The notes under the pieces: model-generated
What the model was told of the DNA's origin: nothing
Databases searched by the model: none
Seen by the model: only the letters and a program-made list of their open reading frames with translations
Source of the DNA: a phage
Length of the DNA: 43,655 bases
Strand: one strand, 5' to 3'
Assembly (NCBI GenBank): GCA_029093185.1
Contig: GCA_029093185.1_4348.1
Program-made: the position numbers and the translations under genes
In this document: positions 1 through 43,655 of the stretch, in pieces
Position numbering within the stretch: the first letter of the stretch is position 1
How the letters are laid out: each line of letters begins with the position of its first letter

Positions 1-36
1 AAAAAAAAAATACCGACATAGCCATTATATCGGTAT
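1..36 (-). terminator. Rho-independent terminator after the DNA polymerase gene (minus strand)
   Basis: Inverted repeat ATACCGA (11-17) / TCGGTAT (30-36); on the minus strand the stem is followed by the T-run that appears as the poly-A at 1-10 on the plus strand. Confidence 0.5.
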
Positions 37-68
37 TTACATTTTCTACAACGTATTTCCTAAATCTA

Positions 69-2249
69 CTACTTGGCGTATCTGTACATTTCGCTACCTT
101 CTGCTACAAGAGGGAACCCCTCCGCCCACTCCGGTAATTCGCACATCAACCGCTCAAGCTCTGCAACATTGTATTCTGGCGTATCTGGTGTTTCGCAGAT
201 AATTTCGTCGTGTACGTGAAGCACAATAGGATAGCCGTTTGCTTCAACGTTCAGCAGTGCATTGGCCAGCAAATCACGGCACAGCGCCTGAGTACAGTTT
301 TCCACGAGTTTACCAGAGTAGGTGTACTGGAAGCCCCACTGACGGGTTAACTGGTTCTCCCCCTGGTACTTGATGCGTACGTTAGTAGACACTTTTCCAT
401 CTTCGTCTGTTTCTTTCGACACGCTTAACCCGACGCCCGGATAAGACATAACGCGACCCGACGGCAACGTCATGCGCAACCACCAGCCGGCGACTTTGTT
501 GCCGTTGTTGTCTGTCTCTACGTTGCGCGAAAACTTAACCCCCCTAGGCCCCGCGGTGAACTCTTTACCTGGATTGCGGATAGCGGCCATAGCTGCGTCT
601 TCAATATCTCGCCAGAAAGCTACTGTTTCAGGGTGTGACTCTCGCCACATACGCTTGATAGCGTCACAGGTACGCCACACTTTCTTATCAAGAATATACG
701 ATGGTCGGTCATCCTTCTCCCCGGGTCGCGGCGGTCGCTTGGCTTCCTGAATACGTGCCCATTCATAGCCGCGTGCAGTAGCCGCCCAGATGTGGTCCGG
801 GAAAGTACCGTCCATTGTTTTTGACATATCAACAAGGTCAAGTCCGAGGTTCTTAGCAAACTGAACGAAAGCGCCAACACCACCAGCGTAGCCGAGGCCA
901 AGCTCGCAGGCTTTACCAATCTGGCGCAAGTCTTTGCGTTCCTTCTTAATGTAATCCGGCTCCATGCCGAACATCTTACCCGCGGTTACACAGTAAATGT
1001 CCAGCCCGGCGCGGAACGTATCTAGCGCGGTTTCTTCGCCTGCCAGCCACGCAAGCCCCCGACCTTCAACGTTAGAGTAATCGGCGACGACAAACTTTTT
1101 TCCGGCTTCCGGGATAATGCAGCTACGCACCGTCGATGCCGTTAGCTTAGCGACATCGAAACGGCGATGCGCGCGGCCCTTAAGTAACGCTGAAATACCT
1201 TTATCCAGTTCATCATCGTGATAGTACCCACGCGCGAGGTTCTGCGGCTGAAATCCTTTACCGGCAAATCGTAATGTACGCTTGGCTCCGCCGTACTGAA
1301 TGCAACCACGACGGCGGTCGTCCGACGAGCGCCCTAACAGCAGCGGGTTATATTTCGTTGACGCTGTGGACGCGGCCCCGAGGCGCATTTCGATAATCGT
1401 GCGTGCGTCGTCCGGTAAATCATCATCCGCCAACAGGTCGTTAAGCGTAGACTTCTGCGCGTTGTGGATGCGGTGCGCTGGTGCAAGTTCACGCAGAATC
1501 GGCAGGAAGTCTTTACCAGTAAGCGAGCCGCCGTATTTGCGCTGTGCTTCTTCCTGTAGCTGGGCCTTGTGTTTTTCCACGGCTTCAATCGCGGCTTCCG
1601 CCAGCGTCACATCAACCTTAAACCCACGGTCGTTAATCAACTGGTCCAGTTCCAGTACACGGTCTTCGAACTCGGAGTTACCCCAACGCGGCAGCTTATG
1701 GAAGACTTCACGCATCGCAGTGATGTCGCTCACGGCGTACCTGATGAACATCACCCACTCGTCAGGGTGAGTTTCTGCGGTGTAGCGGCGGATTTTGTAG
1801 TTCTTCGGCGTCGGTTTAGAGAAACGCTTAATCAGAGCCTTGCCGCGTTTATCTTTCGCGTTGTCTGCAGACACGCCCAGCACTTCGCACAGCGCATCAA
1901 GAGAACCCGGCAGCGCGTGACGGAACGCCCAAATCATAGTATCAATGGTGTTACTTACCGGAATATCAAAGTCCCAGCAGTGTTTCATGATTAGGCGATC
2001 GAAAAGTCCACCGTTGTGCCACACCATCTTGATGCGGCTGTTGGGCTTAACAAGGCGGCGCAAGGCGCGGTGTAAATCCCCCGGCATGTCGCTGCCGTCG
2101 GTGCAATCCCATACCCGCACAGGTTCGTCGTCAAAAGCATATGTACAGATAAGCACTTCGGTTGACGGGTGTTCGGCGTAAGCGTAAGAACCGACTTTCT
2201 TCAAATCGGCTTCGGAGAATGTTTCAAAGTCCAGGTATAAGTAGCTCAT
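69..2249 (-). CDS. Family A DNA polymerase with 3'-5' exonuclease domain
   Basis: ORF 69..2303; N-terminal Exo I motif (YLYLDFETFS), C-terminal polymerase motif C (VLHVHDEII). Start placed at the internal ATG 2249 (M19) because it has an AAGGA Shine-Dalgarno; the longest ORF would start at 2303. Confidence 0.85.
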   Translation of the reverse strand: MSYLYLDFETFSEADLKKVGSYAYAEHPSTEVLICTYAFDDEPVRVWDCTDGSDMPGDLHRALRRLVKPNSRIKMVWHNGGLFDRLIMKHCWDFDIPVSNTIDTMIWAFRHALPGSLDALCEVLGVSADNAKDKRGKALIKRFSKPTPKNYKIRRYTAETHPDEWVMFIRYAVSDITAMREVFHKLPRWGNSEFEDRVLELDQLINDRGFKVDVTLAEAAIEAVEKHKAQLQEEAQRKYGGSLTGKDFLPILRELAPAHRIHNAQKSTLNDLLADDDLPDDARTIIEMRLGAASTASTKYNPLLLGRSSDDRRRGCIQYGGAKRTLRFAGKGFQPQNLARGYYHDDELDKGISALLKGRAHRRFDVAKLTASTVRSCIIPEAGKKFVVADYSNVEGRGLAWLAGEETALDTFRAGLDIYCVTAGKMFGMEPDYIKKERKDLRQIGKACELGLGYAGGVGAFVQFAKNLGLDLVDMSKTMDGTFPDHIWAATARGYEWARIQEAKRPPRPGEKDDRPSYILDKKVWRTCDAIKRMWRESHPETVAFWRDIEDAAMAAIRNPGKEFTAGPRGVKFSRNVETDNNGNKVAGWWLRMTLPSGRVMSYPGVGLSVSKETDEDGKVSTNVRIKYQGENQLTRQWGFQYTYSGKLVENCTQALCRDLLANALLNVEANGYPIVLHVHDEIICETPDTPEYNVAELERLMCELPEWAEGFPLVAEGSEMYRYAK

Positions 2250-2412
2250 TTCTTTTTCCTTAAATCCAGTGCCTTCGTTTCGCTTAATCTTATTTTCATA
2301 CAATCACGGCAAATCCACACATGCCTGTACCCGGCCCGGTGCCCATCCGCGTACCACGGAAGCGGTTTCATATAGCGATAAACGTGCTTACAGAAAAACA
2401 TTATTTTCGACC

Positions 2413-2441
2413 CCTAGTAAAAAGGCCCAATGAAGGGCCTT
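2413..2441 (-). terminator. Rho-independent terminator between the SSB-like gene and the DNA polymerase gene
   Basis: Stem AAGGCCC / GGGCCTT with 6-nt loop at 2422-2441; minus-strand reading gives the stem followed by TTTTTAC. Confidence 0.5.
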
Positions 2442-2460
2442 AGTTAAATTGATTCAGATA

Positions 2461-3087
2461 TTAGCGGCGGCGACGTTCGCGGCGCGGTGCTTCATCTTCT
2501 TCGTCGTCTTCCAGGTCATTGACGCTCGCAGCGACTTTAGAACCGCCGAACGCTTTGCCTTCGCCAACGTATTTAATCGCCAGCAGGTTAACGCCGAGGA
2601 CTTTGTATTTCTGGCTGAACCAGATTTCAACGCTTACGTTAGCTAAGCATCCGCTGTAAACCTGTTCACCTTCAATCTGTTCGCCGTCTACGTTGAAGTC
2701 CTGCTCTACCTGAGTCTCACCTTTTTTAGAGGTTACAATCAGCGGCTGTTTCTGTGCCTTCGCTTTGAAGTAGAAGCCTTCCGGGAAGTCTTCAAACGGA
2801 TTGTCGCGCTCGGCAATGTCTTTAATCGCGCATTTATCCATGTGCTTACCTTCACCGTAGTTGGACTTCATCCATTTCTCGGCAGCGGCTGCGCCTAACG
2901 CTTCTTCAACTACAGCGTAAACGGTGTCGTAGAGTGCATCGATTTGAGCATGGTCAGACGGCAGGATAATAGTCGCGCTGTACTGGCCTTTAGTGATTGA
3001 GCCATCATCGTTTTCACGGTCTTTTTCGCGTTCGAATACGTTAACCCAAGCAGTGTTTACTTTACGCAGATTCAGTTTAATACCCAT
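2461..3087 (-). CDS. DUF2815-like phage ssDNA-binding protein
   Basis: 208 aa; acidic tail DLEDDEEDE then RRERRRR; sits between a Cas4-like nuclease and PolA, the position this family usually occupies. Confidence 0.5.
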   Translation of the reverse strand: MGIKLNLRKVNTAWVNVFEREKDRENDDGSITKGQYSATIILPSDHAQIDALYDTVYAVVEEALGAAAAEKWMKSNYGEGKHMDKCAIKDIAERDNPFEDFPEGFYFKAKAQKQPLIVTSKKGETQVEQDFNVDGEQIEGEQVYSGCLANVSVEIWFSQKYKVLGVNLLAIKYVGEGKAFGGSKVAASVNDLEDDEEDEAPRRERRRR

Positions 3088-3146
3088 CGTGATTTCTCGC
3101 TTTTAAGTTTCGTTTACTCCGGGAAGCTGCCCGGTCAGTGATTAGA

Positions 3147-3175
3147 ACTATAATAGCTAACTATTCAGGTGTCAA
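3147..3175 (-). promoter_or_regulatory. Sigma70-type promoter with embedded operator palindrome
   Basis: Minus strand TTGACA (rc of 3170-3175), 17-nt spacer, TATAGT (rc of 3147-3152); spacer contains TAATAG-CTAA-CTATTC. Confidence 0.6.
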
Positions 3176-3364
3176 ATAAAATTTCGCAATACGGACTATG
3201 TTCTCGAAATCATTCATATCAACGGGTTCGAATTCATCCTCCACATGGTTGTATCGCACCATCGTGCCGTTCAGGAACGTAAACGATTCCGAATGGATAT
3301 AACCGCCCCAGCGCCATATCATCACAAAATCTTTATCTGTGGGCATTTCATTTACTTGAATCAT
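3161..3364 (-). CDS. Hypothetical protein
   Basis: 67-aa ORF; its ATG overlaps the upstream stop (ATGA) and is preceded by GAGGAGGA. Confidence 0.5.
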   Translation of the reverse strand: MIQVNEMPTDKDFVMIWRWGGYIHSESFTFLNGTMVRYNHVEDEFEPVDMNDFENIVRIAKFYLTPE

Positions 3365-4602
3365 TCTAAATCCTCCTCTGTTACCCTATTCCACTCAGGA
3401 CGTTTGTCGTCTGCCGTTGCAACACATGGTGCGCCTGGCTTACGGGTAATGAAGTCTTTCAGTTCTTCTTCCGGTATGACTTTAACCGCTTCGGTTGGCG
3501 TCATGAGCACTTGCTTCATTAGCGCTATGCCATACTTGCCAGCCACTTTCTCTGCGTCTTTCCACGCACGATTGCCCGGGCGGCCCTCAACCAGCTTGTA
3601 CCCCGGCACTTTCTTACCGGAATGCAACGCGGTGGCCATCGCTTTCTCAACCTTGTCGATGTGCTGGCGCAACAACGGCAACTTCTCATATTCAGCTACG
3701 AGTTGCTCCGGCGTAAGTTCCAGCGCAAAGTCGTCCTCCAGTTCTTCCGCCAGTACAGAGTTAACGGTTTTTGTACGCGCGGCACACTGTTCAGAGAACC
3801 GACACCACTGACAACCATCTACAGACGGCTTGAAATCAGATGCTTTCAGGTTCTTCTTACCGCGGAAATACGCATCAAGCGCCAACAGTGCACGTTTCTT
3901 GGCAAACTTAGCGAACAGTTCCAGACCTTCAACCGAGATGTCCCACTCCGACGCACCGCCAGCGTACGGCTGGAAGATGACCAGGCGCACTACTGTGATG
4001 TTATAACGTCTCTTGAGTCGGCGATAAACACCGAGAGCGTAAAGCATAAGCTGCTTGTTTTCTTTCGCTTCGACGCGATGCCGCCCGGTTTTCAGGTCGC
4101 CGATAATGAGCATGTGCTCGTCGGTGTTTGCCAGTTCCTGTACAGCAACGAGGTCAGCGGTTCCGAACGTCTCAACGCCTTCATACCCCGGATGCAATAC
4201 CTCAGTAAGATTGACACGCATTTCCAGCTTGGCGTAAGTCGCTACGTCTATAATCGCTTTGCAGTAGTCGGTGTACTTGCGCACCTGCTCAATCATGTCC
4301 GCCGTAATCAGTACCGCGCCTTTCATCGGGCTGATTAGCGCCTTAATCTGACCTTTACCCTCATCCAGCACGTAAGCACCGACTTCACGTTCTAACGGCA
4401 GCGCAGTGCCACGGATATGAGCGTTGAGATGGACCTCGGCTATGGTGTGACACGCGGTCCCCGTAACAGCAGCTTTACCGGACGTGTTAGGAATATCTTT
4501 TTCACAGGCCAGTGATGCACTGCACGCCAGCCACTTTTTGGCGCCAGACGGCGACAGTAAGGCGTGCACATCGTTATTGCCACCGCGTTCTTTTAGAATC
4601 AT
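3361..4602 (-). CDS. Cas4/RecB-like PD-(D/E)xK exonuclease (DUF2800-like) with probable 4Fe-4S cysteines
   Basis: 413 aa; RecB-family motifs IIGDLKTG and QLMLYALG; N-terminal Cys pair (WLACSASLAC) plus C-terminal CQWCRFSEQC; C-terminus ends VTEEDLE. Confidence 0.7.
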   Translation of the reverse strand: MILKERGGNNDVHALLSPSGAKKWLACSASLACEKDIPNTSGKAAVTGTACHTIAEVHLNAHIRGTALPLEREVGAYVLDEGKGQIKALISPMKGAVLITADMIEQVRKYTDYCKAIIDVATYAKLEMRVNLTEVLHPGYEGVETFGTADLVAVQELANTDEHMLIIGDLKTGRHRVEAKENKQLMLYALGVYRRLKRRYNITVVRLVIFQPYAGGASEWDISVEGLELFAKFAKKRALLALDAYFRGKKNLKASDFKPSVDGCQWCRFSEQCAARTKTVNSVLAEELEDDFALELTPEQLVAEYEKLPLLRQHIDKVEKAMATALHSGKKVPGYKLVEGRPGNRAWKDAEKVAGKYGIALMKQVLMTPTEAVKVIPEEELKDFITRKPGAPCVATADDKRPEWNRVTEEDLE

Positions 4603-4961
4603 CGTAAACTCTCCAAATACAAGTTTAATGCCTGTAGCTGTTCTTCTGTGGGAATGAAAGAATCATCGCGACGTAAGTCGCTTAACTGTTGCAGCATTCC
4701 TGCGAACTTACGTCTTGCGTCAACAGCGACAATGTGATGCTTTTCACTTTTATATATTAAGGTTTTCGGGTAATCCTCAATCCTGCCAGACGATTTATTC
4801 ACGCGGAGTGCGCGATCTTCATGCGCAATGTGTATGTACTTTTTGCCGTTTTGTAGCACAGTAGCTACACCGCTGTTCTTTCTGCGGTCGCCGACGGTGT
4901 AAACTTTGTCGCCGCTGCGCAAATTAAGCCACCATTTATCAGTCATACCCTGTTCTCCCAC
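4599..4961 (-). CDS. Hypothetical protein
   Basis: 120-aa ORF, 4-bp overlap with the downstream gene; no recognisable motif. Confidence 0.5.
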   Translation of the reverse strand: MGEQGMTDKWWLNLRSGDKVYTVGDRRKNSGVATVLQNGKKYIHIAHEDRALRVNKSSGRIEDYPKTLIYKSEKHHIVAVDARRKFAGMLQQLSDLRRDDSFIPTEEQLQALNLYLESLR

Positions 4962-5215
4962 TGGTCAATTAAATGCCGTGTCTTGTGGTCGCAATGTAAG
5001 GCCCATCCATACATCGACTCGAAGACATAAAAGTCAGGCTTGGCGAAAGTTGTGCGCTTAATCTGTGACACGTGACGGCCTATATCTTTAGGCCGTGGTA
5101 CTTTTCCTAAGTACGCCATCTCTTCCATCTGGTGCGCACCGGACGGAGCACGCAATAGCCATAGCGCCTCTGTGTTATCCCGCCTGTCGACGGCTCGGTA
5201 GAGTTGGTAAATCAT
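4943..5215 (-). CDS. Hypothetical protein
   Basis: 90-aa ORF in the operon; contains HCDHKTRH, a possible metal-binding patch. Confidence 0.45.
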   Translation of the reverse strand: MIYQLYRAVDRRDNTEALWLLRAPSGAHQMEEMAYLGKVPRPKDIGRHVSQIKRTTFAKPDFYVFESMYGWALHCDHKTRHLIDQWENRV

Positions 5216-5227
5216 AATTCCGACCCT

Positions 5228-5251
5228 CAGTTAAAGCGGCCCGAAGGCCGC
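5228..5251 (-). terminator. Intra-operon hairpin, possible attenuator/terminator
   Basis: GCGGCC / GGCCGC stem with 4-nt loop (5236-5251); T-rich tract follows on the minus strand. Confidence 0.35.
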
Positions 5252-5258
5252 GAGATAG

Positions 5259-5759
5259 TTATTCTTCTTCGAAATACTTGTTCTTGATTGCTGTCAGGCG
5301 TTCCAGGTATTCAGCCAGGTCTTCGTCTTTAATCGCTGCAATCTTCATTTTCTTACCTGTGAACTCTTCCAGCAGTTCATCAGAATCATCGCACGCGGCA
5401 TCGCTCGGACCTTCGTTAATTGCATCGTCGATAGCCTGAATCTGGTCGCGCAGAGACTTATAGTCTACTTCTTCTTTCTCTTCTTCCGGCTCTGGCGTCG
5501 TTTCCTCTACTTTAGCTTTACGCGGCTTGCGTTTTGGCTTCTCTTCCTCCGCCGGTTTAGTGTCAACTACGTCTTCACCTTCAACCGGGATTTCTTTTGT
5601 TGCTTCTTCAGCGCACTCAGCTACCGCTTCTTTGGTGTACGATACCGTCTCTACTTCCAGCGGCGTGGCAACCTGAACAACTTGTTTCGCACTGTTCGCG
5701 GCAATCAGTTCGTGCGCAACTACGAAACGTTCCAGTAATACTAAGAATTTCTCTAACAT
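5259..5759 (-). CDS. Highly acidic low-complexity protein
   Basis: 166 aa; central Glu/Lys/Pro-rich tract (EEEKPKRKPRKAKVEETTPEPEEEKEE) and acidic C-terminus. Confidence 0.55.
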   Translation of the reverse strand: MLEKFLVLLERFVVAHELIAANSAKQVVQVATPLEVETVSYTKEAVAECAEEATKEIPVEGEDVVDTKPAEEEKPKRKPRKAKVEETTPEPEEEKEEVDYKSLRDQIQAIDDAINEGPSDAACDDSDELLEEFTGKKMKIAAIKDEDLAEYLERLTAIKNKYFEEE

Positions 5760-5783
5760 TATTTATTCTCCTGTTTATTTGGG

Positions 5784-6011
5784 CTACTCGCCGTCGCCTT
5801 CTGTAAGGCTATCGTCTATTAATTCAAATTTACCGTTTGGGTGTTGAATAGCTTCTTGCCCGCAATGGTCGCAGACAACAAGTTTATCGAACCCATCAAA
5901 CTCATCCCCTACTACGCAAGAAAGTACAAATTTATGTTTTGTGCACACTTCTTGCGGAGCGCCGAAAATTGCTCGAAAACCTTTAGCTATGGCCCCAGTG
6001 ATTGTGTTCAT
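5784..6011 (-). CDS. Small zinc-ribbon protein
   Basis: 75 aa with CTKHK...C and CDHC cysteine/histidine pairs. Confidence 0.5.
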   Translation of the reverse strand: MNTITGAIAKGFRAIFGAPQEVCTKHKFVLSCVVGDEFDGFDKLVVCDHCGQEAIQHPNGKFELIDDSLTEGDGE

Positions 6012-6039
6012 ATCTGCCCCTCTCGTTTGGTATGGGCTA

Positions 6040-6068
6040 ACTATAATAGCGAACTATTCACATGTCAA
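6040..6068 (-). promoter_or_regulatory. Sigma70-type promoter with embedded operator palindrome
   Basis: Minus strand TTGACA (rc of 6063-6068), 17 nt, TATAGT (rc of 6040-6045); contains TAATAG-CGAA-CTATTC. A degenerate second copy (TAATAT-GGTA-CTATTC) lies at 6088-6107 just upstream of the XRE gene. Confidence 0.6.
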
Positions 6069-6132
6069 TGGGCTTTTCTAAAATAATTAATATGGTACTA
6101 TTCACATATCAACTGACTAAGGAGTAATTGAC

Positions 6133-6348
6133 ATGCAACCATCTGAACTAGGCATCCGTGTAGAACAACGCCGCAAAGAACTCGGCATCTCCCAGCGCCG
6201 TTTGGCGGCCCTGACCGGCGTTTCCCAGGGCGCGATTAACCAACTGGCACTTGGAGTAACTCAGGACGTCCGCCCGGCAACGCTGTTCAAACTGGCGGAA
6301 GTTCTGGAAGTAGACGCCAAGTGGCTGGCGTTAGGTGAAGGGGCTTAA
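6133..6348 (+). CDS. XRE-family (Cro/CI-like) helix-turn-helix regulator
   Basis: 71 aa; HTH signature ISQRRLAALTGVSQGAINQLALG; AAGGAG Shine-Dalgarno 9 nt upstream. Confidence 0.8.
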   Translation: MQPSELGIRVEQRRKELGISQRRLAALTGVSQGAINQLALGVTQDVRPATLFKLAEVLEVDAKWLALGEGA

Positions 6349-6364
6349 AGCCCCTTTCTTTTTA
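6338..6364 (+). terminator. Rho-independent terminator of the XRE gene
   Basis: Hairpin GGGGC-TTAAA-GCCCC whose loop contains the XRE stop codon, followed by TTTCTTTTT. Confidence 0.55.
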
Positions 6365-6365
6365 C

Positions 6366-8624
6366 CTATTCCAAATCCTCCTCTGTCACCACCAGCATCT
6401 CATTTGGTTCGTATAGTGTCTTCGGCCTTAATCTATCCCCTATTCTTTCGGGTATACGATATGTTCTCGGTACTACTTCGCCGTTAGCATCGCAACCAAG
6501 CATTAGTTCTCCATCTTTCAACATTTTATCAAGATGGGTGTTAGTCACAGAGAAGTCACCGGAACGAGCCACTATCTGCTGCTGAGTAAAACCGCGACCT
6601 GTGTCATCTGACTGTTGCAGGTCTTCCAGTGCCGAAAGTATTGACTCCTTCCTTACTTCATCCCTGCCGCGTTTAACTTCTTCCTTTACTTTTTGCTTAC
6701 CTTCTTTCGTCAACCCTTCTTCCCGCTCTTTCTCCTCGTCAGTTTTGAACGGCTCGAAACCCCACGGCATCAACACAAGCGCCTTGTGTGGTTCAGGCAG
6801 GTCCAGGTTTACGATTGTGCCGTATTCCTCTGTGCTACCCAGGAACTCAACCGCTCGGTATTCTTTAGGCGGCGGCGCTTCACGGAACTGTACCGACTCC
6901 AGCACCATGCCAACCGTCTTCTGCTGAGGCCCGTGCTTGAATTTCGAGTGATATACGTTTATCTGACGGTCGGTTGCACGTTCGATTGTCAGTTCCACGT
7001 CAACACCCGCATACAGCGCCCCACTGCCGCGTGCTTTCTTTCCACCCTTCGGCGTATGGTGGACAACGCCTACTGCGGCTTTAGTTGCATCGCGTACTTC
7101 TTTCAGAATGGCGATAACTTTACCCATGCCGATTGCTGTTGATGAACTGTTCTCGTCGAACTTATCAATCGTCAGGGCCAGCGTCTGGTTAAGGGTGTCG
7201 AAGGCAACCATGCCAATAGGTTCATCCCCTGCGGTTTCGCGCATCCTGCGGATTAGAGCTGGAATTTTTTTATCACCATGCGTAGCGAGTATTTCGCCCA
7301 TATCGATGACATGTACATAATCTTTACCTTCCTCGCCATATTTAGCCGCGAGTGCATCAATACGTGTTCGTGTAGCTGCACCACCCTCGCCGTCAATATA
7401 GAAATGGTGGCAACGTTGGGTGTCAGCCCCCGCAAACCGGTACCCGGCGGCGCTCAGGTACATCATCCCCAGCGTATAGAATGATTTGTACGTGCCGGAT
7501 TCCCCGACAATATCCCAGATACAATCCGACGGCATGTACCCCTCAACGACGAAATCAGCCTTTACCGGTTCTGGTAACTCGTCCTCCTCTGAGTCCTCGT
7601 CGTCTTCCAGGTCGTCGAGGCTGCATGAGACAGATTCACGCGCCCCCCAACCGATGGCCTCTGCGACTTCACTGAACGGCAGCCCGGTCGCATCGCACGC
7701 GTACTTCCACACCTCTTTCGGTGACAGGCCTTCTGTCGCCGTAATGTCTGTGTCGTGAATCATGGTTACGTTTGGCGCTTCATACCCCTCGCGCGGGAAG
7801 CACAGCAGGAAGTCGTCCGGGCGCGGTGTCGGGTCGCTGTAGTTTTCGGCATGTTCCGGTGTGGCTGGCATCTTAAGGCCGCGCGGCGTCATGACGCCGC
7901 CGTACTCAAACGCCAGTGCTTCAAACGCGTCTGTAAACGCGGTGCGCAGTTCTTCCGGTATCTGGTAATCCGATGCGCTGCTAACGTCAACGGCTGGGAT
8001 GCCTTCCAGTAACTCGTTCGGGTCGATCAGGTCGTTGCGGCGCGACCAGATAACGGTAGCGCCGACCGGCGGCAGGTACATCGGCTGCGACAGAGTGAAC
8101 CCGCTGCGGTCCGCACCCATGCCTTTGAAGAAGTGCTCCAGCAACCCATGACGAACACGGATGATGTCACCACCCTCCACCGGACGGGCCAGTGGCATTA
8201 CGACGCGAAAGCGCGGTGACTCATCAGTATGTGATGCCGTGGTATAGAGGCACATGGCCCAGCGGCTGCGCTTAACCAGGCGCACCGCTTCCTGATACTC
8301 TTCCGGTGTTGTGCTGTCGAAATCCAGATAGGCCAGCGACGATTTGCTTACAGACGCATCGCAGCGGTAGAAAAAACCTTTACGCGCTTGCTTAAAGTCT
8401 CCAGTTTCCGGGTCTTTTACGGTGCTGTGCGTTGAGTCGCACGCGGCGGTGATATAACCGGGCGCGGTCTTAGGGTTAATCCCGTCGCGAACGGCATCGA
8501 GCGGCTGGATTAACTCTTTCAGGTCGTCCAGTGTTGCCGTGTGTGCGGTTCTGACATTTATATCCTTTTTTCCCGCCCGCGCGTTGCGGCGTGACCACGA
8601 GTAGGATAAAATTACATCGGACAT
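6366..8624 (-). CDS. DNA primase/helicase (RecA-like AAA_25-type ATPase with N-terminal primase-like domain)
   Basis: 752 aa; Walker A GESGTYKS; VGVVHHTPKGG motif typical of RepA/AAA_25 helicases; C-terminus ends VVTEEDLE. Confidence 0.65.
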   Translation of the reverse strand: MSDVILSYSWSRRNARAGKKDINVRTAHTATLDDLKELIQPLDAVRDGINPKTAPGYITAACDSTHSTVKDPETGDFKQARKGFFYRCDASVSKSSLAYLDFDSTTPEEYQEAVRLVKRSRWAMCLYTTASHTDESPRFRVVMPLARPVEGGDIIRVRHGLLEHFFKGMGADRSGFTLSQPMYLPPVGATVIWSRRNDLIDPNELLEGIPAVDVSSASDYQIPEELRTAFTDAFEALAFEYGGVMTPRGLKMPATPEHAENYSDPTPRPDDFLLCFPREGYEAPNVTMIHDTDITATEGLSPKEVWKYACDATGLPFSEVAEAIGWGARESVSCSLDDLEDDEDSEEDELPEPVKADFVVEGYMPSDCIWDIVGESGTYKSFYTLGMMYLSAAGYRFAGADTQRCHHFYIDGEGGAATRTRIDALAAKYGEEGKDYVHVIDMGEILATHGDKKIPALIRRMRETAGDEPIGMVAFDTLNQTLALTIDKFDENSSSTAIGMGKVIAILKEVRDATKAAVGVVHHTPKGGKKARGSGALYAGVDVELTIERATDRQINVYHSKFKHGPQQKTVGMVLESVQFREAPPPKEYRAVEFLGSTEEYGTIVNLDLPEPHKALVLMPWGFEPFKTDEEKEREEGLTKEGKQKVKEEVKRGRDEVRKESILSALEDLQQSDDTGRGFTQQQIVARSGDFSVTNTHLDKMLKDGELMLGCDANGEVVPRTYRIPERIGDRLRPKTLYEPNEMLVVTEEDLE

Positions 8625-8681
8625 GTTGTATTTCCTTCAGCAAGTAATTTGGCCTCGGCGCTCTAACGCTGGGGCTTTCTT

Positions 8682-8915
8682 TTATTCCAGGTCTTCTAAA
8701 GTGGCTGTCACCCCACGAACTTCGGCAACAGCACTATATCTCCCGCCAACATTTTTCACGACACCAGATTTAACCAGCACCTTCAACGACCCTTCAATGA
8801 TGGCGGAACTATAGTACCTAAAATAACTGCGGCGCAAGTCCATAACGCTGCACGACCCTTTTTTACGTGTTACCGAAACAACCGCCGTAAATACGCGTGA
8901 CTGGAACTCGGTCAT
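8682..8915 (-). CDS. Hypothetical replication-associated protein
   Basis: 77 aa; C-terminus ends TLEDLE, matching the tails of the nuclease and primase-helicase. Confidence 0.5.
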   Translation of the reverse strand: MTEFQSRVFTAVVSVTRKKGSCSVMDLRRSYFRYYSSAIIEGSLKVLVKSGVVKNVGGRYSAVAEVRGVTATLEDLE

Positions 8916-9106
8916 TTTACATTCTCCTTAATCCACGCTTCTACTTTCTCCGGGTCGAACGTACCAGGCTGCCGGCGGCCCATAATACGGATACAACAAT
9001 CCGGGAACTTCCCACTCTTTAACCAGTTATTCAGCGTGCGACGAGTAACCCCGATACGCTCAGCTACCTCATTCTGTGTCATTCTCAAACCCTCATTATC
9101 AGTCAA
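8912..9106 (-). CDS. AlpA/excisionase-like HTH DNA-binding protein
   Basis: 64 aa; LRMTQNEVAERIGVTRRTLNNWLKSGKFP; first gene of the minus-strand operon. Confidence 0.6.
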   Translation of the reverse strand: MTDNEGLRMTQNEVAERIGVTRRTLNNWLKSGKFPDCCIRIMGRRQPGTFDPEKVEAWIKENVK

Positions 9107-9522
9107 CGAAACTTAGTATACATTGCGAATAATGGGAAATCAAACATAATCGCACCTATTGACATTATGAAAATCTTCGTTTAAGGTGCTTTTGTATCTT
9201 AGTTACTTTGATTCCTGTTCACCTTGTAAAACCGCTTAAAACGCAGCTGCGCGCAGCGCAAGCAAAGTGTTAAGCGAAAGTTTACTGAACATAAGAATTA
9301 TCGTAACTTTCCTTCCTAAGTATCTCCGGTTGCCCTGGGCAAGCTCTATTCTCATCGGCAGCATATCTCTTAAGTATCTGATTTTCTTAATGTGCCGTAG
9401 ATTCGCAACCGTAAAAATGTAACGATTATTGGGCAGGCTTAAGCCTGCCCTTTAGCTACCAAGTAATAAGAATAAAGGCACAACCCTCCCCGAAGAATCA
9501 CAACGGCAACGTAACTATTCTC

Positions 9523-9556
9523 TTGCACACCCCAACATAATAGGTTACTATTCACT
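9523..9556 (+). promoter_or_regulatory. Early promoter (TTGCAC-17-TACTAT) with operator palindrome
   Basis: TTGCAC 9523-9528, 17-nt spacer, TACTAT 9546-9551; TAATAG-GTTA-CTATTC overlaps the -10. Confidence 0.55.
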
Positions 9557-9585
9557 TATCGAAACGAGACATAAGGAATTTAGAA

Positions 9586-9804
9586 ATGAACAAAGCGACC
9601 GCAAGCGTAGTTTCCGCAATCAAACAAGTTTACGGCATCGATATTTCAGAGCGCGTAATTATCGGGAACAAACGCAACTTCTTTACGTTCGGCACCGACG
9701 GTATGGATGGAAACGATTTTAACAACGTACAACGTTTCGCTATCGGTAAGGGGCTTCGTAATGAGCCTGCGGGTTACAAGAAATTCGCTATCTACTTTAA
9801 ATAA
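9586..9804 (+). CDS. Hypothetical early protein
   Basis: 72-aa ORF, first gene after the divergent control region; AAGGAA Shine-Dalgarno. Confidence 0.55.
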   Translation: MNKATASVVSAIKQVYGIDISERVIIGNKRNFFTFGTDGMDGNDFNNVQRFAIGKGLRNEPAGYKKFAIYFK

Positions 9805-9925
9805 ACCCACGGCATCTAATCATGATGCTCGTGCCGACGACTCTGAGGGAGGTTGCCGTGAATAATTACCCGTTTATTTTAATTGTCAGCGCTGTTTATG
9901 AGGCGCACGCGTTGTGGGGGTTGGT

Positions 9926-10120
9926 ATGAGTCCGTATAACCGGTTTCGTCTGGAGCGTCTACGTCACGGATTAAGTAACGCTAAATTAGCTCTCGATATA
10001 TGGGAAAGTACGCCGTATTTTTCCTCGAAGGCATGGTTTGTCGCTCGCGCTACAGCGTCCGTTCAGTACCGGGAATACAAGTTAAACAGTTTCCTTAAAC
10101 ACCATGGGGCTAAGTTATGA
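9926..10120 (+). CDS. Hypothetical early protein
   Basis: ORF 9914..10120 (GTG); the ATG at 9926 has a G-rich Shine-Dalgarno upstream. Confidence 0.4.
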   Translation: MSPYNRFRLERLRHGLSNAKLALDIWESTPYFSSKAWFVARATASVQYREYKLNSFLKHHGAKL

Positions 10121-10278
10121 GAGAAGCATTCGAACGGTGGGCCGTCGTCGATGGTCTGCCGGTTAATAAGGGTTCGAAGAAAGAGTACCTGAACGTTAAG
10201 ACGCGTCTTGCGTGGCGGGCGTGGAAAGCTGGTGCGCAATATCGGGCCGGTGTAACAGGCGGTGTAACAGGTCAATAG
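10117..10278 (+). CDS. Hypothetical small protein (53 aa)
   Basis: ATG overlaps the upstream stop (ATGA); below the 60-aa cutoff of the ORF track, found by reading the frame. Confidence 0.35.
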   Translation: MREAFERWAVVDGLPVNKGSKKEYLNVKTRLAWRAWKAGAQYRAGVTGGVTGQ

Positions 10279-10426
10279 GTTACTATTTGTCTTTGTGTCT
10301 TACGCTGCTACACAGCAGCGTACAACTTTAACTTAGTGTCGTCAAAAGGCGACACTTCCATAAGACACTGTTGGGGCAGGGATAAAGTGTCCCCAGTTAG
10401 CGACACTAAGCACCAATAAAATTTAC

Positions 10427-10455
10427 TTGCACACTAGGATAGAATAGACTACTAT
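10427..10455 (+). promoter_or_regulatory. Internal early promoter with perfect GAATAG-N4-CTATTC palindrome
   Basis: TTGCAC 10427-10432, 17 nt, TACTAT 10450-10455; GAATAG-ACTA-CTATTC. Confidence 0.5.
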
Positions 10456-10486
10456 TCATTTACACGAACGAGAGGAGATACGGAAG

Positions 10487-10636
10487 ATGGTTACTTTGAT
10501 GGTTATGGAATTCGAAAACAGCGCAGCAACTTACCGTGAGATGACTATGGCGCAGGCGTATCACCTGGCCTCAAACGGCAACTTCTACAAGGCGCAAATC
10601 ATCAACGAGTTTGGGGTAATTGACTATGAATTTTAG
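10487..10636 (+). CDS. Hypothetical small protein (49 aa)
   Basis: ATG preceded by GAGGAGA; read manually, below the ORF-track cutoff. Confidence 0.4.
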   Translation: MVTLMVMEFENSAATYREMTMAQAYHLASNGNFYKAQIINEFGVIDYEF

Positions 10637-10898
10637 CAGCTACACCGTTACCGTTGATTTTGAGGGGCTGGAGTTGCCCCTCCCCAACAACTACAGATAT
10701 GTCACGCGCGACCGTAACGGGTTTATCCAGGGGTGGCGGAACAAACCGACAGATACTGAGTTCGGGATGTCGGGCGGCGAAGAGTTGCCTATCACTTTCG
10801 GGCATCAGAGTAGCAGCGAAGAGCTTAAAACTGTGATTCGTAAGTATCGCCGCCGCGGTAACACTGGGCTTATAGCAATAACAGGTGCTGTTGAATAA
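10620..10898 (+). CDS. Hypothetical early protein
   Basis: 92-aa ORF overlapping the upstream small ORF. Confidence 0.5.
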   Translation: MTMNFSSYTVTVDFEGLELPLPNNYRYVTRDRNGFIQGWRNKPTDTEFGMSGGEELPITFGHQSSSEELKTVIRKYRRRGNTGLIAITGAVE

Positions 10899-10927
10899 GC
10901 GAGAGGAGAGACAAAGGTGAAAGAGCT

Positions 10928-11131
10928 ATGACCAGCATCTTATTTATCTGGGTATTGTCCGCAGGCCAGATGCAACTCGCAGCATCGGAAACGTTTTACT
11001 CGATGGAGGCGTGCCAGTCAGCGGCACGCGCTGCAGAGAACGCGCACTTTCTGTTTCAGGGCGACAAGCCCAACGATTCAGAGGTACGCGCTATCTGCTC
11101 ACCTAAGCGACTTGGTAAACAGGAGAAGTGA
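10928..11131 (+). CDS. Hypothetical protein with N-terminal hydrophobic segment
   Basis: 67 aa; N-terminus ILFIWVLSAGQMQLAA looks like a signal peptide or membrane anchor. Confidence 0.45.
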   Translation: MTSILFIWVLSAGQMQLAASETFYSMEACQSAARAAENAHFLFQGDKPNDSEVRAICSPKRLGKQEK

Positions 11132-11325
11132 TTATGGTACGGTTATATGAAGCACGAGGGACTGAATTAGGGGGCGACGCATTCTACGAAGATTGGGTTG
11201 AGGTTGTTCGGTATGAAGATTACGCGAAACTTGAAGCTGAGTTACAGAAATACAAAGACCAGTACCCTGATTACGTCGAGTGCGCGAACTGCGGGTCGGT
11301 TACACATGTGGAAGGGGTGGAGTAA
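11128..11325 (+). CDS. Hypothetical protein (paralog pair, member 1)
   Basis: 65 aa; YEDYAKLEAELQKYK motif shared with the next gene. Confidence 0.5.
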   Translation: MIMVRLYEARGTELGGDAFYEDWVEVVRYEDYAKLEAELQKYKDQYPDYVECANCGSVTHVEGVE

Positions 11326-11519
11326 TGGTGCAGAGATATGAGGTAAAAGCGTGGGGCCTGCCAGAGCCTGAGATGGCTGAGTACGCATACGGCGATTATG
11401 TAGAATATGACGCTTATCTGAAACTTGAAGCAAAGTTACGTGAATTCGCTAAGCAGGTGCTAGATAGCCCGTGTGACTGGAAGACAAATGAATTAGCGCG
11501 CGAGATTCTTGGAATATGA
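11325..11519 (+). CDS. Hypothetical protein (paralog pair, member 2)
   Basis: ATG 11325 overlaps the upstream stop (TAATG); YDAYLKLEAKLREFAK motif. The ORF track's longer version starts at GTG 11280. Confidence 0.45.
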   Translation: MVQRYEVKAWGLPEPEMAEYAYGDYVEYDAYLKLEAKLREFAKQVLDSPCDWKTNELAREILGI

Positions 11520-11809
11520 GCCTTGCAACTGACATCCTGAAACGAAGCGGCCTTGCGCCGCTGTCACCGAGAGCGAAGACACGTATACACAAGCGTCGCC
11601 GTAACGTGCTGTACCCAGAGATACAAGAACGGCGTAAAGCTATCCGCGCCTGTGGATTCCAGAACGGAAAGGCCGTGAATCTCGGTGAGTTTAAAACAAA
11701 GGAACGCGCAGCTATCGCGAACCGGCTATTTAATTACTGGAAATCGCTGGGGTACGATGATATTCCGACGAAACCACAGAGACGACAATACATCTGGAGA
11801 CATAAATGA
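11516..11809 (+). CDS. Hypothetical basic protein
   Basis: 97 aa, Lys/Arg-rich. Confidence 0.45.
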   Translation: MSLATDILKRSGLAPLSPRAKTRIHKRRRNVLYPEIQERRKAIRACGFQNGKAVNLGEFKTKERAAIANRLFNYWKSLGYDDIPTKPQRRQYIWRHK

Positions 11810-12246
11810 CTACTATCGCGTTTGACGGAAAGACAATGGCCTGTGATACCCGTGTTGTGTGCGGGAGTAACTGTTACAACACAGACACAAAGATATACGA
11901 GAACGAATTTGTTGTTATTGGGGCGGCTGGCGATGCAGGGGTTGGTATCCTTTTAGTGGAGGACGATAGTATTTTAGTGCCTAAGCACTACGATTTTGAT
12001 TTCTCTGCCTTGGTGTGGGTTAAAGACATCGAAACGTTGTGTAGGGTGGAGTTCTATAAATCTTGGGATTGTGCTCTTAGTTTGGTTATTCAGATTGCGG
12101 ACAGCTTTTCCGCCGTTGGTTCAGGCGCCCCTTATGCCCTAGCGGCTATGGAATGTGGGTATTCGGCGCAAGGTGGTGTAGCAGTTGCATCGAAGTTCGA
12201 CCCTGACACCGGCGGCAAGATTATTACCAAACAACTATTAGGATAA
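11806..12246 (+). CDS. HslV/proteasome-beta-like Ntn-hydrolase (putative peptidase)
   Basis: 146 aa starting M-TTIAF; DGKTMACDTR (Asp17 region), TDTKIY (Lys33 position), VIGAAGDAGVG, and AVGSGAPYALAAME resembling the HslV GSGGPYA segment. Confidence 0.5.
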   Translation: MTTIAFDGKTMACDTRVVCGSNCYNTDTKIYENEFVVIGAAGDAGVGILLVEDDSILVPKHYDFDFSALVWVKDIETLCRVEFYKSWDCALSLVIQIADSFSAVGSGAPYALAAMECGYSAQGGVAVASKFDPDTGGKIITKQLLG

Positions 12247-12305
12247 TTCCTACCCGTGGTATCCTCCAGTTACTGCATACTTAATACGCACCTGGAGGAT
12301 TCATC

Positions 12306-12614
12306 TTGGATAAATTTACTGAAACTGTGACGGGGTGGCTTCTCGCTGCCGCACTAGCCGGAGGGGTAATCGGACTAAGGCAACATAAGTCCGCTATTTC
12401 CGGCCCTATCGACGGCTTCTGCTTTATTGCAACTGGCTTCACTTGCGCCGTATTTGGCGCACCTCTCGCAGCTCAATGGTTTGGAATCACGGGCGACCGT
12501 GAAATCGCAGGCCTGGGCTTCATTATCGCTATTCTCTGGATGCCTATCTATTCCCGTCTGTCCGGTATCGTCGCCGGAGAATACATCGCACGTCGAGGAG
12601 GCCCGGATGAATGA
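12306..12614 (+). CDS. Putative holin (three predicted transmembrane segments)
   Basis: 102 aa; three hydrophobic stretches and a charged C-terminus; directly upstream of the endolysin. Confidence 0.5.
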   Translation: MDKFTETVTGWLLAAALAGGVIGLRQHKSAISGPIDGFCFIATGFTCAVFGAPLAAQWFGITGDREIAGLGFIIAILWMPIYSRLSGIVAGEYIARRGGPDE

Positions 12615-12879
12615 GTTATTCTGGTTCTGCGGTATGCTGGCAATCGGAGGCACATCGCTGTTTAATGTGTATCATCCCAGCGTTGACGACGGGCTATTTG
12701 GCCGGGTGCTCTATATCCTGACTGCTATTGTCTGCGCCGCAGGATGTATCCACCTGTTACAGGGCAGCATGTCTCCGACGCTGCCTGAGACATTAATCAC
12801 ATTAGTTGCGCTGCGCCAGATTCGTCAGGCGTGGCTGTCATACGGAGGACATAAGCGTGTCTCGAAACATTTCAGATAA
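12607..12879 (+). CDS. Putative second holin/antiholin membrane protein
   Basis: ATG 12607 overlaps the upstream stop (ATGAATGA); two hydrophobic segments; in frame with the ORF-track entry 12427..12879. Confidence 0.4.
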   Translation: MNELFWFCGMLAIGGTSLFNVYHPSVDDGLFGRVLYILTAIVCAAGCIHLLQGSMSPTLPETLITLVALRQIRQAWLSYGGHKRVSKHFR

Positions 12880-13345
12880 TGGATTGCATTTTACCGCTGC
12901 ATTCGAGGGGTTCCGTGGAACTGCGTATCGTGCTACGCCGAACGAGAAGTACCTTACTATTGGCTACGGAAGCTACGGCCCTCATGTGTATGAAGGGCAG
13001 AAGATTACGAAGGGTCAGGGACTCCTGTTACTGAATCGTGATATGGCTAAGGCCGTAGCTGCGGTTGACGCAGCGGCACACCACTCCCTGACACAGGCAC
13101 AGTTCGATGCAGTGTGCGACCTGGTCTATAACGCTGGTGCTGGTGTGATTGCCGCTGCCACCGGTACGGGTAAGGCACTGCGTTCCGGTGATGTTGCGAC
13201 GCTGCGGGCTAAGCTGGCGTTGTTCATCAACCAGAACGGCAAACCATTACTCGGCCTGCGCCGCCGTACAGCTGGTCGTCTGGCGCTGTTCGACGGTAAA
13301 CCGTGGCAGGAGGCAGAGGCTATCGGGCGCGCGGTGAAAGGTTGA
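12857..13345 (+). CDS. Endolysin, lysozyme-like (GH24/T4-lysozyme-like fold)
   Basis: FEGFRGTAY...TIGYG matches the T4-lysozyme catalytic Glu and TIGIG region; GTG 12857 has a GGAGGA Shine-Dalgarno 7 nt upstream (the ORF track starts it at 12806). Confidence 0.7.
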   Translation: MSRNISDNGLHFTAAFEGFRGTAYRATPNEKYLTIGYGSYGPHVYEGQKITKGQGLLLLNRDMAKAVAAVDAAAHHSLTQAQFDAVCDLVYNAGAGVIAAATGTGKALRSGDVATLRAKLALFINQNGKPLLGLRRRTAGRLALFDGKPWQEAEAIGRAVKG

Positions 13346-13411
13346 CACTTAGGACTAATCAGACGATACTTAAGTCACCTCCTGTTCCACCCCTCTGCTC
13401 TCCAGTTTTAT

Positions 13412-13441
13412 CCCGGCCCTGACCCAGCCGGGATTTTTTTA
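13412..13441 (+). terminator. Rho-independent terminator after the lysis cassette
   Basis: CCCGGC (13412-13417) / GCCGGG (13427-13432) followed by ATTTTTTTA. Confidence 0.6.
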
Positions 13442-13462
13442 TCTATTTTCTGCGATGACTAG

Positions 13463-13491
13463 TTGACTATTATCTATGACCATATTATATT
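13463..13491 (+). promoter_or_regulatory. Sigma70-like promoter
   Basis: TTGACT 13463-13468, 17-nt spacer, TATATT 13486-13491; immediately downstream of the terminator. Confidence 0.5.
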
Positions 13492-13525
13492 TACTCCATC
13501 GACAACGAGAACGGAGTAGAGAGAA

Positions 13526-13714
13526 ATGATGACTAAGATTAAGCATACCGATAACTGGGGCGATTCCATGGAGATAGATAAGCTCCGGGACGGGACATTA
13601 CTTATAACTTGTACTGACGTAGATAGCGGCGAATTGGTTAGTGTTAACGTGAGTATGGATGATTTTATGATTATTGTTGGGCAAGTGGCAGCTTTTTACG
13701 GAGATGATAGATGA
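13526..13714 (+). CDS. Hypothetical protein
   Basis: 62-aa ORF; GGAG-type Shine-Dalgarno. Confidence 0.5.
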   Translation: MMTKIKHTDNWGDSMEIDKLRDGTLLITCTDVDSGELVSVNVSMDDFMIIVGQVAAFYGDDR

Positions 13715-13860
13715 AAATCACGGATATCGATGCATTCGAAGACGCACAACTGATGGCACGTATCGCCGTTAGTAACCTGAGCGGCAATATCCCGGCGGAT
13801 GCGTTCTGGTCCGCTGCGATGCAGGCACTGAAAGCAGCTTATGCAGGAGGGGAGAAATGA
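13711..13860 (+). CDS. Hypothetical small protein (49 aa)
   Basis: ATGA overlap with the upstream stop; read manually. Confidence 0.35.
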   Translation: MKITDIDAFEDAQLMARIAVSNLSGNIPADAFWSAAMQALKAAYAGGEK

Positions 13861-14018
13861 GCGAACAAGGTCAAGTAAGCCAACCGTTACGAGTAGGCCG
13901 TAAAGTCAACCACACCCCGTTCCCGACACGCGAGGAACTTATGAAACGCAGCAGTTTCCCGGGGCCGGACAAGAACAAGTATCTCAATCGCATGTGGGGA
14001 GAGCGTAAAAATGACTGA
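13857..14018 (+). CDS. Hypothetical small protein (53 aa)
   Basis: ATG at 13857, 4-bp overlap with the upstream gene; GGAGGGG Shine-Dalgarno. Confidence 0.35.
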   Translation: MSEQGQVSQPLRVGRKVNHTPFPTREELMKRSSFPGPDKNKYLNRMWGERKND

Positions 14019-14196
14019 CCGTGAATACGAAAAGATGATGGTAGAGGCGGTTAACAGCGGCGTAGACATCGGTCATGTGATGCACGTCCTGAATACTAAA
14101 ATCGCGGTAGCCGAGCAAATGGTGGAGTCGCTTTATGAGACGCGCCGCGAACTGATTAACCGCTTCAACCTGAACAAAGGTGACACCAATGCCTAA
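14011..14196 (+). CDS. Hypothetical protein
   Basis: 61-aa ORF overlapping its neighbours. Confidence 0.45.
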   Translation: MTDREYEKMMVEAVNSGVDIGHVMHVLNTKIAVAEQMVESLYETRRELINRFNLNKGDTNA

Positions 14197-14488
14197 AATC
14201 ACAATTGCATCGCTCGAGCGCCGTATTATGGTGCTTGAGTCGGAGAAACAGACGTTAGGCGGGCAACTGTCAATTAACGGTGAGTTTCAACTGGAGGCGT
14301 ATAAAGAACTTCTAGAGGCGTTTAAAGAGCTACAAGCCATCGCGTCTGACATAGAAAATATGATTGGATTGTTGCAATCCGGGGAGTGGGCCGAACACTG
14401 CACTAAATCGGCGTTAGGAAAACGGCTTGAGACGGAGATTACTGACATGCTGAGTTGTCTTGTTGAGGCGCCAGATGAGCACGCCTGA
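14189..14488 (+). CDS. Hypothetical coiled-coil protein
   Basis: ATG 14189 preceded by AAAGGTGA (ORF track starts at GTG 14180); Leu/Glu heptad-like sequence. Confidence 0.45.
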   Translation: MPKITIASLERRIMVLESEKQTLGGQLSINGEFQLEAYKELLEAFKELQAIASDIENMIGLLQSGEWAEHCTKSALGKRLETEITDMLSCLVEAPDEHA

Positions 14489-14657
14489 GCCGGTAGTTAT
14501 CGATGGCGTCCTGTGGAAACCTTACTCGGTTAACCACATCGACGCCGATGGGAAGAAGTTCAGTTTCTACATTTTTGCGATTAGCCGTGAGCACGCTGCG
14601 TGTGTAGTAGACGATATACGAGAAACGGCGTGGCTTGGCGATGAGATAGTGGGGTGA
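14475..14657 (+). CDS. Hypothetical protein
   Basis: Internal ATG (MSTPEPVV) of ORF 14460..14657, overlapping the upstream gene end. Confidence 0.4.
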   Translation: MSTPEPVVIDGVLWKPYSVNHIDADGKKFSFYIFAISREHAACVVDDIRETAWLGDEIVG

Positions 14658-14744
14658 GAGCATGAGTCTTGAGGTTGTTATAAGTCTGGTTGGTCTTAGT
14701 TACTTCATTGGGCTATTGGTCGGTTTTCTGTGGGGTAGATACTA

Positions 14745-14915
14745 ATGTTCAGCGACATCAACGCAGCAATCGAAGAAGCAATCTGGCGCCGTTACAACGG
14801 CGAGCAACAGCGTCACTTCTGCCTGGTGCAACGTGGTAACATGGTCGCCGTGGTGCAGGACCGCGATAACAAATATCCGAATGCGATGTGGACAACGAGG
14901 AATTTCTTAGGATGA
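14745..14915 (+). CDS. Hypothetical small protein (56 aa)
   Basis: Read manually: ATG 14745, stop TGA 14913-14915. Confidence 0.3.
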   Translation: MFSDINAAIEEAIWRRYNGEQQRHFCLVQRGNMVAVVQDRDNKYPNAMWTTRNFLG

Positions 14916-15148
14916 TTACCAGCATTCCTAACCTGATTAAAGAATTTGGTACGATGGCGGAGACATGCCGACAAACCGGTATCAACGAAATGACGATTGC
15001 TAAGTACAGTAAAGACGTTGATTGTGAGCGCCACGTAATTTATAACAATCGTCTGATGACGCACGTTAAGACTAGCCCGGTGTTATTCACGCGCCGTGGT
15101 ATCACTAAAACTGAGCAACGTATTGCTAAAGAGGAGAGTGGGGAATGA
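14912..15148 (+). CDS. Small putative HTH protein just upstream of the terminase genes
   Basis: ATG 14912 overlaps the upstream stop; HTH-like segment MAETCRQTGINEMTIAKYSKD. Confidence 0.4.
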   Translation: MITSIPNLIKEFGTMAETCRQTGINEMTIAKYSKDVDCERHVIYNNRLMTHVKTSPVLFTRRGITKTEQRIAKEESGE

Positions 15149-15251
15149 GACTACTAGTCTTTCCGAATTCCTGGGCTATCGCCGTAGCTAACGACCATTA
15201 CGGCGGCGACGGTAAACGAGCGCCACGCCACGGCCTATATAACTGATACAA

Positions 15252-15274
15252 GCCCTCTACGGAGGGCTTTTCTG
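15252..15274 (+). terminator. Rho-independent terminator
   Basis: GCCCTC-TACG-GAGGGC followed by TTTTCT. Confidence 0.55.
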
Positions 15275-15367
15275 TACATCCCGCCCAATCCCCTTATATA
15301 ATCCCTTTAGACGCGTAGGGCGCGTCTGGTGCGCTCTGATGGTCAGACGCATATGCAAGGGGATTCT

Positions 15368-15913
15368 ATGAAGCTGAAACTTAAGCAGCCATCGCCAGAG
15401 GTGGTGCAAGCTGCACATGAAGAAGCCGTTAGCGCAAACCGTCGCCGTAAACGACCGCGCGGTAAACAGAGCATTTATCAATCATCCCGTAATTCCGCCG
15501 CGTTGTGGGACCCGGACTATTGCGATGCATTGATTCGTTTCTTCGACCGCACGTCATGGGAGCTTGTACCTACGTCTAAGGGTGACGAACGCCCGCTGAT
15601 TCAGGACAAACCGCCGTCGCTGGCCCGCTTCGCATTACACATCGGCGTCACTATCCCGATTATTAAGCTGTGGCTGCGTGAGATTCCCGCATTTGCCGAA
15701 GCCTATGAAACCGCGCAGGCGCTGGAAGATGCTTATTTCACTGAGACAGGGGCCGCCGGTATCTCGGCTACGTTTGCTGCCGCTAAGCTGGGCCTCGGCA
15801 AAGAGAAACCAGTCGAATCCGCCGAAGAAACAGCACCGACTGAGATTATTTTCAGTGTTGCAGAGCCTGTAGGTAAAATCGTAACAACGAATATGGGCGA
15901 GGCAGAGGAATGA
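15368..15913 (+). CDS. terS: Terminase small subunit
   Basis: Directly upstream of and overlapping the large terminase; basic N-terminus (RRRKRPRGK); ATG 15368 has an AAGGGGA Shine-Dalgarno (ORF track starts at 15329). Confidence 0.6.
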   Translation: MKLKLKQPSPEVVQAAHEEAVSANRRRKRPRGKQSIYQSSRNSAALWDPDYCDALIRFFDRTSWELVPTSKGDERPLIQDKPPSLARFALHIGVTIPIIKLWLREIPAFAEAYETAQALEDAYFTETGAAGISATFAAAKLGLGKEKPVESAEETAPTEIIFSVAEPVGKIVTTNMGEAEE

Positions 15914-17160
15914 GTATTCAGCTATCCGCACCACAGGCGCTGTTCCTGAATTGTGATAACAAGTACAAAGCTTATGTCGGTGGGTTCGGCAGCGGAAAGA
16001 CATTCGTAGGCTGCCTTGACCTGCTTACGTTTATGCTCAAGCACCCTGGTACGCGCCTGGGCTACTTCGGCCCGACATACCCGGCCATACGTGACATCTT
16101 CTACCCGACATTCGAGGAAGCGGCTAACCTCCTCGGCCTCGATGTGCTGGTTAAATCCGGCGACAAAGAGGTCGTTGTTACGCGAGGCAAGACGGTGCTC
16201 GGTACGGTTATCTGCCGTTCAATGGATAACCCCGGCTCGATAGTTGGTTTCAAAATCGCTGCGGCGGTCGTGGATGAACTGGACGTATTGAGCCGTGAGA
16301 AAGCCGAGCTGGCGTGGAACAAAATCGTCGCCCGTATGCGTCTGGTTATCCCGGGCGTAATTAACCACATCTCCGTCACCACGACACCGGAAGGGTTCAA
16401 GTTCGTCTACTCCAAGTTCAAGGAGAACCCGACACCGAGTTACTCTATGGTGCAGGCATCAACTCATGAGAATGCGAGGTTCCTGCCGCCGGATTACATT
16501 AGCTCGCTAACAGAGACTTACCCGGCGCAACTGATTAACGCGTATCTGAATGGTGAGTTCGTCAACCTGACATCCGGCAGCGTGTATTACGCCTATGACC
16601 GCCGTAAGCACCGCAGCAAAGAGACAATTCAACCAGGCGACACTTTGTACATCGGGCAGGACTTCAACGTTACGAAGAACGCAAGCGCCGTGTATGTACA
16701 ACGTAAAGACGGCTGGCACGCGGTAGCAGAACTGAAGGGCCTGTTCGATACGCCGGACACCGTGCGCGTAATCACCGAGAAATGGAAGTCGCAAGGCCAC
16801 CGCATCGTCGTTTACCCCGACGCCAGCGGCAAGAACCGAAAAACCAACTCAGCGTCAATCTCTGATATTGCATTACTCCAGCAGGCTGGGTTCGATGTTC
16901 GCGCTAAATCAGCCAACCCCCCGGTTAAAGACCGTGTTTTAGCCGTGAATACCGCGCTGGAAAAAGGTAAGCTGTGGGTTAACGACCACTTATGCCCTGA
17001 GATAGCGAAGACGCTGGAGCAGCAGGCATATGACGATAACGGAGAGCCAGCTAAAGACGGCATCATTGACCATATGGCAGATGCGCTCGGCTATCCTGTA
17101 GTTTACGAGATGCCGGTGGTTAAACCCGTAATCAACATCCCGGTGACTTTCGCACTTTAA
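15910..17160 (+). CDS. terL: Terminase large subunit
   Basis: 416 aa; Walker A YVGGFGSGKTF near the N-terminus, C-terminal nuclease-like region. Confidence 0.85.
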   Translation: MSIQLSAPQALFLNCDNKYKAYVGGFGSGKTFVGCLDLLTFMLKHPGTRLGYFGPTYPAIRDIFYPTFEEAANLLGLDVLVKSGDKEVVVTRGKTVLGTVICRSMDNPGSIVGFKIAAAVVDELDVLSREKAELAWNKIVARMRLVIPGVINHISVTTTPEGFKFVYSKFKENPTPSYSMVQASTHENARFLPPDYISSLTETYPAQLINAYLNGEFVNLTSGSVYYAYDRRKHRSKETIQPGDTLYIGQDFNVTKNASAVYVQRKDGWHAVAELKGLFDTPDTVRVITEKWKSQGHRIVVYPDASGKNRKTNSASISDIALLQQAGFDVRAKSANPPVKDRVLAVNTALEKGKLWVNDHLCPEIAKTLEQQAYDDNGEPAKDGIIDHMADALGYPVVYEMPVVKPVINIPVTFAL

Positions 17161-17172
17161 GAGGATTATTCA

Positions 17173-18654
17173 ATGTTAACTATGAACGGTCAGAATCAGG
17201 GTGTTAAGACAAAACACCGGGAATGGCTGCATCACTTCGATAAATGGCAGAAGGTGCGCCACGCACTGGAAGGCGACCTTATTCGCTACCTCCGTAATGT
17301 AGGGAAGAACGAGCCAGACCCTACCTACGCAGCCCAGCGCCAGGAAGAATACGAGAACGGTGCTATCTGCTACAACTTCACAAAACGTACCCTGGCCGGG
17401 ATGGTGGGGTCGGTGATGCGCAAAGACCCTGAGCAGATTATCCCGCCTGAACTGGAGTACCTGTTACGCAATGCTGACGGTTCCGGTGTCGGGCTGTGGC
17501 AGCACGCGCAGGACACTTTGATGGAGATTGATTCTGTGGGTCGTGGCGGGTTGCTGGTGGACGCCCCGGAGACAGCCGCGGCAACGGCGGCAGAACAGAA
17601 CGCGGGGTTATTAAACCCGGTCATAGCATTCTACACCGCTGAGAACATCATCAACTGGCGACTGACTCGCATCGGTTCTGTTAACCGTGTGACGATGGTT
17701 GTGTTGCGCGAGGTATGGGAATACTCGGAACCGGGCGCAGAGTTCGAAACAAAGTTCGGGGAACAGTATCGTGTTCTTGACCTGATTAAGGGCCGCTACC
17801 GCCAGCGCATCTACCGCTTCGATGCCGAAGGTGGCGCACAGGATGAAGTAATCGAAATCTTCCCGGAACTCGGCGAACAGTTGCGCGGTAAAATCCCGTT
17901 CACGTTCATTGGCGCAAGCAACAACGACGCCACTATAGACGATGCGCCTTTACTGCCGTTAGCTGAGCTAAATATAGGACACTTCAGAAATTCGGCCGAT
18001 GTGGAAGAGGCCAGCTTTATAGTAGGTCAACCGACACTGTTCATTGCCCCCGGCGAGAACATGAGCATGGAGCAGTGGAAAGAAGCCAACCCACACGGCA
18101 TACGCATGGGGTCGCGTTCAGGCCACAACATCGGCTCCGGCGGAAATGCGTTTCTGGTTCAGGCGGCGGAAACTAACCTCGCCAAACAGAATATGCTGGA
18201 TAAAGAGAATCAGGCCATCCAGATTGGCGCGCAGCTTATCACCCCGACGCAGCAAATCACCGCGGAATCGGCCCGCCTGCAACGCGGCGCCGACACGTCA
18301 GTCATGGCAACAATAGCACGTAATGTAAGCATGGCGTATACCGATGCGTTGCGCTGGGTTGCGGGTATGCTTGGGCTTAGTGAAGATACTGAGATTGAGT
18401 TCAAGCTGAATATGGAATTCTTCCTGCAACCTATGACAGCTCAGGACCGCGCTCAGTGGATGGCGGATATTAACGCTGGCCTGCTACCCGCCACCGCTTA
18501 CTATGCTGCGTTGCGCAAGGCAGGTGTGACTGACTGGACAGATGAGGACATTCAGAACGCTATTGAAGACGCACCTCTGCCGTTGGGTTCTGTTGCTCAG
18601 GTAGCGGGAGAGATTCCGCAGTCGGCGCAGCAACAGGACACCACTCAGCAGTAA
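17173..18654 (+). CDS. Portal protein
   Basis: 493 aa immediately after the large terminase; acidic C-terminal tail. Confidence 0.7.
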   Translation: MLTMNGQNQGVKTKHREWLHHFDKWQKVRHALEGDLIRYLRNVGKNEPDPTYAAQRQEEYENGAICYNFTKRTLAGMVGSVMRKDPEQIIPPELEYLLRNADGSGVGLWQHAQDTLMEIDSVGRGGLLVDAPETAAATAAEQNAGLLNPVIAFYTAENIINWRLTRIGSVNRVTMVVLREVWEYSEPGAEFETKFGEQYRVLDLIKGRYRQRIYRFDAEGGAQDEVIEIFPELGEQLRGKIPFTFIGASNNDATIDDAPLLPLAELNIGHFRNSADVEEASFIVGQPTLFIAPGENMSMEQWKEANPHGIRMGSRSGHNIGSGGNAFLVQAAETNLAKQNMLDKENQAIQIGAQLITPTQQITAESARLQRGADTSVMATIARNVSMAYTDALRWVAGMLGLSEDTEIEFKLNMEFFLQPMTAQDRAQWMADINAGLLPATAYYAALRKAGVTDWTDEDIQNAIEDAPLPLGSVAQVAGEIPQSAQQQDTTQQ

Positions 18655-18664
18655 GTTCACCTAT

Positions 18665-18687
18665 AGCCCCGAAAGGGGCTTTCTTAT
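18665..18687 (+). terminator. Terminator-like hairpin after the portal gene
   Basis: AGCCCC-GAAA-GGGGCT followed by TTCTT. Confidence 0.4.
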
Positions 18688-18723
18688 AGTATGCTATTAA
18701 CTTTAGCGCCACAGGGTTGATCT

Positions 18724-19767
18724 ATGAGCTTACTTACATCCCTAATCAGCCATCAGATATGGCTGCAACGCACCGCATCCGGTGAGGTGAAAGACCTCAC
18801 GCCGTTCATTCAGGAGATAAGGGATGAAATCAAACGGCAGGTGCTGTTATTCGGTGACGACGGTCGCAGCACTGCGCGACTGAATAAACTGTTACGCGAC
18901 CTGGAAGAAGCACTAACCGGTATTACGGGTGACTGGCAAACAAAGCTAACAGACGACCTTAAGGAACTGGCGGCGTACGAGGCTGAGTGGAACGTAAAGA
19001 CACTGACCGCCAACGTAGACGCGGAATTTGTTACGCCTACCGCTGAGCAGGTATGGGCCGCTGCCGAGTTTCAACCATTATCATTGAGCGACAAGCCCGT
19101 TGATTTCACCAAGCTGATGTCTGGATGGGGCGAAACGGAAGTAGCACGTCTTGTAACTGGAGTTAAGATGGGCTTTGTGCAAGGTCAAACCACACGGCAG
19201 ATTGTTAAGAATGTTGTTGGCGCTGGTGGACTAGCCGACATCTCAGAACGTAACGCGACTACGGTAATCCGCACCGCGCTGTCCCACGTATCCAACGAGG
19301 CCCGTAACGAGACGTACCGCCAGAACGACGACATCATCGAGAAGTACGAGTGGGTGTCAACGCTTGACAGCCGCACCAGTACGATTTGCAGGGTCAGAGA
19401 CGGGATGACGTGGGAAATTGGTAAGGGGCCGATGCCCCCAGCCCATCCGAACTGCCGGTCGTGCACGGCTCCGGTAATCAGTTCCGAGTTCGACTTCCTC
19501 GATAAAGGCGCAAAACGCGCGGCTAAAGGCGCGGAAGGTGGCACTCAGGTAAGCGCAGACACCACTTACTACGAGTTCCTTAAACAACAACCGGCGTGGT
19601 TTCAGGACCAGGCGCTCGGCCCGGTGCGAGGTAAGATTTTCCGTAACAGCGGTATATCGCCGGAAGAGTTTCGCGTAATATCTGTAGATGGTTTCGGGAA
19701 TCCGCTCACGCTTAAGCAGATGGCGGAACTCGATAAACGTGTTGCTGATTATCTGAAAGGGGAATAA
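18724..19767 (+). CDS. Head morphogenesis protein (SPP1 gp7 / Mu F-like)
   Basis: 347 aa after the portal, the usual position for this family. Confidence 0.55.
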   Translation: MSLLTSLISHQIWLQRTASGEVKDLTPFIQEIRDEIKRQVLLFGDDGRSTARLNKLLRDLEEALTGITGDWQTKLTDDLKELAAYEAEWNVKTLTANVDAEFVTPTAEQVWAAAEFQPLSLSDKPVDFTKLMSGWGETEVARLVTGVKMGFVQGQTTRQIVKNVVGAGGLADISERNATTVIRTALSHVSNEARNETYRQNDDIIEKYEWVSTLDSRTSTICRVRDGMTWEIGKGPMPPAHPNCRSCTAPVISSEFDFLDKGAKRAAKGAEGGTQVSADTTYYEFLKQQPAWFQDQALGPVRGKIFRNSGISPEEFRVISVDGFGNPLTLKQMAELDKRVADYLKGE

Positions 19768-20228
19768 TGATGGGCTTTTTCAAAGTAACTGACGTACCGT
19801 CTCGTCGCGTAGTCCAGTACGCCCGCGTGTCTGGCTCTGGCGAGAACGTGGTATTTATTGAGGACGAAAGTGTACTCGGTACACCGGTAGATGATATGCC
19901 GTTTGCAGATAAAACCGGTATTGCGTTGCCCGCCGCCGGTATGCTTTATGAAATTCCGTATCTGGCGGACGCTGGCGACGTGTATTTCTCTGCGCAACCG
20001 CAGGACGCTGAACTGGCGGGCGGCAGCGCAACCATCACTGTCGAGGTTAAGGCAGGCAAAGCGCCGTATTCTCTGACCTGGTACAAAGACGGTAAGGAAG
20101 TGGTGAATGCGCCTGAGGAGGCTCTGTCTCTGACGGTTAATGCGGTCGGCGAATACTTCGTTAAAGTTACTGATGCCGATGGAGTAGAGGCGGTAAGCAA
20201 AGCGGCGAAGGTTACTAAGCCAGAATGA
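19767..20228 (+). CDS. Virion protein with C-terminal Ig-like domain
   Basis: 153 aa; YSLTWYKDGKEV...GEYFVKVTD resembles an immunoglobulin-like repeat. Confidence 0.5.
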   Translation: MMGFFKVTDVPSRRVVQYARVSGSGENVVFIEDESVLGTPVDDMPFADKTGIALPAAGMLYEIPYLADAGDVYFSAQPQDAELAGGSATITVEVKAGKAPYSLTWYKDGKEVVNAPEEALSLTVNAVGEYFVKVTDADGVEAVSKAAKVTKPE

Positions 20229-20231
20229 TAA

Positions 20232-20258
20232 AAGGCCCCATTATGGGGCCTTAGTTTT
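20232..20258. terminator. Bidirectional rho-independent terminator
   Basis: AAGGCCCC-ATTAT-GGGGCCTT flanked by a T-run on the plus strand and an A-run upstream; sits between convergent genes. Confidence 0.6.
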
Positions 20259-20461
20259 CAACGGAATCTTGTGTTTAAATCCTGCTCATGGACAACCCTC
20301 AGAACAGTGTCATAATCCCCGTATCTTCCAGGTTCAAATATATCTAATGCCTTGTAAGCAGACATTGCGTCAGGGAAAACCTGCAGAACCTTTTTAACCC
20401 GGCACAAGTCACCGTCGAACTCTTCATCGAACTCTTGAACTACTTCGCAAATTGCATACAT
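20258..20461 (-). CDS. Small acidic antisense moron protein
   Basis: 67 aa, about 14 acidic versus 8 basic residues; strong AGGAGGTG Shine-Dalgarno; own promoter and terminator. Confidence 0.6.
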   Translation of the reverse strand: MYAICEVVQEFDEEFDGDLCRVKKVLQVFPDAMSAYKALDIFEPGRYGDYDTVLRVVHEQDLNTRFR

Positions 20462-20488
20462 TTTTCACCTCCTGTTTAAGTTAACTGA

Positions 20489-20517
20489 ATAGTACCCTAT
20501 TATATTGGGGTGTGCAA
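20489..20517 (-). promoter_or_regulatory. Early-type promoter with operator palindrome driving the antisense moron
   Basis: Minus strand TTGCAC (rc of 20512-20517), 17 nt, TACTAT (rc of 20489-20494); TAATAG-GGTA-CTATTC. Confidence 0.55.
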
Positions 20518-20569
20518 ACTATTTATTTACGTATTCCAGTTATTCCTCCGAATTGTAAATGTTGGAATA

Positions 20570-20585
20570 AACTATTCGAATAGTT
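20570..20585. promoter_or_regulatory. Perfect 16-bp palindrome AACTATTCGAATAGTT
   Basis: Same half-sites (CTATTC/GAATAG) as the recurrent operator but abutting with no spacer; adjacent to a TTGACT hexamer. Confidence 0.4.
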
Positions 20586-20836
20586 GACTTTTCACTAAAA
20601 ATATGATAAGCTCCACCTGAGCTTGTGAAGTATGAACAAGCGACCGCGGCGCGGGCAGGTAACGGAGCGGGACGTAAGTCCTGAGTGTAGTTACGCTGAC
20701 GCGTTCGGAAGGGCCATACTCTATTGCTTGTGTAAAAAGTAACTGGTTTACTGAGATTACGCCGTTTCTATGTTTAAATGATAAGGACTAGCGCCCCGCT
20801 TTATGGCGGGGCTTTACTTATCGAGAAAGGGGAAAC

Positions 20837-21223
20837 ATGAATCTTAAAGCAACTGTCGTAGCAGGAGCATGTTTCATCATCCTGGTTTACGCACACGGCA
20901 TCTACCAGTATCGCAGCGGATGGAACGAAGGCCGGGCTAATCTCGTTTCGCAGCAACAGCAGAAAGCACAGGCTGAGTTAGCGAAGAAAACACAACGGCA
21001 GCAGCAGGATGAATCGAAGGCCGCCGCCGCTGACAACGAAGGCAAGACGAAATCAGAGGTGATTACCCGTGAAGTCGTTAAGTACATTAAAACGCCTGGT
21101 CGCAGCGTGTGCACTTTTGACCCTGAGCGCGTGCAGCTCAAGTCCCGCGCCGTCGCCAACGCCAATTCCATCCCCGGATACGACGATGATGCAGCCGCCG
21201 TGCAAACTGGCGCAGCCAAGTAG
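20837..21223 (+). CDS. i-spanin (Rz-like)
   Basis: 128 aa; N-terminal transmembrane segment (ATVVAGACFIILVYAHGIY) followed by a Gln/Ala-rich periplasmic region. Confidence 0.65.
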   Translation: MNLKATVVAGACFIILVYAHGIYQYRSGWNEGRANLVSQQQQKAQAELAKKTQRQQQDESKAAAADNEGKTKSEVITREVVKYIKTPGRSVCTFDPERVQLKSRAVANANSIPGYDDDAAAVQTGAAK

Positions 21224-21332
21224 CGACGCTGATGAGGATTTGGCCGTCGACGTTCAGAATGCTGAATGCGTACGGCAACTGAGACTGAAAGTGTTCATGT
21301 TGCAGGATTACGTGAGGAATATTCTGGAATAG
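21069..21332 (+). CDS. o-spanin (Rz1-like lipoprotein), overlapping the i-spanin in another frame
   Basis: 87 aa; signal peptide with lipobox LTLSAC, then a proline-rich mature region; starts inside the i-spanin gene and extends past it. Confidence 0.6.
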   Translation: MKSLSTLKRLVAACALLTLSACSSSPAPSPTPIPSPDTTMMQPPCKLAQPSSDADEDLAVDVQNAECVRQLRLKVFMLQDYVRNILE

Positions 21333-21414
21333 TTGCCTTGCATGTTGGAATAATTTATTCTTGACATGTAAATCCGGGTGGCCCGGATTCCAACGTCCAG
21401 GGGACATACTGACT

Positions 21415-22116
21415 ATGAATCGTTTTTTACGTTATCCGTTCCAGGAAGAAGCTGGAGCAGAAGATAAAGCTGGTGGCGGTGACGCTCCTAAAATGTTCAC
21501 CGCTGAAGAAGTTCAGGCGCTGATTGAGAAAGAAGTTGCCGGGCTTAAGGCTAATCAGGAAGCATTGTTGGCGGAGAAGAAAGAAGCCGCTCGCAAAGCA
21601 AAAGAGGCCGAAGAAGAACGGCAGCGCGCGCACCAGGAGGCGTTAAAAGTCGCTGGTAAGATGGATGAGTTCGAAAAGACGATTCGTAGCCAGTACGACC
21701 CTGTGTTAGCCGAGAAAGACGGTCGCATCTCCAGAATGGCAGAGCGTATCCTCGGCAGCGAACGTAAAGCGGTGCTAGGCTCTTTCGCGGGTGACTTTAT
21801 TACCCCAGAAGCAGTGGACATTCTTGCGCCGTTCGTTAAGACTGAGTTCGAAGGCGATGATGTGGTTACTAAGTTTGTTGGTGCAGACGGTAACGTAATC
21901 ACGACTGACCCGGAACAGTTCCGCAAATACCTGCGCGAACACAAGGCGTTTTCGCATTTGATCAAAGCAAATGCAGCTTCCGGCGGCGGGGCTTCCGGTA
22001 GCAAAGGCGGCGGGGCCGCACCAGCGTTTAAAGACATGAGTGAAGCAGAGCGTTTAGCCCTGTATAAATCGAACCCTGCCGAATTTGAACGGCAACTTAA
22101 AGCCCTGAGGAAATAA
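21415..22116 (+). CDS. Scaffolding protein
   Basis: Ala/Glu/Lys-rich coiled-coil sequence directly upstream of the major capsid gene; ATG 21415 with AGGGGA Shine-Dalgarno (ORF track starts at TTG 21361). Confidence 0.55.
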   Translation: MNRFLRYPFQEEAGAEDKAGGGDAPKMFTAEEVQALIEKEVAGLKANQEALLAEKKEAARKAKEAEEERQRAHQEALKVAGKMDEFEKTIRSQYDPVLAEKDGRISRMAERILGSERKAVLGSFAGDFITPEAVDILAPFVKTEFEGDDVVTKFVGADGNVITTDPEQFRKYLREHKAFSHLIKANAASGGGASGSKGGGAAPAFKDMSEAERLALYKSNPAEFERQLKALRK

Positions 22117-22118
22117 TA

Positions 22119-23168
22119 ATGGCAATTACCACTATCGGCGATATCGTAACTGGCAACATCCCGGTCCTGGCGTCTTATATGACCGAGGACCCGGTAGAAA
22201 AAACCGCGTTCTTCCAGTCTGGTATTCTGACCCCGACCCCGTACGCTGCCGAGATTGCCCGCGGCCCGTCCAACGTCGCTAATATTCCTTTCTGGAAAGC
22301 GATTGATACCTCTATCGAGCCGAACTACTCGAACGACGTATACCAGGACATCGCCACCCCGCGTAACGTGCAGACCGGCGAGATGATGGCGCGCGTTGCG
22401 TACCTGAACGAAGGTTTCGGTCAGGCGGATTTGACCGTTGATCTGACCAGCCAGAACCCGCTGCAATCCGTAGCGTCACGTCTGGATAACTTCTGGCAGC
22501 GTCAGGCACAACGCCGTCTGATTGCTACCGCGCTCGGGCTGTACAATGACAACGTAGCCGCTACCGACGCATACCACGAGCAGAATGACATGGTAATCGA
22601 CGTGTCTGCTACTCTGGGCTTCGATGCGGGCGCGTTCATCGACGCTACCCAGACTATGGGCGATGCTCTGATGGGCAACGGCGGTGAAGTGCTGGGGGCT
22701 ATCGCGATGCATAGCTTCGTTTATGCGCAGGCACGTAAGCAGCAGCTTATCGACTTCATCCGTGACGCGGACAACAACACCATGTTCGCCACCTACCAGG
22801 GCTACCGCGTGATTGTTGACGACAGCATGACCGTAGTCGGCACTGGCCCGACCCGTAAGTTCATCTCCATCATCTTCGGCAACGGCGCTATCGGTTACGG
22901 TGAAGGTTCTCCGTCCAACCCGCTGGAATACGAGCGCGAAGCGTCCCGCGGCAACGGCGGCGGCGTTGAAACCCTGTGGACCCGTAAGACCTGGTTGCTA
23001 CATCCGTTTGGTTACAGCTTCACCAGTGCAGTAATCACTGGCAACGGCACCGAGACTACCCCGCGCTCTGCTTCCTGGCAGGACCTGGCGAACGCCTCCA
23101 ACTGGAACCGTGTGGTTGACCGCAAGCACGTACCGATTGCCTTCCTGGTAACTGGTGTCGGTGCTTAA
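22119..23168 (+). CDS. Major capsid protein
   Basis: 349 aa after the scaffold, followed by a strong terminator. Confidence 0.7.
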   Translation: MAITTIGDIVTGNIPVLASYMTEDPVEKTAFFQSGILTPTPYAAEIARGPSNVANIPFWKAIDTSIEPNYSNDVYQDIATPRNVQTGEMMARVAYLNEGFGQADLTVDLTSQNPLQSVASRLDNFWQRQAQRRLIATALGLYNDNVAATDAYHEQNDMVIDVSATLGFDAGAFIDATQTMGDALMGNGGEVLGAIAMHSFVYAQARKQQLIDFIRDADNNTMFATYQGYRVIVDDSMTVVGTGPTRKFISIIFGNGAIGYGEGSPSNPLEYEREASRGNGGGVETLWTRKTWLLHPFGYSFTSAVITGNGTETTPRSASWQDLANASNWNRVVDRKHVPIAFLVTGVGA

Positions 23169-23183
23169 GGTTAAGCTATAATC

Positions 23184-23210
23184 GAGAGGGACTTCGGTCC
23201 CTCTTTTCAT
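23184..23210 (+). terminator. Rho-independent terminator after the major capsid gene
   Basis: AGAGGGAC-TTCG-GTCCCTCT followed by TTTCATTT. Confidence 0.6.
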
Positions 23211-23227
23211 TTACTAAGAGGTAAATT

Positions 23228-23527
23228 ATGGCTAAGACCGGAAAAGGCTTGCCGCGCAGCCTTCAGAATGTCGACTTCGGTGACTTTGATATCCCAGTCA
23301 CGCCTGCTACTACCAGCGTAGTTGGTGGGGTTAAAAAGTCAGCTCCTGTGACTGCACCTGGGGCCATTACCGCCGCCGCCGGGGTGCAGTCCGCCGCGGC
23401 ACCGACTAAGGAAGAGTTCGACGCCCTTGTAGCGGGGTACAACACACTCCTAACCAATGTTACCGCGCTGCGCGGTACCGTAGTAAAGCTGGTGACTGCG
23501 CTTAAAGGCGCAGGAACTGTAAGCTAA
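23228..23527 (+). CDS. Hypothetical virion protein
   Basis: 99 aa, Ala/Thr-rich. Confidence 0.5.
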   Translation: MAKTGKGLPRSLQNVDFGDFDIPVTPATTSVVGGVKKSAPVTAPGAITAAAGVQSAAAPTKEEFDALVAGYNTLLTNVTALRGTVVKLVTALKGAGTVS

Positions 23528-23539
23528 AGGAGCTTAAAA

Positions 23540-23890
23540 ATGGTTGATGTAATCAAACGTCGCATTACCGGTGTTTCTGATGATTCTCCTGCCGATGGTC
23601 AGGTTGAAATCGATATGGCGAATATCTCGCCAGCGTCTTTTTCTGCCGCGCTTGCGGCTACCACCGCAGTTACGGTGGGGCAGACTATGACTCTTACCGT
23701 AGTGGTAACTGGCGGTCTGGAGCCGTATTCCTACCAGTGGTACAAAGATAACAACGCCATCGACGGAGCCACCGCAGCTACCTATGCGAAGGCGTCCACT
23801 ACTACCGCAGATTCAGGCACGTATAAAGTGGTTGTTCACGATGTGTATGGTAATATTATCTCCAGCAGCACCGTAGCAACTGTGTCTTAA
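23540..23890 (+). CDS. Ig-like domain protein
   Basis: 116 aa; YSYQWYKDNNAIDGATAATYAKAS...DSGTYKVVVHD, an I-set-like motif. Confidence 0.55.
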   Translation: MVDVIKRRITGVSDDSPADGQVEIDMANISPASFSAALAATTAVTVGQTMTLTVVVTGGLEPYSYQWYKDNNAIDGATAATYAKASTTTADSGTYKVVVHDVYGNIISSSTVATVS

Positions 23891-23926
23891 TACAACGGCC
23901 CTTCGGGGCCGTAATAAGGAAAGGTC

Positions 23927-24106
23927 ATGGCAGATAATTACGTAATCCGCGAAAAGTATACCCACGTTGATATCGTTGACGGACAGGTGATGCCTGTTCG
24001 CGGTGTGGTAGAAGCGGATGAACTGGTTGCAACCCAACCAGACAATGAAGAAGCGCACAACAACGGCGGTGGTACTAAGCGTCGTCGCCGTAAGTCAGAG
24101 GAATAA
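23927..24106 (+). CDS. Hypothetical small protein (59 aa)
   Basis: Read manually; AAGGAAAGG Shine-Dalgarno; basic C-terminus (KRRRRK). Confidence 0.35.
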   Translation: MADNYVIREKYTHVDIVDGQVMPVRGVVEADELVATQPDNEEAHNNGGGTKRRRRKSEE

Positions 24107-24109
24107 TTT

Positions 24110-24622
24110 ATGCCGCTAATCGTGGAAACTGGGGTGATCGTCCCAAATGCCGACAGTTACATTAGTCTGGCTGACGCCCGCGCGTTAGCGGCTAATTATG
24201 GCCTTGAGCTGCCGGAAGACGATACCGCAGCAGAGGTGGCCTTACGCAACGGTGCTACTTATGTAGGGCTTGCAGAACCGCAGATGTGCGGTCGTCGAGT
24301 ATCCGCCGAACAGTCTCTTGCATACCCCCGCACCGGCGTTACGTTAAACGGGTTCCCGGTGGTCAACAACGCCATTCCGAAACAGGTGATTCTTGCGCAG
24401 GTAATCGCTGCCGCTACATATGGCGAGGGCACCGAAGTCCGGGCTAACTCAGACGGTCGCGCCGTGCAGACTGAGCGTGTCGAGGGTGCGGTAACAGTAA
24501 CATACTTCAACAACGGCAACAGTGGCACTACAACTTCTATTACCGCTGCGGACGACGCCTTACGCCCGTTACTGTGTGGTGGGCTTAACAATGGATTCTC
24601 GTTTAACGTGTACCGGGGTTAA
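24110..24622 (+). CDS. Putative head-tail connector/adaptor protein
   Basis: 170 aa; position in the module and an N-terminus resembling connector families. Confidence 0.4.
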   Translation: MPLIVETGVIVPNADSYISLADARALAANYGLELPEDDTAAEVALRNGATYVGLAEPQMCGRRVSAEQSLAYPRTGVTLNGFPVVNNAIPKQVILAQVIAAATYGEGTEVRANSDGRAVQTERVEGAVTVTYFNNGNSGTTTSITAADDALRPLLCGGLNNGFSFNVYRG

Positions 24623-24624
24623 AA

Positions 24625-25239
24625 ATGGCGAAGACTAAGTCAGAGATGTTTACCCTTATCGGAGCGAATCTTCCCGATAACACTACCGGGCTTATCACCC
24701 CCGCGAAATTACGCGAAGTAATGACGCAGATGGCTGACTCGCCTATTTACGCCACTCCGGGGTTTAAAGAGGTTGAAGTTCTCCGCGCTGCGTCTACCGT
24801 AATACAAGCGCCTACCGCGGTAGATACAGCATTGCAGTTAACTTTCGGCGCTGCGCAGGGTAGTGCATCCGGCCCGGTAATGATTAATGCCGCTGGCCTG
24901 GTTACATTTAACACCGCTGGCAACTACGCCGTTCGCATCAAGTTACAGGCGGGGCGCACAGGGGCCAGCGGCACGTCCATCCTGTTATCGCGCATTCTTC
25001 TTAACGGAGCTCAATACGGCTCACCAGCTGCCACGAAACTGGTAAGCGCCGATGTAACAATCCCGATTGAATCCCGCGTCGTTATTAACCCGACCGCAGG
25101 CCAGACGTTTGCCGTTCAGATTATGCGGGATAGCGCCGGGAGTAACTTCGGCGGCGTATACCCGCAAGCGGCTACGGTAACTGCATGGGGCACAGCACCA
25201 TCTGCGCTACTGGTTATTTCGAGACTGGAGGCTGCGTAA
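24625..25239 (+). CDS. Hypothetical virion structural protein
   Basis: 204-aa ORF in the head-tail joining region. Confidence 0.45.
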   Translation: MAKTKSEMFTLIGANLPDNTTGLITPAKLREVMTQMADSPIYATPGFKEVEVLRAASTVIQAPTAVDTALQLTFGAAQGSASGPVMINAAGLVTFNTAGNYAVRIKLQAGRTGASGTSILLSRILLNGAQYGSPAATKLVSADVTIPIESRVVINPTAGQTFAVQIMRDSAGSNFGGVYPQAATVTAWGTAPSALLVISRLEAA

Positions 25240-25370
25240 TGCGTAAAATAATTAATATGTGGATTAACTCTGATTTTTTGTGGAAGTACGAATTTTTGGT
25301 ATCAGTGTTTGCGCTGGTATCAACAACAGCTCTAATTATATTTTTAGCGGTTTGCGGGGAGTCAACATGA
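25239..25370 (+). CDS. Small membrane protein (43 aa)
   Basis: ATG overlaps the upstream TAA; GGAGG Shine-Dalgarno; single hydrophobic helix FLVSVFALVSTTALIIFLAVCG. Confidence 0.35.
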   Translation: MRKIINMWINSDFLWKYEFLVSVFALVSTTALIIFLAVCGEST

Positions 25371-25726
25371 GCACCGCTTTCAGCAAACGTATGCAGGGCG
25401 TGGGTACACGCCTGCTAACCAAATTCGGTAGCACGGTAGCTCTGGTTCGCGCTGGCTCGAAAGTGTGGGATGAAGTTCTCGGTGAATACGTCTGGTCTGC
25501 GGATGAAGCGCTGCCGTTGAAGGCCGTTCCGGTTCCGGTAAACGCTGGGCTGGTAAACGGTACGACGATTCAGGCTGGCGACATGATTGTTAAAGCGGAT
25601 TGTAGTGTCGTTCCGAAGATGGAAGACAAGGTACAATTCGGCGGCGAGCAATGGTCGGTCGTAGCCATTGAGAAGAAGATGGTTAACGATGATGTCGTGG
25701 CATATTTTATTCAGGTGAGAAAATGA
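25367..25726 (+). CDS. Putative head-tail joining (head closure) protein
   Basis: ATG 25367 (ATGA overlap); about 120 aa; position in the module. Confidence 0.4.
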   Translation: MSTAFSKRMQGVGTRLLTKFGSTVALVRAGSKVWDEVLGEYVWSADEALPLKAVPVPVNAGLVNGTTIQAGDMIVKADCSVVPKMEDKVQFGGEQWSVVAIEKKMVNDDVVAYFIQVRK

Positions 25727-26223
25727 GTTTCGCGCTTGATGTCTCTAAGTTCGTGGAAAAGGCGAAGAAGAACCCAGAGAAGGTGATGCGTCAGGTGTCT
25801 ATTAAGCTGTTTTCCGCTATTATAAAGGCGAGTCCGGTAGATACAGGCCGATTCCGTATGAACTGGATGGCCTCTGGCGGTACTCCTGCTTCCGGTACGA
25901 GTCGCGGTACCGACCCTAGCGGGGCTAACGCAATAAGCGCTATGGTTTCTACGGTGTCAGGTTTACCTGACTGGAGCGAGTTTACCCTGACAAATAACCT
26001 GCCGTATGCGGAAGTTATAGAGTTCGGGGGCTACGCTACTGGCTTCCACGGCCCTAAGCGCCCTTCTAACTTAGGCTCTAAATTTGTTGGCCCATTGAGG
26101 CCGAAAGCGCCCAGCAGAACAACCACAGACGGATATTCCCTTCAGGCTCCGCAAGGTGTTGTCCGGGTTAACGTTCAGCGATTCAATAAACTGCTCGAAG
26201 AAGAAGCGAGGAAGTATAAATAA
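25723..26223 (+). CDS. HK97 gp10-like neck/tail component
   Basis: 166 aa; SPVDTGRFRMNW resembles the gp10-family motif. Confidence 0.45.
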   Translation: MSFALDVSKFVEKAKKNPEKVMRQVSIKLFSAIIKASPVDTGRFRMNWMASGGTPASGTSRGTDPSGANAISAMVSTVSGLPDWSEFTLTNNLPYAEVIEFGGYATGFHGPKRPSNLGSKFVGPLRPKAPSRTTTDGYSLQAPQGVVRVNVQRFNKLLEEEARKYK

Positions 26224-26636
26224 TGGGCTACTTTGAGGACTTAACAAAAGCGTTCGATGTTCCGCTGGTAGCCTTCGGAACCGCCAACGGCATCAAGGTT
26301 GCGCTTGAAAACATCGACGCGCCGACGTCAACCGATACGCCGTATCTGGCGAGTTACATGCTACTGGCAGATACCGAGCAGGCGGATTTGTTCTTCACTG
26401 AGCAACGCTCTGGTATTTATCAGGTAGACATTAACTACGCATCGGTGAAAGGTAGCGCGCCAATCAATAAAATGGCAGACTTACTTAACACGGCGTTTAA
26501 AGCAGGTAAGTCATTTTCGCGTAACGACATCTGCGCCGAGGTTCAATCGGTTAGCCTGGGGCCGCTGATTGTAGAAAACGGATGGGCCAAACGGCCATTG
26601 TCAATTAACTTTATAGCATTCACCAAGAGGCTGTGA
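26223..26636 (+). CDS. Putative tail terminator/completion protein
   Basis: 137 aa immediately upstream of the major tail protein. Confidence 0.4.
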   Translation: MGYFEDLTKAFDVPLVAFGTANGIKVALENIDAPTSTDTPYLASYMLLADTEQADLFFTEQRSGIYQVDINYASVKGSAPINKMADLLNTAFKAGKSFSRNDICAEVQSVSLGPLIVENGWAKRPLSINFIAFTKRL

Positions 26637-27805
26637 ATATGGCTACAACTCCTTTTAAGGGCGCGAATACCGCGCAATTCTATGTGGCGGAAGTGACCCC
26701 GGGTGTAACACCGACTAACCCGGTCTGGTCACCATTACGTAACACGGGCGGTGTTCCTGCCATTACCCGTGACACACTGACCTCCAACGAACTCGACGGC
26801 AGCCGTGAAACTACATCCATCCGCACCGGTAACAAACAGGTTAGCGGTGAATACGCAATTGAGCTTAGCTCTAAAAGCCAGGATGACTGGTTGGCAGGTG
26901 CTTTAGGCTCTACGTGGCAATCCGGTGTTTCTCTGCCAGGACTATCGATCACCGTCGCGCCCGCGGGCAAGACGTTCACACGCGCTACCGGCAGTTTTAT
27001 CACTGACGGAGTTGGGGTAGGCGACCTGATTGCGTTTACCGACTTAACAGGCGATAACGCAAAACCATTTATTGTTACCGCAGTAACGGCTACCGTTGTT
27101 ACTGGTGCAGGCATCCAACACACCCTGACCACCGAGACAAAAACTAGTAAGGCTAAAACTGGCGACACGCTGGAAACCGGTAACACATGTAAGACGTTCT
27201 CTATTCTCACCTGGTACAAAGGACAGTGCGGCGGGACTGACGCATACACACTAACCAAAGGTGTGGAAGTTTCCGGTTTCACCGTTGAGCAGGCCGTTAA
27301 CGCGATGGTTACAGGTAGCTTCCCGTTCATCGGGCGCAGCCAGGAGATTCTTACTACGCCGCCGTCTGGTTCCAACTTCTCCTCTGTCACGTTTGGTGAT
27401 GAGCCATTCTCCTCGGTTGACGTTTCTGTGTTTGACGGCTATACGCCGTTGCGTTGCGACAGCCTGACCATCACCAACGACAACAGCGCATCCGCGCAGT
27501 TCGAACTCGGCAACACTAACGTAGCGTTTGTAGAACGTAGCCGCGCGGCTAACACCTTCTCCATCTCCGGCAAGCTGTATGACATGGCGATGATTCAGAA
27601 GTTTATCAACGAGCAGCAGGTAGAGATTAACTCTATTCTGGCGGGGGTAAACGGGGCTATGTCTTTCAGTTTGAAACGTGCGGAGCTTACGGCAGTTACC
27701 CCAGAGATTGGCGGACCTGAGTCAATCACTCAGTCCATTGAAGGCCAGGCTACTGGCAACCAGTACCAGTCGTCTATTGTTATTCAGCGTATCACCTACG
27801 CATAA
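26633..27805 (+). CDS. Major tail protein
   Basis: 390 aa, Thr/Gly/Ser-rich, followed by a terminator. Confidence 0.6.
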   Translation: MNMATTPFKGANTAQFYVAEVTPGVTPTNPVWSPLRNTGGVPAITRDTLTSNELDGSRETTSIRTGNKQVSGEYAIELSSKSQDDWLAGALGSTWQSGVSLPGLSITVAPAGKTFTRATGSFITDGVGVGDLIAFTDLTGDNAKPFIVTAVTATVVTGAGIQHTLTTETKTSKAKTGDTLETGNTCKTFSILTWYKGQCGGTDAYTLTKGVEVSGFTVEQAVNAMVTGSFPFIGRSQEILTTPPSGSNFSSVTFGDEPFSSVDVSVFDGYTPLRCDSLTITNDNSASAQFELGNTNVAFVERSRAANTFSISGKLYDMAMIQKFINEQQVEINSILAGVNGAMSFSLKRAELTAVTPEIGGPESITQSIEGQATGNQYQSSIVIQRITYA

Positions 27806-27809
27806 AACT

Positions 27810-27835
27810 AAGGCCCCGAAAGGGGCCTTTTTTAT
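27810..27835. terminator. Bidirectional rho-independent terminator
   Basis: AAGGCCCC-GAAA-GGGGCCTT followed by TTTTTTATT; also terminates the convergent antisense operon. Confidence 0.65.
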
Positions 27836-28065
27836 TACTCATCAATGTTACTCCTGTACTCCCGTAACTTTTCCAGACTTTCAATTGCTTCCGCTAAGTC
27901 GGTTCCGGTGTCCTTGTGTCCACGTAAACCCATGCACAATAGCTTCTTCAATGCGTGCTGTAACGCCGGGTCGCGGATGTCGAAAGCGCGGAGCACATCA
28001 TAAACGTCTACTGTCATAGTGCTGCCGTGAGTATTTGTCATTGTGCGGTTGTATTTTGAAGTCAT
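27835..28065 (-). CDS. Hypothetical small protein (third gene of the antisense moron operon)
   Basis: 76 aa; ATGA overlap with the phosphoesterase gene. Confidence 0.55.
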   Translation of the reverse strand: MTSKYNRTMTNTHGSTMTVDVYDVLRAFDIRDPALQHALKKLLCMGLRGHKDTGTDLAEAIESLEKLREYRSNIDE

Positions 28066-29192
28066 CCCAGCATCTCCGGTGAAATAGTTAAACGTGCGAC
28101 CTCGCCATATTCGGCGCTATAAGTAATTACATTTGCACTGCGGCCTGACATCCACCCGCCGCGGGAGGCATAGGCGTCTTTAGCCGCTAAGGTGCGGTGT
28201 TGCTCAACAATCATGTTACGGCTTTCTACAATCTTCTGGTGGTGCAGGTGGCCTACGTGGGCGTAGCTATAGACACTCTCACCGAACGCTTTGCGGAATT
28301 TGGCAATCATAACCGGTTCGATAGCATCGAATCGCGCCTTATGCCCGTGGTGAAAGAACAACGTCGTTTTTCCGTGTTGCACCATCTTGTAAACATCCGG
28401 CGACGTATCGACAATCACTCGGCTGTCGTTCGAATATAAAACTGTGAACATTTCAGCCAGCCATACAGAGCCTACAGGGTCATGGTTCCCCTGTACGATA
28501 AGCAAGCGAACATTTTTATGTTTAACCAGTGCCATATCTACAACACAGCGTACCATACGAATCATGTAGCGGACGAGTTTCTGGTAGCGAGTGTCTGCGT
28601 CCAACACGTGACGCGACTCAGGTGTAACGGCATCCAGACTATCGAAGTGCGCGAAATCACCCAGCAGGTTAATAACTCCTGTTCCTGCATCCGGTGCTTT
28701 CTGAAACGCCGCGTCGAACCAACGAGAGAACAGGTCTTCCGCAATCTTTATATCCCAGTCGTCGCCGCTCTCGTCGGCCCAGGCAAGCATACCGAGATGG
28801 AAATCAGATACCGTGTAAAGATTGAGTAGCTTGTCGTCGCGTTTGGCTCGAGTCGCTTTAGCCGGCGCAACTGGCGTAATCTCTGACTTCATGCCTTCAA
28901 TCACGGCTTTCATCAACTCGACCTGACGTTCAGCGTCGGTGTCTGTCTTAACCCATTGCAACTTAGTATTGCCGAACTCGTCTACCAGAGACGACGTTCC
29001 TTTAATCTTGTAGCCGTCTGGCACAAGGTGGCTAACGTCACGCCCGTGGCCTACACCTTTCTTAGCCAGCTTCGCTTTACGGATACGAATAACTCGGTCT
29101 GAGATGCCGTATTTACGGGCGATGTCTACATTCTTCATCCCGGCGTTCAATTCTTCCTGTAACTGTTCGTCGGTTATTTTCTTCTGGGCCAT
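28062..29192 (-). CDS. HTH-fused calcineurin-like metallophosphoesterase
   Basis: 376 aa; N-terminal HTH (VDIARKYGISDRVIRIRKAKL); phosphoesterase motifs VSDFHLG (DxH), LGDFAHFD (GDxxD), VQGNHDP (GNHD), HHGH and GHLHH. Confidence 0.7.
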   Translation of the reverse strand: MAQKKITDEQLQEELNAGMKNVDIARKYGISDRVIRIRKAKLAKKGVGHGRDVSHLVPDGYKIKGTSSLVDEFGNTKLQWVKTDTDAERQVELMKAVIEGMKSEITPVAPAKATRAKRDDKLLNLYTVSDFHLGMLAWADESGDDWDIKIAEDLFSRWFDAAFQKAPDAGTGVINLLGDFAHFDSLDAVTPESRHVLDADTRYQKLVRYMIRMVRCVVDMALVKHKNVRLLIVQGNHDPVGSVWLAEMFTVLYSNDSRVIVDTSPDVYKMVQHGKTTLFFHHGHKARFDAIEPVMIAKFRKAFGESVYSYAHVGHLHHQKIVESRNMIVEQHRTLAAKDAYASRGGWMSGRSANVITYSAEYGEVARLTISPEMLG

Positions 29193-29257
29193 GCTTACTT
29201 CCTCGTGTTTAGGATTTGTCCTATTTAACCACAGTGGATTCCTTTAAATAAAGGCAA

Positions 29258-29584
29258 CTATTTACTTTCTGCGCCTATCGCCCACCCTGTCATTACCATT
29301 TGCAGACGGGTGGCTGTCAGTAGGCTATAGAAAGCATCTCCGTTTTTCTCTACCGAACGTATCACTGTGTAGGTTACGGCCTGCGGGGGTAGGCCCGATT
29401 TACCAACCTCCACGGCGGCCTCACACTCGCGAACTGTAGAGTCCTTGAACGCCTTTACAATAGTAGGGTCGGCTTTCCCGAGCACACCAGAAGTCATAAG
29501 AACAGATTCACTAAATACCTGTTCGCACGGGGCTCCAAAAGTAGCAAAAGACATAAACCCCAGAGCTAATACTAATTTACGCAT
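29258..29584 (-). CDS. Small secreted protein with cleavable signal peptide
   Basis: 108 aa; MRKLVLALGFMSFATFGAP signal-like N-terminus; two Cys in the mature part; no lipobox. Confidence 0.55.
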   Translation of the reverse strand: MRKLVLALGFMSFATFGAPCEQVFSESVLMTSGVLGKADPTIVKAFKDSTVRECEAAVEVGKSGLPPQAVTYTVIRSVEKNGDAFYSLLTATRLQMVMTGWAIGAESK

Positions 29585-29612
29585 AATTATACCCTCAGTA
29601 AGTTACTGGTGA

Positions 29613-29641
29613 ATAGTACCCTATTATATTGGGGCGCGCAA
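29613..29641 (-). promoter_or_regulatory. Early-type promoter with operator palindrome driving the antisense moron operon
   Basis: Minus strand TTGCGC (rc of 29636-29641), 17 nt, TACTAT (rc of 29613-29618); TAATAG-GGTA-CTATTC; a 24-bp identity with the promoter at 20487-20510. Confidence 0.55.
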
Positions 29642-29748
29642 GTAGTGTGTTAGAATAAGTTTGCGCCTAGTGTCGCACACGAAAAGCGGGTGGTTCCCGT
29701 CTGGCGCATTAACCATAACCAGTAACCTCTTAACCAAAGGACTAAAGA

Positions 29749-30165
29749 ATGAAACTTTCTGATTTTTATTTTGCCGACCGCCACGCTGCCGGTACTAAAA
29801 TGCCTATCCTTCTGCCGAGTGGTAAAGATTCCGGTGAATGGCTACAGGTCATCGGCCCTGATTGCGACGCGGGTGTTCGTGCAGGCCGCGCCTACACAAC
29901 GGCAATTCGACGCCTTACGGAAGAACTTGCGCCCTTAGATAAAGAGTGTGAGGCACTGAATAACTGGGCGCGCTATAACGATGAGAAGGGCTGGCGGGTG
30001 ATGGACCTGAACAAGCAGCTTGCCGTGGAAATTGTCACCGGTTGGTCATTCGACGAACCATTCAGCAAAGAGGCGCTGGCTAACCTGTTCGACCAGTACA
30101 GTGGACTGGCTGAGGCGGTAGTTAAGCACCACACCGACAGCCGCGAGAAACTATCGGAAAAGTAA
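29749..30165 (+). CDS. Tail assembly chaperone (G-like)
   Basis: 138 aa immediately upstream of the tape measure gene; a -1 frame stays open past its stop. Confidence 0.55.
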   Translation: MKLSDFYFADRHAAGTKMPILLPSGKDSGEWLQVIGPDCDAGVRAGRAYTTAIRRLTEELAPLDKECEALNNWARYNDEKGWRVMDLNKQLAVEIVTGWSFDEPFSKEALANLFDQYSGLAEAVVKHHTDSREKLSEK

Positions 30166-30527
30166 AAGCGCTGTATGAATTTGCGCAATGGTGTTTTGTT
30201 GACCGCCACAAACGTAAGCAATTCGACGACATCGCGGCAGGGCACCAGGCGGCTTTGATTGCAATGGGCGTGATTAAAGAACCGCAGATGAAAGAAACGA
30301 CGGGGCCTGAATGCCCCGTTTCTCTTATCGACGTGTTCGAGAAATACCGTGCCATTAAATTCCTACAGCGCGAAACAGATGATACTATCGTTATAATCCC
30401 GCGCGATGCGCTCAAATGGCAAGATTTGGTAGCGTTTCGTGATGTCGCCGGTTACGGCATAAGTTTGTTCGAAGCCGAGGTTATCATGGGCTTAGACGGA
30501 ATATTTGAGGGCAGAGAAGATGGCTGA
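30126..30527 (+). CDS. Tail assembly chaperone frameshift extension (GT-like; -1 frame, no independent start required)
   Basis: Frame open from 30126 to 30527 and overlapping the last 40 nt of the G-like ORF; GAAAAG (30157-30162) is a candidate slippery site. Confidence 0.4.
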   Translation, partial: APHRQPRETIGKVKALYEFAQWCFVDRHKRKQFDDIAAGHQAALIAMGVIKEPQMKETTGPECPVSLIDVFEKYRAIKFLQRETDDTIVIIPRDALKWQDLVAFRDVAGYGISLFEAEVIMGLDGIFEGREDG

Positions 30528-32832
30528 TACGGCTTCCCTAATTGCCAGAGTAAAAACAGAAGGCGCTGATGTAGCCGCTAAACAGCTTGACGCTATGGCG
30601 GCATCCGCAGACCGTGCGGACACATCCGTAAACAAACTAACGCCGGATGTTAATAAAGTAAACTCCGCTACGTCTAAAGCGGCTTCTGACGGTTTCGCTA
30701 AGTTCCGTAACGCCGCAGGGCAGGTGGGCTTCCAGGTACAGGACATGGTTGTCCAGTTGCAGTCCGGTACGTCTGCATTCGTGGCAATTGGTCAACAAGG
30801 TTCGCAGCTTGCGGGTGCTTTCGGCCCTGGTGGTGCGGTGCTTGGAGCTGTAATTGCTCTTGCGTCCGCAATCGGCGGTGTCCTGTATAAATCGCTAACC
30901 GAAGCAGAAGGCAGTTCAAAAGACCTCGAAGCCGCGCAGAAGCAGTTAAAAGATACTTTCCAGCAAACGGCATCCGGTTCTCTTGAACTGACAGACGGCC
31001 TTATTCAGCTTACCCAAATCAGCAGAGAAGCAGCAGAGACTCAGCTTGCTCTGGCTAAGGCTAACGCGGACCTTATCGCTCAGCAAACAGCTAAAGCCGT
31101 TCGGGAGGACGCAGAATCGTGGGAAACGTGGAAAGCCTCCACGGCATCGGCGATTAGCCAGTACGATGCGCTGGTATCTAAGGGCGCGGATGTAGGCGAC
31201 ACGTTAGAAAAACTCGGTGGCACTTACGAGGGTAACATCGTAGGCGTCAACATGCTGGCGCAGAATATCGCGGAGCTTAGCAGTAAGTTCGGAGTTAACC
31301 GTGACCAGGCGCTGGAGATGATAGCGGCGCAGAGTGCGTTTAACAAAGAACCAACCGCCGAGAATGCCCGCCGCATCGCCGATGTGTTTACCGACTGGCT
31401 CGGTAACACAAAACAGTTGAATCCGGAACTTATCCGCCTGACTGACAATGCCAATAAGAACGCCACGGCACTAGAGAACGCAGAGAAGTCGGCAAACGCG
31501 GCGGCAGAGGCTCAAAAGAATCTTGGCCGTAACGTCAACTCAACCACGCAGAGATTCCAGGAACAGAACGAAGCTATCGTCAAGAATCAGCAAATTGCCA
31601 TCTTAAGCGACCGTGAGCGCATCCGGGCGCAAGCTGAGATGGATAAACAAGCGTTCGCTAAACGTGAAGCTGTCACCAAAGAACAGATCGCCGCGTATAA
31701 CGCCGCCCGCGACACAGAAGCACAGCAAGACATCGCTCGCATCGACGCGACCGAAAAAGCTAAGGCTGACCGCGAGGCTAAATCGAACGAGAAACGTCTG
31801 GCGGCGCAGGCCAAACGTGAAGAAACGGCGGCTGAACGACAGAAAAAAGCGGCGGAAGATTTCCTGGCTACTGTCGACCGCACAACCGGAGATGAGATTT
31901 CGCGCATTACCGCTGCGGAAGAACAGAAACTGGCGAAACTGGAGGAGTTCAACCGCGCCGGAACGATAAGCCAGCAGCAGTATGAAAACGCCAAAACTCA
32001 AATTATGCTCACAGCCGAGCAGGCCAGACAGGAAGAACTGGATAAGAAAAGAAAAGAGCAGCAGGAAAAGCAGCAGAAAGGCGAGGACTTCATGGCGCAG
32101 ATTATGGGTCAGAACGCTACTGAGCTTGAGCTTCTCGACATCCAGGAACAGCAGAAACTGGAGGTAGCGGATAAGTACCGTGAGCAGGGGCTTATTAGTG
32201 AGAAGCAGTACCAGGCGGCGCTTAACGCCATCAATGAGCAGTATGCTACGAAGCGTGCCGACGCAACGGCAACCGCCTTCGGTAACATGGCTTCAAACAT
32301 CGGTTCGGCTTTGGGCGAGGCTTCTGGCGCGTATAAGGCATTCGCTATCGTACAGGCCACTATCGCCACGTACACCGCGGCTATCGAGGCGTACAAGTCC
32401 ACAGCGGCTATCCCTGTAGTTGGTCCGTTCCTGGCTCCTGTAGCTGCCGCCGCTGCCGTTGGGGCGGGTATGGCGCAGATTTCCGCTATCAGGTCCGCAC
32501 GTGAACAGGGCGGACAGTTATCAGCCGGGCAGGCTTCCACCATCGCTGAACGTGGTAAACCAGAAGTTATCATGCCCGCTGGTGCGTCACGTGTACGCAC
32601 CGCACAGCAGATGAAAGAAATTATGGGGCAAAACGGGTCTTCTTCCGGCCCATCTAATGTTACCATTGTAAATAATACATCGAGTCAGATTGGCAACGTA
32701 TCCACCGAGCAGGATGATGAAGGCCGTCTGCGTATCATCATAGAAGAGCAAGTTGCTGCATCTTTGCAGAACAGCAACAGTAAGATTAGCAAGGCCCGCA
32801 AGGCCACAAGAAACGCGCCGGGGTTTAAATAA
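30505..32832 (+). CDS. Tail tape measure protein
   Basis: 775 aa, long Ala/Gln/Glu/Lys-rich helical sequence after the chaperone pair. Confidence 0.8.
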   Translation: MRAEKMADTASLIARVKTEGADVAAKQLDAMAASADRADTSVNKLTPDVNKVNSATSKAASDGFAKFRNAAGQVGFQVQDMVVQLQSGTSAFVAIGQQGSQLAGAFGPGGAVLGAVIALASAIGGVLYKSLTEAEGSSKDLEAAQKQLKDTFQQTASGSLELTDGLIQLTQISREAAETQLALAKANADLIAQQTAKAVREDAESWETWKASTASAISQYDALVSKGADVGDTLEKLGGTYEGNIVGVNMLAQNIAELSSKFGVNRDQALEMIAAQSAFNKEPTAENARRIADVFTDWLGNTKQLNPELIRLTDNANKNATALENAEKSANAAAEAQKNLGRNVNSTTQRFQEQNEAIVKNQQIAILSDRERIRAQAEMDKQAFAKREAVTKEQIAAYNAARDTEAQQDIARIDATEKAKADREAKSNEKRLAAQAKREETAAERQKKAAEDFLATVDRTTGDEISRITAAEEQKLAKLEEFNRAGTISQQQYENAKTQIMLTAEQARQEELDKKRKEQQEKQQKGEDFMAQIMGQNATELELLDIQEQQKLEVADKYREQGLISEKQYQAALNAINEQYATKRADATATAFGNMASNIGSALGEASGAYKAFAIVQATIATYTAAIEAYKSTAAIPVVGPFLAPVAAAAAVGAGMAQISAIRSAREQGGQLSAGQASTIAERGKPEVIMPAGASRVRTAQQMKEIMGQNGSSSGPSNVTIVNNTSSQIGNVSTEQDDEGRLRIIIEEQVAASLQNSNSKISKARKATRNAPGFK

Positions 32833-34232
32833 TGAGCGACTTATATTTCCCACGTAGCCTTAAGCCGGTGGTATCGAAAGGCTACTCAATGACCAGACGT
32901 AACAACGTCTGGAGTGTAGATTTAGCTGGTGGCGGTGTACGTCAGGGGCGCGACACGTATTACGACGTGTTCCCGATAAGCGTAACTCTGATTACATCGG
33001 CACTGGGACGGCAGGCGTTTCTGTCGTTCCTCGAAAAAGTAGACGGCGGTGCGTCAAGTTTCTGGATGGCGCACGACTTCGGCATGGGTATTGAAGATTA
33101 TCAGGTAACCATCACGTCCACCATCGCGGAGTCCACCGAAGACGGCATTAACTGGACGATTACTTTCACGGCAACCGCCGAGAAATCCCCGTTCCAGGAC
33201 CTCGAGAACCAGTGTCTTGTCAATAATCTGCCGGATTTGTATGGTTGCTATGGTGACGGGCTGGGGTGTTTCCTGAAAATATACGCGAACTATGAGACAA
33301 CGTTCCCGCGAATCTGGAGTAATGAAGGCCCTGCCGGATATCCGCCGATTAACCTTCTGGCGTCGACTCTTGATAGCCGCATTGTGTATGAAGGGCCGCA
33401 GGTTTATTACATCAACCGCAACGGCAATCTTGTGCAGTCCGCCACTAATGAATGGCCTCTTACGTTTATTGACGGAACTGCAGTTGGGCGTGTGCCGCCG
33501 GAAAAGGCTGCTACCAATGTGGTAGAACATTCTAACAACTTACTATCTACATCATTTTCACGTACCAGAACAACAACCACGGCGAGTTCTTTGGCGTTAT
33601 TCCAAGAAACTTATGCTGCTAAATTAACCGCAACGTCGGTATCAGGTAACCATTATATAAACAAGGCAGAGGCCCCAGAACAAGAAACAAGATACTCTAT
33701 TAGTGCTATTATAAAAGCAGATGAGTACCAGTCGGCAGCGGTAGCCATCGGCAACCGAGCCGCTTTAGATAATTTCCAGTATGCCTATGTTGACTTAGCC
33801 TCCGGCTATTTGATATCAGGCGACACCTCAAGGTCGTTCGTAAGCAATCTTGGTGGTGGGTGGTATCACGTTTCAATGTCAGCGGACACTAACGACTCCG
33901 GCGGATTGATTTATTCGCAGATAAACATGTTGTCTCCGTCTAACTCCCTCACCTTCACAGGGGATGATGTCAGTGGGTTCATTATAGCCCTAATCCAGAT
34001 GGAGCCTTCAGAGTTTGCCTCCTCCCCGATAGTGACCGAGGAGTCACCGGTAACTCGTCCAACGGCATCAGCAAAAGTGGCAATGAACGGCGCGACAAGC
34101 ATCGACATTACCTATTCCGACGGCTCTGTGGTAAACGTTCTGGCGGCAGATGATTACGCAACCATCCCGCAGGCTGATTCCGCGTGGGGTAGCAAGTACA
34201 TCACTCGTATTGATTTTAATGTGGACGGTTAA
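32832..34232 (+). CDS. Minor tail protein (distal tail/tip component)
   Basis: 466 aa directly after the tape measure gene. Confidence 0.5.
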   Translation: MSDLYFPRSLKPVVSKGYSMTRRNNVWSVDLAGGGVRQGRDTYYDVFPISVTLITSALGRQAFLSFLEKVDGGASSFWMAHDFGMGIEDYQVTITSTIAESTEDGINWTITFTATAEKSPFQDLENQCLVNNLPDLYGCYGDGLGCFLKIYANYETTFPRIWSNEGPAGYPPINLLASTLDSRIVYEGPQVYYINRNGNLVQSATNEWPLTFIDGTAVGRVPPEKAATNVVEHSNNLLSTSFSRTRTTTTASSLALFQETYAAKLTATSVSGNHYINKAEAPEQETRYSISAIIKADEYQSAAVAIGNRAALDNFQYAYVDLASGYLISGDTSRSFVSNLGGGWYHVSMSADTNDSGGLIYSQINMLSPSNSLTFTGDDVSGFIIALIQMEPSEFASSPIVTEESPVTRPTASAKVAMNGATSIDITYSDGSVVNVLAADDYATIPQADSAWGSKYITRIDFNVDG

Positions 34233-34235
34233 TTT

Positions 34236-34751
34236 ATGAGCCAGGAATCTGTAGAAGCCGCCTATCGCCGTAAGCTGGCCTCAAATCCCGACGGCGAGAT
34301 GGACTACATCACGTTGCAAATCAGCCACCCGTTGTTGTCAAAGACGTACTATCTTGTTCGTGGGCTACAGGAACTCACGGCAACACTGGAGACAGGCGAA
34401 ATTATCACGTTCGAGCCAACCCCGATGGAGGCGTCGGGGGCGGCTAACAACAGTGATATGGACCAGACGACTACGTTTACTTTACCGGATATTCTCAATC
34501 AACTTGACGATGAGATGGATAAAATCCCTATGAGTAACACCGAGTTGCCGAAGTTCGTCTTCCGTCGTTACGTCAGCACAGACCTGTCTTATCCGGCTGA
34601 CGGTCCTGTCATGTATGAGTTGCAGGCCATCAACCAGGAGAAGGGCGAGTTCTCCGCGGATGTTGGTACACCTATGCTGAACCAGCGAAGCACTGGTATA
34701 CTGATGACACCTAAAGAGATACCGTTATTACGCGGCCTGTTGACCACATGA
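34236..34751 (+). CDS. Minor tail protein
   Basis: 171-aa ORF in the tail-tip cluster. Confidence 0.45.
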   Translation: MSQESVEAAYRRKLASNPDGEMDYITLQISHPLLSKTYYLVRGLQELTATLETGEIITFEPTPMEASGAANNSDMDQTTTFTLPDILNQLDDEMDKIPMSNTELPKFVFRRYVSTDLSYPADGPVMYELQAINQEKGEFSADVGTPMLNQRSTGILMTPKEIPLLRGLLTT

Positions 34752-35113
34752 ATATTAACGACTACACGGGCATACCTTACGACTTTCGCAAGCGCAATTG
34801 CTGGCATCACGTTCGCATTGTACGGGCCGATGCCGGGTTAGAAACCCCGGCGTTCGACGTTACAAGCCCAACGGCGATTAACGAAGCGTTCGACGAAGGC
34901 CATCGTGACACGAAGGGGCTTACAAAAATTGATAAGCCTGAAAACTTCTGTGCGGTTCTTATGGGGTATCGCCGTGGCGGTCGTATCGTGTGGCACGCGG
35001 GAGTTTACTTCGACGGGATGGTGAGTCATTGCGAGCTTGCGTCCCGTCAGGTACGGCTTGACAGGCTGGCGGATCTCAGAGACACGTACACGGAGATTGA
35101 ATTTTGGCGATAA
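34748..35113 (+). CDS. Tail protein with NlpC/P60-like Cys-His motif (lambda gpK-like)
   Basis: 121 aa; RNCWHHV...HAGVYFDGMVSHC. Confidence 0.4.
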   Translation: MNINDYTGIPYDFRKRNCWHHVRIVRADAGLETPAFDVTSPTAINEAFDEGHRDTKGLTKIDKPENFCAVLMGYRRGGRIVWHAGVYFDGMVSHCELASRQVRLDRLADLRDTYTEIEFWR

Positions 35114-37671
35114 TCCTGCACTACACGCGAAACGCTGATGGCGCTTTCAACCGTACAAAACACGTCGGGATGCCGATGGAGTTTGTCGTTAACCGTATCC
35201 CGGACGGCGTTCCGGTACGCGTCTATCTTGGCGAGATTGGTGATGATACTGATGTTACAGACGACTTCGACGCGCTCAAAGACGAGGACGCCGTGTACCA
35301 CATTATTGAGGGCGCTGGCGGCGGCATTGGCGACGCCATCGGGAGTGTATTCAGTTTCATCCTTAAGCCAATCGCCAAATTGTTCGGGCTAAACACAGCG
35401 GCTAACGCTAATTATTCCGCTACCAACAATCAGGCTACGTCGCCTAACAACAGTCTCACCGACCGCTCAAACAAGCCACGACCTTATGAGCGTTCCTATG
35501 ATATCTGCGGGACAGTGCAGACCATCCCCAATGACCTGATGCAGACATATAAGGTGTTTAATGCCGCGGGTGCGCTTATTGAATATGCGTACTATGACGC
35601 CGGTCGAGGGTATCTGCATATTGAGGAAGACGGTGTAACTGAGGCAGATACCCGAATCAGCGAGATAACTGGCTCGTCGGTGACGGTGTATTCTCCTTAC
35701 ACTTCGCCGAATAACACCAGCACACCACAATTGCATATCGGCGACCCTATAGACCAGAAATTGTACGTTACATTTAAAATCGCCGATGTCGATGGCGCTG
35801 TTCTTCCCGCCCCTAATGATATCGCTATAGACGTGCAGGACTACACTGTCCAGCGGCAGGGAACAACCGGCGTTGTAGTAGGCGATGACGCTGGTTTCGA
35901 TGAGTTTTTGGCGGTCGGGGACCTGGCATACTTCGATAACGTATATGCAGATACAACCCCAGGGTCTTTGGGTAATGAGGTTAACCTGGACGGGAGGTAC
36001 ACGGTTCTTTCGGTTAGTGAAACCACCCTTATTGTGGACGTCAGTACAAATCAATCAGTATGGAACCAGCTAGGGGCGTCTGTGTGGTTTATAGGTGAAG
36101 AGGGTAACCATCTTATAGGCCCGGCGGACACTTACGCGGCTTCTCTCTCTGAATGGGCGTACATCACCCGCGGTACTGTCGACCGTGTTGTAGCCAATGT
36201 CGCCGCCAGCAACGGCATGTATAAATACAACGGCGACTATAACCGCGCTTCAGTGACAGTGGAACTGCAATACCAGATGGTTGATGAGCTGAAACAGCCT
36301 GTAGGTGATATATTTACTGTACAAGGAACCGTAACAGGCCGGAACACGGATTACACAGGTATTACTCTTTACGGAAGTTTACCAACTGCTTCCAGATTCC
36401 GCGCCCGTATGCGTCGTGTTTCCGACACCGATAAAGATTTTGAAGGTACTGTTAGTGATGAGGTTACTTTCACTAATCTGTACGGGCAGTCTCTGGACAC
36501 AACCCCACACTACGGCAACAGAACCACCGTACACTGCGCTCGTAAACAAACGCCACGTGCCGCGGAGGTGTCAGAACCGGAACTACGCATGATAGCAACC
36601 GAGATGTGTTACAAATACTTAGGTAACGGCATATTCGATACTGTAATGACCACAAATACTCAGGCGGTGCAGTCGCTAATCAGACTGGCCCGTGACCCGG
36701 CGGTAGGTAACTTAGAACTGACAACCGCAAACATGGACAAGTTACTCGCTGTGCAGGAAGAAATTGAGTCCTATTTCGGCAGTGAATTAGCGGGACAATT
36801 CTGCTACACGTTCGACGACTACGACACCACGATGCAGGACATCGTTCAGACTATAGCGGAAGCCGTGTTCTGTACTGCGTACCGTAAAGGTGCGGATATT
36901 ATGCTGCGATTCGACCGTCCGGTTGCTGGGCCTGAGATGGTGTTCACCCACCGCAGCAAAACTACTGGTACAGAGAAATGGACGCGCACGTTCAACGATT
37001 CGACAACCTATGATAGCCTGTCGTTCTCATACATCGACCCGGATACTAACGTACAGGAAACGATTTATATCCCGGAAGAACTCGGAGCAAACACCGAGGA
37101 ATATGAATCGAAGGGCGTACGTAACTATCAGCAGGCATATTGGCTGGCGTGGCGTCGCTACCAGCGCAACGCGTTAAGTAAAGTTGTCGTAGAGTTCGAA
37201 GCTACCGAAGAGGGGGCACTCGCTACACCGGGCGGCGTAATCAGCGTGGTTAAAGGCTCACGCATCGCGCCGCAGGATGGTTATGTTGTTGCCGTTAACG
37301 GGCTTACGCTTACGCTGTCTCAGCCAGTTACGTTTACCCCCGGAGACGACCACTCCATCATCCTCAAGAAGCGCGATGGCTCTGTGCAGAGTATCTCGGT
37401 TATCAAAGGAAGCCACGACCGCGAGGTGATTATGCTCTCCGCGCCGGAAGAAGCAATCTACACGGGGAATAGCGCGCTAAAAACTGAGTTTTCATTCGGC
37501 AACGAAGCAAGGCATAATGCTCAGAAGATAGTTGTTTCTTCAATCGACCCCGGCGACGACCGCACGGTCAAGATTACGGGCTACAACTATGATGACGGAT
37601 TCTATAAATACGACGGCGTCGCGCCATACGGCAGCGGTTTCTCCGACGGATTCAGCAATGGTTTTAATTAA
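35104..37671 (+). CDS. Tail tip / central tail fiber protein (host-specificity-like)
   Basis: 855 aa; TTG start with GGAGA Shine-Dalgarno (an internal ATG at 35170 is the alternative); C-terminus GFSDGFSNGFN. Confidence 0.5.
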   Translation: MAIILHYTRNADGAFNRTKHVGMPMEFVVNRIPDGVPVRVYLGEIGDDTDVTDDFDALKDEDAVYHIIEGAGGGIGDAIGSVFSFILKPIAKLFGLNTAANANYSATNNQATSPNNSLTDRSNKPRPYERSYDICGTVQTIPNDLMQTYKVFNAAGALIEYAYYDAGRGYLHIEEDGVTEADTRISEITGSSVTVYSPYTSPNNTSTPQLHIGDPIDQKLYVTFKIADVDGAVLPAPNDIAIDVQDYTVQRQGTTGVVVGDDAGFDEFLAVGDLAYFDNVYADTTPGSLGNEVNLDGRYTVLSVSETTLIVDVSTNQSVWNQLGASVWFIGEEGNHLIGPADTYAASLSEWAYITRGTVDRVVANVAASNGMYKYNGDYNRASVTVELQYQMVDELKQPVGDIFTVQGTVTGRNTDYTGITLYGSLPTASRFRARMRRVSDTDKDFEGTVSDEVTFTNLYGQSLDTTPHYGNRTTVHCARKQTPRAAEVSEPELRMIATEMCYKYLGNGIFDTVMTTNTQAVQSLIRLARDPAVGNLELTTANMDKLLAVQEEIESYFGSELAGQFCYTFDDYDTTMQDIVQTIAEAVFCTAYRKGADIMLRFDRPVAGPEMVFTHRSKTTGTEKWTRTFNDSTTYDSLSFSYIDPDTNVQETIYIPEELGANTEEYESKGVRNYQQAYWLAWRRYQRNALSKVVVEFEATEEGALATPGGVISVVKGSRIAPQDGYVVAVNGLTLTLSQPVTFTPGDDHSIILKKRDGSVQSISVIKGSHDREVIMLSAPEEAIYTGNSALKTEFSFGNEARHNAQKIVVSSIDPGDDRTVKITGYNYDDGFYKYDGVAPYGSGFSDGFSNGFN

Positions 37672-37683
37672 AGAGGACTCTAT

Positions 37684-39864
37684 ATGTCAAGCGGATGCGG
37701 TGACGTTTTAAGCCTGGTGGATTTACAAACCGCCAAGAAACACCAGATTTTCGAGGCCGAGGTTATCACCGGTAAAGCTGGCGGTGTAGCTACGGGTGCT
37801 GATATTGATTACGCAACTAATCAGGTTACGGGACAGACACAGAAGACGTTGCCAGCCGTGTTGCGTGACGCCGGGTTCAGACCTGCGCCATTCACATTCG
37901 AAACAGGTGGGACTTTGGGCGTTAACGACGCTGACCTGGCGGTGTTGTGGCCAGGGCCATCAGGCGACGGCAACTATTATGCATGGAAAGGTGCCCTGCC
38001 AAAAACCATCCCGGCATCTTCAACCCCGGCGTCTACGGGCGGAGTAGGCCAGACCGCATGGGTTGCCGTTAGTGAAGCTGCATTGCGCCGTGATTTGGCC
38101 CTAAGCACTGGCGCAGGGTTAGTTGGGACAACATCCGGCAGGACCGTACAGGCAGAGTTTGACTACCGCAAGACTCAAGCAGCAAAAACAGAGATAAACA
38201 TACTTGACTACCTTCCAGCTAACGTGATCGCAGCTCTAAACGATGTTAACGCGTCAAAAGCACTAGGAAGCGTAAGGACATACATTGAGCAGGCTTTAGC
38301 GGCAGCAACTAGCGAGAATATCGGTACTGGGGTTACTTTACGTTTCCCGGCTGGGTTCTTTTGGCTTGATTCTACTCTTAACCTTCCAAAAAGGACGCGT
38401 ATTGTTGGGGTCTACCCAGAAACATACTTTATGGCTCTCCCTGACTTTACTGGCACTAACGTAATTGCCGGTTCAACAGGACCCGCTATAGTCGCTATTG
38501 ATAACACAGGACAAGACCCGTTTTATATTGAAGGTTTCCAGATAAACGCAGATGGTTCCCAGCCGAATGTGGTTGGGCTGCACATTGGCGGCTGCCGTAA
38601 TTCCGTCGTCCGTCGGATATCTGTATCTGGAACCTTCGATGCTGCTGTTGTTATCCACCCTAAAAACGCAACATCTGGAGCCGTGGAGAACCTGGAATTA
38701 AGCCACGTATGGACATTAGGCGGTGGGCTTGTGCTCAGGACTAATACAGATATCGACCGTGGAAATTTAACAGGCCTGTCATTCCGGGATTGTATGTTTT
38801 TCAGCACAATCGACAACAACCCTTCATGGGCGACATCTGGCAACCCTAGTATCAGGTTCTCCTGCCATGTAGACCGACAGATTTTTGCATGTACATTCGA
38901 CCGTGTAGGATGGGCGAGTCGCGCAACATACGCCATCTATTCAGAAAGCCTAGCCGGAAATAGTGCATCTGATGTCAAGGGCTTCCGCGATATTCATTTT
39001 ACAGATTTCCACGGAGAAGCCCACAATGCCGATGGGTCATTAACAGCGGACTGTACTTTTGCCCTTCTTGCGAATATGCGTAACAGTACATTTACTAATA
39101 TCCAACGCTCCGGCGCTGTGACTCGCGGCGGCATTATCATGGATGGGTGCGAATACGTAACATTCAACTCAGTATCATTTGCGAACCCTAATATCACAAC
39201 AGGAACAACGACACCTTGTTGCGTATACCAGAACTCCACCAACAGATTTAATAGATTTATTAACTGTGACTTAACAGATGCAACCGGGAGCATGTTTGAT
39301 TTAGCCGGTTGGACCGTGTCATCCAGTGTAATGTATTATTTTAAGGGTCTTTTTTGGGACGATAGTGGGACAAGTACCTGGGAGAGTGAACAAATGTCTT
39401 CAAAACCATTTGTTCTTTTTAAAAGGTCTGCGCTTAACGCCAATAACGGTTCTGCTTACCCGCAGGAATCAGGCGTAACTATGGCTACTTCTGGTGATAA
39501 TCTACAGGTTACCTTTGCACGAGACGCTACCACAAAAACATTCACAATACCAATCACAACTACAAACGCGGTTTTCAACAATCACGACCGCGTTTATGTT
39601 CTTTTCCGTCATCAATTTACCAGTTATGGGACAAATACTGTCGTAAAAATAGGACTAGGAACCTCATATGTGACTATATCACCACAGACCGGTAACGATT
39701 ATTTTGCAGCCATCAGTCTTGCCAGAAGCCAGGCAACTAGTTTTAATATCCAAGTTACCTATAGCGGCGCATCTGCAGACTGCGGCATATTAATCAGAGA
39801 TTTAGTAATTTCTGACAGGATGCCGTGGGTGCCAAACTTCACCAAATCCTTACTTTGCGATTAA
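37684..39864 (+). CDS. Tailspike / tail fiber receptor-binding protein
   Basis: 726 aa; conserved-looking N-terminal anchor region, then a long region rich in N/G/T/S repeats consistent with a beta-helix; last gene before the terminator. Confidence 0.55.
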   Translation: MSSGCGDVLSLVDLQTAKKHQIFEAEVITGKAGGVATGADIDYATNQVTGQTQKTLPAVLRDAGFRPAPFTFETGGTLGVNDADLAVLWPGPSGDGNYYAWKGALPKTIPASSTPASTGGVGQTAWVAVSEAALRRDLALSTGAGLVGTTSGRTVQAEFDYRKTQAAKTEINILDYLPANVIAALNDVNASKALGSVRTYIEQALAAATSENIGTGVTLRFPAGFFWLDSTLNLPKRTRIVGVYPETYFMALPDFTGTNVIAGSTGPAIVAIDNTGQDPFYIEGFQINADGSQPNVVGLHIGGCRNSVVRRISVSGTFDAAVVIHPKNATSGAVENLELSHVWTLGGGLVLRTNTDIDRGNLTGLSFRDCMFFSTIDNNPSWATSGNPSIRFSCHVDRQIFACTFDRVGWASRATYAIYSESLAGNSASDVKGFRDIHFTDFHGEAHNADGSLTADCTFALLANMRNSTFTNIQRSGAVTRGGIIMDGCEYVTFNSVSFANPNITTGTTTPCCVYQNSTNRFNRFINCDLTDATGSMFDLAGWTVSSSVMYYFKGLFWDDSGTSTWESEQMSSKPFVLFKRSALNANNGSAYPQESGVTMATSGDNLQVTFARDATTKTFTIPITTTNAVFNNHDRVYVLFRHQFTSYGTNTVVKIGLGTSYVTISPQTGNDYFAAISLARSQATSFNIQVTYSGASADCGILIRDLVISDRMPWVPNFTKSLLCD

Positions 39865-39868
39865 AACT

Positions 39869-39892
39869 AAGGCCCCAAACGGGGCCTTTTCT
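39869..39892. terminator. Bidirectional rho-independent terminator
   Basis: AAGGCCCC-AAAC-GGGGCCTT followed by TTTTCT; ends both the late plus-strand operon and the convergent minus-strand operon. Confidence 0.65.
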
Positions 39893-40030
39893 CTACTCTT
39901 CTGATAACTTCTCCAGCACAAACGCCAGTTGCGCATTAGCGGCGTCTCTTTGCTGCCGTAGTCGTAGAACCTCTTCTTCCAGTTCCTTGATACGTTTTTG
40001 CAATGCTGGAATAGGAGCTATGATGTTCAT
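39893..40030 (-). CDS. Small coiled-coil protein (45 aa)
   Basis: Read manually (MNIIAPIPALQKRIKELEEEVLRLRQQRDAANAQLAFVLEKLSEE); ATGA overlap with the SNF2 gene stop. Confidence 0.35.
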   Translation of the reverse strand: MNIIAPIPALQKRIKELEEEVLRLRQQRDAANAQLAFVLEKLSEE

Positions 40031-41451
40031 TTCTTACCTCGTCTCTTCATGTAATTAAGCAACTCTTCCTGGACCGATTTCTTCTCGTCCGTACGCGCCG
40101 CAACAACCTCATCCAGCGTGTCTTTAGCAACGATGTGATAGAGGAACACCGGGCGCTCGTGGCCCGCCTGTTTCTGACGGACCGGGCCTATACGCTCGAC
40201 AACCTGCAAATAGTGCTCAAGGTTCCAGCCTTGTGAGATGAATGCCAGATGATGTCCGCCGTCTTGTAAATTCAAACCATGGCCCGCTGACGCAGGATGT
40301 ACGCATAAGATTTCTACTTCACCGCGGTTCCACGCTTCCATCTGCTTATTACCCCTGGCACCTTTGGCAAAGGCCTGTGCTTGTGGGAATCGCTTAAGGA
40401 TGCGCTCCAGTTCGTGCTTGAACTGATAGGCCACCAGTAACGGTGCCCCCTGTAACTCCTCAACAATGGACTCGAGCGCATCAAGTTTCGTGTCGTGCAC
40501 TTTCTCCCATTCTTTGGTTGATTCGCCATCTGGCCCCGATACATACACGGCACCGGAGGCAATCTGTAGGCACTTCGACGTCTTCGCCGCAGCGTTAGCC
40601 GCTTCAACTTCTCCGCTTTCCAGTTCCGCGAATAACTTCTCCTCCATATCGATGTACGCCTGACGTGCTTTCTTCGGCAGGTCGATTTCAACCGGCACAA
40701 TAATCGGCGCTTCACACCCGAACCACTCGGCGGCGTCAATCGTGAGACTAATGTCCTTCATCTTCTGGTGAATTTCATTATCCGCACCCGGGCGTGCGTG
40801 GTATTCACGGGCCATCGCAGATTTCCCTTTCTGTACCGAGTTAAACCAGCGGTCGGTGAATGCTGTGTACGATGACCCCAGGCGCTCGCCTGCGTCGATA
40901 AACCAGTTCTGCCCCCACAAGTCCTTGAGGCCGTTTGGTGACGGCGTGCCAGTCAGGTTAATGAAACGCTTAACTTTGCCAAATGCCACTTTACTAAGCG
41001 CCTTTGCCCTCTTGCTGCCGCCTGAACGGCTGCGGAATGACTTCAGTTTCGTGCTTTCATCGGCGACGATAACCGTAAAAGGCCAGTCGTCTTTGCCGTA
41101 GTAGTCAATAAGCCACTCGATAACTTCGTAGTTCGTGCACACCACGTTAGCATCTGACTCCAGCGCCGCGATGCGGCGCTTCTCCAAACCAGTCGCATCG
41201 ACGACACGCAGACACGGGAAACCCCACTTAGTTTGTTCAGCAGGCCATGTGCCGGACGCAACACGCAACGGGGCGAGGATTAACACACGGTCCTCTTCCG
41301 TAAGCTTCCCGTTGCGGAACAAGCGGTTTAGCACCCACATAGTGGAGGAGGTTTTACCCCCTCCCATGCCGCACCAGATATTACAGCGTGGATGCTGCAG
41401 CATGAACGAAGTCATGAGCTTTTGGTACTCACGCCTTTGAAACTTACTCAT
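40027..41451 (-). CDS. SNF2-family ATPase/helicase
   Basis: 474 aa; Walker A GMGGGKTS, DExx box VIVADES, LTGTPSPN motif. Confidence 0.7.
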   Translation of the reverse strand: MSKFQRREYQKLMTSFMLQHPRCNIWCGMGGGKTSSTMWVLNRLFRNGKLTEEDRVLILAPLRVASGTWPAEQTKWGFPCLRVVDATGLEKRRIAALESDANVVCTNYEVIEWLIDYYGKDDWPFTVIVADESTKLKSFRSRSGGSKRAKALSKVAFGKVKRFINLTGTPSPNGLKDLWGQNWFIDAGERLGSSYTAFTDRWFNSVQKGKSAMAREYHARPGADNEIHQKMKDISLTIDAAEWFGCEAPIIVPVEIDLPKKARQAYIDMEEKLFAELESGEVEAANAAAKTSKCLQIASGAVYVSGPDGESTKEWEKVHDTKLDALESIVEELQGAPLLVAYQFKHELERILKRFPQAQAFAKGARGNKQMEAWNRGEVEILCVHPASAGHGLNLQDGGHHLAFISQGWNLEHYLQVVERIGPVRQKQAGHERPVFLYHIVAKDTLDEVVAARTDEKKSVQEELLNYMKRRGKK

Positions 41452-42241
41452 TTACTGCCCCCATGAACGCCTTTATAAATTCAGCGGCTACTTGCGGGAC
41501 GATGGCATTGCCGTAACCGCGCAATCGTCCCACTCTTGCGGATACCCCATGAGTTGCCTCGCAAAATCCGCCTGGTATGACTCTAGTTTCCTTATCTGCT
41601 CCATGGTTGGGTTTCCATGAATCCCATAAACATGAAGCCACATCTGGCGATAAAGAGTATCGTTCCTGAATTTTCCGTCCTTTCTGTAAAATGTCTTGCT
41701 GAGATCCCCGTAATCCTTCCATCCTCGCGCCGTTGGTGTCGCCCATCCTCGCGCCAAAGATGATTCTTTTCCTTTCCTGTGGAGAGCCGACGCTGCAAGC
41801 TGGCAATACTGACGCCCCGCAGGCGTAGCCTTTGTCTTCCAGGTTAAGGAATACAAAATCGAGCCAGTGCTTCCCAATTGCTGCTGCAACCTGCTCTCCA
41901 AACAGCAATTCAGGCTTGCACTCTCTGATGAGCCTGAGAAATGCTGGGGCAAGGTGTCGATCGTCGTCAAATCCGAGAGACTTACCGGCAACGCTAAACG
42001 GCTGGCAAGGTGGTGATCCTGTCCAGAGTCGAGTGCTTTCTGGTATTCCTGCCAGCTGGAGTGCAAGGGGCCACCCTCCGATTCCGGCAAAGAAGTGACA
42101 CTGTGTAAATCCTTCCAGGTCTGAAGGGGTGACTTCGGTGATTGATCGTTCATCGACATATCCGTAAGGAATTAGTTTATTGTTAATTAATTCACGCAGC
42201 CACGCGGCTGCGCCTTTATCCCATTCGTTGTAATAGTTCAT
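41444..42241 (-). CDS. Orphan DNA cytosine-5 methyltransferase
   Basis: 265 aa; motif I FFAGIGGW, motif IV SPPCQPFS, FGEQV (ENV-like), C-terminal GNAIVPQVA; no adjacent restriction endonuclease. Confidence 0.75.
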   Translation of the reverse strand: MNYYNEWDKGAAAWLRELINNKLIPYGYVDERSITEVTPSDLEGFTQCHFFAGIGGWPLALQLAGIPESTRLWTGSPPCQPFSVAGKSLGFDDDRHLAPAFLRLIRECKPELLFGEQVAAAIGKHWLDFVFLNLEDKGYACGASVLPACSVGSPQERKRIIFGARMGDTNGARMEGLRGSQQDILQKGRKIQERYSLSPDVASCLWDSWKPNHGADKETRVIPGGFCEATHGVSARVGRLRGYGNAIVPQVAAEFIKAFMGAVNE

Positions 42242-42429
42242 TTCGCCACCAGAACTAACTCTTTACGCCCGAACGCCGTAACGTTACCGGTTACGTCTTC
42301 AATAACCAGTTTACCGTTCGACTCGACGAACACCGTATCAACGGCAACAGGACGACGGGTCTTAACGTTGAAAATCATGTCGCCTGGTACGATGTCACGT
42401 GCTGGTTTGCGGTCATATTCGTGTTTCAT
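42238..42429 (-). CDS. Hypothetical protein
   Basis: 63-aa ORF, first gene downstream of the promoter at 42463-42491. Confidence 0.5.
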   Translation of the reverse strand: MKHEYDRKPARDIVPGDMIFNVKTRRPVAVDTVFVESNGKLVIEDVTGNVTAFGRKELVLVAK

Positions 42430-42459
42430 TTCTCAATTCCTTATATTGTTGGTGTAGGA

Positions 42460-42747
42460 CTAACTATAATAGTTCGCTATTAGGTCGTCAACCTGTTTAA
42501 ACGAACCAACGACAAAAACATTTGCACCACGTTTACGCATCCGCTCGTGCTCTCGTATCTGGTGCGGGTCTGGCTTCGTGTTTTCGTCTTTCTTAACCTC
42601 GACGAACCAGACGATGCCGCCGGGGAGAATTACCAGCAGGTCGGGGGCGCCGGAGCGCCCCTCATAAGACAGCTTACGAACGAGGCCACCAATGGCCTCG
42701 AATCGCTCTTTTGCGTATTTCTGGATGCACCCCTCAGGCGTACTCAT
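42460..42747 (-). CDS. VRR-NUC domain nuclease
   Basis: 95 aa; PD-(D/E)xK-type pattern GAPDLLVIL...VEVKK. Confidence 0.6.
   Translation of the reverse strand: MSTPEGCIQKYAKERFEAIGGLVRKLSYEGRSGAPDLLVILPGGIVWFVEVKKDENTKPDPHQIREHERMRKRGANVFVVGSFKQVDDLIANYYS
42463..42491 (-). promoter_or_regulatory. Sigma70-type promoter with embedded operator palindrome
   Basis: Minus strand TTGACG (rc of 42486-42491), 17 nt, TATAGT (rc of 42463-42468); TAATAG-TTCG-CTATTA. Confidence 0.55.
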
Positions 42748-42828
42748 CTACGCACCCCTCTCGTTTCGTGTGCTCAATCCCGCAGCGTGGACAGATTCGG
42801 CAGTCTTCTTCATAAAACCAGTAAATTT

Positions 42829-42960
42829 TCATTCCAGCACCCACAGATAAATTGCGATGAATATACCCAATACGGCAACCATCATGCCGTACTGACCCTC
42901 ATGACAGTAAACACCGGCGGCGAATCCAGCCAGTACCGCGATAATCAGTTTACTTGGCAT
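42829..42960 (-). CDS. Small hydrophobic peptide (43 aa)
   Basis: Read manually (MPSKLIIAVLAGFAAGVYCHEGQYGMMVAVLGIFIAIYLWVLE). Confidence 0.25.
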   Translation of the reverse strand: MPSKLIIAVLAGFAAGVYCHEGQYGMMVAVLGIFIAIYLWVLE

Positions 42961-43645
42961 CTCTACATTCTCCTTCAGGCCACCTATTAGGAAAAGACGG
43001 TATATGTGAAACTTCTCTCGCCGCTTTTATTCTTTTAATGGTGGGACCTATCTCCGTAACCATTTCAATGAATGTAAACCGGTGTCCTCTGGTAAGATTA
43101 CATGTCTGACAACAAGAAACGCAGTTAGATACTATGTGCCCGCTTGTATTATCTATGCGGTCTACCCCGACTTTTGTAGTGCTTCCGCAATAATGGCATG
43201 GCTGTGATATTAGTTTAATAACGCTTTCCAGTGTTAAATCGCAGATAAGCCCTTTTCCTGAATCTGCTCTTTTGTATCCTAACAAAAGCGCGTACGCCCG
43301 CGTCCTTTGGTCCTTATTCACCAGTTCCCTGCGTTGCTTGTTGAGACACTCCCGGCAATCTTTCCTGATATGAGAGCCATTACTTTTATTTCCTTTCCTG
43401 AAGTTTTCCTCTGTTAAAGGTTTTACCTCCCCACACTTTCTGCATTTAACAGGCTTCCCAGTGAAAACATACCAAGGGCTTTCTCGTCTGGATTTACCTT
43501 GTAATTTAAGTTTTTCGTCATACTTTTCCTTCCTGTTAGCATTTACACACTCTTTACACCAGCGTTGCAGCCCGAGGCGCGTTGACTTTGAAAAATACTC
43601 TGTAGTCGCCGGTTTATCTTCGCCGCATCTTGAACACTTTTTCAT
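42950..43645 (-). CDS. Zinc-ribbon / HNH-like endonuclease
   Basis: 231 aa; two CxxC...CxxC repeats (CSRCGEDK...CKEC; CRKCGEVK...CREC) and an HNH-like C-terminus CHYCG...DRIDN...H...N...CCQTCN. Confidence 0.45.
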   Translation of the reverse strand: MKKCSRCGEDKPATTEYFSKSTRLGLQRWCKECVNANRKEKYDEKLKLQGKSRRESPWYVFTGKPVKCRKCGEVKPLTEENFRKGNKSNGSHIRKDCRECLNKQRRELVNKDQRTRAYALLLGYKRADSGKGLICDLTLESVIKLISQPCHYCGSTTKVGVDRIDNTSGHIVSNCVSCCQTCNLTRGHRFTFIEMVTEIGPTIKRIKAAREVSHIPSFPNRWPEGECRDAK

Positions 43646-43655
43646 TAATAACTCC

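Follow-up and report, generated by a model that had tools for sequence, protein, structure and literature searches.

The window, meaning the whole 43,655-nt stretch of DNA analyzed here (GenBank assembly GCA_029093185.1), is essentially a complete Kagunavirus-like siphophage genome (Guernseyvirinae) of ~43.7 kb. The 2-kb stretch around the two genes under study matched 298 phage records at 80-95% identity, mostly from Escherichia and Salmonella phages of Guernseyvirinae. For one relative, vB_EcoM_SHAK7693 (OR594180.1; locus L003), the GenBank taxonomy line gives Autographiviridae/Kayfunavirus, though its genome is Kagunavirus-like, and this placement looks like a mis-assignment. Replication-type genes occupy the minus strand of the window up to 8624. 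On the plus strand, a string of small ORFs starts at 9586 and extends, no obvious terminator intervening, to the genes for two holins and an endolysin (12306-13345) and from there to terminase and structural genes. Genes A and B sit within this string, which diverges from the replication genes and runs on into the lysis genes. Immediately past the endolysin gene (13383-13442), weak sub-threshold matches to Rfam sRNA families were also seen (RF02278, 23.7 bits against a gathering score of 50).

Two conserved genes bound the locus. The left boundary gene (10928..11131, plus strand; 67 aa, phrog_3766) is 88-100% identical across 40 IMG/VR loci, and its TGA stop lies 2 nt before the ATG of gene A. 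Gene A (11134..11325, plus strand) encodes a 63-aa protein with a divergent N-terminal module (N-module), a core helix and then a tail QKYKDQYPDYVECANCGSVTHVEGVE, and gene B (11325..11519, plus strand) encodes a 64-aa protein with a canonical N-module, the core helix and a helical tail REFAKQVLDSPCDWKTNELAREILGI. Counted from sequence, the net charges of the two products are about -9 and about -5, respectively. Gene B overlaps the stop of gene A as TAATG and the following gene as ATGA, indicating that A, B and the downstream gene form a translationally coupled chain. The right boundary gene (11516..11809, plus strand; 97 aa, phrog_9632) is conserved and found no match in a Pfam search. Weak matches to PHROGs of HNH endonucleases (E about 0.1-0.2) were obtained for it, and the Jerseyvirus orthologue exceeds it in length, with 123 aa in RA112; the 97-aa protein may represent a free-standing DNA-binding remnant. 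A gene for an HslV-like peptidase (11806-12246 of the window; phrog_1040, E=1e-33; Pfam Proteasome only at E=0.019) immediately precedes the holins; it is present in loci L010, L013 and L019 and missing from L004, L006 and L007.

Both adjacent ORFs of the original prediction are present, and the coordinates of gene B hold. Gene A had been started at GTG 11128; its start is most likely ATG 11134 instead, because a ribosome-binding site (AGGAG, 11121..11125, plus strand; read from sequence) is properly spaced 8 nt upstream of this ATG and because relatives keep 'MVQRY' but not the upstream GTG. The codons upstream of MVQRY vary among relatives, for example ...NRRNNMVQRY in L011 and L026. A start at ATG 11134 makes the product 63 aa long. 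Compared with orthologues in related loci, dN/dS is 0.03-0.15 for the core and tail of gene A and 0.19-0.35 for gene B, supporting that they are real genes; both are protein-coding and under purifying selection. An Rfam search found no family overlapping genes A and B, even at E<=1. A protein 100% identical to the gene A product (P0001) occurs in metagenome contigs, and gene B is 100% identical in phages Bas71 and Bas72.

In a scan for promoters and terminators, the number of predictions hardly differed from that in shuffled sequence, and the result was uninformative on the timing of expression; the label 'early' in the original prediction is putative. The only RNA-seq time course of a Kagunavirus, that of vB_Eco_K1B4, used a Glimmer annotation (PMC12645636). 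The gene table of that study has no gene at 9000-9632, between gene 014 (the homologue of the 67-aa boundary gene) and gene 015, and the family genes were therefore left unquantified.

Similarity between the products of genes A and B

The core thought to be shared by the two proteins was recovered by a direct-repeat search as a 34-nt repeat. Copy 1 (Y27-EDYAKLEAEL; 11212..11245, plus strand) and copy 2 (Y28-DAYLKLEAKL; 11406..11439, plus strand) are 79% identical; they lie 194 nt apart, exactly the length of one gene, and are therefore in register. The core alone gives a Smith-Waterman score of 48 between A and B, which none of 20,000 shuffles reached. For the whole proteins the score is 59, against 25.0±4.9 for shuffled sequences, and again 0 of 20,000 shuffles attained it, so pairwise alignment finds similarity beyond chance; a single BLASTP comparison gave 36% identity over 50 aa (E=2e-4). 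The first ~26 residues alone are marginal (score reached by 1,213 of 20,000 shuffles, p about 0.06). For the tails the score is 10, whereas shuffles average 14.5, and 19,778 of 20,000 shuffles scored as high or higher. Judged by these alignments, homology is confined to the N-terminal ~45 residues and the C-terminal tails are unrelated modules. The common ancestry originally proposed is thus upheld for the N-terminal part and fails beyond the core, and the homology along the full length of both copies that marks a whole-gene tandem duplicate is not seen.

AF2 models, built with family alignments, are of low to moderate confidence (pLDDT 58 for A and 68 for B). In the model of A, a helix is predicted at residues 27-43 and a beta-hairpin at 47-58, the latter bearing C50, C53 and H58, which make the tail a CxxC..H hairpin. 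In that of B, residues 17-27 form a hairpin, and residues 28-47 and 52-62 are helical. In both models the core forms the start of a long amphipathic helix after a hairpin, and the tails differ in predicted fold: A ends in a beta-hairpin, B in a helix, forming a helical hairpin. A Foldseek search of the B model against BFVD and PDB had a single match at E<=0.001, an orthologue with 83% identity, and a PDB sequence profile search gave only noise (serum albumin, E about 0.7).

Copy number and mosaic structure of the slot

To compare the locus among relatives, 50 IMG/VR loci were fetched in a survey anchored on the 67-aa left boundary gene. Both the left 67-aa gene and the right 97-aa gene were found in 44 loci, including the window and two GenBank phages. 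Among these 44, the slot between the two genes is empty of family genes in 13 loci, while about 16 loci have one and about 15 have two. The presence of one or two copies in related phages had been named as a check; both states occur, and so do zero and three. Three tandem family genes are carried by phage NTEC3 (L061, OK539620.1; 806-1529), of which the middle copy (L061 1009-1278, 89 aa), unannotated in GenBank, combines a B-type front, a coiled-coil insert and an A tail. In NTEC3, the 67-aa boundary gene is immediately preceded by a gene for a homing endonuclease. Salmonella Jerseyvirus RA112 has two family genes at the same place. In loci without a family gene (for example L004, L012, L013, L019, L022 and L024), the right boundary gene directly follows the left one, and the ATG of the downstream gene sits exactly where that of the family gene would be, indicating that the insertions and deletions are start-to-start cassettes. 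Locus L010 lacks exactly gene B, and L004 lacks both A and B. Unrelated ORFs also occupy the slot in occasional relatives, namely L014 2707-3009 (101 aa), L026 about 2891-3136 (81 aa) and L052 about 2778-2996 (72 aa), suggesting that the site is a general hot spot for accessory genes beyond the A/B family.

The identity of the window to its relatives changes abruptly along the slot. It is mostly >=90% in the left gene (10930-11139), drops to 23-76% in the loop of the A front (11140-11229; <65% in the first two 30-nt blocks), and returns to mostly >=90% from 11230 through the core, the A tail and the B front. In the middle of the B tail (11440-11499) it falls to 46-70% in most relatives, the flanking blocks being 83-99% identical, and after 11499 it is mostly 80-99%. 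By this pattern, the slot DNA is a block mosaic and not the outcome of gradual divergence. The low-identity stretches are the hypervariable segment of gene A (11140..11229, plus strand), which covers the loop and hairpin of the N-module, and the variable middle of the B tail (11440..11499, plus strand), which exists in two allelic forms, DSPCDWKTNEL and YEPCSKVTEEM. A diversity-generating retroelement was considered for the hypervariable loop and rejected, the variants being discrete alleles of differing lengths with indels and not single-template substitutions.

When homologues were sought, A returned 394 clusters and B 29. The fronts follow the pattern MVQRY(E/D), variable loop, (D/E)G.(Y/W)V.Y.DYAKLEA.L, and are joined to one of several unrelated tails. 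Besides the A tail, QKYKDQFPDYVECANCGSVTHVEGVE, and the B tail, REFA.QV..PC...T.E.AREILGI, at least seven other tails were found, and some members carry a coiled-coil insert of 25-30 residues between core and tail. In several members, an A-type gene (L015, L016, P0010, P0069, and L003 1602-1958) reads through into a Cys/His-rich, zinc-ribbon-like segment (...ECEHVWNRYIVHPHRKICLVCGVKE), which points to a further small ORF or module that may be fused to or separated from the family gene.

Fronts and tails are also found in exchanged combinations. A B-type front is joined to an A-type tail in P0067, P0137 and P0148, and another front to a B-type tail in P0129. In L025, a single fusion gene joins the A tail at 'PDYV|KLELKL' to the core and tail of a B-type gene, which has the structure expected of a product of recombination between neighboring copies, and L030, a further fusion, carries another tail whose final six residues are those that close the A tail. 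Clustering of 188 members gave about 29 front types and about 12 tail types, counts skewed by the use of A and B as seeds for the homologue sets; by the four-gamete test, 30 combinations of a front pair with a tail pair show all four gametes. Despite the biased counts, front/tail reassortment is not in doubt. Exchange takes place both from phage to phage and among adjacent copies, and its breakpoints fall at three conserved stretches: where the gene starts, in the core and where the A tail ends. The A and B forms are both found across Kagunavirus and Jerseyvirus, and they are old alleles. The mosaic also accounts for the split match to phrog_29624: gene A matches it at E=4e-26 with residues 24-63 only, that is, core and tail at profile positions 21-60 of 60, and gene B matches only profile positions 1-43 (E=0.057). 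Gene B matches phrog_37174 at E=0.004.

The strongest of the competing explanations is a simple local tandem duplication, after which each gene diverged over its whole length by point mutation. Genes A and B are adjacent, of equal length and in register, with a common core and a common MV.(R)YE start, all of which would agree with such an event. However, the tails are without similarity, the A and B alleles are common to many other phages at 83-100% identity, and the chimeras, the fusions and the range of 0-3 copies reflect block exchange. Local duplication followed by point divergence, as the original prediction had it, is therefore contradicted as a complete account and unlikely to be the explanation; what is retained of it is the homology and, presumably, a duplication that founded the array. 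An array of recombining cassettes, shaped today mainly by modular recombination at conserved linkers, is the preferred reading.

The N-terminal module in other phages

The front of the family is a module of ~45 aa with the consensus MVxRY(D/E), loop, GDYVxYxDYxxLEA. It opens with a short strand (MVxRY-D/E) and continues through a hypervariable loop and a second hairpin, which ends in G-D-Y/W-V-x-Y, into a helix beginning at x-D-Y-x-x-L-E-A. In B numbering, R4, G23, V26, D30, Y31 and L34 are nearly invariant, and these residues would fit a small beta-beta-alpha unit. Both proteins carry the module start M-[VI]-x-R-[YF]-[DE] at the extreme N-terminus, B as MVQRYE and A as MVRLYE, in which R and L are swapped relative to the module start; relatives of A have MVRKYE or MVQKYE. 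The motif G-[DE]-[YW]-V-x-Y-x-D-Y-x-x-L-E, located 20-35 residues from the start, reads GDYVEYDAYLKLEA in B and EDWVEVVRYEDYAKLEA in A, where the Gly is missing, a 3-residue insertion is present and 'DWVEVVRY' stands against the consensus 'GDYVxY'. A remote HMM was built only from 91 members that are each <45% identical to A or B. It scored B at 55.4 bits and A at 19.7 bits, compared with 13.2 for the best of 10,000 shuffled A/B sequences, and A matches it mainly via the core. On motif and profile evidence, B is a canonical and A a divergent member of the module family.

At E<=1e-3, a profile of the B type matched the representatives of 195 clusters (50% identity), almost always from residue 1 to ~45 of proteins that are 45-306 aa long and have many different C-terminal parts, and P0168, P0205 and P0257 each contain two modules. 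A broader profile recovered 551 clusters at 90% identity, all of them unnamed or 'hypothetical' and essentially none with a Pfam domain. Remote members lie close to replication or lysis genes, among runs of small phage genes that carry no annotation. For A, B, the longer relatives and the neighbors, no match was found in Pfam, NCBIfam or PADLOC, and PADLOC gave none for A, B and three neighboring proteins at E<=1. Sub-threshold matches of one long variant to coiled-coil families were set aside as composition only. Across the searches, the N-module appears as a widespread phage protein domain without a curated Pfam model, occurring at least in Guernseyvirinae, Skatevirus and lambdoid-like phages.

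Proposed function and comparison with known systems

The best explanation of these data is a mosaic family of small acidic accessory proteins in a dispensable Guernseyvirinae slot that may act as binders, and as a whole this account is probable. Its evolutionary and architectural part, a shared N-module with interchangeable tails in a recombining cassette array of 0-3 units, is highly probable. Its functional part, in which the products are non-essential acidic proteins that bind host or competitor proteins in the manner of host take-over or counter-defense factors, is tentative. The proposal of binders is based on the acidity of the proteins, their dispensability (0 to 3 copies), their hypervariability in discrete blocks and the purifying selection on them. 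Searches with A, B and the broader profile found no annotated homologue with a function, the named relatives all being 'hypothetical protein'.

In the proposed mechanism, the array would have been founded by tandem duplication and its diversity kept by homologous recombination at the conserved linkers. The module would be a small beta-beta-alpha scaffold whose amphipathic helix packs or dimerizes and so presents the variable loop and the tail. Loop and tail would confer specificity on this scaffold, and the products, not essential themselves, may bind or inhibit proteins of the host or of competitors. We consider it doubtful, and less likely than the binder function itself, that the shared module is a common scaffold or dimerization handle for combinatorial loops and swappable tails throughout a large collection of host-targeting or counter-defense binders. 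Such a collection would be diversified by intra-array and inter-phage recombination, like polymorphic effector cassettes.

It is very unlikely that A and B are restriction-alleviation proteins of the Lar/Ral type. Lar/Ral (PF14354; phrog_3592) are likewise small accessory proteins of phages or prophages, a single CxxC knuckle is present in A, and some relatives are fused to a Cys/His ribbon-like tail. A weak match of A to PF14354 was obtained (E=0.061, 14 bits), and phrog_3592, described as 'Lar-like', is matched by A (E=0.039) and by the EaE-like protein of LPST10 (E=7e-4). However, the PF14354 score lies far below the Pfam cut-off of 28.6 bits, B has no match, and neither has the ribbon-tailed relative. 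The zinc ribbon of Lar has four ligands and two Cys pairs, whereas A has one CxxC and one His and B has none, and the phrog_3592 match spans the N-module and the coiled coil. In addition, the BASEL Kagunaviruses, including Bas71 and Bas72 with their identical gene B, are highly sensitive to restriction-modification (PMC11990801), which makes an effective anti-restriction role unlikely.

More improbable still is that the repeat is kept for a role of the nucleic acid, as a regulatory RNA or DNA element or a recombination site, with the protein similarity as a by-product. The 34-nt repeat at one-gene spacing and the coincidence of recombination breakpoints with it are consistent with such a role, but dN/dS values of 0.03-0.35, the retention of the amino-acid motif by remote relatives in otherwise dissimilar proteins and the empty Rfam search over genes A and B argue against it. 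That the similarity is a chance or compositional artefact of acidic, helix-rich peptides is hardly credible, since, short as the proteins are and insignificant as their N-terminal 26 residues are when taken alone, the observed alignment score was never reached by shuffling, the independent remote HMM ranks both A and B above all shuffled sequences, and natural chimeras link the two.

The account of recombining, possibly binding accessory proteins has practical consequences. The annotation is corrected by the better start of gene A, by the unannotated NTEC3 copy and by the recognition that these genes are absent from the K1B4 RNA-seq gene set. A compact N-terminal module, not represented by a Pfam model, is defined at the front of hundreds of small phage proteins that are otherwise unrelated. 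With 0 to 3 copies, exact cassette boundaries and an identical gene B in BASEL phages Bas71 and Bas72, the slot is experimentally tractable and a good place to ask about the roles of hypervariable small phage proteins. If the products do bind host or defense targets, the combinatorics of fronts and tails would represent a catalog of specificities.

Among known families, phrog_29624 and phrog_37174 comprise the same small Guernseyvirinae proteins as A and B. Unlike the family as seen here, they are split by tail, do not record the shared N-module and the mosaicism, and have no function attached. The 'eae protein' of LPST10 (Skatevirus) begins with a canonical module, MSEVKRYDISAFGG..DGAYVNYDDYAELEAKC, and P22 EaE has only the core and coiled coil in common (LVLASDYRELEAKCAAL), its own N-terminus being divergent. 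The EaE proteins of lambdoid, P22-like and Skatevirus phages are products of accessory genes with known domain swaps; in phage epsilon34, an EaE N-terminus is reported to be fused to an HNH endonuclease (PMC2629481). Unlike A and B, the EaE proteins measure 150-165 aa and contain a long coiled coil as well as a 'TPATDAFLAE.RAQG' domain at the C-terminus, and the combination that defines the P22 EaE family, the long coiled coil plus the TPATDAFLAE..RAQG domain, is absent from A and B. No function is assigned to P22 eaE in the literature, and in one study a deletion of eaC-eaE, which covers many genes, yielded no viable phage.

Phage mosaicism of this kind is already well known, and the A/B slot is an ordinary variable slot of small accessory genes. 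It is like the mosaic 'moron' or accessory slots of tailed phages in presence/absence variation, in allelic replacement between conserved flanks and in breakpoints at gene boundaries and conserved stretches. Unlike the usual moron slots, it exchanges sub-genic units (front, core and tail) within one tandem paralogous family, and its neighboring copies recombine with each other, as in the L025 fusion.

Follow-up and report, generated by a model that had tools for sequence, protein, structure and literature searches.

A PPH-family proteasome homolog encoded immediately upstream of the holin genes in a Kagunavirus-type phage

Introduction

Does a short gene next to the lysis genes of a coliphage encode a proteasome-type threonine protease, and would its product work with the host unfoldase HslU? 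The question arose from a 43,655-nucleotide phage contig (GCA_029093185.1_4348.1; this whole stretch is called the window here), in which an initial annotation, made from the sequence alone, had read one open reading frame (ORF) as a compact HslV/proteasome-beta-like Ntn-hydrolase. The window is 83–99% identical to Escherichia coli Kagunavirus-type siphophages and is related to Salmonella Jersey-like phages. Protein turnover in cells depends centrally on proteases of the proteasome type.

Both the family and the gene are already known, and the locus does not represent a new kind of element. The PPH family was published by Fuchs et al. (2021) as proteins of about 140 residues, encoded in Caudovirales and their hosts and nearly always flanked by phage genes. 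PPH radiates from the cluster of BPH (Betaproteobacteria proteasome homolog) alongside HslV; 324 nr90 sequences were reported. PPH and its extended relative RPC are unique in lacking helix H2, and PPH also has neither S12/H5 nor a propeptide (Fuchs et al., 2021). The 146-aa protein of the window does not differ in sequence (100% identity) from Bas73_0068, a protein of Escherichia phage GertrudWoker_Bas73 that GenBank lists as 'peptidase HslV family protein'; other relatives are annotated as 'ATP-dependent protease', 'protease' or 'hypothetical protein'. The suggestion that this was not a characterized phage function therefore does not hold as a claim of novelty, since the family was described in 2021 and the gene already carries a GenBank annotation. 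Our literature searches brought up neither experiments on any PPH or phage proteasome homolog nor a later publication that gives the family's full name; searches on HslV with Kagunavirus or Jerseyvirus, and on phage-encoded HslV or proteasome, gave genome-annotation mentions only. An mBio 2025 paper on JSS1_004 was set aside as a lead, as its subject is a T7-like kinase and hslV comes up in it only among host transcripts. The interest of the locus thus lies in PPH biology (role, substrate, assembly and retention by phages), not in its sighting in this window.

Results

A conserved gene under purifying selection

Direct reading of the window confirmed an ATG-initiated ORF of 146 aa at 11806-12246 on the + strand, as the initial annotation had it, and all of the strings quoted there are present in the protein: M-TTIAF (residues 1–6), DGKTMACDTR (7–16), TDTKIY (26–31), GAAGDAGVG (39–47) and AVGSGAPYALAAME (103–116). 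The protein is also about 30 aa shorter than bacterial HslV, as had been stated (E. coli HslV has 176 codons). The features of the locus are collected in Table 1. The ORF immediately upstream (11516-11809, +) encodes a basic protein of 97 aa assigned to phrog_9632, a family of unknown function, and the ATGA overlap between the two suggests that they are probably translationally coupled.

The 146-aa protein matched PHROG 1040 'peptidase HslV family' (E=1.2e-33). An exhaustive HMMER search gathered relatives forming 1,194 clusters at 50% identity, nearly all of 135–155 aa and with alignments starting at residue 1, and tblastn found the gene in 321 phage records. Among ten orthologs of 146 codons, pairwise dN/dS had a median of 0.14 (range, 0.03–0.26), indicating strong purifying selection. 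From the PHROG match, the breadth of the family, the number of phage records and the dN/dS value, we conclude that this is a real gene, far beyond a chance ORF. A terminator-like hairpin within the gene (11975-11990) was dismissed as a chance match, because the region contains 11 such sites against a shuffle expectation of 7.9 (sd 2.2).

Table 1. Positions of the PPH gene, its predicted catalytic codons and the neighboring lysis features in the window
Feature	Position	Strand	Remarks
Shine-Dalgarno GGAG	11796..11799	+	6 nt 5' of the PPH ATG; direct sequence reading
PPH-family proteasome homolog CDS	11806..12246	+	146 aa; stop codon included
ATGA start/stop overlap	11806..11809	+	PPH ATG with TGA of the upstream 97-aa ORF
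Thr2 codon	11809..11811	+	Predicted nucleophile, Thr1 once Met is removed; 97% Thr and 2% Ser among 329 members
Asp14 codon	11845..11847	+	Asp17 equivalent; aligned to HslV and beta5 Asp17; 99% conserved
Lys29 codon	11890..11892	+	Lys33 equivalent; aligned to HslV Lys33; 99% conserved
Gly42 codon	11929..11931	+	Oxyanion-hole Gly47 equivalent; aligned to beta5 Gly47; 99% conserved
Gly105-Ser106-Gly107 codons	12118..12126	+	GSG motif; both Gly 100%, Ser 96%; aligned to GSG of HslV, BPH and beta5
Asp132-Pro-Asp-Thr135-Gly136 codons	12199..12213	+	20S-beta-type D166-x-x-S169-G170 motif; aligned to beta5 'RDAYSGG'
RNA hairpin in PPH-holin spacer	12258..12305	+	Between PPH stop (12246) and holin TTG (12306); not part of the protein
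Hairpin 3' arm CUGGAGGAU	12292-12300	+	Contains the holin Shine-Dalgarno
First holin gene	12306-12614		Start TTG at 12306
Second holin gene	12604-12879		
Endolysin gene	12806-13345		Followed by further small ORFs, then terminase

Predicted fold and catalytic site

The single sequence missed the gathering score of the T1-family model PF00227 (15.1 vs 22.4 bits, E=0.019). We aligned 132 distant representatives and used their profile to gather diverse homologs; the family profile matched beta5, BPH and HslV at 5e-11 to 1e-10 over nearly the full length, and hhalign against E. coli HslV gave a probability of 96.8%. The assignment to family T1 is thus borne out by the family profile, whereas the sequence on its own stays below the cut-off. 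AlphaFold on a shallow alignment of 77–96% identical orthologs reached a pLDDT of 38.7; this alignment was replaced by one of 124 sequences, which yielded a model with pLDDT 93.6 and pTM 0.88. The model shows the Ntn beta-sandwich core with flanking helices. It has 11 strands and three helices only, at residues 46–51 (a stub of H1), 108–116 (H3) and 121–131 (H4); residues 52–65 are coil, and the chain ends just after a final strand at 139–143. The top Foldseek matches in the PDB were HslV/ClpQ, BPH and 20S beta subunits only (TMq 0.69–0.74). In BFVD, at least 39 viral proteins share the fold at E<=1e-3, some of them annotated as proteasome or HslV subunits.

Conservation was counted over 329 unique family members, gathered without selection on the N-terminus and about 30% identical overall. 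A Met-Thr start is present in 141 of 150 unselected representatives, and the Lys33-equivalent lysine proposed within TDTKIY is Lys29, as the alignment to HslV confirmed. Ser106 aligns as the equivalent of Ser129. In the D-x-x-S-G motif, the Asp166 and Gly170 positions are each 93% conserved, and the Ser169 position is Thr, Cys or Ser in 99%. That all seven catalytic positions are 93–100% conserved at such low overall identity argues for an active enzyme. Together with the model fold and the Foldseek matches, the aligned residues uphold the identification as a proteasome-beta/HslV-like Ntn-hydrolase, and the protein is probably an active, stripped-down threonine protease of the proteasome/HslV type. 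BPH, however, the nearest relative of solved structure, shows no activity on standard peptides or casein although its site is intact (PMC5777263), so that catalytic residues alone do not prove general protease activity.

Membership of the PPH family

The features of the protein agree with those published for PPH: it has 146 residues compared with about 140, Thr follows Met directly, leaving no propeptide, and conservation covers both the catalytic triad and Gly47. H2 is absent while H1 (as a stub), H3 and H4 are kept, and S12/H5 is missing, the alignment to beta5 ending at residue 179 of about 200. BPH and HslV are its nearest relatives, a Group I trait, and it is encoded, like other PPHs, by a tailed phage, here a Kagunavirus/Jersey-like siphophage; elsewhere its relatives also lie within bacterial prophages. 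The only difference that we found concerns family size, with 1,194 clusters at 50% identity here against the 324 nr90 sequences of 2021. The PPH representative WP_042125023.1 was not among the accessions of ten consensus-like NCBI clusters; on its features, rather than on clustering with that representative, the protein very probably belongs to PPH.

Other relatives differ more clearly. BPH (PDB 5OVS, 5OVU) has about 185–200 aa, retains H1 as well as H2 and carries a long acidic pore loop, and it is chromosomal, stress-linked and forms 14-mers, whereas PPH is phage-borne and lacks H2. Compared with 20S beta subunits (PF00227), PPH has no propeptide, H2, H5 or alpha-ring partner. Some family members carry C-terminal extensions of 40–130 residues, as at loci L032 (204 aa), L046 (183 aa) and L054 (185 aa); further extended entries are BFVD A0A1W6DWU9 (263 aa, 58% identity over 131 columns) and the PHROG 1040 profile (277 positions). 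These may be the published RPC group, or fusions or mis-annotations with a downstream gene.

Comparison with HslV

The protein is not a true HslV. It scores below the cut-offs of the HslV equivalog models TIGR03692 and NF003964 (11.6 against 157.75 bits and 11.3 against 137, respectively), the sequence also falls far below the 20S equivalog cut-offs, and H2, most of H1, the H3-H4 linker and C-terminal elements present in HslV/ClpQ (T1B) are missing. By hhalign, gaps lie opposite HslV residues 63–79 and 83–86 and opposite a 9-residue stretch between H3 and H4, and the last ~11 HslV residues have no counterpart. In place of the D-I-C-I-Y-T-N of HslV, the protein has the 20S-type D-x-x-T-G-G. The TTI that follows the start codon is shared with E. 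coli HslV.

In HslV, the pocket for the HslU tail is formed by Phe54, Phe57, Ala79, Lys80 and Gln114 (PMC6429459), and a basic cluster of Arg86, Arg89 and Lys90 is functionally required (PMC5777263). Ala79 and Arg86 are deleted in the PPH protein. In a stretch of low confidence, Pro58, Phe64 and Asp65 stand opposite Lys80, Arg89 and Lys90. The positions of Phe54 and Phe57 are occupied by Ile48 and Val51. Gln114 corresponds to Gln96, which is replaced by Pro, Thr or Arg in close orthologs. As alignment reliability is at its lowest here, the apparent loss of docking residues is suggestive; because of these changes and the loss of H2, docking of the PPH protein to HslU is unlikely.

Genomic context

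In the window, the PPH gene is the last ORF in a run of small + strand ORFs, with two holin genes and the endolysin gene directly downstream; its place just ahead of the holins is constant in this phage group, and only a hairpin lies in between. The replication genes lie on the opposite strand, and PPH closes the run that precedes the lysis genes, so that the placement 'among the early genes' in the initial annotation is no more than plausible. Rz-like spanin genes would lie at 20837-21223 of the window, by analogy with Bas73_0008/0009 (5509-6004 in locus L007). In that related phage, the Rz-like spanin genes are inside the head-gene module, about 8 kb from holin and endolysin, and the lysis genes are thus split over two sites.

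To survey the family, ORFs were called in 83 loci (80 viral loci and three long contigs, forming 42 groups at 60% identity), and neighbors were clustered all-against-all. A Met-Thr start is encoded in 83/83 loci. Any one neighboring family is confined to at most 9 of the 42 groups, and no conserved partner or substrate gene emerged. The recurrent neighbors that could be identified are generic phage genes: portal (DUF4055, P22 type), large terminase, MuF-like, YbcO and DnaT-like genes. We saw three settings, namely just before small/large terminase and portal genes, within head/neck modules downstream of portal and MuF, and in nin-like regions with NinB, DUF1367, DUF1064 and YbcO. Distant members, too, have phage genes around them, for example NinB, YbcO, DUF1367, portal and terminase. 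No AAA+ or unfoldase gene recurs as a neighbor across the 42 lineages, and none is annotated as an AAA+ unfoldase in the closely related Bas73 genome. The 169-aa genes upstream of PPH in two prophages are unrelated to each other, and PADLOC defence models matched neither the protein, nor three distant homologs, nor the upstream 97-aa ORF. These results indicate that PPH behaves as a mobile accessory gene without a dedicated unfoldase or adaptor.

A role as prohead protease was set aside for the window phage, as the gene is outside the head module and its position varies across the family. In loci L048, L055, L056 and L088, the homolog is inside the head/neck module, downstream of portal and MuF-like genes, and no head-maturation protease was recognized in their gene sets; a role in capsid processing is conceivable in these lineages.

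The spacer between PPH and the holin

The hairpin that separates the PPH gene from the first holin gene has a predicted MFE of -23.8 kcal/mol (z -3.4), and none of 200 shuffles was as stable. The spacer is nearly invariant in eight Kagunavirus loci, while the flanking protein is only 73–94% identical. Jersey-type phages have an unrelated spacer sequence with the same layout, AATCTCCGAA, 13 nt, TTCGGAGATT and then TTTTTATT (z -4.6). Theirs carries an added U-tract and resembles an intrinsic terminator, with the holin ribosome-binding site covered as well. These spacer observations include locus L018 (5467-5518) besides the window. From these sequence patterns, the hairpin may act as a gate on holin expression and also define where the upstream transcription unit ends.

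Discussion

The fold and the catalytic residues make us largely confident that the 146-aa protein is an N-terminal-threonine peptidase of the PPH family that would be matured by loss of Met, homo-oligomeric and independent of an unfoldase. Host methionine aminopeptidase would remove Met1, as it does for E. coli HslV. The Thr1 hydroxyl would then act as nucleophile together with Lys29 (Lys33) and Asp14 (Asp17), with Gly42 (Gly47) forming the oxyanion hole and Ser106, Asp132 and Thr135 (Ser129, Asp166 and Ser169) bracing the site. H3 and H4, the ring-to-ring contact helices of proteasomes, are kept, which makes an oligomer probable. With H2, most of H1 and S12/H5 gone, the surface that docks HslU in HslV would be remodelled, and the protein would probably work, like BPH, as a homo-oligomeric peptidase with no need of an unfoldase. 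It would be expressed as the final gene of its transcription unit ahead of the lysis cassette, and its targets might be host or phage proteins during infection. Their range may be narrow, as the inertness of BPH warns by analogy.

The initial annotation had instead raised pairing with host HslU. In that reading, the phage would supply an HslV surrogate whose rings dock on HslU and redirect its ATP-dependent degradation; the scores below the equivalog cut-offs, the absence of the apical-face helices H2 and most of H1, the deleted or altered docking determinants and the variability of Gln96 among close orthologs all speak against this. HslU is not bound by BPH, which is just as close a relative (PMC5777263), and in the 42 lineages, whose phages infect many different hosts, no hslU is linked to the family, nor is one linked to the PPH gene here. 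The pairing idea is therefore unsupported, and we regard it as improbable.

Connectase (MJ0548), too, is a reduced proteasome homolog: its nucleophile is Thr1, and helices on its H1/H2 face are missing. Such proteins can be monomeric ligases; a sequence-specific transpeptidase, ligase or single-site processing enzyme, possibly monomeric and non-degradative, would suit the largely uncovered sandwich face that H2 loss leaves in our model, and BPH inertness on generic substrates (PMC5777263) fits narrow specificity in this branch. Connectase, however, lacks both H1 and H2 and has a two-helix insertion between S3 and S4, a combination that is absent from the PPH protein, and we consider an activity of this type very unlikely. 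Catalysis might also be irrelevant, the protein being a decoy that poisons host HslV rings by co-assembly or a purely structural or regulatory factor; that no activity has been reported for PPH, and that it is a small protein without a partner gene, would agree with this. Such strong conservation of the catalytic positions at about 30% identity is unexpected for an inert scaffold, and the strong purifying selection also argues against one, so that such a role is highly improbable. An N-terminal-threonine peptidase of the PPH family remains the reading that we prefer.

Beyond this peptidase reading, PPH could be a functional, unfoldase-independent viral 'mini-proteasome' with an unusual assembly arising from H2 loss, which phages might use to cleave specific host or anti-phage defence proteins or, in this phage group, to time lysis. 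We offer this tentatively and consider it rather doubtful; the idea of lysis timing comes from the constant position of PPH directly upstream of the holins, with the intervening hairpin covering the holin ribosome-binding site. To identify a substrate, or a quaternary structure of a new kind, would be without precedent for PPH. Among the carriers of the gene are E. coli and Salmonella phages that are easy to work with, Bas73 of a curated model collection being one, and the value of the present sighting is that a 44-kb lytic coliphage offers a tractable entry to a first functional study of PPH.

Two minor observations concern variation around and within the gene. In the prophage of Variovorax sp. 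PMC12 (CP027773.1; locus L002), a CAP12-PCTIR TIR-domain gene lies at 9244-10086 on the opposite strand, one gene downstream of PPH, and the region between nin-like genes and terminase may be an accessory or defence hotspot. Among close orthologs, the H3-H4 region occurs as one of two alternative modules, 'MECGYSAHGGVAVASKFD' or 'MYLG[HNE]TA[TA]RAITVAAQFD', and the S2-S3 hairpin as 'VVCGSNCY' or 'VT-GDHIY'. These modules are found in differing combinations, which suggests recombination inside the PPH gene, including the helices that mediate ring contacts in proteasomes.

Follow-up and report, generated by a model that had tools for sequence, protein, structure and literature searches.

The 43.6-kb stretch of phage DNA analysed here, referred to as the window, encodes two small proteins, P1 and P2, which probably serve as accessories that display an immunoglobulin (Ig)-like domain from an N-terminal anchor. 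P2 appears to be tied to the Jersey-type capsid of the phage, and P1 to be independent of it. This combined reading is held with moderate confidence. According to the proposed common plan, a lineage-specific N-terminal anchor would fix each protein to the particle, and a single cysteine-free, I-set-like Ig domain at the C-terminus would point outward. P2 would be a non-essential capsid decoration that is attached to the Jersey-type capsid shell by its short N-terminal arm; the tie to this shell is proposed because P2 is encoded just downstream of the capsid gene and is found only with that capsid. P1 would be a second, independent Ig-display protein. As its anchor appears independent of the capsid protein that a phage carries, its docking site would be either a feature that highly dissimilar HK97-fold capsids have in common or a component other than the capsid, for instance the portal vertex, neck, or tail.

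The window originates from a coliphage of the genus Kagunavirus (Guernseyvirinae) and shares 97-100% identity with the BASEL phages Bas70-76. Around P1, a stretch of 1.8 kb shows 100% identity to Bas70. The first part of the head module comprises the genes for the large terminase, portal, MuF, and P1, followed by a hairpin terminator. After this hairpin, a small minus-strand ORF, an Rz/Rz1-like spanin pair, the scaffold, and the major capsid protein are encoded. A second hairpin lies 3' of the capsid gene and is followed by a 99-aa 'head fiber' gene, P2, a 59-aa ORF, and the head-tail adaptor. The coordinates of the relevant features are compiled in Table 1.

Table 1. Features of the window that bear on P1 and P2.
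Feature	Coordinates	Strand	Remarks
Mu-F / SPP1 gp7-like head morphogenesis protein	18724..19767	+	in relatives, P1 always directly 3'
P1, 153 aa, N-terminal anchor (putative) and one C-terminal Ig-like domain	19767..20228	+	phrog_3945, E 1e-85
P1 N-terminal anchor domain (putative), aa 1-72	19767..19982	+	lineage-restricted; low-confidence model
P1 Ig-like domain, aa 73-153	19983..20225	+	WYKDG at nt 20079-20093
GC-rich terminator-like hairpin	20232..20252	.	directly 3' of the P1 stop; ends the terminase-portal-MuF-P1 run
Jersey-type major capsid protein	22119..23168	+	phrog_247; sole capsid type co-occurring with P2
Terminator-like hairpin	23184..23205	+	3' of the capsid gene, 5' of the 99-aa/P2 genes
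483-bp interval deleted in viable phage Bas71	23215..23697	.	TTAC microhomology at junction
99-aa 'head fiber / virion structural protein'	23228..23527	+	phrog_4366; between the capsid gene and P2; variable
P2, 116 aa, short conserved N-terminal arm and one Ig-like domain	23540..23890	+	phrog_4069
P2 N-terminal arm, aa 1-35	23540..23644	+	presumed anchor
P2 Ig-like domain, aa 36-116	23645..23887	+	WYKDN at nt 23738-23752; DSGTYKV

Both reading frames named in the initial annotation exist, and their translations are identical to those quoted there. P1 includes the stretch ...APYSLTWYKDGKEV..., and P2 includes ...PYSYQWYKDNNAIDG...DSGTYKVVVHD. The start of the P1 frame overlaps the stop codon of the MuF gene (TAATG). 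Translation may actually begin at the second ATG (19770), given that the homologues of phages Jersey and TS33 start with MGFF/MSGFF. P2 is preceded by a strong AAGGAG ribosome-binding site. An addition of the Ig domains by frameshifting was ruled out, as P1 and P2 each form an ORF of their own, complete with start codon and ribosome-binding site.

The two families are already known, and their presence is an ordinary finding: names have been given to both in PHROGs and in GenBank entries for nearly identical phages. Profile matches over the full length were obtained for P1 with phrog_3945 (E 1e-85, over 2-153/152) and for P2 with phrog_4069 (E 2.6e-59, over 1-116/116). NCBIfam holds no model for P1 or for P2. 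By tblastn against phage records, homologues of P1 were found in 490 records and homologues of P2 in 458. The records of Bas70-76 label both genes alike as "Hoc-like head decoration protein". Across all of these records the product names are inconsistent and include Hoc-like, capsid decoration, fibritin, neck whiskers, tail protein, and hypothetical, which indicates that nobody has located proteins of these families experimentally. The labels "Hoc-like", "fibritin", "neck whiskers", and "tail protein" on the approximately 490 records are all guesses from similarity.

A WYKDG motif had been attributed to both proteins. It is present in P1, but P2 carries WYKDN instead. In the six-frame translation of the window, the shorter motif WYKD occurs twice, at nt 20079 and 23738, with both occurrences inside the ORFs of P1 and P2. 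The C-terminal regions of the two proteins share 38% identity over 58 aa (E 8e-7). In searches against Pfam, P2 matches Ig_3 with 31.8 bits, above the gathering score of 30, and falls narrowly below the threshold for Ig_2 and I-set. P1 shows matches to Ig_3, I-set, PKD, Big_2, and BiPBP_C, every one of them below gathering (for instance, Ig_3 with 22.8 vs 30 and I-set with 15.2 vs 23.7). Big_2 (PF02368), one of the domain types suggested initially, did not hold: P1 reaches 15.7 bits against a cut-off of 22.8, and P2 has no match to it. Since P1 remains below the Pfam gathering scores, its assignment to the Ig fold rests instead on a profile search against PDB sequences and on AlphaFold2.

The profile built from P1 homologues retrieved the multi-Ig phage protein 9ncf_S from the PDB sequences with an E of 2e-9, together with titin Ig domains and the Ig domain of T5 pb10 (E 6.5e-6). 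P2 alone was sufficient to match 9ncf_S (E 4e-34), Sf14 gp20 (9c2d_S; E 6e-31), and pb10 (E 1e-12). AlphaFold2 predicts a beta-sandwich at residues 73-153 of P1 (block pLDDT ~70-90) and at residues ~32-116 of P2 (block pLDDT ~70-89). When the models were compared with the PDB by Foldseek, the best matches of both were the Ig domains of the N4 and Moo19 capsid decoration proteins, followed by eukaryotic I-set/C2 domains and the C-terminal domain of pb10. The probability reached 1.00 for many solved Ig domains with either model. The core tryptophan (W105 in P1, W67 in P2) and the Tyr-corner (G128-E-Y130 in P1, D91-S-G-T-Y95 in P2) are invariant in the alignments. Neither protein contains a cysteine, hence both domains lack the canonical disulfide, which is the common situation in Ig-like domains of phages. 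The claim of an Ig-like signature in both proteins is therefore backed by profile matches, AlphaFold2, and Foldseek; by sequence profile and predicted model, each protein is confirmed to end in a single Ig-like domain, an observation well above chance.

The first ~72 residues of P1 make up a separate, lineage-restricted domain. For the anchor of P1, AlphaFold2 with a shallow alignment gives a pLDDT of ~45. Foldseek superposes the P1 model on tandem Ig domains with an rmsd of 12-15 Å; these superpositions say nothing reliable on the anchor because of its low pLDDT. When 1.84 billion representative proteins were searched exhaustively by HMMER, the P1 anchor had 12 matches, about eight of which were judged true relatives by reading the sequences. 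At least three of the 12 were judged artefacts; of these, one is a cadherin-like repeat protein, one a repeat protein of low complexity, and one a frameshifted assembly chimera. No homology between the P1 anchor and the capsid-binding domain of T5 pb10 was detected in profile-sequence and profile-PDB alignments. The arm of P2 is nearly invariant in the alignment of close homologues and mostly of low confidence in the AlphaFold2 model, with residues 1-18 below a pLDDT of 50. This pattern is expected of an arm that becomes ordered only on its binding partner, and the arm is thus presumed to be an anchor. As far as alignments can tell, the anchors are lineage-specific and homology to known decoration proteins is confined to the Ig domains.

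A comparison with Salmonella phage Jersey provides information on selection. In both genes, pN is 0.22 and pS is 0.72-0.74. At the amino-acid level, the anchors are 74-77% identical between the window and Jersey, the Ig domains 62-63%, and the capsid protein 90%. The contrast between pN and pS indicates purifying selection and, together with the 490 and 458 homologous records, marks both genes as real. The pattern would fit real, expressed, surface-exposed accessory proteins.

Natural variants are informative with regard to the necessity of P2. Bas71 (LotteLoewe) is a viable environmental isolate and ~98-99% identical to the window in this region. A clean deletion in this phage removes the whole 99-aa gene along with the ribosome-binding site, start codon, and codons 1-53 of P2. 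The remnant of P2 is an anchorless fragment that is unable to form a complete Ig domain. Since Bas71 is viable with both genes disrupted, P2 and the 99-aa protein are dispensable for propagation under isolation and laboratory conditions, and the accessory character ascribed to P2 at the outset is borne out by this isolate. In DUEC01, the 99-aa gene is absent and a full-length P2 (86% identity) directly follows the capsid-gene terminator. This rules out a dependence of P2 on the 99-aa 'head fiber' protein. For P1, no natural knockout was encountered, as no relative without P1 is among the matches listed.

The initial annotation treated P1 and P2 as equivalent, which is contradicted by their inheritance. 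An alternative major capsid protein is encoded by kagunaviruses of the K1H type and by more distant relatives, among them K1H, Henuyfy11N, BUCT789, L/P/G AB-2017, UTI-CM001, and others, as well as Enterobacter phage phiEap-2 and Hafnia phage TS33. It shares 27-29% identity with the capsid protein of the window, according to the two examples examined in detail (27% in Henuyfy11N, 29% in TS33). Between the capsid and adaptor genes of Henuyfy11N and TS33, neither the 99-aa gene nor P2 is present. More distant copies of the alternative capsid protein, 77-79% identical to that of Henuyfy11N, occur in Serratia and Klebsiella phages. The number of records with P1 exceeds that with P2 by 15 in Escherichia, one in Shigella, and two in Enterobacter phages, and matches to the alternative capsid protein number exactly 15, one, and two in these groups. 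Hafnia phage TS33 likewise keeps P1 alongside the alternative capsid and has no P2 gene.

In the phages with the alternative capsid, P1 is kept and is always located directly 3' of MuF. Linkage alone could explain that P1 travels with MuF. In Henuyfy11N, P1 is 97% identical to that of the window and the flanking backbone genes are 90-96% identical, compared with 27% for the capsid protein. P1 of TS33 is 61% identical overall. The anchor of P1 has the same 75% identity to its counterparts in Jersey, where the capsid protein is 90% identical, and in TS33, where it is 29% identical. Because P2 is missing and P1 retained in the relatives with the alternative capsid, P2 appears to track the type of major capsid protein, whereas P1 appears to be inherited independently of it.

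Two views of the P1 docking site can be considered. In the more conventional one, P1 and P2 are both decorations of capsid hexamers in the manner of pb10 and Hoc, and the P1 anchor tolerates very different capsids. We consider this possible, albeit on the unlikely side. The PHROGs of both proteins are annotated as Hoc-like head decoration, the Ig domains are closest to those of capsid decoration proteins, and the free-standing small Ig proteins of phages known to us are capsid-bound. T5 pb10 in particular adjoins the portal gene and resembles P1 in length and plan, with the Ig part starting at about residue 84-87 in both. It is difficult to reconcile with this that the P1 anchor lacks homology to the capsid-binding domain of pb10, and that P1 persists under equal constraint with capsids of 27-29% identity, while P2 is lost at every capsid swap.

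Alternatively, P1 may dock on a non-capsid part, that is the portal vertex, neck, or tail tube, and display its Ig domain as a free-standing protein. This idea is tentative, and such docking would explain how P1 survived the wholesale replacement of the scaffold and capsid cassette. If true, P1 would act in trans as the equivalent of the Ig domains fused to the tail tube proteins of other siphophages. A narrower version, in which P1 is associated with the neck, collar, or tail and shows its Ig domain in trans in place of the cis Ig domain found on the tail tube proteins of many siphophages, strikes us as rather doubtful. In its favour, the inheritance of P1 goes along with that of the portal, MuF, adaptor, and tail backbone instead of that of the capsid protein, and no Pfam Ig domain is matched by the tail tube protein (26633..27805) of the phage. 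Furthermore, the Ig domain of P1 matches those of tail tubes, namely Sf11 gp24 (9occ_A) and the major tail proteins of phrog_158/853. Several records even name P1 homologues tail or neck whiskers protein, but these names are derived from similarity and not from experiments. The P1 gene also sits in the head block and not in the tail block, and no separate small Ig protein decorating a siphophage tail tube is known to us.

Turning to the favoured reading of two anchored Ig-display accessories, the presence of P1 and P2 in the virion, their attachment sites, and their adhesive function are inferred. Guernseyvirinae were described in a 2026 paper as 'a large structurally uncharacterized group' (PMC13243795), and no virion structure of this subfamily was found in the literature. 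For the jerseyvirus T102, the published report states that mass spectrometry yielded peptides of every functionally annotated ORF other than 5, 45, and 54 (PMC10194226). The T102 homologues of P1 and P2 are ORF17 (67% identity) and ORF22 (69%); as these are outside the three exceptions, both were presumably detected. The data set also contains the endolysin and, by the same reasoning, replication enzymes (PMC10194226), so that the detection of non-structural proteins makes it not specific for virions. In the fBC-Eco01 paper, the term "proteomic" refers to tree building only. STGO-35-1 was considered as a further relative, but it appears not to be one, as its gene layout differs and its authors call it an unclassified siphovirus.

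It is very unlikely that P1, P2, or both are absent from the virion and are instead intracellular or secreted products made late in infection. The proteome of phage eta would be compatible with this, since only bands of 38 kDa and above are given as analysed and the P1 homologue gp44 has a size of 16.6 kDa. Both genes are, however, part of the head module, proven virion proteins have Ig domains homologous to theirs, and the T102 mass spectrometry implies peptides of both homologues. Phage Ig-like domains occur almost only in structural proteins, as Fraser et al. reportedly noted in 2006. A chance occurrence of WYKD in P1 and P2 without a common fold can be dismissed almost entirely, for although P1 alone stays below every Pfam gathering score, this idea is refuted by the alignment of P1 with P2 (E 8e-7) and by the profile, Foldseek, and hhalign results, in which profile and structure searches converge on Ig for both. 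The six-frame translation of the window also has no further copy of the motif.

The reading of both proteins as accessory decorations of the virion, with which the analysis started, is consequently retained in part. It agrees with the Ig domains, the location in the head-morphogenesis region, and the public annotation of the families as head decoration, and the accessory behaviour it implies is supported for P2. The role of the exposed Ig domains would most likely be weak multivalent sticking to surface glycans or mucus, rather than a step that infection depends on; this is proposed from the analogy with T4 Hoc and T5 pb10 and from the general literature on phage Ig-like domains. P1 and P2 differ in how they are inherited, which is the one addition made here. 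This difference argues against a blanket label 'head decoration' for P1 and offers a testable handle on its location. P2 is naturally dispensable and probably surface-exposed, which would make it a candidate site for display or engineering; the BASEL authors regard this small phage genus as attractive for synthetic biology. The discovery value is small and the practical value modest, with the families already named publicly.

Several known systems share features with P1 and P2. The C-terminal Ig domains of siphophage tail tube proteins, such as Sf11 gp24 (PDB 9occ) and lambda gpV, are of the same kind and lie on the exterior of the particle. Their matches to P1 and P2 are weak (E 3e-4 to 5e-4), and they are fused to the tube protein, whereas P1 and P2 are separate small proteins from the head block. 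That structural proteins of phages can carry Ig-like domains has been established knowledge since the mid-2000s. The Ig-like decoration proteins N4 gp17 and that of Moo19 (PDB 9e99, 9lbz, 9d7z) were matched by Foldseek with E 4e-6 to 2e-5. These proteins differ in being larger and multi-domain, belong to podophages of the Schitoviridae, and share only 18-29% identity with P1 and P2.

The Hoc-like decoration protein gp20 of Shigella phage Sf14 (PDB 9c2d/9c3a) is the second-best solved-structure match to the Ig domain of P2, after the uncharacterised 9ncf_S, with its E of 6e-31 being summed over three repeats. It possesses a capsid-binding domain at its N-terminus and is located on hexamer centres (PMC11821841). 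Gp20 differs from P2 in its three tandem Ig domains, its length of 372 aa, its origin from a T=9 myophage, and its anchor. T4 Hoc, a dispensable outer capsid protein that shows Ig-like domains, is the origin of the label 'Hoc-like' and of the idea of mucus adherence. Its three Ig-like domains precede a C-terminal capsid-binding domain, in contrast to the single C-terminal Ig domain and N-terminal anchors of P1 and P2. The matches of P1 and P2 to RB49 Hoc (3shs) are limited to the Ig domain (E 0.0015-0.03). As neither P1 nor P2 has the architecture of Hoc, 'Hoc-like' is a loose label for them.

The closest parallel is T5 pb10 (T5.151; PDB 5lxk, 8zvi), which like P1 and P2 is small and consists of an N-terminal anchor part and one C-terminal Ig-like domain. 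This non-essential protein of 164 aa binds the capsid with its N-terminal part and is encoded in the head gene block, adjoining the portal gene. In hhalign, pb10 aligns with residues 31-104 of P2 (42% identity over 74 aa, probability 98.7) and with residues 87-142 of P1 (30% identity over 56 aa, probability 94.8). Nothing N-terminal of the Ig domains is aligned, and the N-terminal part of pb10 has no detectable similarity to the anchors of P1 and P2. Further differences are that the anchor of P2 comprises only ~35 residues and that the anchor of P1 appears indifferent to the type of capsid protein. Judged by their sequences, P1 and P2 would thus be closer in architecture to pb10 than to Hoc, with anchors that are unrelated.

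Bas71 LotteLoewe is a viable, near-identical isolate that has a 483-bp deletion (window 23215..23697), with a TTAC microhomology at the junction. The deletion removes the 99-aa 'head fiber' gene together with codons 1-53 of P2, the 116-aa Ig-domain protein, and thus makes Bas71 a natural double knockout of both. The 99-aa protein combines a conserved N-terminus with a heptad-like C-terminus and is fast-evolving, showing 41% identity to the longer version in Salmonella phage Jersey and a dN/dS of about 0.38. DUEC01, a relative that retains P2, lacks this gene.

Positions and context of the features discussed
Feature	Coordinates	Strand	Family	Context
Strong GC-rich hairpin	20232..20252			directly 3' of P1
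67-aa ORF	20258..20461	minus		in the slot between P1 and the spanins (about 20230..20830)
Rz/Rz1-like spanin gene pair, overlapping	20837..21332			within the head-morphogenesis block
Strong GC-rich hairpin	23184..23205			directly 3' of the capsid gene
99-aa 'head fiber / virion structural protein'	23228..23527		phrog_4366	
204-aa protein	24625..25239		phrog_3614 (unknown function)	between the adaptor and Neck1 genes

The hairpin behind the capsid gene would reduce transcriptional read-through into the 99-aa gene and P2, and the one behind P1, the 153-aa Ig-domain protein, looks bidirectional. In K1H-type Kagunaviruses, scaffold, capsid protein, 99-aa gene and P2 are swapped as a cassette (window about 21361..23890, compared with Henuyfy11N and Hafnia phage TS33), to which the scaffold contributes at least its C-terminal part. 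The alternative capsid protein of these phages is 27% identical to that of the window, as against 90-97% for the genes flanking the cassette. Their genomes measure about 40-41 kb rather than 43-45 kb. The 204-aa protein encoded further downstream weakly resembles the C-terminal domain of BclA as well as a fibre protein of a podophage, with sub-threshold matches in each case, and on this basis may belong to the collar or whiskers.

P1 is 61% identical to a 'p21 protein' (BFVD match O03899) from MB78, an old Salmonella phage. This identity suggests that MB78 has a Jersey-like head module, and p21 may already have been described in earlier literature. The Mu-F-like head morphogenesis gene directly preceding P1 (18724..19767) is free of the intein that interrupts it in some Kagunavirus relatives (fEg-Eco06, Snoke). 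In Jersey, terminase and portal are separated by a gene for a Hef-like homing endonuclease.

Relatives carry differing cargo in the slot that separates P1 from the spanins, including a DNA polymerase III sliding clamp, an adenine methyltransferase, a tRNA-Ser and hypothetical ORFs, which identifies this slot as an insertion hot spot. The spanin pair itself is set apart from the remaining lysis genes; the same separation was pointed out earlier for Serratia phage eta.

Follow-up and report, generated by a model that had tools for sequence, protein, structure and literature searches.

A promoter-driven structured leader RNA is predicted ahead of the spanin genes in Guernseyvirinae phages

Results

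Organization of the interval ahead of the spanin genes

The window, i.e. the whole stretch of phage DNA that was analysed (43,655 nucleotides; GenBank assembly GCA_029093185.1, contig GCA_029093185.1_4348.1), carries ahead of its i-spanin gene ~320 bp that comprise a promoter, a predicted folded non-coding RNA of ~200 bases and a hairpin. The upstream flank is as the first-pass annotation had described it: a terminator lies at 20232–20258, and a minus-strand promoter motif, which recurs elsewhere in the window, occupies 20486–20517. On the downstream side, the i-spanin ATG is located at 20837, 24 nt past the hairpin stem, and the ribosome-binding site, GAAAGGGGA (20823–20839 on the + strand with the start codon included), is GGGG or GGAG among relatives.

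The same annotation had seen no convincing ORF in the interval, and comparison with the relatives, which fall into six sequence classes (A–F), agrees. An ATG-initiated ORF of 36 amino acids (20632–20742, + strand) is annotated in several records, in Bas70 and fBC-Eco01 as a hypothetical protein, yet neither its start codon nor its frame is conserved: the ATG is changed to GTG in one sequence (L013) and lost in another (L028) and in all class B sequences, 1-nt indels shift the frame in five (L002, L008, L023, L024 and L027), and most of the 5′ part is deleted in class B. The ORF also lacks a usable ribosome-binding site, and the substitutions across it track helices rather than codons. Thus, it is not a real gene, and we attach almost no credence to the view that the interval encodes this protein.

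A conserved promoter and upstream half-sites

The perfect 16-bp palindrome AACTATTCGAATAGTT (20570–20585), which the first-pass annotation had emphasized as operator-type, is present and is conserved within class A. However, it is specific to that one sequence class; its right arm is replaced by TTTATTCAAAAAGTAG in class B and is not conserved in Jerseyvirus-type relatives. The palindrome alone is weak evidence beyond chance (three perfect 16-bp palindromes in the window compared to 0.67 expected). The conserved upstream elements are instead TATTCC/GGAATA half-sites. One pair forms a direct repeat, TATTCCagtTATTCC (20532–20546, + strand), which is nearly invariant in classes A and B, has its only exact match in the window at this position and is a candidate regulator-binding site. 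The conserved part of the "operator" region is an inverted repeat, GGAATAaacTATTC (20564–20577, + strand; GGAATActtTATTC in class B), that has just one arm in common with the palindrome and has a second exact copy, GGAATAattTATTC, at 21347–21360. Indeed, the half-site clusters conserved ahead of the leader promoter recur at 21313–21360, before the scaffold gene, and the next putative promoter is followed, at 21371–21391, by a covarying hairpin resembling the 3′ hairpin of the leader.

The TTGACT hexamer, previously placed next to the palindrome, lies at 20584–20589 on the + strand and overlaps the final two bases of the palindrome. Its position is identical in all classes, as TTGACT or TAGACT, and 17 bp downstream is an extended -10 element, TGaTAAGCT (20604–20612, + strand), in which the TG is invariant, the following base varies freely and classes A, C and D have the hexamer TAAGCT where class B has TACGCT. 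As only 3 of the 6 bases of this -10 hexamer agree with the consensus, a simple promoter scan did not list the promoter; the fBC-Eco01 GenBank record, by an independent computational prediction, annotates the same stretch as a predicted host promoter. Judged from sequence, these elements are a conserved extended -10 sigma-70 promoter, and its geometry indicates that the transcript should begin near 20619. The discriminator after the -10 is GC-rich (CCACC), comparable to the GC-rich discriminator of rrn P1.

The 5′ part of the predicted transcript forms a conserved folded core

The main feature of the interval, overlooked in the first-pass annotation, is a covariation-supported structured RNA at 20621–20708, between the palindrome and the hairpin. 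The promoter position, the downstream hairpin and the non-conserved ORF predict a non-coding + strand transcript of ~200 nt (20619–20821), which would either be released at the hairpin or serve as 5′ leader to the spanin mRNA. Over its first ~105 nt this RNA folds as a 5′ hairpin, P1, followed by a composite hairpin of 65 nt. P1 (helix 1; GCUUGU/ACAAGC, 20621–20641, + strand) is located at the very 5′ end of the RNA; 99.6% of its cells in the alignment pair, and 4 of its 6 pairs show changes on both sides, mainly contributed by class B, where the alignment is least certain. The composite hairpin, P2a-P2b-P2c-P2d-P3 (helices 2 and 3; 20644–20708, + strand), contains ~24 stacked base pairs interrupted by internal loops, and its base, CCG(C)GGCGCG/CGCGUUCGG, includes a bulged C as well as tandem G·U pairs. 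Our covariance model of the element, R1, scores 147.8 bits (E 1e-40) over 20611–20732, a span that also takes in P1 and 24 nt of the 3′ tail.

Covariation is evident throughout the composite hairpin. One pair, for example, is CG in 29 sequences, UA in 16 and AU in 3, and the apical hairpin P3 (GGGAC-GUAA-GUCCU, 20669–20682, + strand) occurs in the compensatory variants GGUGC/GCACU, GUGCC/GGCAC, GGGCGU/ACGCCC and GCACG/CGUGU. Over the whole core, in an alignment of 49 distinct sequences from the six classes that was fitted to the model, 97.7% of cells pair compared to 87.8% in shuffles, 17 of 30 pairs are changed on both sides, and the covariation score is 0.292 versus 0.114, none of 500 shuffles reaching the former; slid controls were 28–40% paired. 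Independent single-sequence folds agree with the model, giving the same architecture in each class, and a MAFFT-based RNAalifold consensus agrees for the P2a and P2b helices only. The G·U pairs fit the + strand only, and variation within class A falls in loops and linkers.

The long unpaired stretches of the core are near-invariant in primary sequence. The internal-loop strand GAGUGUA (20683–20689, + strand) is invariant in classes A, C, E and F and is replaced by GAGUGAG in class D and by AGCGUAA in class B. The core ends in a 3′ tail (20709–20729, + strand) in which two invariant blocks, AAGGGCC and CUAUUGCUU, flank a hypervariable hexamer, such that the pattern AAGGGCC...CUAUUG is conserved. 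Two further pairings were considered and rejected. A pseudoknot between GAGUGU (20683–20688) and AUACUC (20716–20721) would have as its partner strand the most variable hexamer of the module, with no compensation, and a pairing of GCGGNG (20646–20651) with the distal GCCGU motif involves a variable base that does not covary.

These data make it very probable that the interval specifies a promoter-driven, structured, non-coding leader RNA. They also bear on a DNA-level alternative, in which a phage repressor or activator bound at the palindrome and half-sites would switch an ordinary restart promoter and the RNA fold would be functionless. The conservation of half-site clusters upstream of the promoter, and their recurrence before the scaffold gene, would fit such an operator; DNA binding, however, does not explain covariation that preserves pairing, the right arm of the palindrome is not conserved, and a second copy of the module found in relatives (below) retains the promoter and RNA without half-sites. 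We consider this alternative very improbable.

The 3′ domain ends in a hairpin close to the spanin start

The core is followed by an A/U-rich 3′ domain, which contains the motif GAGAUUACGCCGU (20753–20765, + strand; GAUU-n-GCCGU in classes A, B, C and D) and terminates in a GC-rich hairpin. This hairpin, GCCCCGC-TTTATG-GCGGGGC at 20793–20812 (+ strand) followed by TTTACTTATC, had been noted in the first-pass annotation and was listed by the terminator scan. It is well supported: it folds with an energy of -17.9 kcal/mol, pairing is retained in 99.5% of cells over 30 sequences, and in two pairs both sides have changed (CG to GC or UA, and GC to AU). The stem is followed by UUUACUUAU in class A and by UUAGCGUAU in class B, and the U-tract is poor (UUUACUU) and weaker still in class B, the Jerseyvirus class (UUAGCG). 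A leaky intrinsic terminator or a 5′-UTR stem thus describes the hairpin better than a clean stop does; given the weak U-tract it is probably a leaky terminator, 24 nt ahead of the i-spanin start, and there is no room for a further promoter between the two. The broad alternatives raised at the outset, namely a restart of transcription, an attenuator or a small RNA, fit this layout, in that the TTGACT is the -35 element of a promoter conserved in position in all relatives and the hairpin closes a conserved non-coding RNA.

An outer helix beside the ribosome-binding site, GAUAAG/CUUAUC in class A (by minimum free energy folding) and UAUACG/CGUAUA in class B (by eye), can lengthen the 3′ hairpin. 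This extension, the ~24 stacked pairs with internal loops in the core, the presence of more than one copy per genome and the similar hairpin at 21371–21391 would all suit an RNA processing or stability signal, in which the P2-P3 hairpin and/or the 3′ hairpin act as RNase III or RNase E signals, or as 5′/3′ stabilizers, that determine the termini of the spanin-head mRNA and its half-life; T7 RNase III sites provide a precedent. This reading appears improbable to us, as the element begins at the first nucleotides of the transcript, where cleavage gains little, strong conservation of the single-stranded blocks and of the promoter is unexpected for a cleavage site, and there are one or two copies only rather than one at each gene junction.

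Searches for known RNAs and alternative pairings

A search of 4227 Rfam families yielded no match at the gathering score in the whole window and, at E values up to 10, only chance-level matches in 20450–20900 and in the loci of the second copy. No tRNA or tmRNA was found, and the "tRNA-Ser" annotated in phages celemicas and demigod is unrelated, being on the opposite strand over the Hoc 3′ end. Resemblances to boxA, to the ops element and, for the terminator stem, to a type I-E CRISPR repeat were unconvincing when judged by eye against consensus sequences, and the stem compared with the CRISPR repeat differs in class B. A literature search found no description of this leader RNA.

A conserved 5′ domain followed by a 3′ domain and terminator that differ between the two copies of the module is a layout typical of riboswitches. 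An alternative is a riboswitch-like or factor-dependent attenuator, in which the core would sense a metabolite, a signalling nucleotide or a protein and the variable 3′ domain and hairpin would serve as the expression platform. The conserved internal loops are compatible with such a sensor, as is the observation, by eye, that GGAGCGGG (20664–20671) can pair with the 5′ arm and loop of the terminator, CCCGCUUU, and that class B has a comparable pairing. We nonetheless judge this explanation unlikely. Rfam aptamers gave no match, including at E values as high as 10, the strand that would act as antiterminator is buried within the aptamer, ~130 nt ahead of the terminator, and the distance of ~85 nt from core to terminator is unusually long for a riboswitch or attenuator leader. 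Moreover, while terminator/antiterminator complementarities can be drawn in each class, they lack covariation support, and the long-range complementarity of the second copy is lost in natural hybrids, which join a class E core to a 3′ domain of class C.

The module is shared across the subfamily and duplicated in many Kagunavirus genomes

The Guernseyvirinae (Kagunavirus, Jerseyvirus) are among the most often isolated phages of E. coli and Salmonella and are candidates for therapy and biocontrol. The module occurs in ~450 Guernseyvirinae records from E. coli and Salmonella phages, compared to 463 records in which at least 80% of the length of this capsid gene is present, and in these ~450 deposited genomes it is unannotated or mis-annotated as a tiny protein. 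It is 95–98% identical in phages in which the spanin gene is 74–81% and the capsid gene ~83% identical, and is thus among the most conserved stretches of the Guernseyvirinae virion gene block. Among 5,426 E. coli genomes there was no match that would point to host mimicry or a prophage origin. A pattern search of 185,579 species genomes gave nine matches, all in unrelated MAGs, and the eight that were checked all failed the family profile.

Many Kagunavirus genomes carry a second copy of the module at the very start of a ~30-kb rightward operon. This copy 2 shares the promoter and core with copy 1, the two diverging past the core 3′ tail (20709–20729), and it has its own terminator, after which a separate early promoter serves the downstream genes. 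The window itself has no second copy, as judged by a search with R1 with model filters off, and its copy-2 slot holds an unrelated promoter-RNA-terminator cassette (9150–9470). As copy 2 sits in a divergent region beside the helicase-primase operon and the 3′ domains are A/U-rich, an RNA that primes DNA synthesis as a replication-origin primer or R-loop was considered; RNA-primed initiation has precedents in the ColE1 and T4 origins. However, the universal copy, copy 1, lies within the block of virion genes, origin-type repeats were not found and there is no link between the element and replication, making this proposal scarcely credible.

The promoter and RNA have been swapped between phage backbones as one unit. 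In addition to this exchange, the independent promoter, terminator and separate downstream promoter of copy 2, together with the extreme conservation of primary sequence even in unpaired stretches, would be in keeping with a trans-acting, stable small RNA: an independent ~200-nt gene whose core acts as a decoy or sponge for a protein of the host or the phage, or pairs with a target, for instance in host takeover or anti-defence, with read-through into the spanin genes being incidental. We assign this explanation a low probability, though a higher one than the sensor reading. A strong U-tailed terminator, expected of a trans-acting small RNA, is not what the GC hairpin provides, since its UUUACUU tail (UUAGCG in class B) resembles neither Hfq-type small RNAs nor efficient terminators. 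In copy 1 the spanin start is 24 nt further on with no other promoter, and the E. coli genomes contain nothing similar for the RNA to mimic. FSL SP-101 combines a class A RNA with a Jerseyvirus backbone; when it was compared with the window and SETP7, the genome proved too mosaic to single out a co-inherited partner gene, and no target or partner emerged.

Discussion

A possible antitermination leader

The order of promoter, fold and hairpin indicates that the interval is a self-contained transcription module, predicted to act as the restart point of rightward transcription past the terminator at 20232–20258 and also as the ~218-nt leader of the spanin-scaffold-capsid-tail transcript. In the mechanism that we favor, the folded 5′ core would act in cis on the RNA polymerase by which it was transcribed, and the polymerase so modified would pass the leader hairpin and the strong intrinsic terminators of the late operon at 23184, 27810 and 30299, the first of which (23184–23205) is located 22 nt before the next essential gene. 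Read-through would then be a processive antitermination that requires no phage protein, as with the HK022 put RNAs, and the ~200-nt terminated RNA would be the product of unmodified polymerases. The upstream half-sites would probably time the promoter via a DNA-binding protein.

We put the chance that the leader acts by antitermination at somewhat under even. More tentative still is the fuller proposal that the 5′ core represents a new structural class of protein-independent antiterminator RNA, a put analogue unrelated in fold that would serve as a read-through switch for the late genes, and for the rightward operon where copy 2 is present, in a virulent subfamily that uses only host RNA polymerase. 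The near-identical phage Bas70 has 83 annotated genes, none of them labelled as coding for an antiterminator protein, though the many hypothetical early proteins could include an unrecognized one. Other observations temper the antitermination reading. The weak U-tracts alone could account for read-through of the leader hairpin; copy 2, with its own terminator and a separate early promoter, resembles a stand-alone RNA gene and so accords better with a trans-acting RNA; the window has an unrelated cassette in place of copy 2; and the near-invariant long unpaired stretches suggest contacts beyond the needs of put.

The module offers a compact, testable handle on late gene control, consisting of a promoter, a 105-nt RNA and a hairpin, and the covariance model R1 is ready for annotation use. 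If the RNA should prove to be a sensor or to act in trans, it would be a new phage regulatory RNA.

Comparison with known systems

Like riboswitch and attenuator leaders, the module has a conserved 5′ domain and a variable platform whose closing terminator hairpin immediately precedes the regulated genes; unlike them, it matches none of the 4227 Rfam families, has no supported alternative pairing and separates core from terminator by ~85 nt. RNase III hairpins of the T7 type share with the core a long irregular hairpin with internal loops and the occurrence of more than one copy in a phage genome. The present element, by contrast, is at the extreme 5′ end of the primary transcript, is inherited with its promoter and has conserved single-stranded flanks.

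The lambda nutL/nutR and rrn leaders are likewise RNA signals present in two copies near operon starts, with a conserved single-stranded block downstream of a hairpin. The conserved block here, YCUAUUG, is however not a boxA (GCUCUUUA), and the P3 loop is not conserved whereas the boxB loop is. We know of no N-like protein in these phages.

The lambda late leader runs from the pR′ promoter through the 194-nt 6S RNA to the tR′ terminator and is controlled by the Q protein. The arrangement is similar here: a sigma-70 promoter, an untranslated leader of ~200 nt up to an intrinsic terminator, then lysis genes (Rz/Rz1-type spanins in this case) and head and tail genes. The systems differ in that the Bas70 annotation contains no Q homologue, the lambda leader is not a conserved covarying structure, and the holin and endolysin are here ~8 kb upstream, in another part of the operon.

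The closest parallel is with HK022 putL and putR. The put RNAs are promoter-proximal, consist of two adjacent stem-loops and cause antitermination without a phage protein (PMC9378689). putL and putR have a homologous two-stem structure and sequence of ~70 nt in common and act through the zinc-binding domain of the RNA polymerase β′ subunit. In the phages examined here, too, the element is promoter-proximal, the structure beginning ~2 nt past the predicted start, and comprises two adjacent stem-loops with bulges and internal loops; the leader lies upstream of operon terminators (its own hairpin at 20793 and those at 23184, 27810 and 30299); many relatives have two paralogous copies, each heading a long operon with intrinsic terminators; and no dedicated antiterminator protein is annotated. 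There is, however, no sequence or structural homology between put and the leader core. A search of the whole HK022 genome with R1, filters off, gave no match in the PL or PR leaders and a single match of 14 bits, at the pR′ leader, that involves a P1-like hairpin alone, so that homology to put or to the lambdoid late leader was rejected. The core is also longer (~105 nt versus ~70 nt for put) and is directly followed by its own hairpin, and its action on polymerase is a proposal here. Finally, put is found in lambdoid temperate phages and the leader in virulent siphophages. An RNA-only antiterminator at this locus, if true, would thus extend to virulent phages, and with a different fold, a mechanism characterized mainly in HK022-like temperate phages.

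A conserved non-coding interval precedes the spanin genes

The window derives from a Kagunavirus-type siphophage of the subfamily Guernseyvirinae. Its residues 20462–20836 match Escherichia phage Bas70 perfectly (100% identity) and ~180 phage records at ≥94% identity, with E. coli, Salmonella, Raoultella and Shigella as hosts. The Bas70 annotation describes a single long rightward unit that proceeds from small early genes through holins and endolysin, terminase, portal and head morphogenesis to a Hoc-like gene, 3′ of which lie a terminator, an antisense moron (in this phage), the studied interval, the i- and o-spanins, scaffold, major capsid and tail genes. The 67-aa moron (20258–20461, minus strand), flanked by the Hoc terminator and the RNA module, has its own promoter and was inserted recently; only 4 of 49 related loci (L001, L014, L015 and L026) carry it. 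A ~32-nt promoter motif, TTGCACACCCCAAtATAATAGGgTACTATTCA (TTGCAC, 17 bp, TACTAT), recurs before the moron and early genes (20486–20517, 29610–29634, 9523–9554 and 6042–6104); the fBC-Eco01 paper gives the same consensus as PHIRE-predicted "phage promoters". A minus-strand "tRNA-Ser" annotated or predicted in two related loci, L178 (Salmonella phage celemicas, 235–312) and L042 (2654–2732), is unrelated to the leader RNA and appears to be a false positive; it overlaps both the terminator and the 3′-terminal part of the Hoc-like gene.

The observation of the first-pass annotation, an interval without convincing ORFs that contains a palindrome, a hexamer and a hairpin, is confirmed. The perfect palindrome is present at 20570–20585 and the hairpin, GCCCCGC-TTTATG-GCGGGGC, at 20793–20812, followed by TTTACTTATC. 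The TTGACT hexamer, described as beside the palindrome, lies at 20584–20589 and overlaps it by 2 nt, while the spanin ATG, put at about 25 nt from the hairpin region, is at 20837, 24 nt past the stem. Perfect 16-bp palindromes are not rare here, as the window contains 3 against 0.67 expected. The interval holds ORFs of just 25 and 36 aa and no others. Bas70 and fBC-Eco01 annotate the latter (20632–20742) as "hypothetical", but among relatives its ATG is lost, it carries 1-nt indels or it is mostly deleted, indicating that it is not a gene; that the interval functions through a small protein is exceedingly improbable.

To assess conservation, 48 related loci were retrieved via the i-spanin protein and compared segment by segment. 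The core interval 20532–20836 shows 95–98% identity in loci L034, L035 and L048, versus 74–81% for the i-spanin gene and 82–84% for the scaffold and capsid genes; L037 shows the same contrast for the spanin gene (77.5%), and Salmonella phage S103 has identities of 96.0% for the interval and 83.2% for the capsid gene. Fifty distinct modules of the window's sequence class (class A) vary only at a few sites, namely promoter spacer positions, the base after the TG of the −10 element, hairpin loops, the hexamer 20716–20721 and the ribosome-binding site, and long blocks are invariant. Because variable neutral sites stand beside fixed blocks, these alignments indicate purifying selection on the class A module and not recent spread alone. 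A diverged homolog, class B, is found in the Jerseyvirus-type loci L038–L047, where the layout and several sequence blocks are kept and the rest differs. Class A accounts for 182 records and class B for 269 (264 of them Salmonella phages), compared to 463 records with a capsid gene of this type (≥80% of its length), which makes the module nearly universal among Guernseyvirinae.

The module has an extended −10-like promoter and upstream half-sites

The predicted promoter comprises a −35 TTGACT (TAGACT in most class B loci), a 17-bp spacer and TGnTAAGCT (class B, TGnTACGCT), at constant positions in every class. The TG is invariant and the next base free, the pattern expected of an extended −10. 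As the −10 matches the consensus at only 3 of 6 positions, a simple promoter scan missed it. The assignment rests on conservation, and the fBC-Eco01 record carries an independent computational prediction that agrees with it; from promoter geometry, transcription would start near 20619–20620. An inverted repeat, AAGCTC-cacct-GAGCTT (20608–20624), extends across the −10 hexamer into the first bases of the transcript; its arms are invariant and its loop variable across classes A, C and D. It scores on the minus strand as a terminator-like hairpin, and it would compete with the 5′ hairpin P1 in transcripts begun further upstream.

Two conserved elements, TATTCCagtTATTCC (20532–20546) and GGAATAnnnTATTC (20564–20577), lie upstream of the promoter. 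The palindrome is conserved throughout class A, but class B does not retain its right arm. The same GGAATA/TATTCC half-sites recur as a second cluster (21313–21360; GGAATATTCTGGAATAG, 17 nt, GGAATAATTTATTC) in the gap from the o-spanin stop to the scaffold start; this cluster, kept in both phage types, also overlaps an extended −10-like TGgAATAAT. It is followed by a hairpin (21371–21391) in whose stem compensatory changes distinguish Kagunavirus- from Jerseyvirus-type phages; 21313–21391 probably serves as a co-regulated promoter that gives the scaffold and capsid mRNA a 5′ stem. The half-sites are candidate sites for a regulator that probably times late promoters.

The predicted transcript folds into a conserved structured RNA

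RNAalifold on a MAFFT alignment recovered two helices, P2a and P2b, CCG(C)GGNGCG/CGCN′UUCGG, with N–N′ being C–G, U–A or A–U, and single-sequence folds gave the same nested architecture for each class on its own. We then built a covariance model, R1, from classes A, C, E and F. R1 finds exactly one copy in the window (20611–20732; 147.8 bits, E = 1e-40) and also aligns classes B and D, both outside model building. In the R1 alignment, 97.7% of cells pair, versus 87.8% in shuffles; both sides change in 17 of 30 pairs, and the covariation score of 0.292 (versus 0.114) was reached by 0 of 500 shuffles; pairing falls to 28–40% in a control with slid 3′ partners. Pair counts lean towards structure because the alignment was fitted to R1, and the independent folds agree with it. 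Several positions are predominantly G·U, compatible with the plus strand only. This covariation would be left unexplained by a purely DNA-level operator, a reading that we consider very improbable.

The core consists of P1 (20621–20641) and a composite hairpin, P2a–P3 (20644–20708), with a bulged C and tandem G·U pairs at its base, an apical hairpin P3 (20669–20682) and a conserved internal-loop strand, GAGUGUA (20683–20689). It is followed by a conserved tail, AAGGGCC-N6-CUAUUGCUU (20709–20729), and an A/U-rich stretch holding the motif GAUU-n-GCCGU (20753–20765) that is common to all classes. The RNA is a conserved, structured leader abutting the spanin start. No Rfam family matches it, no tRNA or tmRNA was found, complete E. 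coli genomes contain no match, and scanning one genome of each bacterial and archaeal species for the motif returned 9 matches, all in unrelated MAGs, of which the 8 tested by family profile fail. Genuine metagenome matches are mostly ~44-kb phage-type contigs, the remainder being shorter fragments. A full-text literature search found no paper describing the RNA, and the fBC-Eco01 paper goes no further than listing predicted promoters and terminators. The interpretation of the first-pass annotation, restarted transcription, an attenuator or a small RNA, is supported in part, and the element is larger than was seen: an apparently undescribed, near-universal leader RNA family of the Guernseyvirinae.

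The layout would fit a riboswitch or attenuator, but no known aptamer matched, no alternative pairing is supported and the complementarities are broken in natural hybrids; we regard this reading as improbable. An RNase processing or stability element is a still fainter prospect, and a role as an origin primer is highly implausible.

Many Kagunavirus genomes carry a second copy

A motif pattern from the conserved blocks gave two matches in many Kagunavirus genomes. Copy 2 lies ~11.6 kb upstream of copy 1 in the direction of transcription, in the divergent region between leftward HTH and helicase-primase genes and the first rightward early genes. Its promoter and ~105-nt core are the same as in copy 1, while its 3′ domain and terminator differ and the half-sites are absent. 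The sequences fall into at least six classes in total, A to F. The class D 3′ domain (copy 2) contains a (CUCA/CACU)n tetranucleotide repeat (~7 units in Golestan, L106 760–800; 3 in Shashou, L107) that is complementary to the class D internal-loop strand GAGUGAG. The free-standing appearance of copy 2 and the invariance of the single-stranded blocks would suit a stable RNA acting in trans, whereas the weakness of the terminators speaks against it, and we regard this explanation as unlikely.

In the window, the copy 2 slot at the head of the rightward operon (9150–9470) holds a cassette of TTGACA (9160–9165), ~270 nt of non-coding sequence and a terminator, GGGCAGGCTTAAGCCTGCCCTTT (9431–9453). 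It is conserved in 397 phage records, mostly at 60–80% identity over nearly its full length, and a three-sequence consensus fold has 55 pairs, 8 of which vary on both sides; the cassette may encode a further structured RNA with no relation to the first. In Salmonella phage FSL SP-101 (L179), a mosaic Jerseyvirus, a whole-genome search for a co-inherited partner gene singled out none: the portal, the Hoc gene with RNA module, the 3′ part of the DNA polymerase (with SSB and exonuclease genes) and the 3′ part of the 9.3–9.5 kb cassette are all nearer to the window than to SETP7.

The GC hairpin and late-operon terminators

The GC hairpin (20793–20812) is backed by compensatory changes and is stable (−17.9 kcal/mol). 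Its tail is just UUUACUUAU (class B, UUAGCGUAU), unlike those of terminators 27810, which has seven unbroken U's (UUUUUUAUU from the stem), and 23184 (UUUUCAUUU). In class A, flanking GAUAAG and CUUAUC lengthen the stem; in class B, inspection by eye shows UAUACG and CGUAUA in the equivalent positions. Because the stem covaries and is stable, the tail is poor in U and the flanks extend the stem, we interpret the hairpin as a leaky terminator which, upon read-through, is included in the 5′ UTR of the spanin mRNA. Strong intrinsic terminators also lie within the late rightward operon (23184–23205, 27810–27829 and 30299–30320), the first only 22 nt before the next essential gene. As these precede essential late genes, some read-through or antitermination is needed.

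A possible antitermination mechanism and comparison with HK022 put

The mechanism that we prefer, tentatively, is processive antitermination in cis. The predicted promoter would restart rightward transcription past the terminator at 20232–20258, the folded leader would then act on the transcribing complex's passage through terminators 23184, 27810 and 30299, and the ~200-nt RNA would be a terminated by-product. We favor it because the layout equals that of the HK022 put RNAs, which are promoter-proximal, comprise two stem-loops, occur in two copies and do not need a phage protein (PMC9378689). Membership of the put family was rejected, as R1 finds nothing in the HK022 put regions; its only HK022 match is weak (14 bits), a P1-like hairpin in the pR′ leader. 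The likeness lies in layout: the folded element begins at the 5′ end of the predicted transcript, it has two stem-loops, in many relatives a paralog heads the entire rightward operon, and no antiterminator protein is annotated in Bas70.

Follow-up and report, generated by a model that had tools for sequence, protein, structure and literature searches.

The window, a stretch of 43,655 nt of phage DNA, derives from the genome of a Kagunavirus (Guernseyvirinae) coliphage. Between positions 19700 and 22200 it is 100% identical to phage vB-Eco-KMB35, and 94-99.9% identical to further phages, including Kagunavirus Golestan, fBC-Eco01 and Shashou, whose loci are annotated as spanins. This region contains an overlapped pair of genes, predicted to encode the inner-membrane (i-spanin) and outer-membrane (o-spanin) subunits of a spanin, set among genes for head assembly:

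18724..19767, Mu-F-like head morphogenesis gene (PF04233)
19767..20228, Ig-like decoration gene, lying with the Mu-F-like gene on the 5' side of the spanin pair
20837..21223, + strand, i-spanin gene (ATG, 128 aa), an open reading frame matching phrog_2536 'Rz-like spanin' over its full length (E = 4.8e-57)
21056..21062, + strand, Shine-Dalgarno sequence of the o-spanin, GAGGTGA, 6 nt before the GTG and within the i-spanin gene, seen in the sequence
21069..21332, + strand, o-spanin gene (GTG start, 87 aa), an open reading frame matching phrog_1267 (E = 3.1e-21)
21069..21223, + strand, dual-coding overlap of 155 nt, encoding the C-terminal 51 codons of the i-spanin and, in the +1 frame, the signal peptide and linker of the o-spanin
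21415..22116, scaffold gene, on the other side of the spanin pair from the Mu-F-like and Ig-like genes

The i-spanin gene is preceded by a Shine-Dalgarno sequence (AAGGGGA, 20827-20833), and its product carries a predicted transmembrane helix at residues 5-23 (nt 20849-20905; Kyte-Doolittle 19-residue mean 1.85). A single-sequence AlphaFold2 model places a continuous helix at residues 3-63 with pLDDT 75-92; a further helix is drawn at 69-79, but residues 68-128 score below 50, so that the confident part is restricted to residues 1-63. For the i-spanins of the Jersey family, two helices and a beta-containing linker were predicted by Kongari et al. 2018 (PMC6139136). The periplasmic Cys92 is invariant among the relatives compared. 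Amino-acid identity of the i-spanin is 96.9% to K1ind2 and 63.4% to SETP3, and homologues are found in 662 phage records.

The N-terminus of the o-spanin, MKSLSTLKRLVAACALLTLSAC, displays a positive n-region, a hydrophobic h-region and a lipobox L-S-A-C with Cys22. The lipobox (nt 21123-21134) is followed by Ser at +2 and agrees with the pattern used, [ILMFTV][^REKD][GAS]C with a +2 residue other than Asp. The mature N-terminus is proline-rich and leads into a Pro/Ser-rich linker, and the C-terminal domain is strongly conserved; the gene runs 109 nt past the i-spanin stop. All relatives examined, among them Dhillonvirus, Hafnia TS33 and Yersinia P400, retain the lipobox, Cys45 and Cys67, the lipobox taking the forms LSAC, LASC, LSGC, LNGC, MSAC, LTSC and ITGC. 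The 22-residue spacing from Cys45 to Cys67 recurs in Dhillonvirus, in Hafnia TS33 and in a locus of separated architecture; the two periplasmic cysteines of the P400 o-spanin are 21 residues apart. The sequence-only reading of this DNA had proposed a lipoprotein gene starting inside the i-spanin gene in another frame; the frame proves to be +1 and the overlap 155 nt, and the lipidation signal is as that reading expected.

Nearly all Kagunavirus and Jerseyvirus loci share the overlap length of 155 nt. Diversity by codon position was calculated from 42 distinct ungapped homologous segments. In the part that encodes the i-spanin only, diversity at third positions of the i-frame is 0.238, against 0.111 and 0.088 at positions 1 and 2; in the part that encodes the o-spanin only, it is 0.248 in the o-frame, against 0.087 and 0.033. 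As judged from these patterns, both frames are under purifying selection across the 42 distinct relatives. Within the overlap itself the i-frame dominates, since the positions that vary most there are i-frame third positions (0.212).

These data bear on the question of whether the longer o-spanin is the true product. Several records annotate a 47-48-aa protein starting from an internal Met40 or Met41 (Bas74_0009; fBC-Eco01_11), and phrog_5672 is a family of 47 residues; it could thus be argued that only the i-spanin reading frame is real, the 87-codon +1 frame being a by-product, or that the product is the 47-aa form. The GTG start, however, has a strong Shine-Dalgarno sequence, which is kept as (G/A)AGGT(G/A)A in relatives and is annotated as a ribosome-binding site in phage Shashou. 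Every relative keeps the signal peptide and lipobox even where the sequence has changed, whereas the shortened product would be without any export signal; the expert-annotated Shashou record has the 87-aa form with its lipobox, and o-spanin starts are commonly mis-called (Kongari et al.). We therefore hold both possibilities to be scarcely credible and retain the 87-aa lipoprotein. In a whole-genome scan for lipoprotein signals this was the sole canonical match not lying antisense inside a large gene, and no other lipoprotein-type reading frame suited as an alternative o-spanin.

The pair very probably represents a two-component spanin of the overlapped 'Jersey' family, common to Guernseyvirinae and Dhillonvirus, in a split layout inherited with the lineage. 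Members of this family include Jersey, SETP3, K1G, K1H and K1ind1-3, with the HK578/EP23-type Dhillonvirus spanins forming a shorter subfamily; characteristic of the family are an overlap of 155 bp and, in the o-spanin, constant Cys45 and Cys67 (PMC6139136). The present pair is alike in architecture, helix, lipobox, cysteines and genomic position, with no difference of substance. Published catalogues and papers on this phage group already cover the spanin pair, its overlapped architecture and how far it lies from the holin and endolysin genes; the leader RNA considered below is not described in the work on the Jersey family (PMC6139136).

The subunits had been called Rz-like and Rz1-like. This description holds as an analogy, and is borne out by matches to PHROG 'Rz-like spanin' families, but not as membership of the lambda Rz/Rz1 sequence family: a Pfam scan of both spanins yielded nothing above cut-off, the best being DUF2514 at 16.8 bits against a threshold of 26, and the present proteins are therefore not assigned to the lambda Rz (Pfam Phage_lysis)/Rz1 family. 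What is shared with lambda is the predicted topology and mode of action, namely an inner-membrane subunit and an outer-membrane lipoprotein in the +1 frame, with periplasmic cysteines. In lambda the pair is embedded and forms part of the S-R-Rz/Rz1 late cassette, whereas the present pair is overlapped and stands away from the holin and endolysin genes.

The assignment of spanin function to the family rests on topology, analogy and context, and this leaves some room for a different identity, that of a moron-type membrane protein and lipoprotein serving, for instance, in superinfection exclusion or receptor blocking in the manner of Cor or Llp. The pair does adjoin an insertion hot spot, the gap from the Ig-like gene to the leader ranging from 318 to 1112 nt and holding varied reverse-strand genes, and promoter-like and hairpin elements stand on either side of it. 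Unlike the neighboring morons, however, it is never absent and never moved in any relative, and the genome, which encodes holins and an endolysin and belongs to a phage of a Gram-negative host, offers no other spanin candidate. The overlap, the proline-rich o-spanin linker, the conserved periplasmic cysteines of both partners and the highly conserved C-terminal domains make up the published spanin signature (PMC6139136). In addition, Yersinia phage P400 has a homologous i-spanin with an overlapping lipobox reading frame directly behind the genes for an endolysin and a small membrane protein, that is, within a contiguous lysis cluster, and this neighborhood ties the family to lysis. A moron identity is accordingly very improbable, and the pair is treated as a spanin in what follows.

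The holin and endolysin genes lie at a distance:

12306..12614, + strand, holin 1 (102 aa, TTG start; phrog_2359 holin, E = 1e-29)
12607..12879, + strand, holin 2 (90 aa; phrog_2508 holin, E = 7.8e-34)
12857..13345, + strand, endolysin, a phage lysozyme (PF00959, E = 8.2e-26)
13410..13441, + strand, intrinsic-terminator-like hairpin with a 9-nt loop and a run of seven T, closing the holin/endolysin unit (fold -13.8 kcal/mol, z = -3.4)
20584..20612, + strand, predicted promoter-like element of the spanins (TTGACT, 17 nt, TAAGCT), with TG one base before the hexamer as in an extended -10

The endolysin likely starts at GTG 12857, to judge from the GGAGGA upstream of it. From its stop to the i-spanin start there are 7491 nt, a stretch with the terminase and portal genes, head genes and four or more terminator-like hairpins. 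The locus is thus not a contiguous lysis cassette of the lambda/P22 type, forming one late unit, as this gap and these hairpins intervene. The sequence-only reading had located the spanins between head morphogenesis and scaffold genes, with the holins and the lysozyme at 12306..13345, some 7.5 kb away; the coordinates agree, the Ig-like gene being an additional occupant of the head-morphogenesis side.

That reading had also termed the layout uncommon, and the comparison with relatives speaks against this. The order of head-morphogenesis, Ig-like, spanin, scaffold and capsid genes is found in all 48 related metagenomic loci, except for a few that end at a contig end, and also in Jerseyvirus and a Hafnia phage. 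In Dhillonvirus the split recurs, but the Ig-like gene is missing; the Dhillonvirus Envy genes for holins and endolysin (49% identity) and for spanins (42-43%) are homologues of the present ones and are likewise split. Across the lineage, some 6-7.7 kb separate the spanins from the holins and endolysin, which lie upstream on the same strand. Every related locus examined shows this layout, and it is in print in the genome papers on fBC-Eco01 and Golestan. As far as gene orders can tell, the split is an inherited feature of the lineage, with a fixed place in the head-gene cluster, and is not peculiar to the present genome.

There are also precedents in more distant phages. As here, spanin genes stand away from the holin and endolysin genes in T7 (18.5/18.7). 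T4, with its pseT.3/pseT.2 spanins, is the textbook example of such an arrangement (Kongari et al. 2018, PMC6139136). The T4 spanin genes are separated and of unrelated sequence families, whereas the present pair is overlapped; furthermore, the lysis genes of T4 are all scattered, while the holins and endolysin here stay together. On the general frequency of split lysis cassettes, a search of the literature returned nothing usable beyond the remark on T4 by Kongari et al.

The two loci had been said to lie in two transcriptional contexts, and they do fall into different predicted units, separated by the terminator at 13410-13441 and by a distinct, conserved promoter-like element; the promoter, terminator and operon assignments are all predictions at the level of consensus sequences. 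A promoter-type motif, AATAGGkTACTATT, occurs in 10 copies in the genome, where 0.13 would be expected, and three copies of this type lie upstream of the unit with the holins (at approximately 9523-9539, 10274 and 10443). The holins and endolysin would then be the last genes of a unit with this repeated promoter type, closed by the hairpin at 13410-13441; at least three more terminator-like hairpins follow before the spanins. The spanins would be the first genes after their own promoter-like element at 20584-20612, behind a structured leader of about 200 nt ending in a hairpin. This element is conserved in Kagunavirus, has the form TAGACT/TTGACT...TGtTACGCT in Jerseyvirus, and coincides with a homologous position at which the authors of the fBC-Eco01 report predicted a host promoter.

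Downstream of the o-spanin, a second promoter-type sequence (TTGCCT at 21333, 17 nt, TATTCT at 21361) is conserved before the scaffold gene even in Hafnia TS33. A TTGACA at 21361-21366, considered as the -35 of a scaffold promoter, was rejected for want of a -10 after it. A 17-nt motif downstream of the o-spanin, which contains a palindrome, matches only itself at 3 mismatches; with two of its positions relaxed it has two perfect copies and no more, one on each side of the spanin unit, and none near the holins. The motif therefore lends no support to a common control of the holin/endolysin and spanin loci.

One possible explanation for the split is that it serves as an adaptive timing device, with holins and endolysin expressed early and spanins late. 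The two loci do belong to different predicted units with different promoter types: that of the holins follows three AATAGGkTACTATT-type copies and ends at a strong terminator, and that of the spanins has its own promoter-like element, structured leader and hairpin. Moreover, the Shine-Dalgarno sequence of holin 1 is located in the 3' arm of a hairpin at 12261-12300 (fold -18.9 kcal/mol, z = -2.7), and its sequestration, together with the TTG start, would fit a slow accumulation from an early transcript. Against this, RNA-seq of Kagunavirus K1B4, the only related study and a coarse one in which spanins are not reported separately, assigned the lysozyme, Mu-F and capsid genes all to a 'middle' class peaking at 30-100 min; its tables, which list host genes and co-expression pairs, gave no gene-level expression for the spanins. 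Spanins, in addition, act only after holin triggering, so that their time of transcription need not matter if they are present. The scattered lysis genes of T4 and T7 likewise work without any special timing role for the spanins. The claim that the split implies separate timing is therefore reduced to a conjecture, as K1B4 places the lysozyme in the same class as head genes that flank the spanins; an adaptive timing device seems to us rather unlikely, and the inherited layout is the reading we prefer.

The region between the promoter-like element and the i-spanin contains the following elements:

20613..20836, + strand, structured untranslated leader, recognized by compensatory changes and a covariance model
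20621-20641, + strand, stem I of the leader
20644-20708, + strand, long three-tier hairpin of the leader (stem II)
20793..20812, + strand, G+C-rich hairpin of the leader, GCCCCGC-UUUAU-GGCGGGGC followed by UUUACUUAU (-17.9 kcal/mol, z = -3.6)

In relatives, 94.4% of the cells at paired positions retain pairing, as compared to 25-39% when the partners are slid, and 10 of the 23 pairs are altered on both sides. When only Kagunavirus sequences were used to build a covariance model, the model still recovered the Jerseyvirus form with E of about 1e-6, one copy per genome. Hafnia TS33, Dhillonvirus Envy and Yersinia P400 gave no hit; the leader RNA is therefore confined to Kagunavirus and Jerseyvirus, and the position of the spanins is older. 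Scanning 20200-21450 on both strands against Rfam 15 at E <= 1 gave no match. GenBank relatives annotate the leader as a 36-aa hypothetical protein. As a gene this reading frame (20632..20742) was rejected: in 21 of 47 distinct leaders it is frameshifted, has lost its start or is missing altogether, yet the pairing is preserved. The leader, a conserved structured RNA currently mis-annotated as a 36-aa reading frame, may be new.

The hairpin at 20793-20812 stands 16 nt before the i-spanin Shine-Dalgarno sequence, and its stem covaries, with C-G replaced by A-U, U-A and G-C. Its homologue in fBC-Eco01 was predicted as a terminator; the U-tract is poor, especially in Jerseyvirus, and the hairpin is a candidate for a leaky terminator or a stabilizing structure. 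The predicted position of the spanins, promoter-proximal behind a short terminated leader, recalls the PR'-6S RNA-tR' arrangement, which in lambda stands ahead of the lysis genes; no Q-like antiterminator such as that of lambda was identified in the present genome. Known put RNAs are about 70 nt long and consist of two stem-loops just downstream of a promoter. The leader resembles the put RNA of HK022, a cis-acting antiterminator, in having two adjacent stem-loops soon after the predicted start and in standing upstream of a hairpin of terminator type and a long operon; its stem II is far longer, about 65 nt alone, and the resemblance is one of geometry only. The leader might act by antitermination of the put or lambda 6S/tR' kind, through processing by RNase III, or by gating the translation of the i-spanin. 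We put forward, as a tentative proposal with less than even prospects, that it is an undescribed cis-acting RNA which controls read-through into the spanin, scaffold and capsid genes and which, with the GAATA-N3-TATTC palindromes flanking the unit at 20564-20577 and 21348-21360, determines the timing of the spanins.

By analogy with lambda Rz/Rz1, the N-terminal helix of the 128-aa i-spanin would hold that protein in the inner membrane, and the 87-aa o-spanin, after export, would be lipidated at Cys22 and delivered to the outer membrane. Their C-terminal parts would bind across the periplasm, with Cys92 of the i-spanin and Cys45 and Cys67 of the o-spanin forming intermolecular disulfides. Once the holins (12306..12879) had released the lysozyme (12857..13345) and the murein was gone, the spanin complex would disrupt or fuse the outer membrane. 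As holin triggering sets the timing of lysis, the spanins need only be in place beforehand.

For this group of phages the split is ancient, being common to Guernseyvirinae and Dhillonvirus, and genome scans should not flag it as an anomaly. Many GenBank relatives carry an o-spanin cut to 47-48 aa without its lipoprotein signal, or have the i- and o-spanin labels swapped, and one PHROG family is built on the shortened o-spanin; the present sequence gives the correct 87-aa form. If the leader is a true regulator of read-through or processing, it would offer a handle on how lysis genes are coordinated over two units in widely used therapeutic phages.

A 2.5-kb query around the spanin genes matched 483 phage records in total, with 100% identity to Escherichia phage vB-Eco-KMB35 and 94-99.9% to other coliphages, including Kagunavirus Golestan, fBC-Eco01 and Shashou and the BASEL phages Bas70-76. 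The annotated Bas74 genome has the gene order of the entire window, which is thus essentially a complete Kagunavirus (Guernseyvirinae) genome. Its lysis genes are as follows:

12306..12614, + strand, holin 1 (phrog_2359)
12607..12879, + strand, holin 2 (phrog_2508)
12857..13345, + strand, endolysin (PF00959 lysozyme), the most likely start being GTG 12857
20837..21223, + strand, i-spanin (ATG, 128 aa, N-terminus MNLKATVVAGACFIILVYAHGIY)
21069..21332, + strand, o-spanin (87 aa, +1 frame; GTG, the first start codon in the open frame)

The two overlapping spanin frames proposed by the sequence-only reading were confirmed, with an overlap of 155 nt. They lie, as it had placed them, among head genes: a Mu-F-like head morphogenesis protein (PF04233) and an Ig-like Hoc-type protein are encoded upstream, and the scaffold and then the major capsid protein downstream. 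Shine-Dalgarno sequences precede both starts (AAGGGGA before the i-spanin ATG, GAGGTGA 6 nt 5' of the o-spanin GTG). Residues 5-23 of the i-spanin have a Kyte-Doolittle mean of 1.85, and single-sequence AlphaFold2 predicted a confident helix at residues 3-63 and little beyond. The o-spanin N-terminus, MKSLSTLKRLVAACALLTLSAC/SSSPAPSPTPIPSP, carries a textbook lipoprotein signal: a basic n-region, an uncharged h-region and a lipobox (LSAC, with Ser at +2); a proline-rich stretch comes next. In a genome-wide scan of the window it was the only plausible lipoprotein ORF. Both products matched PHROG 'Rz-like spanin' families (4.8e-57 for the i-spanin, 3.1e-21 for the o-spanin), and neither was assigned a Pfam family. 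The pair agrees exactly, in overlap length and o-spanin cysteines, with the overlapped 'Jersey' family of 27 i-spanins and o-spanins (including K1G, K1H and K1ind1-3), for which a 155-bp overlap and constant o-spanin Cys45 and Cys67 were described (Kongari et al. 2018, PMC6139136); these matches and features uphold the spanin identity. The i-spanin shares 96.9% identity with its K1ind2 counterpart, and the expert-annotated Shashou record has a 387-nt i-spanin and a 264-nt lipobox o-spanin in the same place.

Public o-spanin annotations were often found to be wrong. In some, the protein is cut to 47-48 aa from an internal Met and hence has no signal or lipobox (Bas74_0009, locus L001 5838-5981; fBC-Eco01_11, locus L056 1546-1692), in others the i- and o-spanin labels are swapped (PVP-SE2, locus L003 2501-2996), and phrog_5672 is a 47-residue family based on the shortened form; mis-annotation of this type has been described (Kongari et al. 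2018, PMC6139136). A metagenomic relative (L042 4001-4586) displays a 'separated' architecture, in which a 118-aa i-spanin and an 81-aa o-spanin (lipobox ITGC, unrelated N-terminus) overlap by only 14 nt. This difference from the overlapped form fits the contrast between Jersey and FSL SP-031 in Kongari et al. (PMC6139136).

Related sequences (48 IMG/VR loci and several GenBank genomes) were used to examine coding constraint, with codon-position diversity computed on 42 distinct ungapped 496-nt homologues. Outside the overlap, diversity peaked at the third codon positions of the frame in use: 0.238 vs 0.111 and 0.088 for the i-frame in the i-only part, and 0.248 vs 0.087 and 0.033 for the o-frame in the o-only part. 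Within the overlap the i-frame third positions were the most variable (0.212), and changes there are absorbed by the signal and linker of the o-spanin. All relatives compared retain the lipobox Cys (LSAC, LASC, LSGC, LNGC, MSAC, LTSC, ITGC), and o-spanin Cys45 and Cys67 and i-spanin Cys92 are invariant among them; the spacing of the two o-spanin cysteines is the same in Dhillonvirus and Hafnia TS33. Both overlapping frames are thus real genes, and the pair very probably serves this phage as its two-component spanin, taking over, on the lambda model, once the holins and endolysin have done their part.

The spanins are indeed remote from the holin and endolysin genes, by a gap of 7491 nt. The accompanying claim that such a split is uncommon did not hold: the same layout runs throughout related loci and has been published for relatives, and T4 genes are also unclustered. 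A tblastn search with the i-spanin returned 662 phage records. The order Mu-F, Ig-like, variable gap, spanins, scaffold, capsid was seen in all 48 IMG/VR loci (a few truncated at the contig end excepted), Shashou and PVP-SE2, and in Hafnia TS33 as far as the scaffold gene. The split has been set out in print for fBC-Eco01 and for Golestan, where the spanins are ORF7 and ORF8 and the holins and endolysin ORF66-68; in T4 the spanin genes lie away from t and e, and T4-like lysis genes are unclustered (Kongari et al. 2018, PMC6139136). The spanins of Dhillonvirus Envy lie directly 3' of the head morphogenesis gene, without an Ig-like gene between, and two holins and an endolysin are encoded on the same strand ~6.1 kb upstream, immediately 5' of the terminase genes. 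Identity to the window is 49% for the holins and endolysin and 42-43% for the spanins, so the two-locus lysis system is homologous and older than either taxon. The fixed position of the spanins in the head cluster is inherited.

Yersinia phage vB_YenS_P400 (L006 1840-3409) encodes an i-spanin homologue of 30% identity with the ...NRTVCSFD... motif in common; an unannotated lipobox ORF (start region 3164, ...LMMSGC...) overlaps it. Downstream of a head assembly gene, the P400 spanins form a contiguous cluster with a small membrane protein and an unrelated endolysin, which they directly follow; this gene context supports the lysis role of the spanin family. The same spanin module is therefore found clustered in P400 and split in the window, and the comparison shows that the pair is a movable module.

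The + strand small-gene block ending in the holins and endolysin sits downstream of a repeated promoter type. A 32-nt repeat, TTGCACACCCCAAyATAATAGGkTACTATTCA, occurs three times, at 9523-9554 (+), 20486-20517 (-) and 29610-29641 (-), and its core AATAGnnTACTATT (at 9539, 10274 and 10443, among others) has 10 genome copies vs 0.13 expected. A similar motif was named 'phage promoter' by the fBC-Eco01 authors, although the Bas74 record has no annotated phage RNA polymerase. The copy at 20486-20517 (-) would drive a reverse-strand 67-aa moron beside the spanins. Hairpins lie at these places:

13410-13441, terminator-like hairpin right after the endolysin, closing the block (ATCCCGGC, 9-nt loop, GCCGGGAT, T7 run; -13.8 kcal/mol)
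18665-18680, hairpin after the portal gene
20232-20252, bidirectional hairpin after the Ig-like gene (-16.3 kcal/mol)
20793-20812, hairpin before the spanins (-17.9 kcal/mol)
23184-23205, strong hairpin after the capsid gene, at the end of the scaffold/capsid unit

The first was missed by a consensus scan because of its 9-nt loop; 3' of it lies a promoter-like TTGACT-17-TATATT (13463-13491). Given the promoter-type motifs and intervening hairpins, the two lysis loci fall in different predicted units, in keeping with the two transcriptional contexts first proposed; these unit assignments are a sequence-level inference. Separate timing of the two loci is a possible consequence. Expression data for Kagunavirus K1B4 place the lysozyme, Mu-F and capsid genes alike in the 'middle' class, the spanins not being among the genes reported. 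At 12261-12305, before the TTG start of holin 1, a 9-bp hairpin (UCCUCCAG...CUGGAGGA; -18.9 kcal/mol, z = -2.7) has the Shine-Dalgarno GGAGGA as its 3' arm and may throttle holin translation.

The spanin unit is flanked by the only two genome copies of a 19-nt motif, ATGTTGGAATAA(NN)TATTC, containing the palindrome GAATA-N3-TATTC (20559-20577 and 21342-21360), each adjoining promoter-like hexamers. Jerseyvirus keeps the palindrome of the upstream copy, and both Jerseyvirus and Hafnia TS33 conserve the downstream one; the motif is probably an operator for some regulator. The downstream copy overlaps a conserved promoter-like TTGCCT-17-TATTCT, and a hairpin ahead of the scaffold gene (ATCCGGGTGGCCCGGAT, 21372-21388) shows compensatory changes in Jerseyvirus and Hafnia. 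Site and hairpin together (21333-21388) resemble a promoter dedicated to scaffold and capsid and a 5' stabilising hairpin. Between the Ig-like gene and the spanin leader (20229-20560) lies an insertion hot spot, whose length varies from 318 to 1112 nt. Its cargo is differing reverse-strand genes (in the window and related loci L007, L011, L018, L028, L040 and L053): in the window it encodes a 67-aa protein, and in other phages a lipoprotein-like ORF of 114 aa, proteins of 173-179 aa or a methyltransferase-like ORF of 242 aa.

The 300 nt 5' of the i-spanin were aligned from 49 distinct loci. The elements there are:

20584-20612, conserved promoter-like TTGACT-17-TAAGCT with an extended -10 TG
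20613-20836, leader directly 5' of the i-spanin
20621-20641, stem I
20644-20708, core hairpin, followed by the hairpin at 20793-20812

A host promoter was predicted independently at the place of the promoter-like element by the fBC-Eco01 authors. A 36-aa ORF at 20632..20742, annotated as a hypothetical protein in relatives, was rejected as not conserved: it is intact in only 26 of the 47 distinct leaders and broken or absent in 21, with a frameshift, a truncation or no start in 11 leaders of the Kagunavirus type and no such ORF in 10/10 of the Jerseyvirus type.

The window leader folds better than its shuffles (z = -2.8), and RNAalifold found compensatory changes in 9/33 pairs. For the three-tier hairpin of 65 nt at the centre (20644-20708), a covariance model trained on Kagunavirus-type sequences alone recovered the Jerseyvirus-type element full-length (E ~1e-6 to 1e-5; one copy per genome) and nothing in Hafnia TS33, Envy or P400. 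In the model alignment 94.4% of cells pair, vs 25-39% with slid partners, both partners have changed in 10/23 pairs, and covariation scores 0.32 vs 0.02-0.07; the alignment was fitted to the model, and this fitting works in favour of the structure. The stem of the 20793-20812 hairpin also covaries (C-G to A-U, U-A, G-C). The Kagunavirus-type leader is 95-100% identical in ~180 records, including Salmonella phages with i-spanins of only 67-78% identity, and the region has no Rfam match. Taken together, the comparisons mark the leader as a conserved structured RNA, its base pairs being kept rather than an ORF, and confined to Kagunavirus and Jerseyvirus.

It is plausible, at about even odds, that expression of the spanins comes from a leader-containing unit of their own. 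Its geometry (promoter, two adjacent stems, terminator-like hairpin, lysis genes, then head genes) recalls lambda PR'-6S-tR' and HK022 put, as a resemblance only. The spanin pair with its split layout is already known, and the leader RNA is the sole element for which we found no published description; it may serve in read-through control, as a processing element or as a small RNA.

Follow-up and report, generated by a model that had tools for sequence, protein, structure and literature searches.

What could three leftward genes, one of which encodes a putative phosphoesterase fused to an HTH, be doing between two rightward tail genes of a phage? The question arises from a sequence-only reading of the window, i.e. 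the whole stretch of 43,655 nucleotides of phage DNA analysed here, in which this island was proposed to be an uncharacterised host-takeover or anti-defence system. Taken as a whole, the locus is best explained as an early-transcribed mosaic island under the control of a Cro-type operator, whose core enzyme would be a DNA-tethered nuclease, an explanation to which we give about an even chance of being right.

Layout and transcription signals of the island

The island locus is 99.5% identical to that of Escherichia phage GertrudWoker_Bas73 (Kagunavirus), in whose record the island genes already carry annotation; the window itself is therefore not unusual, because the same genes have already been deposited and annotated. 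The ORFs confirm the three minus-strand genes claimed between the major tail protein and the tail chaperone and, as judged from its gene arrangement, the island is a leftward mosaic accessory unit within the tail module of a Kagunavirus coliphage. The features on which the following sections rely are listed below.

6133-6348, plus strand: gene for a 71-aa XRE/Cro-type HTH protein
26633-27805, plus strand: major tail protein (tail tube) gene, left flank of the island
27810-27829, both strands: bidirectional intrinsic terminator, common to the major tail protein gene (plus) and the island (minus)
27835-28065, minus strand: gene 3, 76 aa
28062-29192, minus strand: gene 2, HTH-metallophosphoesterase, 376 aa
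29258-29584, minus strand: gene 1, 108 aa
29612-29625, palindromic: operator AATAG-N4-CTATT, which overlaps the leftward promoter at its -10
29613-29641, minus strand: predicted leftward sigma-70-type promoter
29629-29656, plus strand: putative promoter reading rightward, divergent from the leftward promoter
29660-29724, plus strand: int-alpA-like structured RNA element (Rfam RF02996), located in the leader of the gene for the tail assembly chaperone
29749-30165, plus strand: tail assembly chaperone gene, right flank of the island

The leftward promoter, as read from its sequence and its conservation, consists of a -35 TTGCGC (29641-29636), a spacer of 17 nt and a -10 TACTAT (29618-29613). A consensus scanner did not call it, overlooking it because its -35 agrees with the consensus at 3 of 6 positions. 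The promoter that had been attributed to the island is nevertheless upheld, since the element is conserved: the same ~30-bp element precedes genes at 9525-9556 (plus strand) and 20484-20515 (minus strand), a related one occurs at 10443, the promoter is kept in Kagunavirus VIPECOTH07, and the homologous place in Jerseyvirus Ent3 carries TTGCAT-17-TATTAT. The scanner's own call, TTCACC-16-TATAAT (29613-29586), was rejected: it spans the Shine-Dalgarno/ATG region, stops 2 nt short of the start codon, and would hardly be used, since it overlaps the ribosome-binding site. At the other end of the island, the terminator is bidirectional as described, with an 8-bp stem (6 G-C pairs), a GAAA loop and T-runs on each strand. 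Host RNA polymerase would transcribe the island leftward from this early/replication-type promoter and stop at the terminator.

The island and the replication promoters do share an operator palindrome, as had been noticed. More precisely, AATAG-N4-CTATT occurs 13 times in the window when one mismatch is tolerated, including 8 exact copies, whereas shuffled sequence gives 1.1 on average and never more than 5, and the sites at replication-gene promoters include 3152, 6045 and 42468. The operator accompanies the island promoter in five of the five Guernseyvirinae loci checked; it was found neither at the Dhillonvirus locus, whose enzyme is 73% identical, nor at the T1-like locus. The 71-aa Cro-like protein, which matches PHROG repressor families with E-values down to 7.5e-12, is probably the protein that binds it, as suggested by the position of its gene beside the paired operators (6045 and 6089); an identical ORF is present in Bas73, where it carries no annotation. 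The HTH of gene 2 was also considered as a reader of AATAG-N4-CTATT and set aside, because neither the Dhillonvirus locus nor the T1-like one has the operator and because the Cro-like gene lies beside the operator pair. From this distribution, the genome-wide operator appears specific to Guernseyvirinae and is probably not the site of the gene 2 protein.

The putative rightward promoter, proposed from its resemblance to the consensus, reads TTGGGG, 16 nt, TGT-TAGAAT (extended -10), and its sequence TGTTAGAAT is kept in the related locus L002 and TGTTATTCT in L005. The RNA element downstream scores 33.1 bits against RF02996 (E 0.0036), below the gathering score of 35.8, and the int-alpA-like elements that four other loci have at the corresponding position score 26-34 bits, also below that value. 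From an alignment of 5 sequences of about three types, RNAalifold recovers all three helices, and 3 of their 15 pairs are compensatory. As in Rfam int-alpA, an outer stem encloses two hairpins with conserved CUAG and CGAAAAGCGGG linkers; unlike the Rfam consensus, the element of the window has no U-rich tail, and it precedes the tail chaperone gene, not int or alpA, the genes that give the motif its name. A 30-aa ORF, Bas73_0025, is annotated across the promoter region in Bas73; since the conserved promoter and the RNA element both fall within it, it has probably been over-called.

Exchangeable genes around a constant enzyme

The composition of the island, given from the promoter onwards, varies among relatives as follows.

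Window and Bas73: 108-aa gene, metallophosphoesterase, 76-aa gene
Jersey: 109-aa gene, metallophosphoesterase, 76-aa gene, Ant
Ent3: Imm-like gene, metallophosphoesterase, HNH, 76-aa gene, Ant
VIPECOTH07: Imm-like gene, metallophosphoesterase, HAD, dNMP kinase
MirsaeidiM: 108-aa gene, metallophosphoesterase, HAD, 184-aa gene in the dNMP-kinase position

As these gene orders indicate, the metallophosphoesterase is the sole constant member, and the contents of slots 1 and 3 vary independently of each other; in Guernseyvirinae, the third slot contains the 76-aa gene in some members and a HAD phosphatase with a dNMP kinase in others, sometimes together with HNH or Ant genes. In Guernseyvirinae, the stretch separating the gene for the major tail protein from that for the tail chaperone would be a recombination hot spot that hosts the island. 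The term moron, which had been applied to the island, fits in part: a promoter and a terminator of its own inside another module and the sporadic occurrence of slots 1 and 3 agree with it, but the enzyme is constant in the Guernseyvirinae loci examined and typical in composition (gene 2 GC 0.507 for a genome value of 0.511, GC3 likewise genome-typical).

This mosaicism bears directly on the idea that the three genes form one dedicated system, made of a regulator-enzyme, a secreted effector and a small adaptor. The promoter and terminator that they have in common speak for such a unit, as does the ATGA overlap in which, on reading the sequence, the stop of gene 2 meets the start of gene 3. However, the first and third slots swap independently even among close relatives, the HNH gene of Ent3 separates the metallophosphoesterase from the 76-aa gene, and the 108-aa protein occurs in 99 phage records versus 2,069 for the enzyme, so that a dedicated three-gene system is highly improbable. 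The slot exchange likewise contradicts the proposal that the secreted protein is a dedicated partner of the enzyme. As regards the function proposed in the sequence-only reading, a role in host takeover is compatible with a nuclease, whereas a new three-part anti-defence system is disfavoured.

The product of gene 1 belongs to phrog_14165 (E 5e-55) and has no Pfam match, the records of its family all coming from Salmonella, Escherichia, Kagunavirus or Shigella phages. Its N-terminus starts with MRK, followed by a hydrophobic stretch and by small residues at 15-20, a character kept in three homologues, and two cysteines (C20 and C54) are invariant. With this Sec-type signal-like N-terminus the protein looks exported and soluble, in line with the secretion that had been proposed. 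In some other Guernseyvirinae, the slot is occupied by a T4 Imm-like protein with two TM segments; slot and N-terminus together suggest that the gene 1 product is an exported periplasmic protein whose most likely place of action is the envelope, where it might serve superinfection exclusion.

The product of gene 3 aligns with the C-terminal portion of PHROG profiles that are longer than itself (phrog_2452 with E 2e-36, and others), and its family counts 774 phage records. A homologue search gave 35 matches, none with a Pfam annotation, and the model of the protein, a beta-hairpin followed by three helices (pLDDT 88), has no fold match in the PDB. A supposed resemblance to DUF3310 (PF11753), the C-terminal domain of T7 gp1.7, was not borne out: gene 3 has no Pfam match at E up to 1 and its hhalign probability against gp1.7 is 0.5%, as opposed to an E of 4.5e-23 between gp1.7 and DUF3310. 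An indirect link of gene 3 to DUF3310 runs via phrog_23238. Gene 3 would encode a small, translationally coupled protein that is interchangeable with nucleotide-metabolism genes.

The enzyme and its possible substrates

Gene 2 matches phrog_704 ('DNA repair exonuclease') at E 9.9e-162, residues 3-375 aligning with positions 1-389 of the 390 of the profile. Of the phage records of the family, 1,961 cover at least 80% of the protein, and 4,544 clusters are obtained at 50% identity. Its carriers comprise T1-like, Jersey-like, Dhillonvirus, some N4-like, Rhodobacter and Rhizobium phages. The gene is present at every Guernseyvirinae locus examined, and Salmonella phage records contain the family 373 times, versus 359 for the tail tube protein. 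The fusion of an HTH to a phosphoesterase, which had been regarded as foreign to standard phage modules, is in fact the normal architecture of phrog_704, in some 2,000 phages. The enzyme, whose catalytic residues are intact, is uncharacterised as described: literature searches turned up neither an experimentally established function nor any functional or transcriptomic work on the family or on Guernseyvirinae gene expression, and nothing was found in NCBIfam or PADLOC.

All five motifs and the beta-sandwich phosphoesterase fold of the calcineurin-like superfamily are present, namely D130-x-H132, G178-D179-x-x-H182-x-D184, G235-N236-H237-D238, H281/H282/H284 and G314-H315-x-H317. The motifs had thus been rightly recognised, except that motif II was given as GDxxD; it is GDxxHxD, and reads GDFAHFD, i.e. 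the Mre11-like GDxxH. Since these motifs show little or no variation at the residues for metal binding and catalysis (33 and 83 homologues), catalysis appears to be under selection in the family. The scores lie below the Pfam gathering cut-offs (Metallophos_2, 22.7 bits for a cut-off of 27; Metallophos, 16.9 bits for 21.5) and, on these sequence features, the family is a divergent branch of the calcineurin-like metallophosphoesterases. In the structural model, a three-helix HTH at residues 8-44, which confirms the N-terminal HTH described previously, is followed by a beta-hairpin (61-85), a helix with a linker, and a binuclear metallophosphoesterase core (~119-376). This HTH is of the sigma-r4/LuxR/Fis type, with weak matches to GerE/FixJ, and the homologues bear various HTH Pfam matches; from this domain, the protein is predicted to bind DNA.

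The search for the closest family, which had been suggested with HMMs and structures, gave a full-length answer with phrog_704 but a less specific one at the fold level. Foldseek against the PDB places gene 2 nearest to Mre11/SbcD/PolD-DP1, marginally above the cyclic-nucleotide phosphodiesterases, with clades that are not separable in this comparison, and the best E-value (1.1e-7) goes to Rv0805. Among PDB sequences, no metallophosphoesterase came up within an E-value limit of 10, whether the search used the single sequence or an 83-sequence profile. In other loci, the phrog_704 gene is found next to helicase, VRR-NUC and Dam genes in a T1-like phage, at the end of a nin-like recombination region, and in a neighbourhood where a DnaB gene is followed by one for a dNMP kinase; genes for MazG-type dNTP pyrophosphohydrolases are neighbours as well. 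Replication, recombination and nucleotide salvage thus make up its surroundings there, which agrees with a nuclease. The nucleotide-metabolism genes among the neighbours suit a nucleotide substrate as well as a DNA substrate.

In the favoured explanation, the HTH would tether the binuclear metallophosphoesterase to DNA, where it would act as a metal-dependent nuclease, preferably in a breakdown of host DNA that feeds nucleotide salvage or, alternatively, in the processing of phage replication or recombination intermediates. A different substrate can be envisaged: the enzyme might hydrolyse small nucleotides (immune second messengers such as cNMPs and cyclic oligonucleotides, dNTP/dNDP pools or Np4N alarmones) and thereby serve as a counter-defence or nucleotide-pool factor, a broadened form of the proposal made in the sequence-only reading. 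The recurrence of a HAD phosphatase, a dNMP kinase and a MazG-type dNTP pyrophosphohydrolase as neighbours is in agreement with this, as are the early-type promoter and, in two metagenomic relatives, an Acb2/Tad1-hairpin gene ~1.4 kb downstream of the phrog_704 gene. The conserved HTH has no obvious use in a soluble-nucleotide enzyme, however, and the presence of the gene at all Guernseyvirinae loci examined, together with its wide distribution in T1-like phages, differs from the typically patchy one of anti-defence genes. Besides, no match to signalling systems was obtained in PADLOC or with other families, and the degraders of immune signals that surface in the literature (Acb1/Apyc1, 2H phosphodiesterase) are not metallophosphoesterases, Apyc1 having a metallo-beta-lactamase fold. 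On the supporting side, the calcineurin-like enzyme and the HAD phosphatase of the PUA-Cal-HAD defence system hydrolyse dNTPs (10.64898/2026.01.15.699771); on the opposing side, BASEL phenotyping, which covered RM systems and Old but not signalling systems, revealed no unusual resistance of Kagunavirus isolates (PMC11990801). Altogether, hydrolysis of small nucleotides is considered rather unlikely. In a bolder variant, judged quite unlikely, phrog_704 would be a DNA-tethered hydrolase of nucleotide-derived signals or pools instead of a nuclease, hence a widespread and unrecognised metallophosphoesterase class of counter-defence, and the exchangeable HAD, dNMP-kinase and MazG neighbours would form one nucleotide circuit.

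Two further readings place the emphasis elsewhere than on nucleic acid or nucleotide cleavage. Gene 2 could primarily be a DNA-binding regulator, for instance of an early-to-late switch, with a phosphoesterase domain that is kept or used; in several lineages, the phrog_704 gene indeed lies just upstream of, or adjoins, the lysis and packaging genes, in a Q-like position after a nin-type region, and the type of its HTH and a weak match to the PHROG 'late transcriptional activator' (E 9e-4) point in the same direction. The selection on catalysis in the family argues against such a role, as do the absence of the operator at the Dhillonvirus and T1-like loci and the separate Cro-like gene adjoining the operators, and a primarily regulatory function is accordingly rated very unlikely. 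As for a Ser/Thr protein phosphatase of the lambda NinI type acting on host proteins, it belongs to the same superfamily and phages do carry such enzymes, but the PPP phosphatases have GDxVDRG and GNHE where gene 2 has GDFAHFD and GNHD, and they are not its nearest neighbours in fold. In one relative, contig L009, the nin-like region includes a second Metallophos gene whose size (242 aa) and location resemble those of NinI. The phrog_704 member thus occurs there alongside a probable phosphatase of this type, which speaks for a different job of the former; the phosphatase reading is extremely improbable.

If the enzyme is a nuclease, it could explain the nucleotide supply and the host shut-off by small siphoviruses. 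In any case, phrog_704 ranks among the more widespread phage enzymes without a tested function, and several of its carriers are used in phage therapy work. The locus itself is a clean natural hot spot of gene exchange with its own predicted early promoter inside a late structural operon, and would therefore lend itself to the insertion of payloads in engineered Kagunavirus phages.

Comparison with known systems

Homology to SbcD/Mre11 accompanied by an SbcC partner had been put forward as the finding that would speak against a new system, and neither was encountered. Gene 2 has no sequence-level homology to Mre11/SbcD in the PDB searches with a single sequence and with a profile; its model leaves ~55 residues after motif V and contains no Mre11/SbcD capping domain, and, in contrast to these nucleases, it carries an N-terminal module of HTH and beta-hairpin. 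No Rad50/SbcC-like gene occurs among the 81 annotated genes of Bas73 or in the neighbourhoods of 10 other loci. The class III cyclic-nucleotide phosphodiesterases (CpdA, Rv0805) have the same fold as gene 2. At the promoter-proximal end of the island, the T4 Imm-type immunity proteins of VIPECOTH07 and Ent3 take the slot that gene 1 has in the window; the gene 1 product is unrelated to them in sequence, and its functional equivalence is suggested by position.

Analogies are found in early-acting phage enzymes of different families. T5 A1 is a phage metallophosphatase expressed first in infection (pre-early), although its own nuclease activity was still undemonstrated in vitro at the date of the preprint. 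It belongs to phrog_1745, has 556 aa and lacks an HTH of the gene 2 type, whereas gene 2 belongs to phrog_704, and the two align with an hhalign probability of 21% over 23 columns, in the motif III stretch alone, and with a BLASTP E of 0.08. In the same line, gp48 of the Cluster A mycobacteriophage A10ZJ24 is an early metallophosphoesterase with the five motifs, which is reported to damage host DNA and without which the phage does not replicate its DNA in M. tuberculosis (PMC12287305). This enzyme, represented by A10ZJ24 gp48 and Bxb1 gp47, has 255 aa, belongs to phrog_221, lacks an HTH and is of a different family from gene 2, any relation between Bxb1 gp47 and gene 2 being undetectable beyond motif III. 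Should gene 2 prove to be a stand-alone HTH-guided nuclease, phrog_704 would be, besides T5 A1 and the mycobacteriophage enzyme, a third independent family in which the metallophosphoesterase fold serves as an early DNA-degrading tool.

The antisense island and its exchangeable genes

An ORF check recovered the three minus-strand genes that the sequence-only reading had claimed between the genes of the tail tube and the tail assembly chaperone, and the bidirectional terminator that it had placed behind them was found as a GC-rich hairpin with T-runs each way:

29258-29584, minus strand: gene 1, 108-aa protein
28062-29192, minus strand: gene 2, the enzyme, an HTH-fused calcineurin-like metallophosphoesterase of 376 aa
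27835-28065, minus strand: gene 3, 76-aa protein
27810-27829, both strands: bidirectional terminator

Good Shine-Dalgarno sequences precede genes 1 and 2, an ATGA overlap joins genes 2 and 3, and the hairpin, thanks to its T-runs on both strands, can end the tail tube transcript and that of the island alike. At the DNA level, segment 27600-29800 matches 304 phage records, nearly all Escherichia or Salmonella Guernseyvirinae, with 99.5% identity to Escherichia phage GertrudWoker_Bas73 (PQ850603, BASEL collection) and 89-99% to many other Kagunavirus genomes. In Bas73 the trio is likewise on the minus strand, with the tail tube gene (labelled 'minor tail protein') on one side and that of the tail assembly chaperone on the other; the middle gene is annotated 'DNA repair exonuclease' and the two outer ones are called hypothetical proteins; the paper on Bas73 and its kin does not mention the locus (PMC11990801). 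Public annotation thus already covers the island genes, and the enzyme comes from a catalogued family. The locus is of moderate interest, mainly for the very wide spread of this family.

The proposal that the three genes form one system is contradicted by the same locus in relatives, where the slots around a constant enzyme are replaced independently.

Gene order at the island locus
Window and Bas73: 108 aa, enzyme, 76 aa
Jersey: 109 aa, enzyme, 76 aa, Ant
Ent3: 59-aa two-TM protein annotated 'immunity to superinfection', enzyme, HNH, 76 aa, Ant
VIPECOTH07: 63-aa version of the Ent3-type membrane protein, enzyme, HAD-type phosphatase, dNMP kinase
MirsaeidiM_Esher4: 108 aa, enzyme, HAD phosphatase ('kinase-phosphatase'), 184-aa hypothetical protein in the dNMP-kinase position

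Records with the 108-aa protein number only 99, all from Salmonella, Escherichia, Kagunavirus or Shigella phages, and the 76-aa protein is found in 774, spread over many phage groups. The record counts of the enzyme (373 Salmonella) and of the tail tube protein (359 Salmonella, 102 Escherichia) are consistent with an enzyme that occurs throughout the Guernseyvirinae, and the GC of the island (0.495) and the GC3 of the enzyme (0.56) are both typical of the genome. In some Jerseyvirus phages the enzyme is 85% identical to that of the window whereas the tail tube protein is about 68% identical, which indicates that the cassette moves between genera. Ahead of the enzyme gene, a 65-nt spacer (29193-29257, minus strand) carries the short inverted repeats CCTTTA-TT-TAAAGG and TAGGA-CAAA-TCCTA; since the latter is kept, together with the ribosome-binding site, in VIPECOTH07 (L002 2960-3000) despite a different upstream gene, the boundary of the exchanged slot lies there.

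The 108-aa product starts with MRK and a hydrophobic stretch, has small residues near positions 15-20 and carries two invariant cysteines, as would suit an exported periplasmic protein of about 90 aa with a disulfide bond. The best guess places its role at the envelope or in superinfection exclusion, because an Imm-like membrane protein alternates with it at the promoter-proximal slot. The 76-aa protein is modelled as a beta-hairpin and three helices (pLDDT 88), with no structural relative in a PDB fold search and no Pfam relative. Elsewhere, this module forms the C-terminal part of 180-250-aa phage proteins. It ends the 252-aa bas20_0033 of Escherichia phage FritzHoffmann (L019 1916-2674), which sits inside a 7-deazaguanine DNA-modification cluster (QueE, Gat-QueC, QueD), and a 193-aa protein of Acinetobacter phage P711 whose N-terminus matches phrog_23238, a family with a C-terminus resembling the DUF3310 region of T7 gp1.7.

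Promoters, operator and candidate repressor

The following elements bear on the expression of the island:

29613-29641, minus strand: island promoter, TTGCGC (29641-29636), 17 nt, TACTAT (29618-29613)
29612-29625: operator palindrome AATAG-N4-CTATT, within the ~30-bp promoter element
9525-9556, plus strand: copy of the promoter element, before the first rightward early gene
10443, plus strand: related promoter element
20484-20515, minus strand: copy of the promoter element, before the second antisense ORF, head module
6133-6348, plus strand: 71-aa XRE/Cro-type HTH ORF, with matches to a number of PHROG repressor families, the best at E 7.5e-12
29629-29656, plus strand: putative rightward promoter, by consensus resemblance, TTGGGG, 16 nt, TGT-TAGAAT extended -10
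29660-29724, plus strand: int-alpA-like structured RNA (Rfam RF02996), tail assembly chaperone leader
L002 2618-2682, L014 3300-3346, L005 2629-2673 and L013 3364-3408, minus strand: int-alpA-like element (RF02996) in relatives

The island promoter, already recognised by the sequence-only reading, is backed by conservation: its region is a ~30-bp element, CTTGCrCrCCCCAAyATAATAGGkTACTATTCA, which recurs in the window and in Kagunavirus VIPECOTH07, and the Jerseyvirus Ent3 has TTGCAT-17-TATTAT. A simple scanner missed it because its -35 agrees at only 3/6 positions; the scanner's sole call on the minus strand, TTCACC-16-TATAAT, was discarded because it reaches to 2 nt from the ATG and covers the ribosome-binding site. 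The palindrome has 13 sites in the window at no more than one mismatch, 8 of them exact, compared to 1.1 expected (maximum 5) in 100 shuffles. Three exact copies (3152, 6045, 42468) occupy the spacers of strong minus-strand promoters TTGACA-17-TATAGT, on the strand of the replication genes, so that the operator is indeed common to island and replication promoters, as had been claimed. Each promoter of this second class also reads TATAAT on the opposite strand. The island-promoter palindrome is present in all five Guernseyvirinae loci fetched, and there is none in the Dhillonvirus or T1-like locus.

The 71-aa protein, encoded directly beside the operators at 6045 and 6089 and in the opposite direction to the replication genes, is the obvious candidate repressor; its ORF is identical in Bas73 (34027-34242), where it carries no annotation. 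From the promoter architecture and the operator in common with the replication promoters, we infer that the island would be co-transcribed with early and replication genes, then shut off. A second antisense island in the head module, a 67-aa acidic ORF (Bas73_0006; 20258-20461, minus strand), stands behind the near-identical promoter/operator copy, with another one-mismatch operator at 20579.

The putative rightward promoter and the leftward one are back to back, their -35 regions nearly overlapping. Rightward transcripts are predicted to start at about 29663, where the outer stem of the RNA element begins; the common operator is centred about 44 bp upstream of this start, and the paired promoters with their operator could form an early-left/late-right switch. 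The RNA match in the window (33.1 bits) falls just below the gathering score of 35.8; four further Guernseyvirinae loci have an equivalent element in this position, and RNAalifold independently gives an outer stem and two hairpins with three compensatory pairs. Bas73_0025, a 30-aa ORF upstream of the island (about 29624-29716, minus strand), overlies both the conserved promoter and the complement of the RNA element, and is probably an over-call.

Family, neighbours and predicted activity of the enzyme

HMM and structure searches of the 376-aa protein, suggested by the sequence-only reading, led to phrog_704, matched along the whole length (E 1e-161), and to a metallophosphoesterase fold; Pfam Metallophos models match below threshold, and NCBIfam and defence-system models do not match. 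The same reading held the HTH-phosphoesterase fusion to be no standard phage module. With tblastn matches in 2,069 phage records (at least 80% coverage in 1,961) and 4,544 clusters at 50% identity in an exhaustive search of cluster representatives, mostly of 370-420 aa, the fusion is instead the normal architecture of the family and no oddity of this phage. The window's enzyme shares 73% identity with its Dhillonvirus counterpart, 54-86% with those of Jerseyvirus, about 40-46% with those of T1-like Drexlerviridae, about 40% with those of Rhodobacter and Rhizobium phages, and 31-34% with those of Vibrio phages, one N4-like phage included. In the homologue alignments, no metal-binding or catalytic residue varies, motif II being GDxxHxD. 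The AlphaFold model, based on 83 diverse homologues (mean pLDDT 80.8), has an N-terminal part made of a three-helix HTH (residues 8-44), a beta-hairpin (residues 61-85), a helix and a poorly ordered linker, followed by the phosphoesterase core up to the C-terminus. Sequence and profile searches of the PDB found no solved structure among relatives, and Foldseek gave indistinguishable E-values near 1e-7 for Rv0805, a COG0622 protein and Mre11. The modelled fold confirms the superfamily placement, leans slightly toward the nuclease clade, disfavours a protein phosphatase and is compatible with a nucleotide phosphodiesterase.

Neighbourhoods of the enzyme elsewhere
T1-like phage: helicase, VRR-NUC nuclease and Dam methylase genes, then enzyme, then lysis genes
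Dhillonvirus: between lysin and terminase genes
Rhodobacter phage: after lysis genes, adjoining methylase and ThyX genes
N4-like Vibrio phage: beside dATP/dGTP pyrophosphohydrolase
Metagenomic lambdoid-like contigs: last of a nin-type region (NinB, Ref-like nuclease, separate 242-aa Metallophos protein of NinI-like size and position), ahead of lysis and terminase genes
Other contigs: after a dGTP-diphosphohydrolase-like gene; between DnaB and dNMP kinase; after holin and lysozyme

DNA replication/recombination and nucleotide salvage recur around the enzyme, and no defence-signalling gene lies directly beside it in the neighbourhoods examined. The sole exception found is a gene for a protein of the Acb2/Tad1-hairpin family, an anti-CBASS/anti-Thoeris sponge fold, ~1.4 kb downstream of the enzyme and after a lysozyme gene in two metagenomic phage contigs (L010, L011 8565-8927) whose HTH-phosphoesterase is 48% identical to that of the window. 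The earlier view of an independent early-type unit with an uncharacterised enzyme is supported, and that of a novel three-part anti-defence operon is not.

The enzyme is predicted to be a DNA-tethered, metal-dependent nuclease, given that it has an HTH and a GDxxH motif, that its fold leans slightly toward Mre11/SbcD/DP1, that its neighbours belong to DNA metabolism and that two other phage families offer analogies. Host-DNA breakdown feeding nucleotide salvage would be the favoured role, because dNMP kinase and related genes adjoin the enzyme; a role in processing intermediates of replication or recombination comes close to it in likelihood. The leading alternative takes nucleotides, not DNA, as the substrate: a HAD phosphatase adjoins the enzyme in two Kagunavirus genomes, and a recent preprint reports dNTP hydrolysis by a calcineurin-like enzyme acting together with a HAD phosphatase in the PUA-Cal-HAD defence system (10.64898/2026.01.15.699771).

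As for known nucleases, the enzyme model differs from Mre11/SbcD by the absence of the capping domain, and the annotation of the near-identical Bas73 genome lists no Rad50/SbcC-like gene; the 'exonuclease' annotated there belongs to an unrelated PHROG. The two analogues of the predicted nuclease are the T5 A1 pre-early protein and mycobacteriophage A10ZJ24 gp48, whose homologue Bxb1 gp47 is reportedly needed for phage DNA replication as well. A10ZJ24 gp48 is an early metallophosphoesterase that damages host DNA (PMC12287305). Since sequence and profile comparison detects no homology to T5 A1 or to Bxb1 gp47-type enzymes, the enzyme may be said to work like these proteins rather than to be a member of their families.
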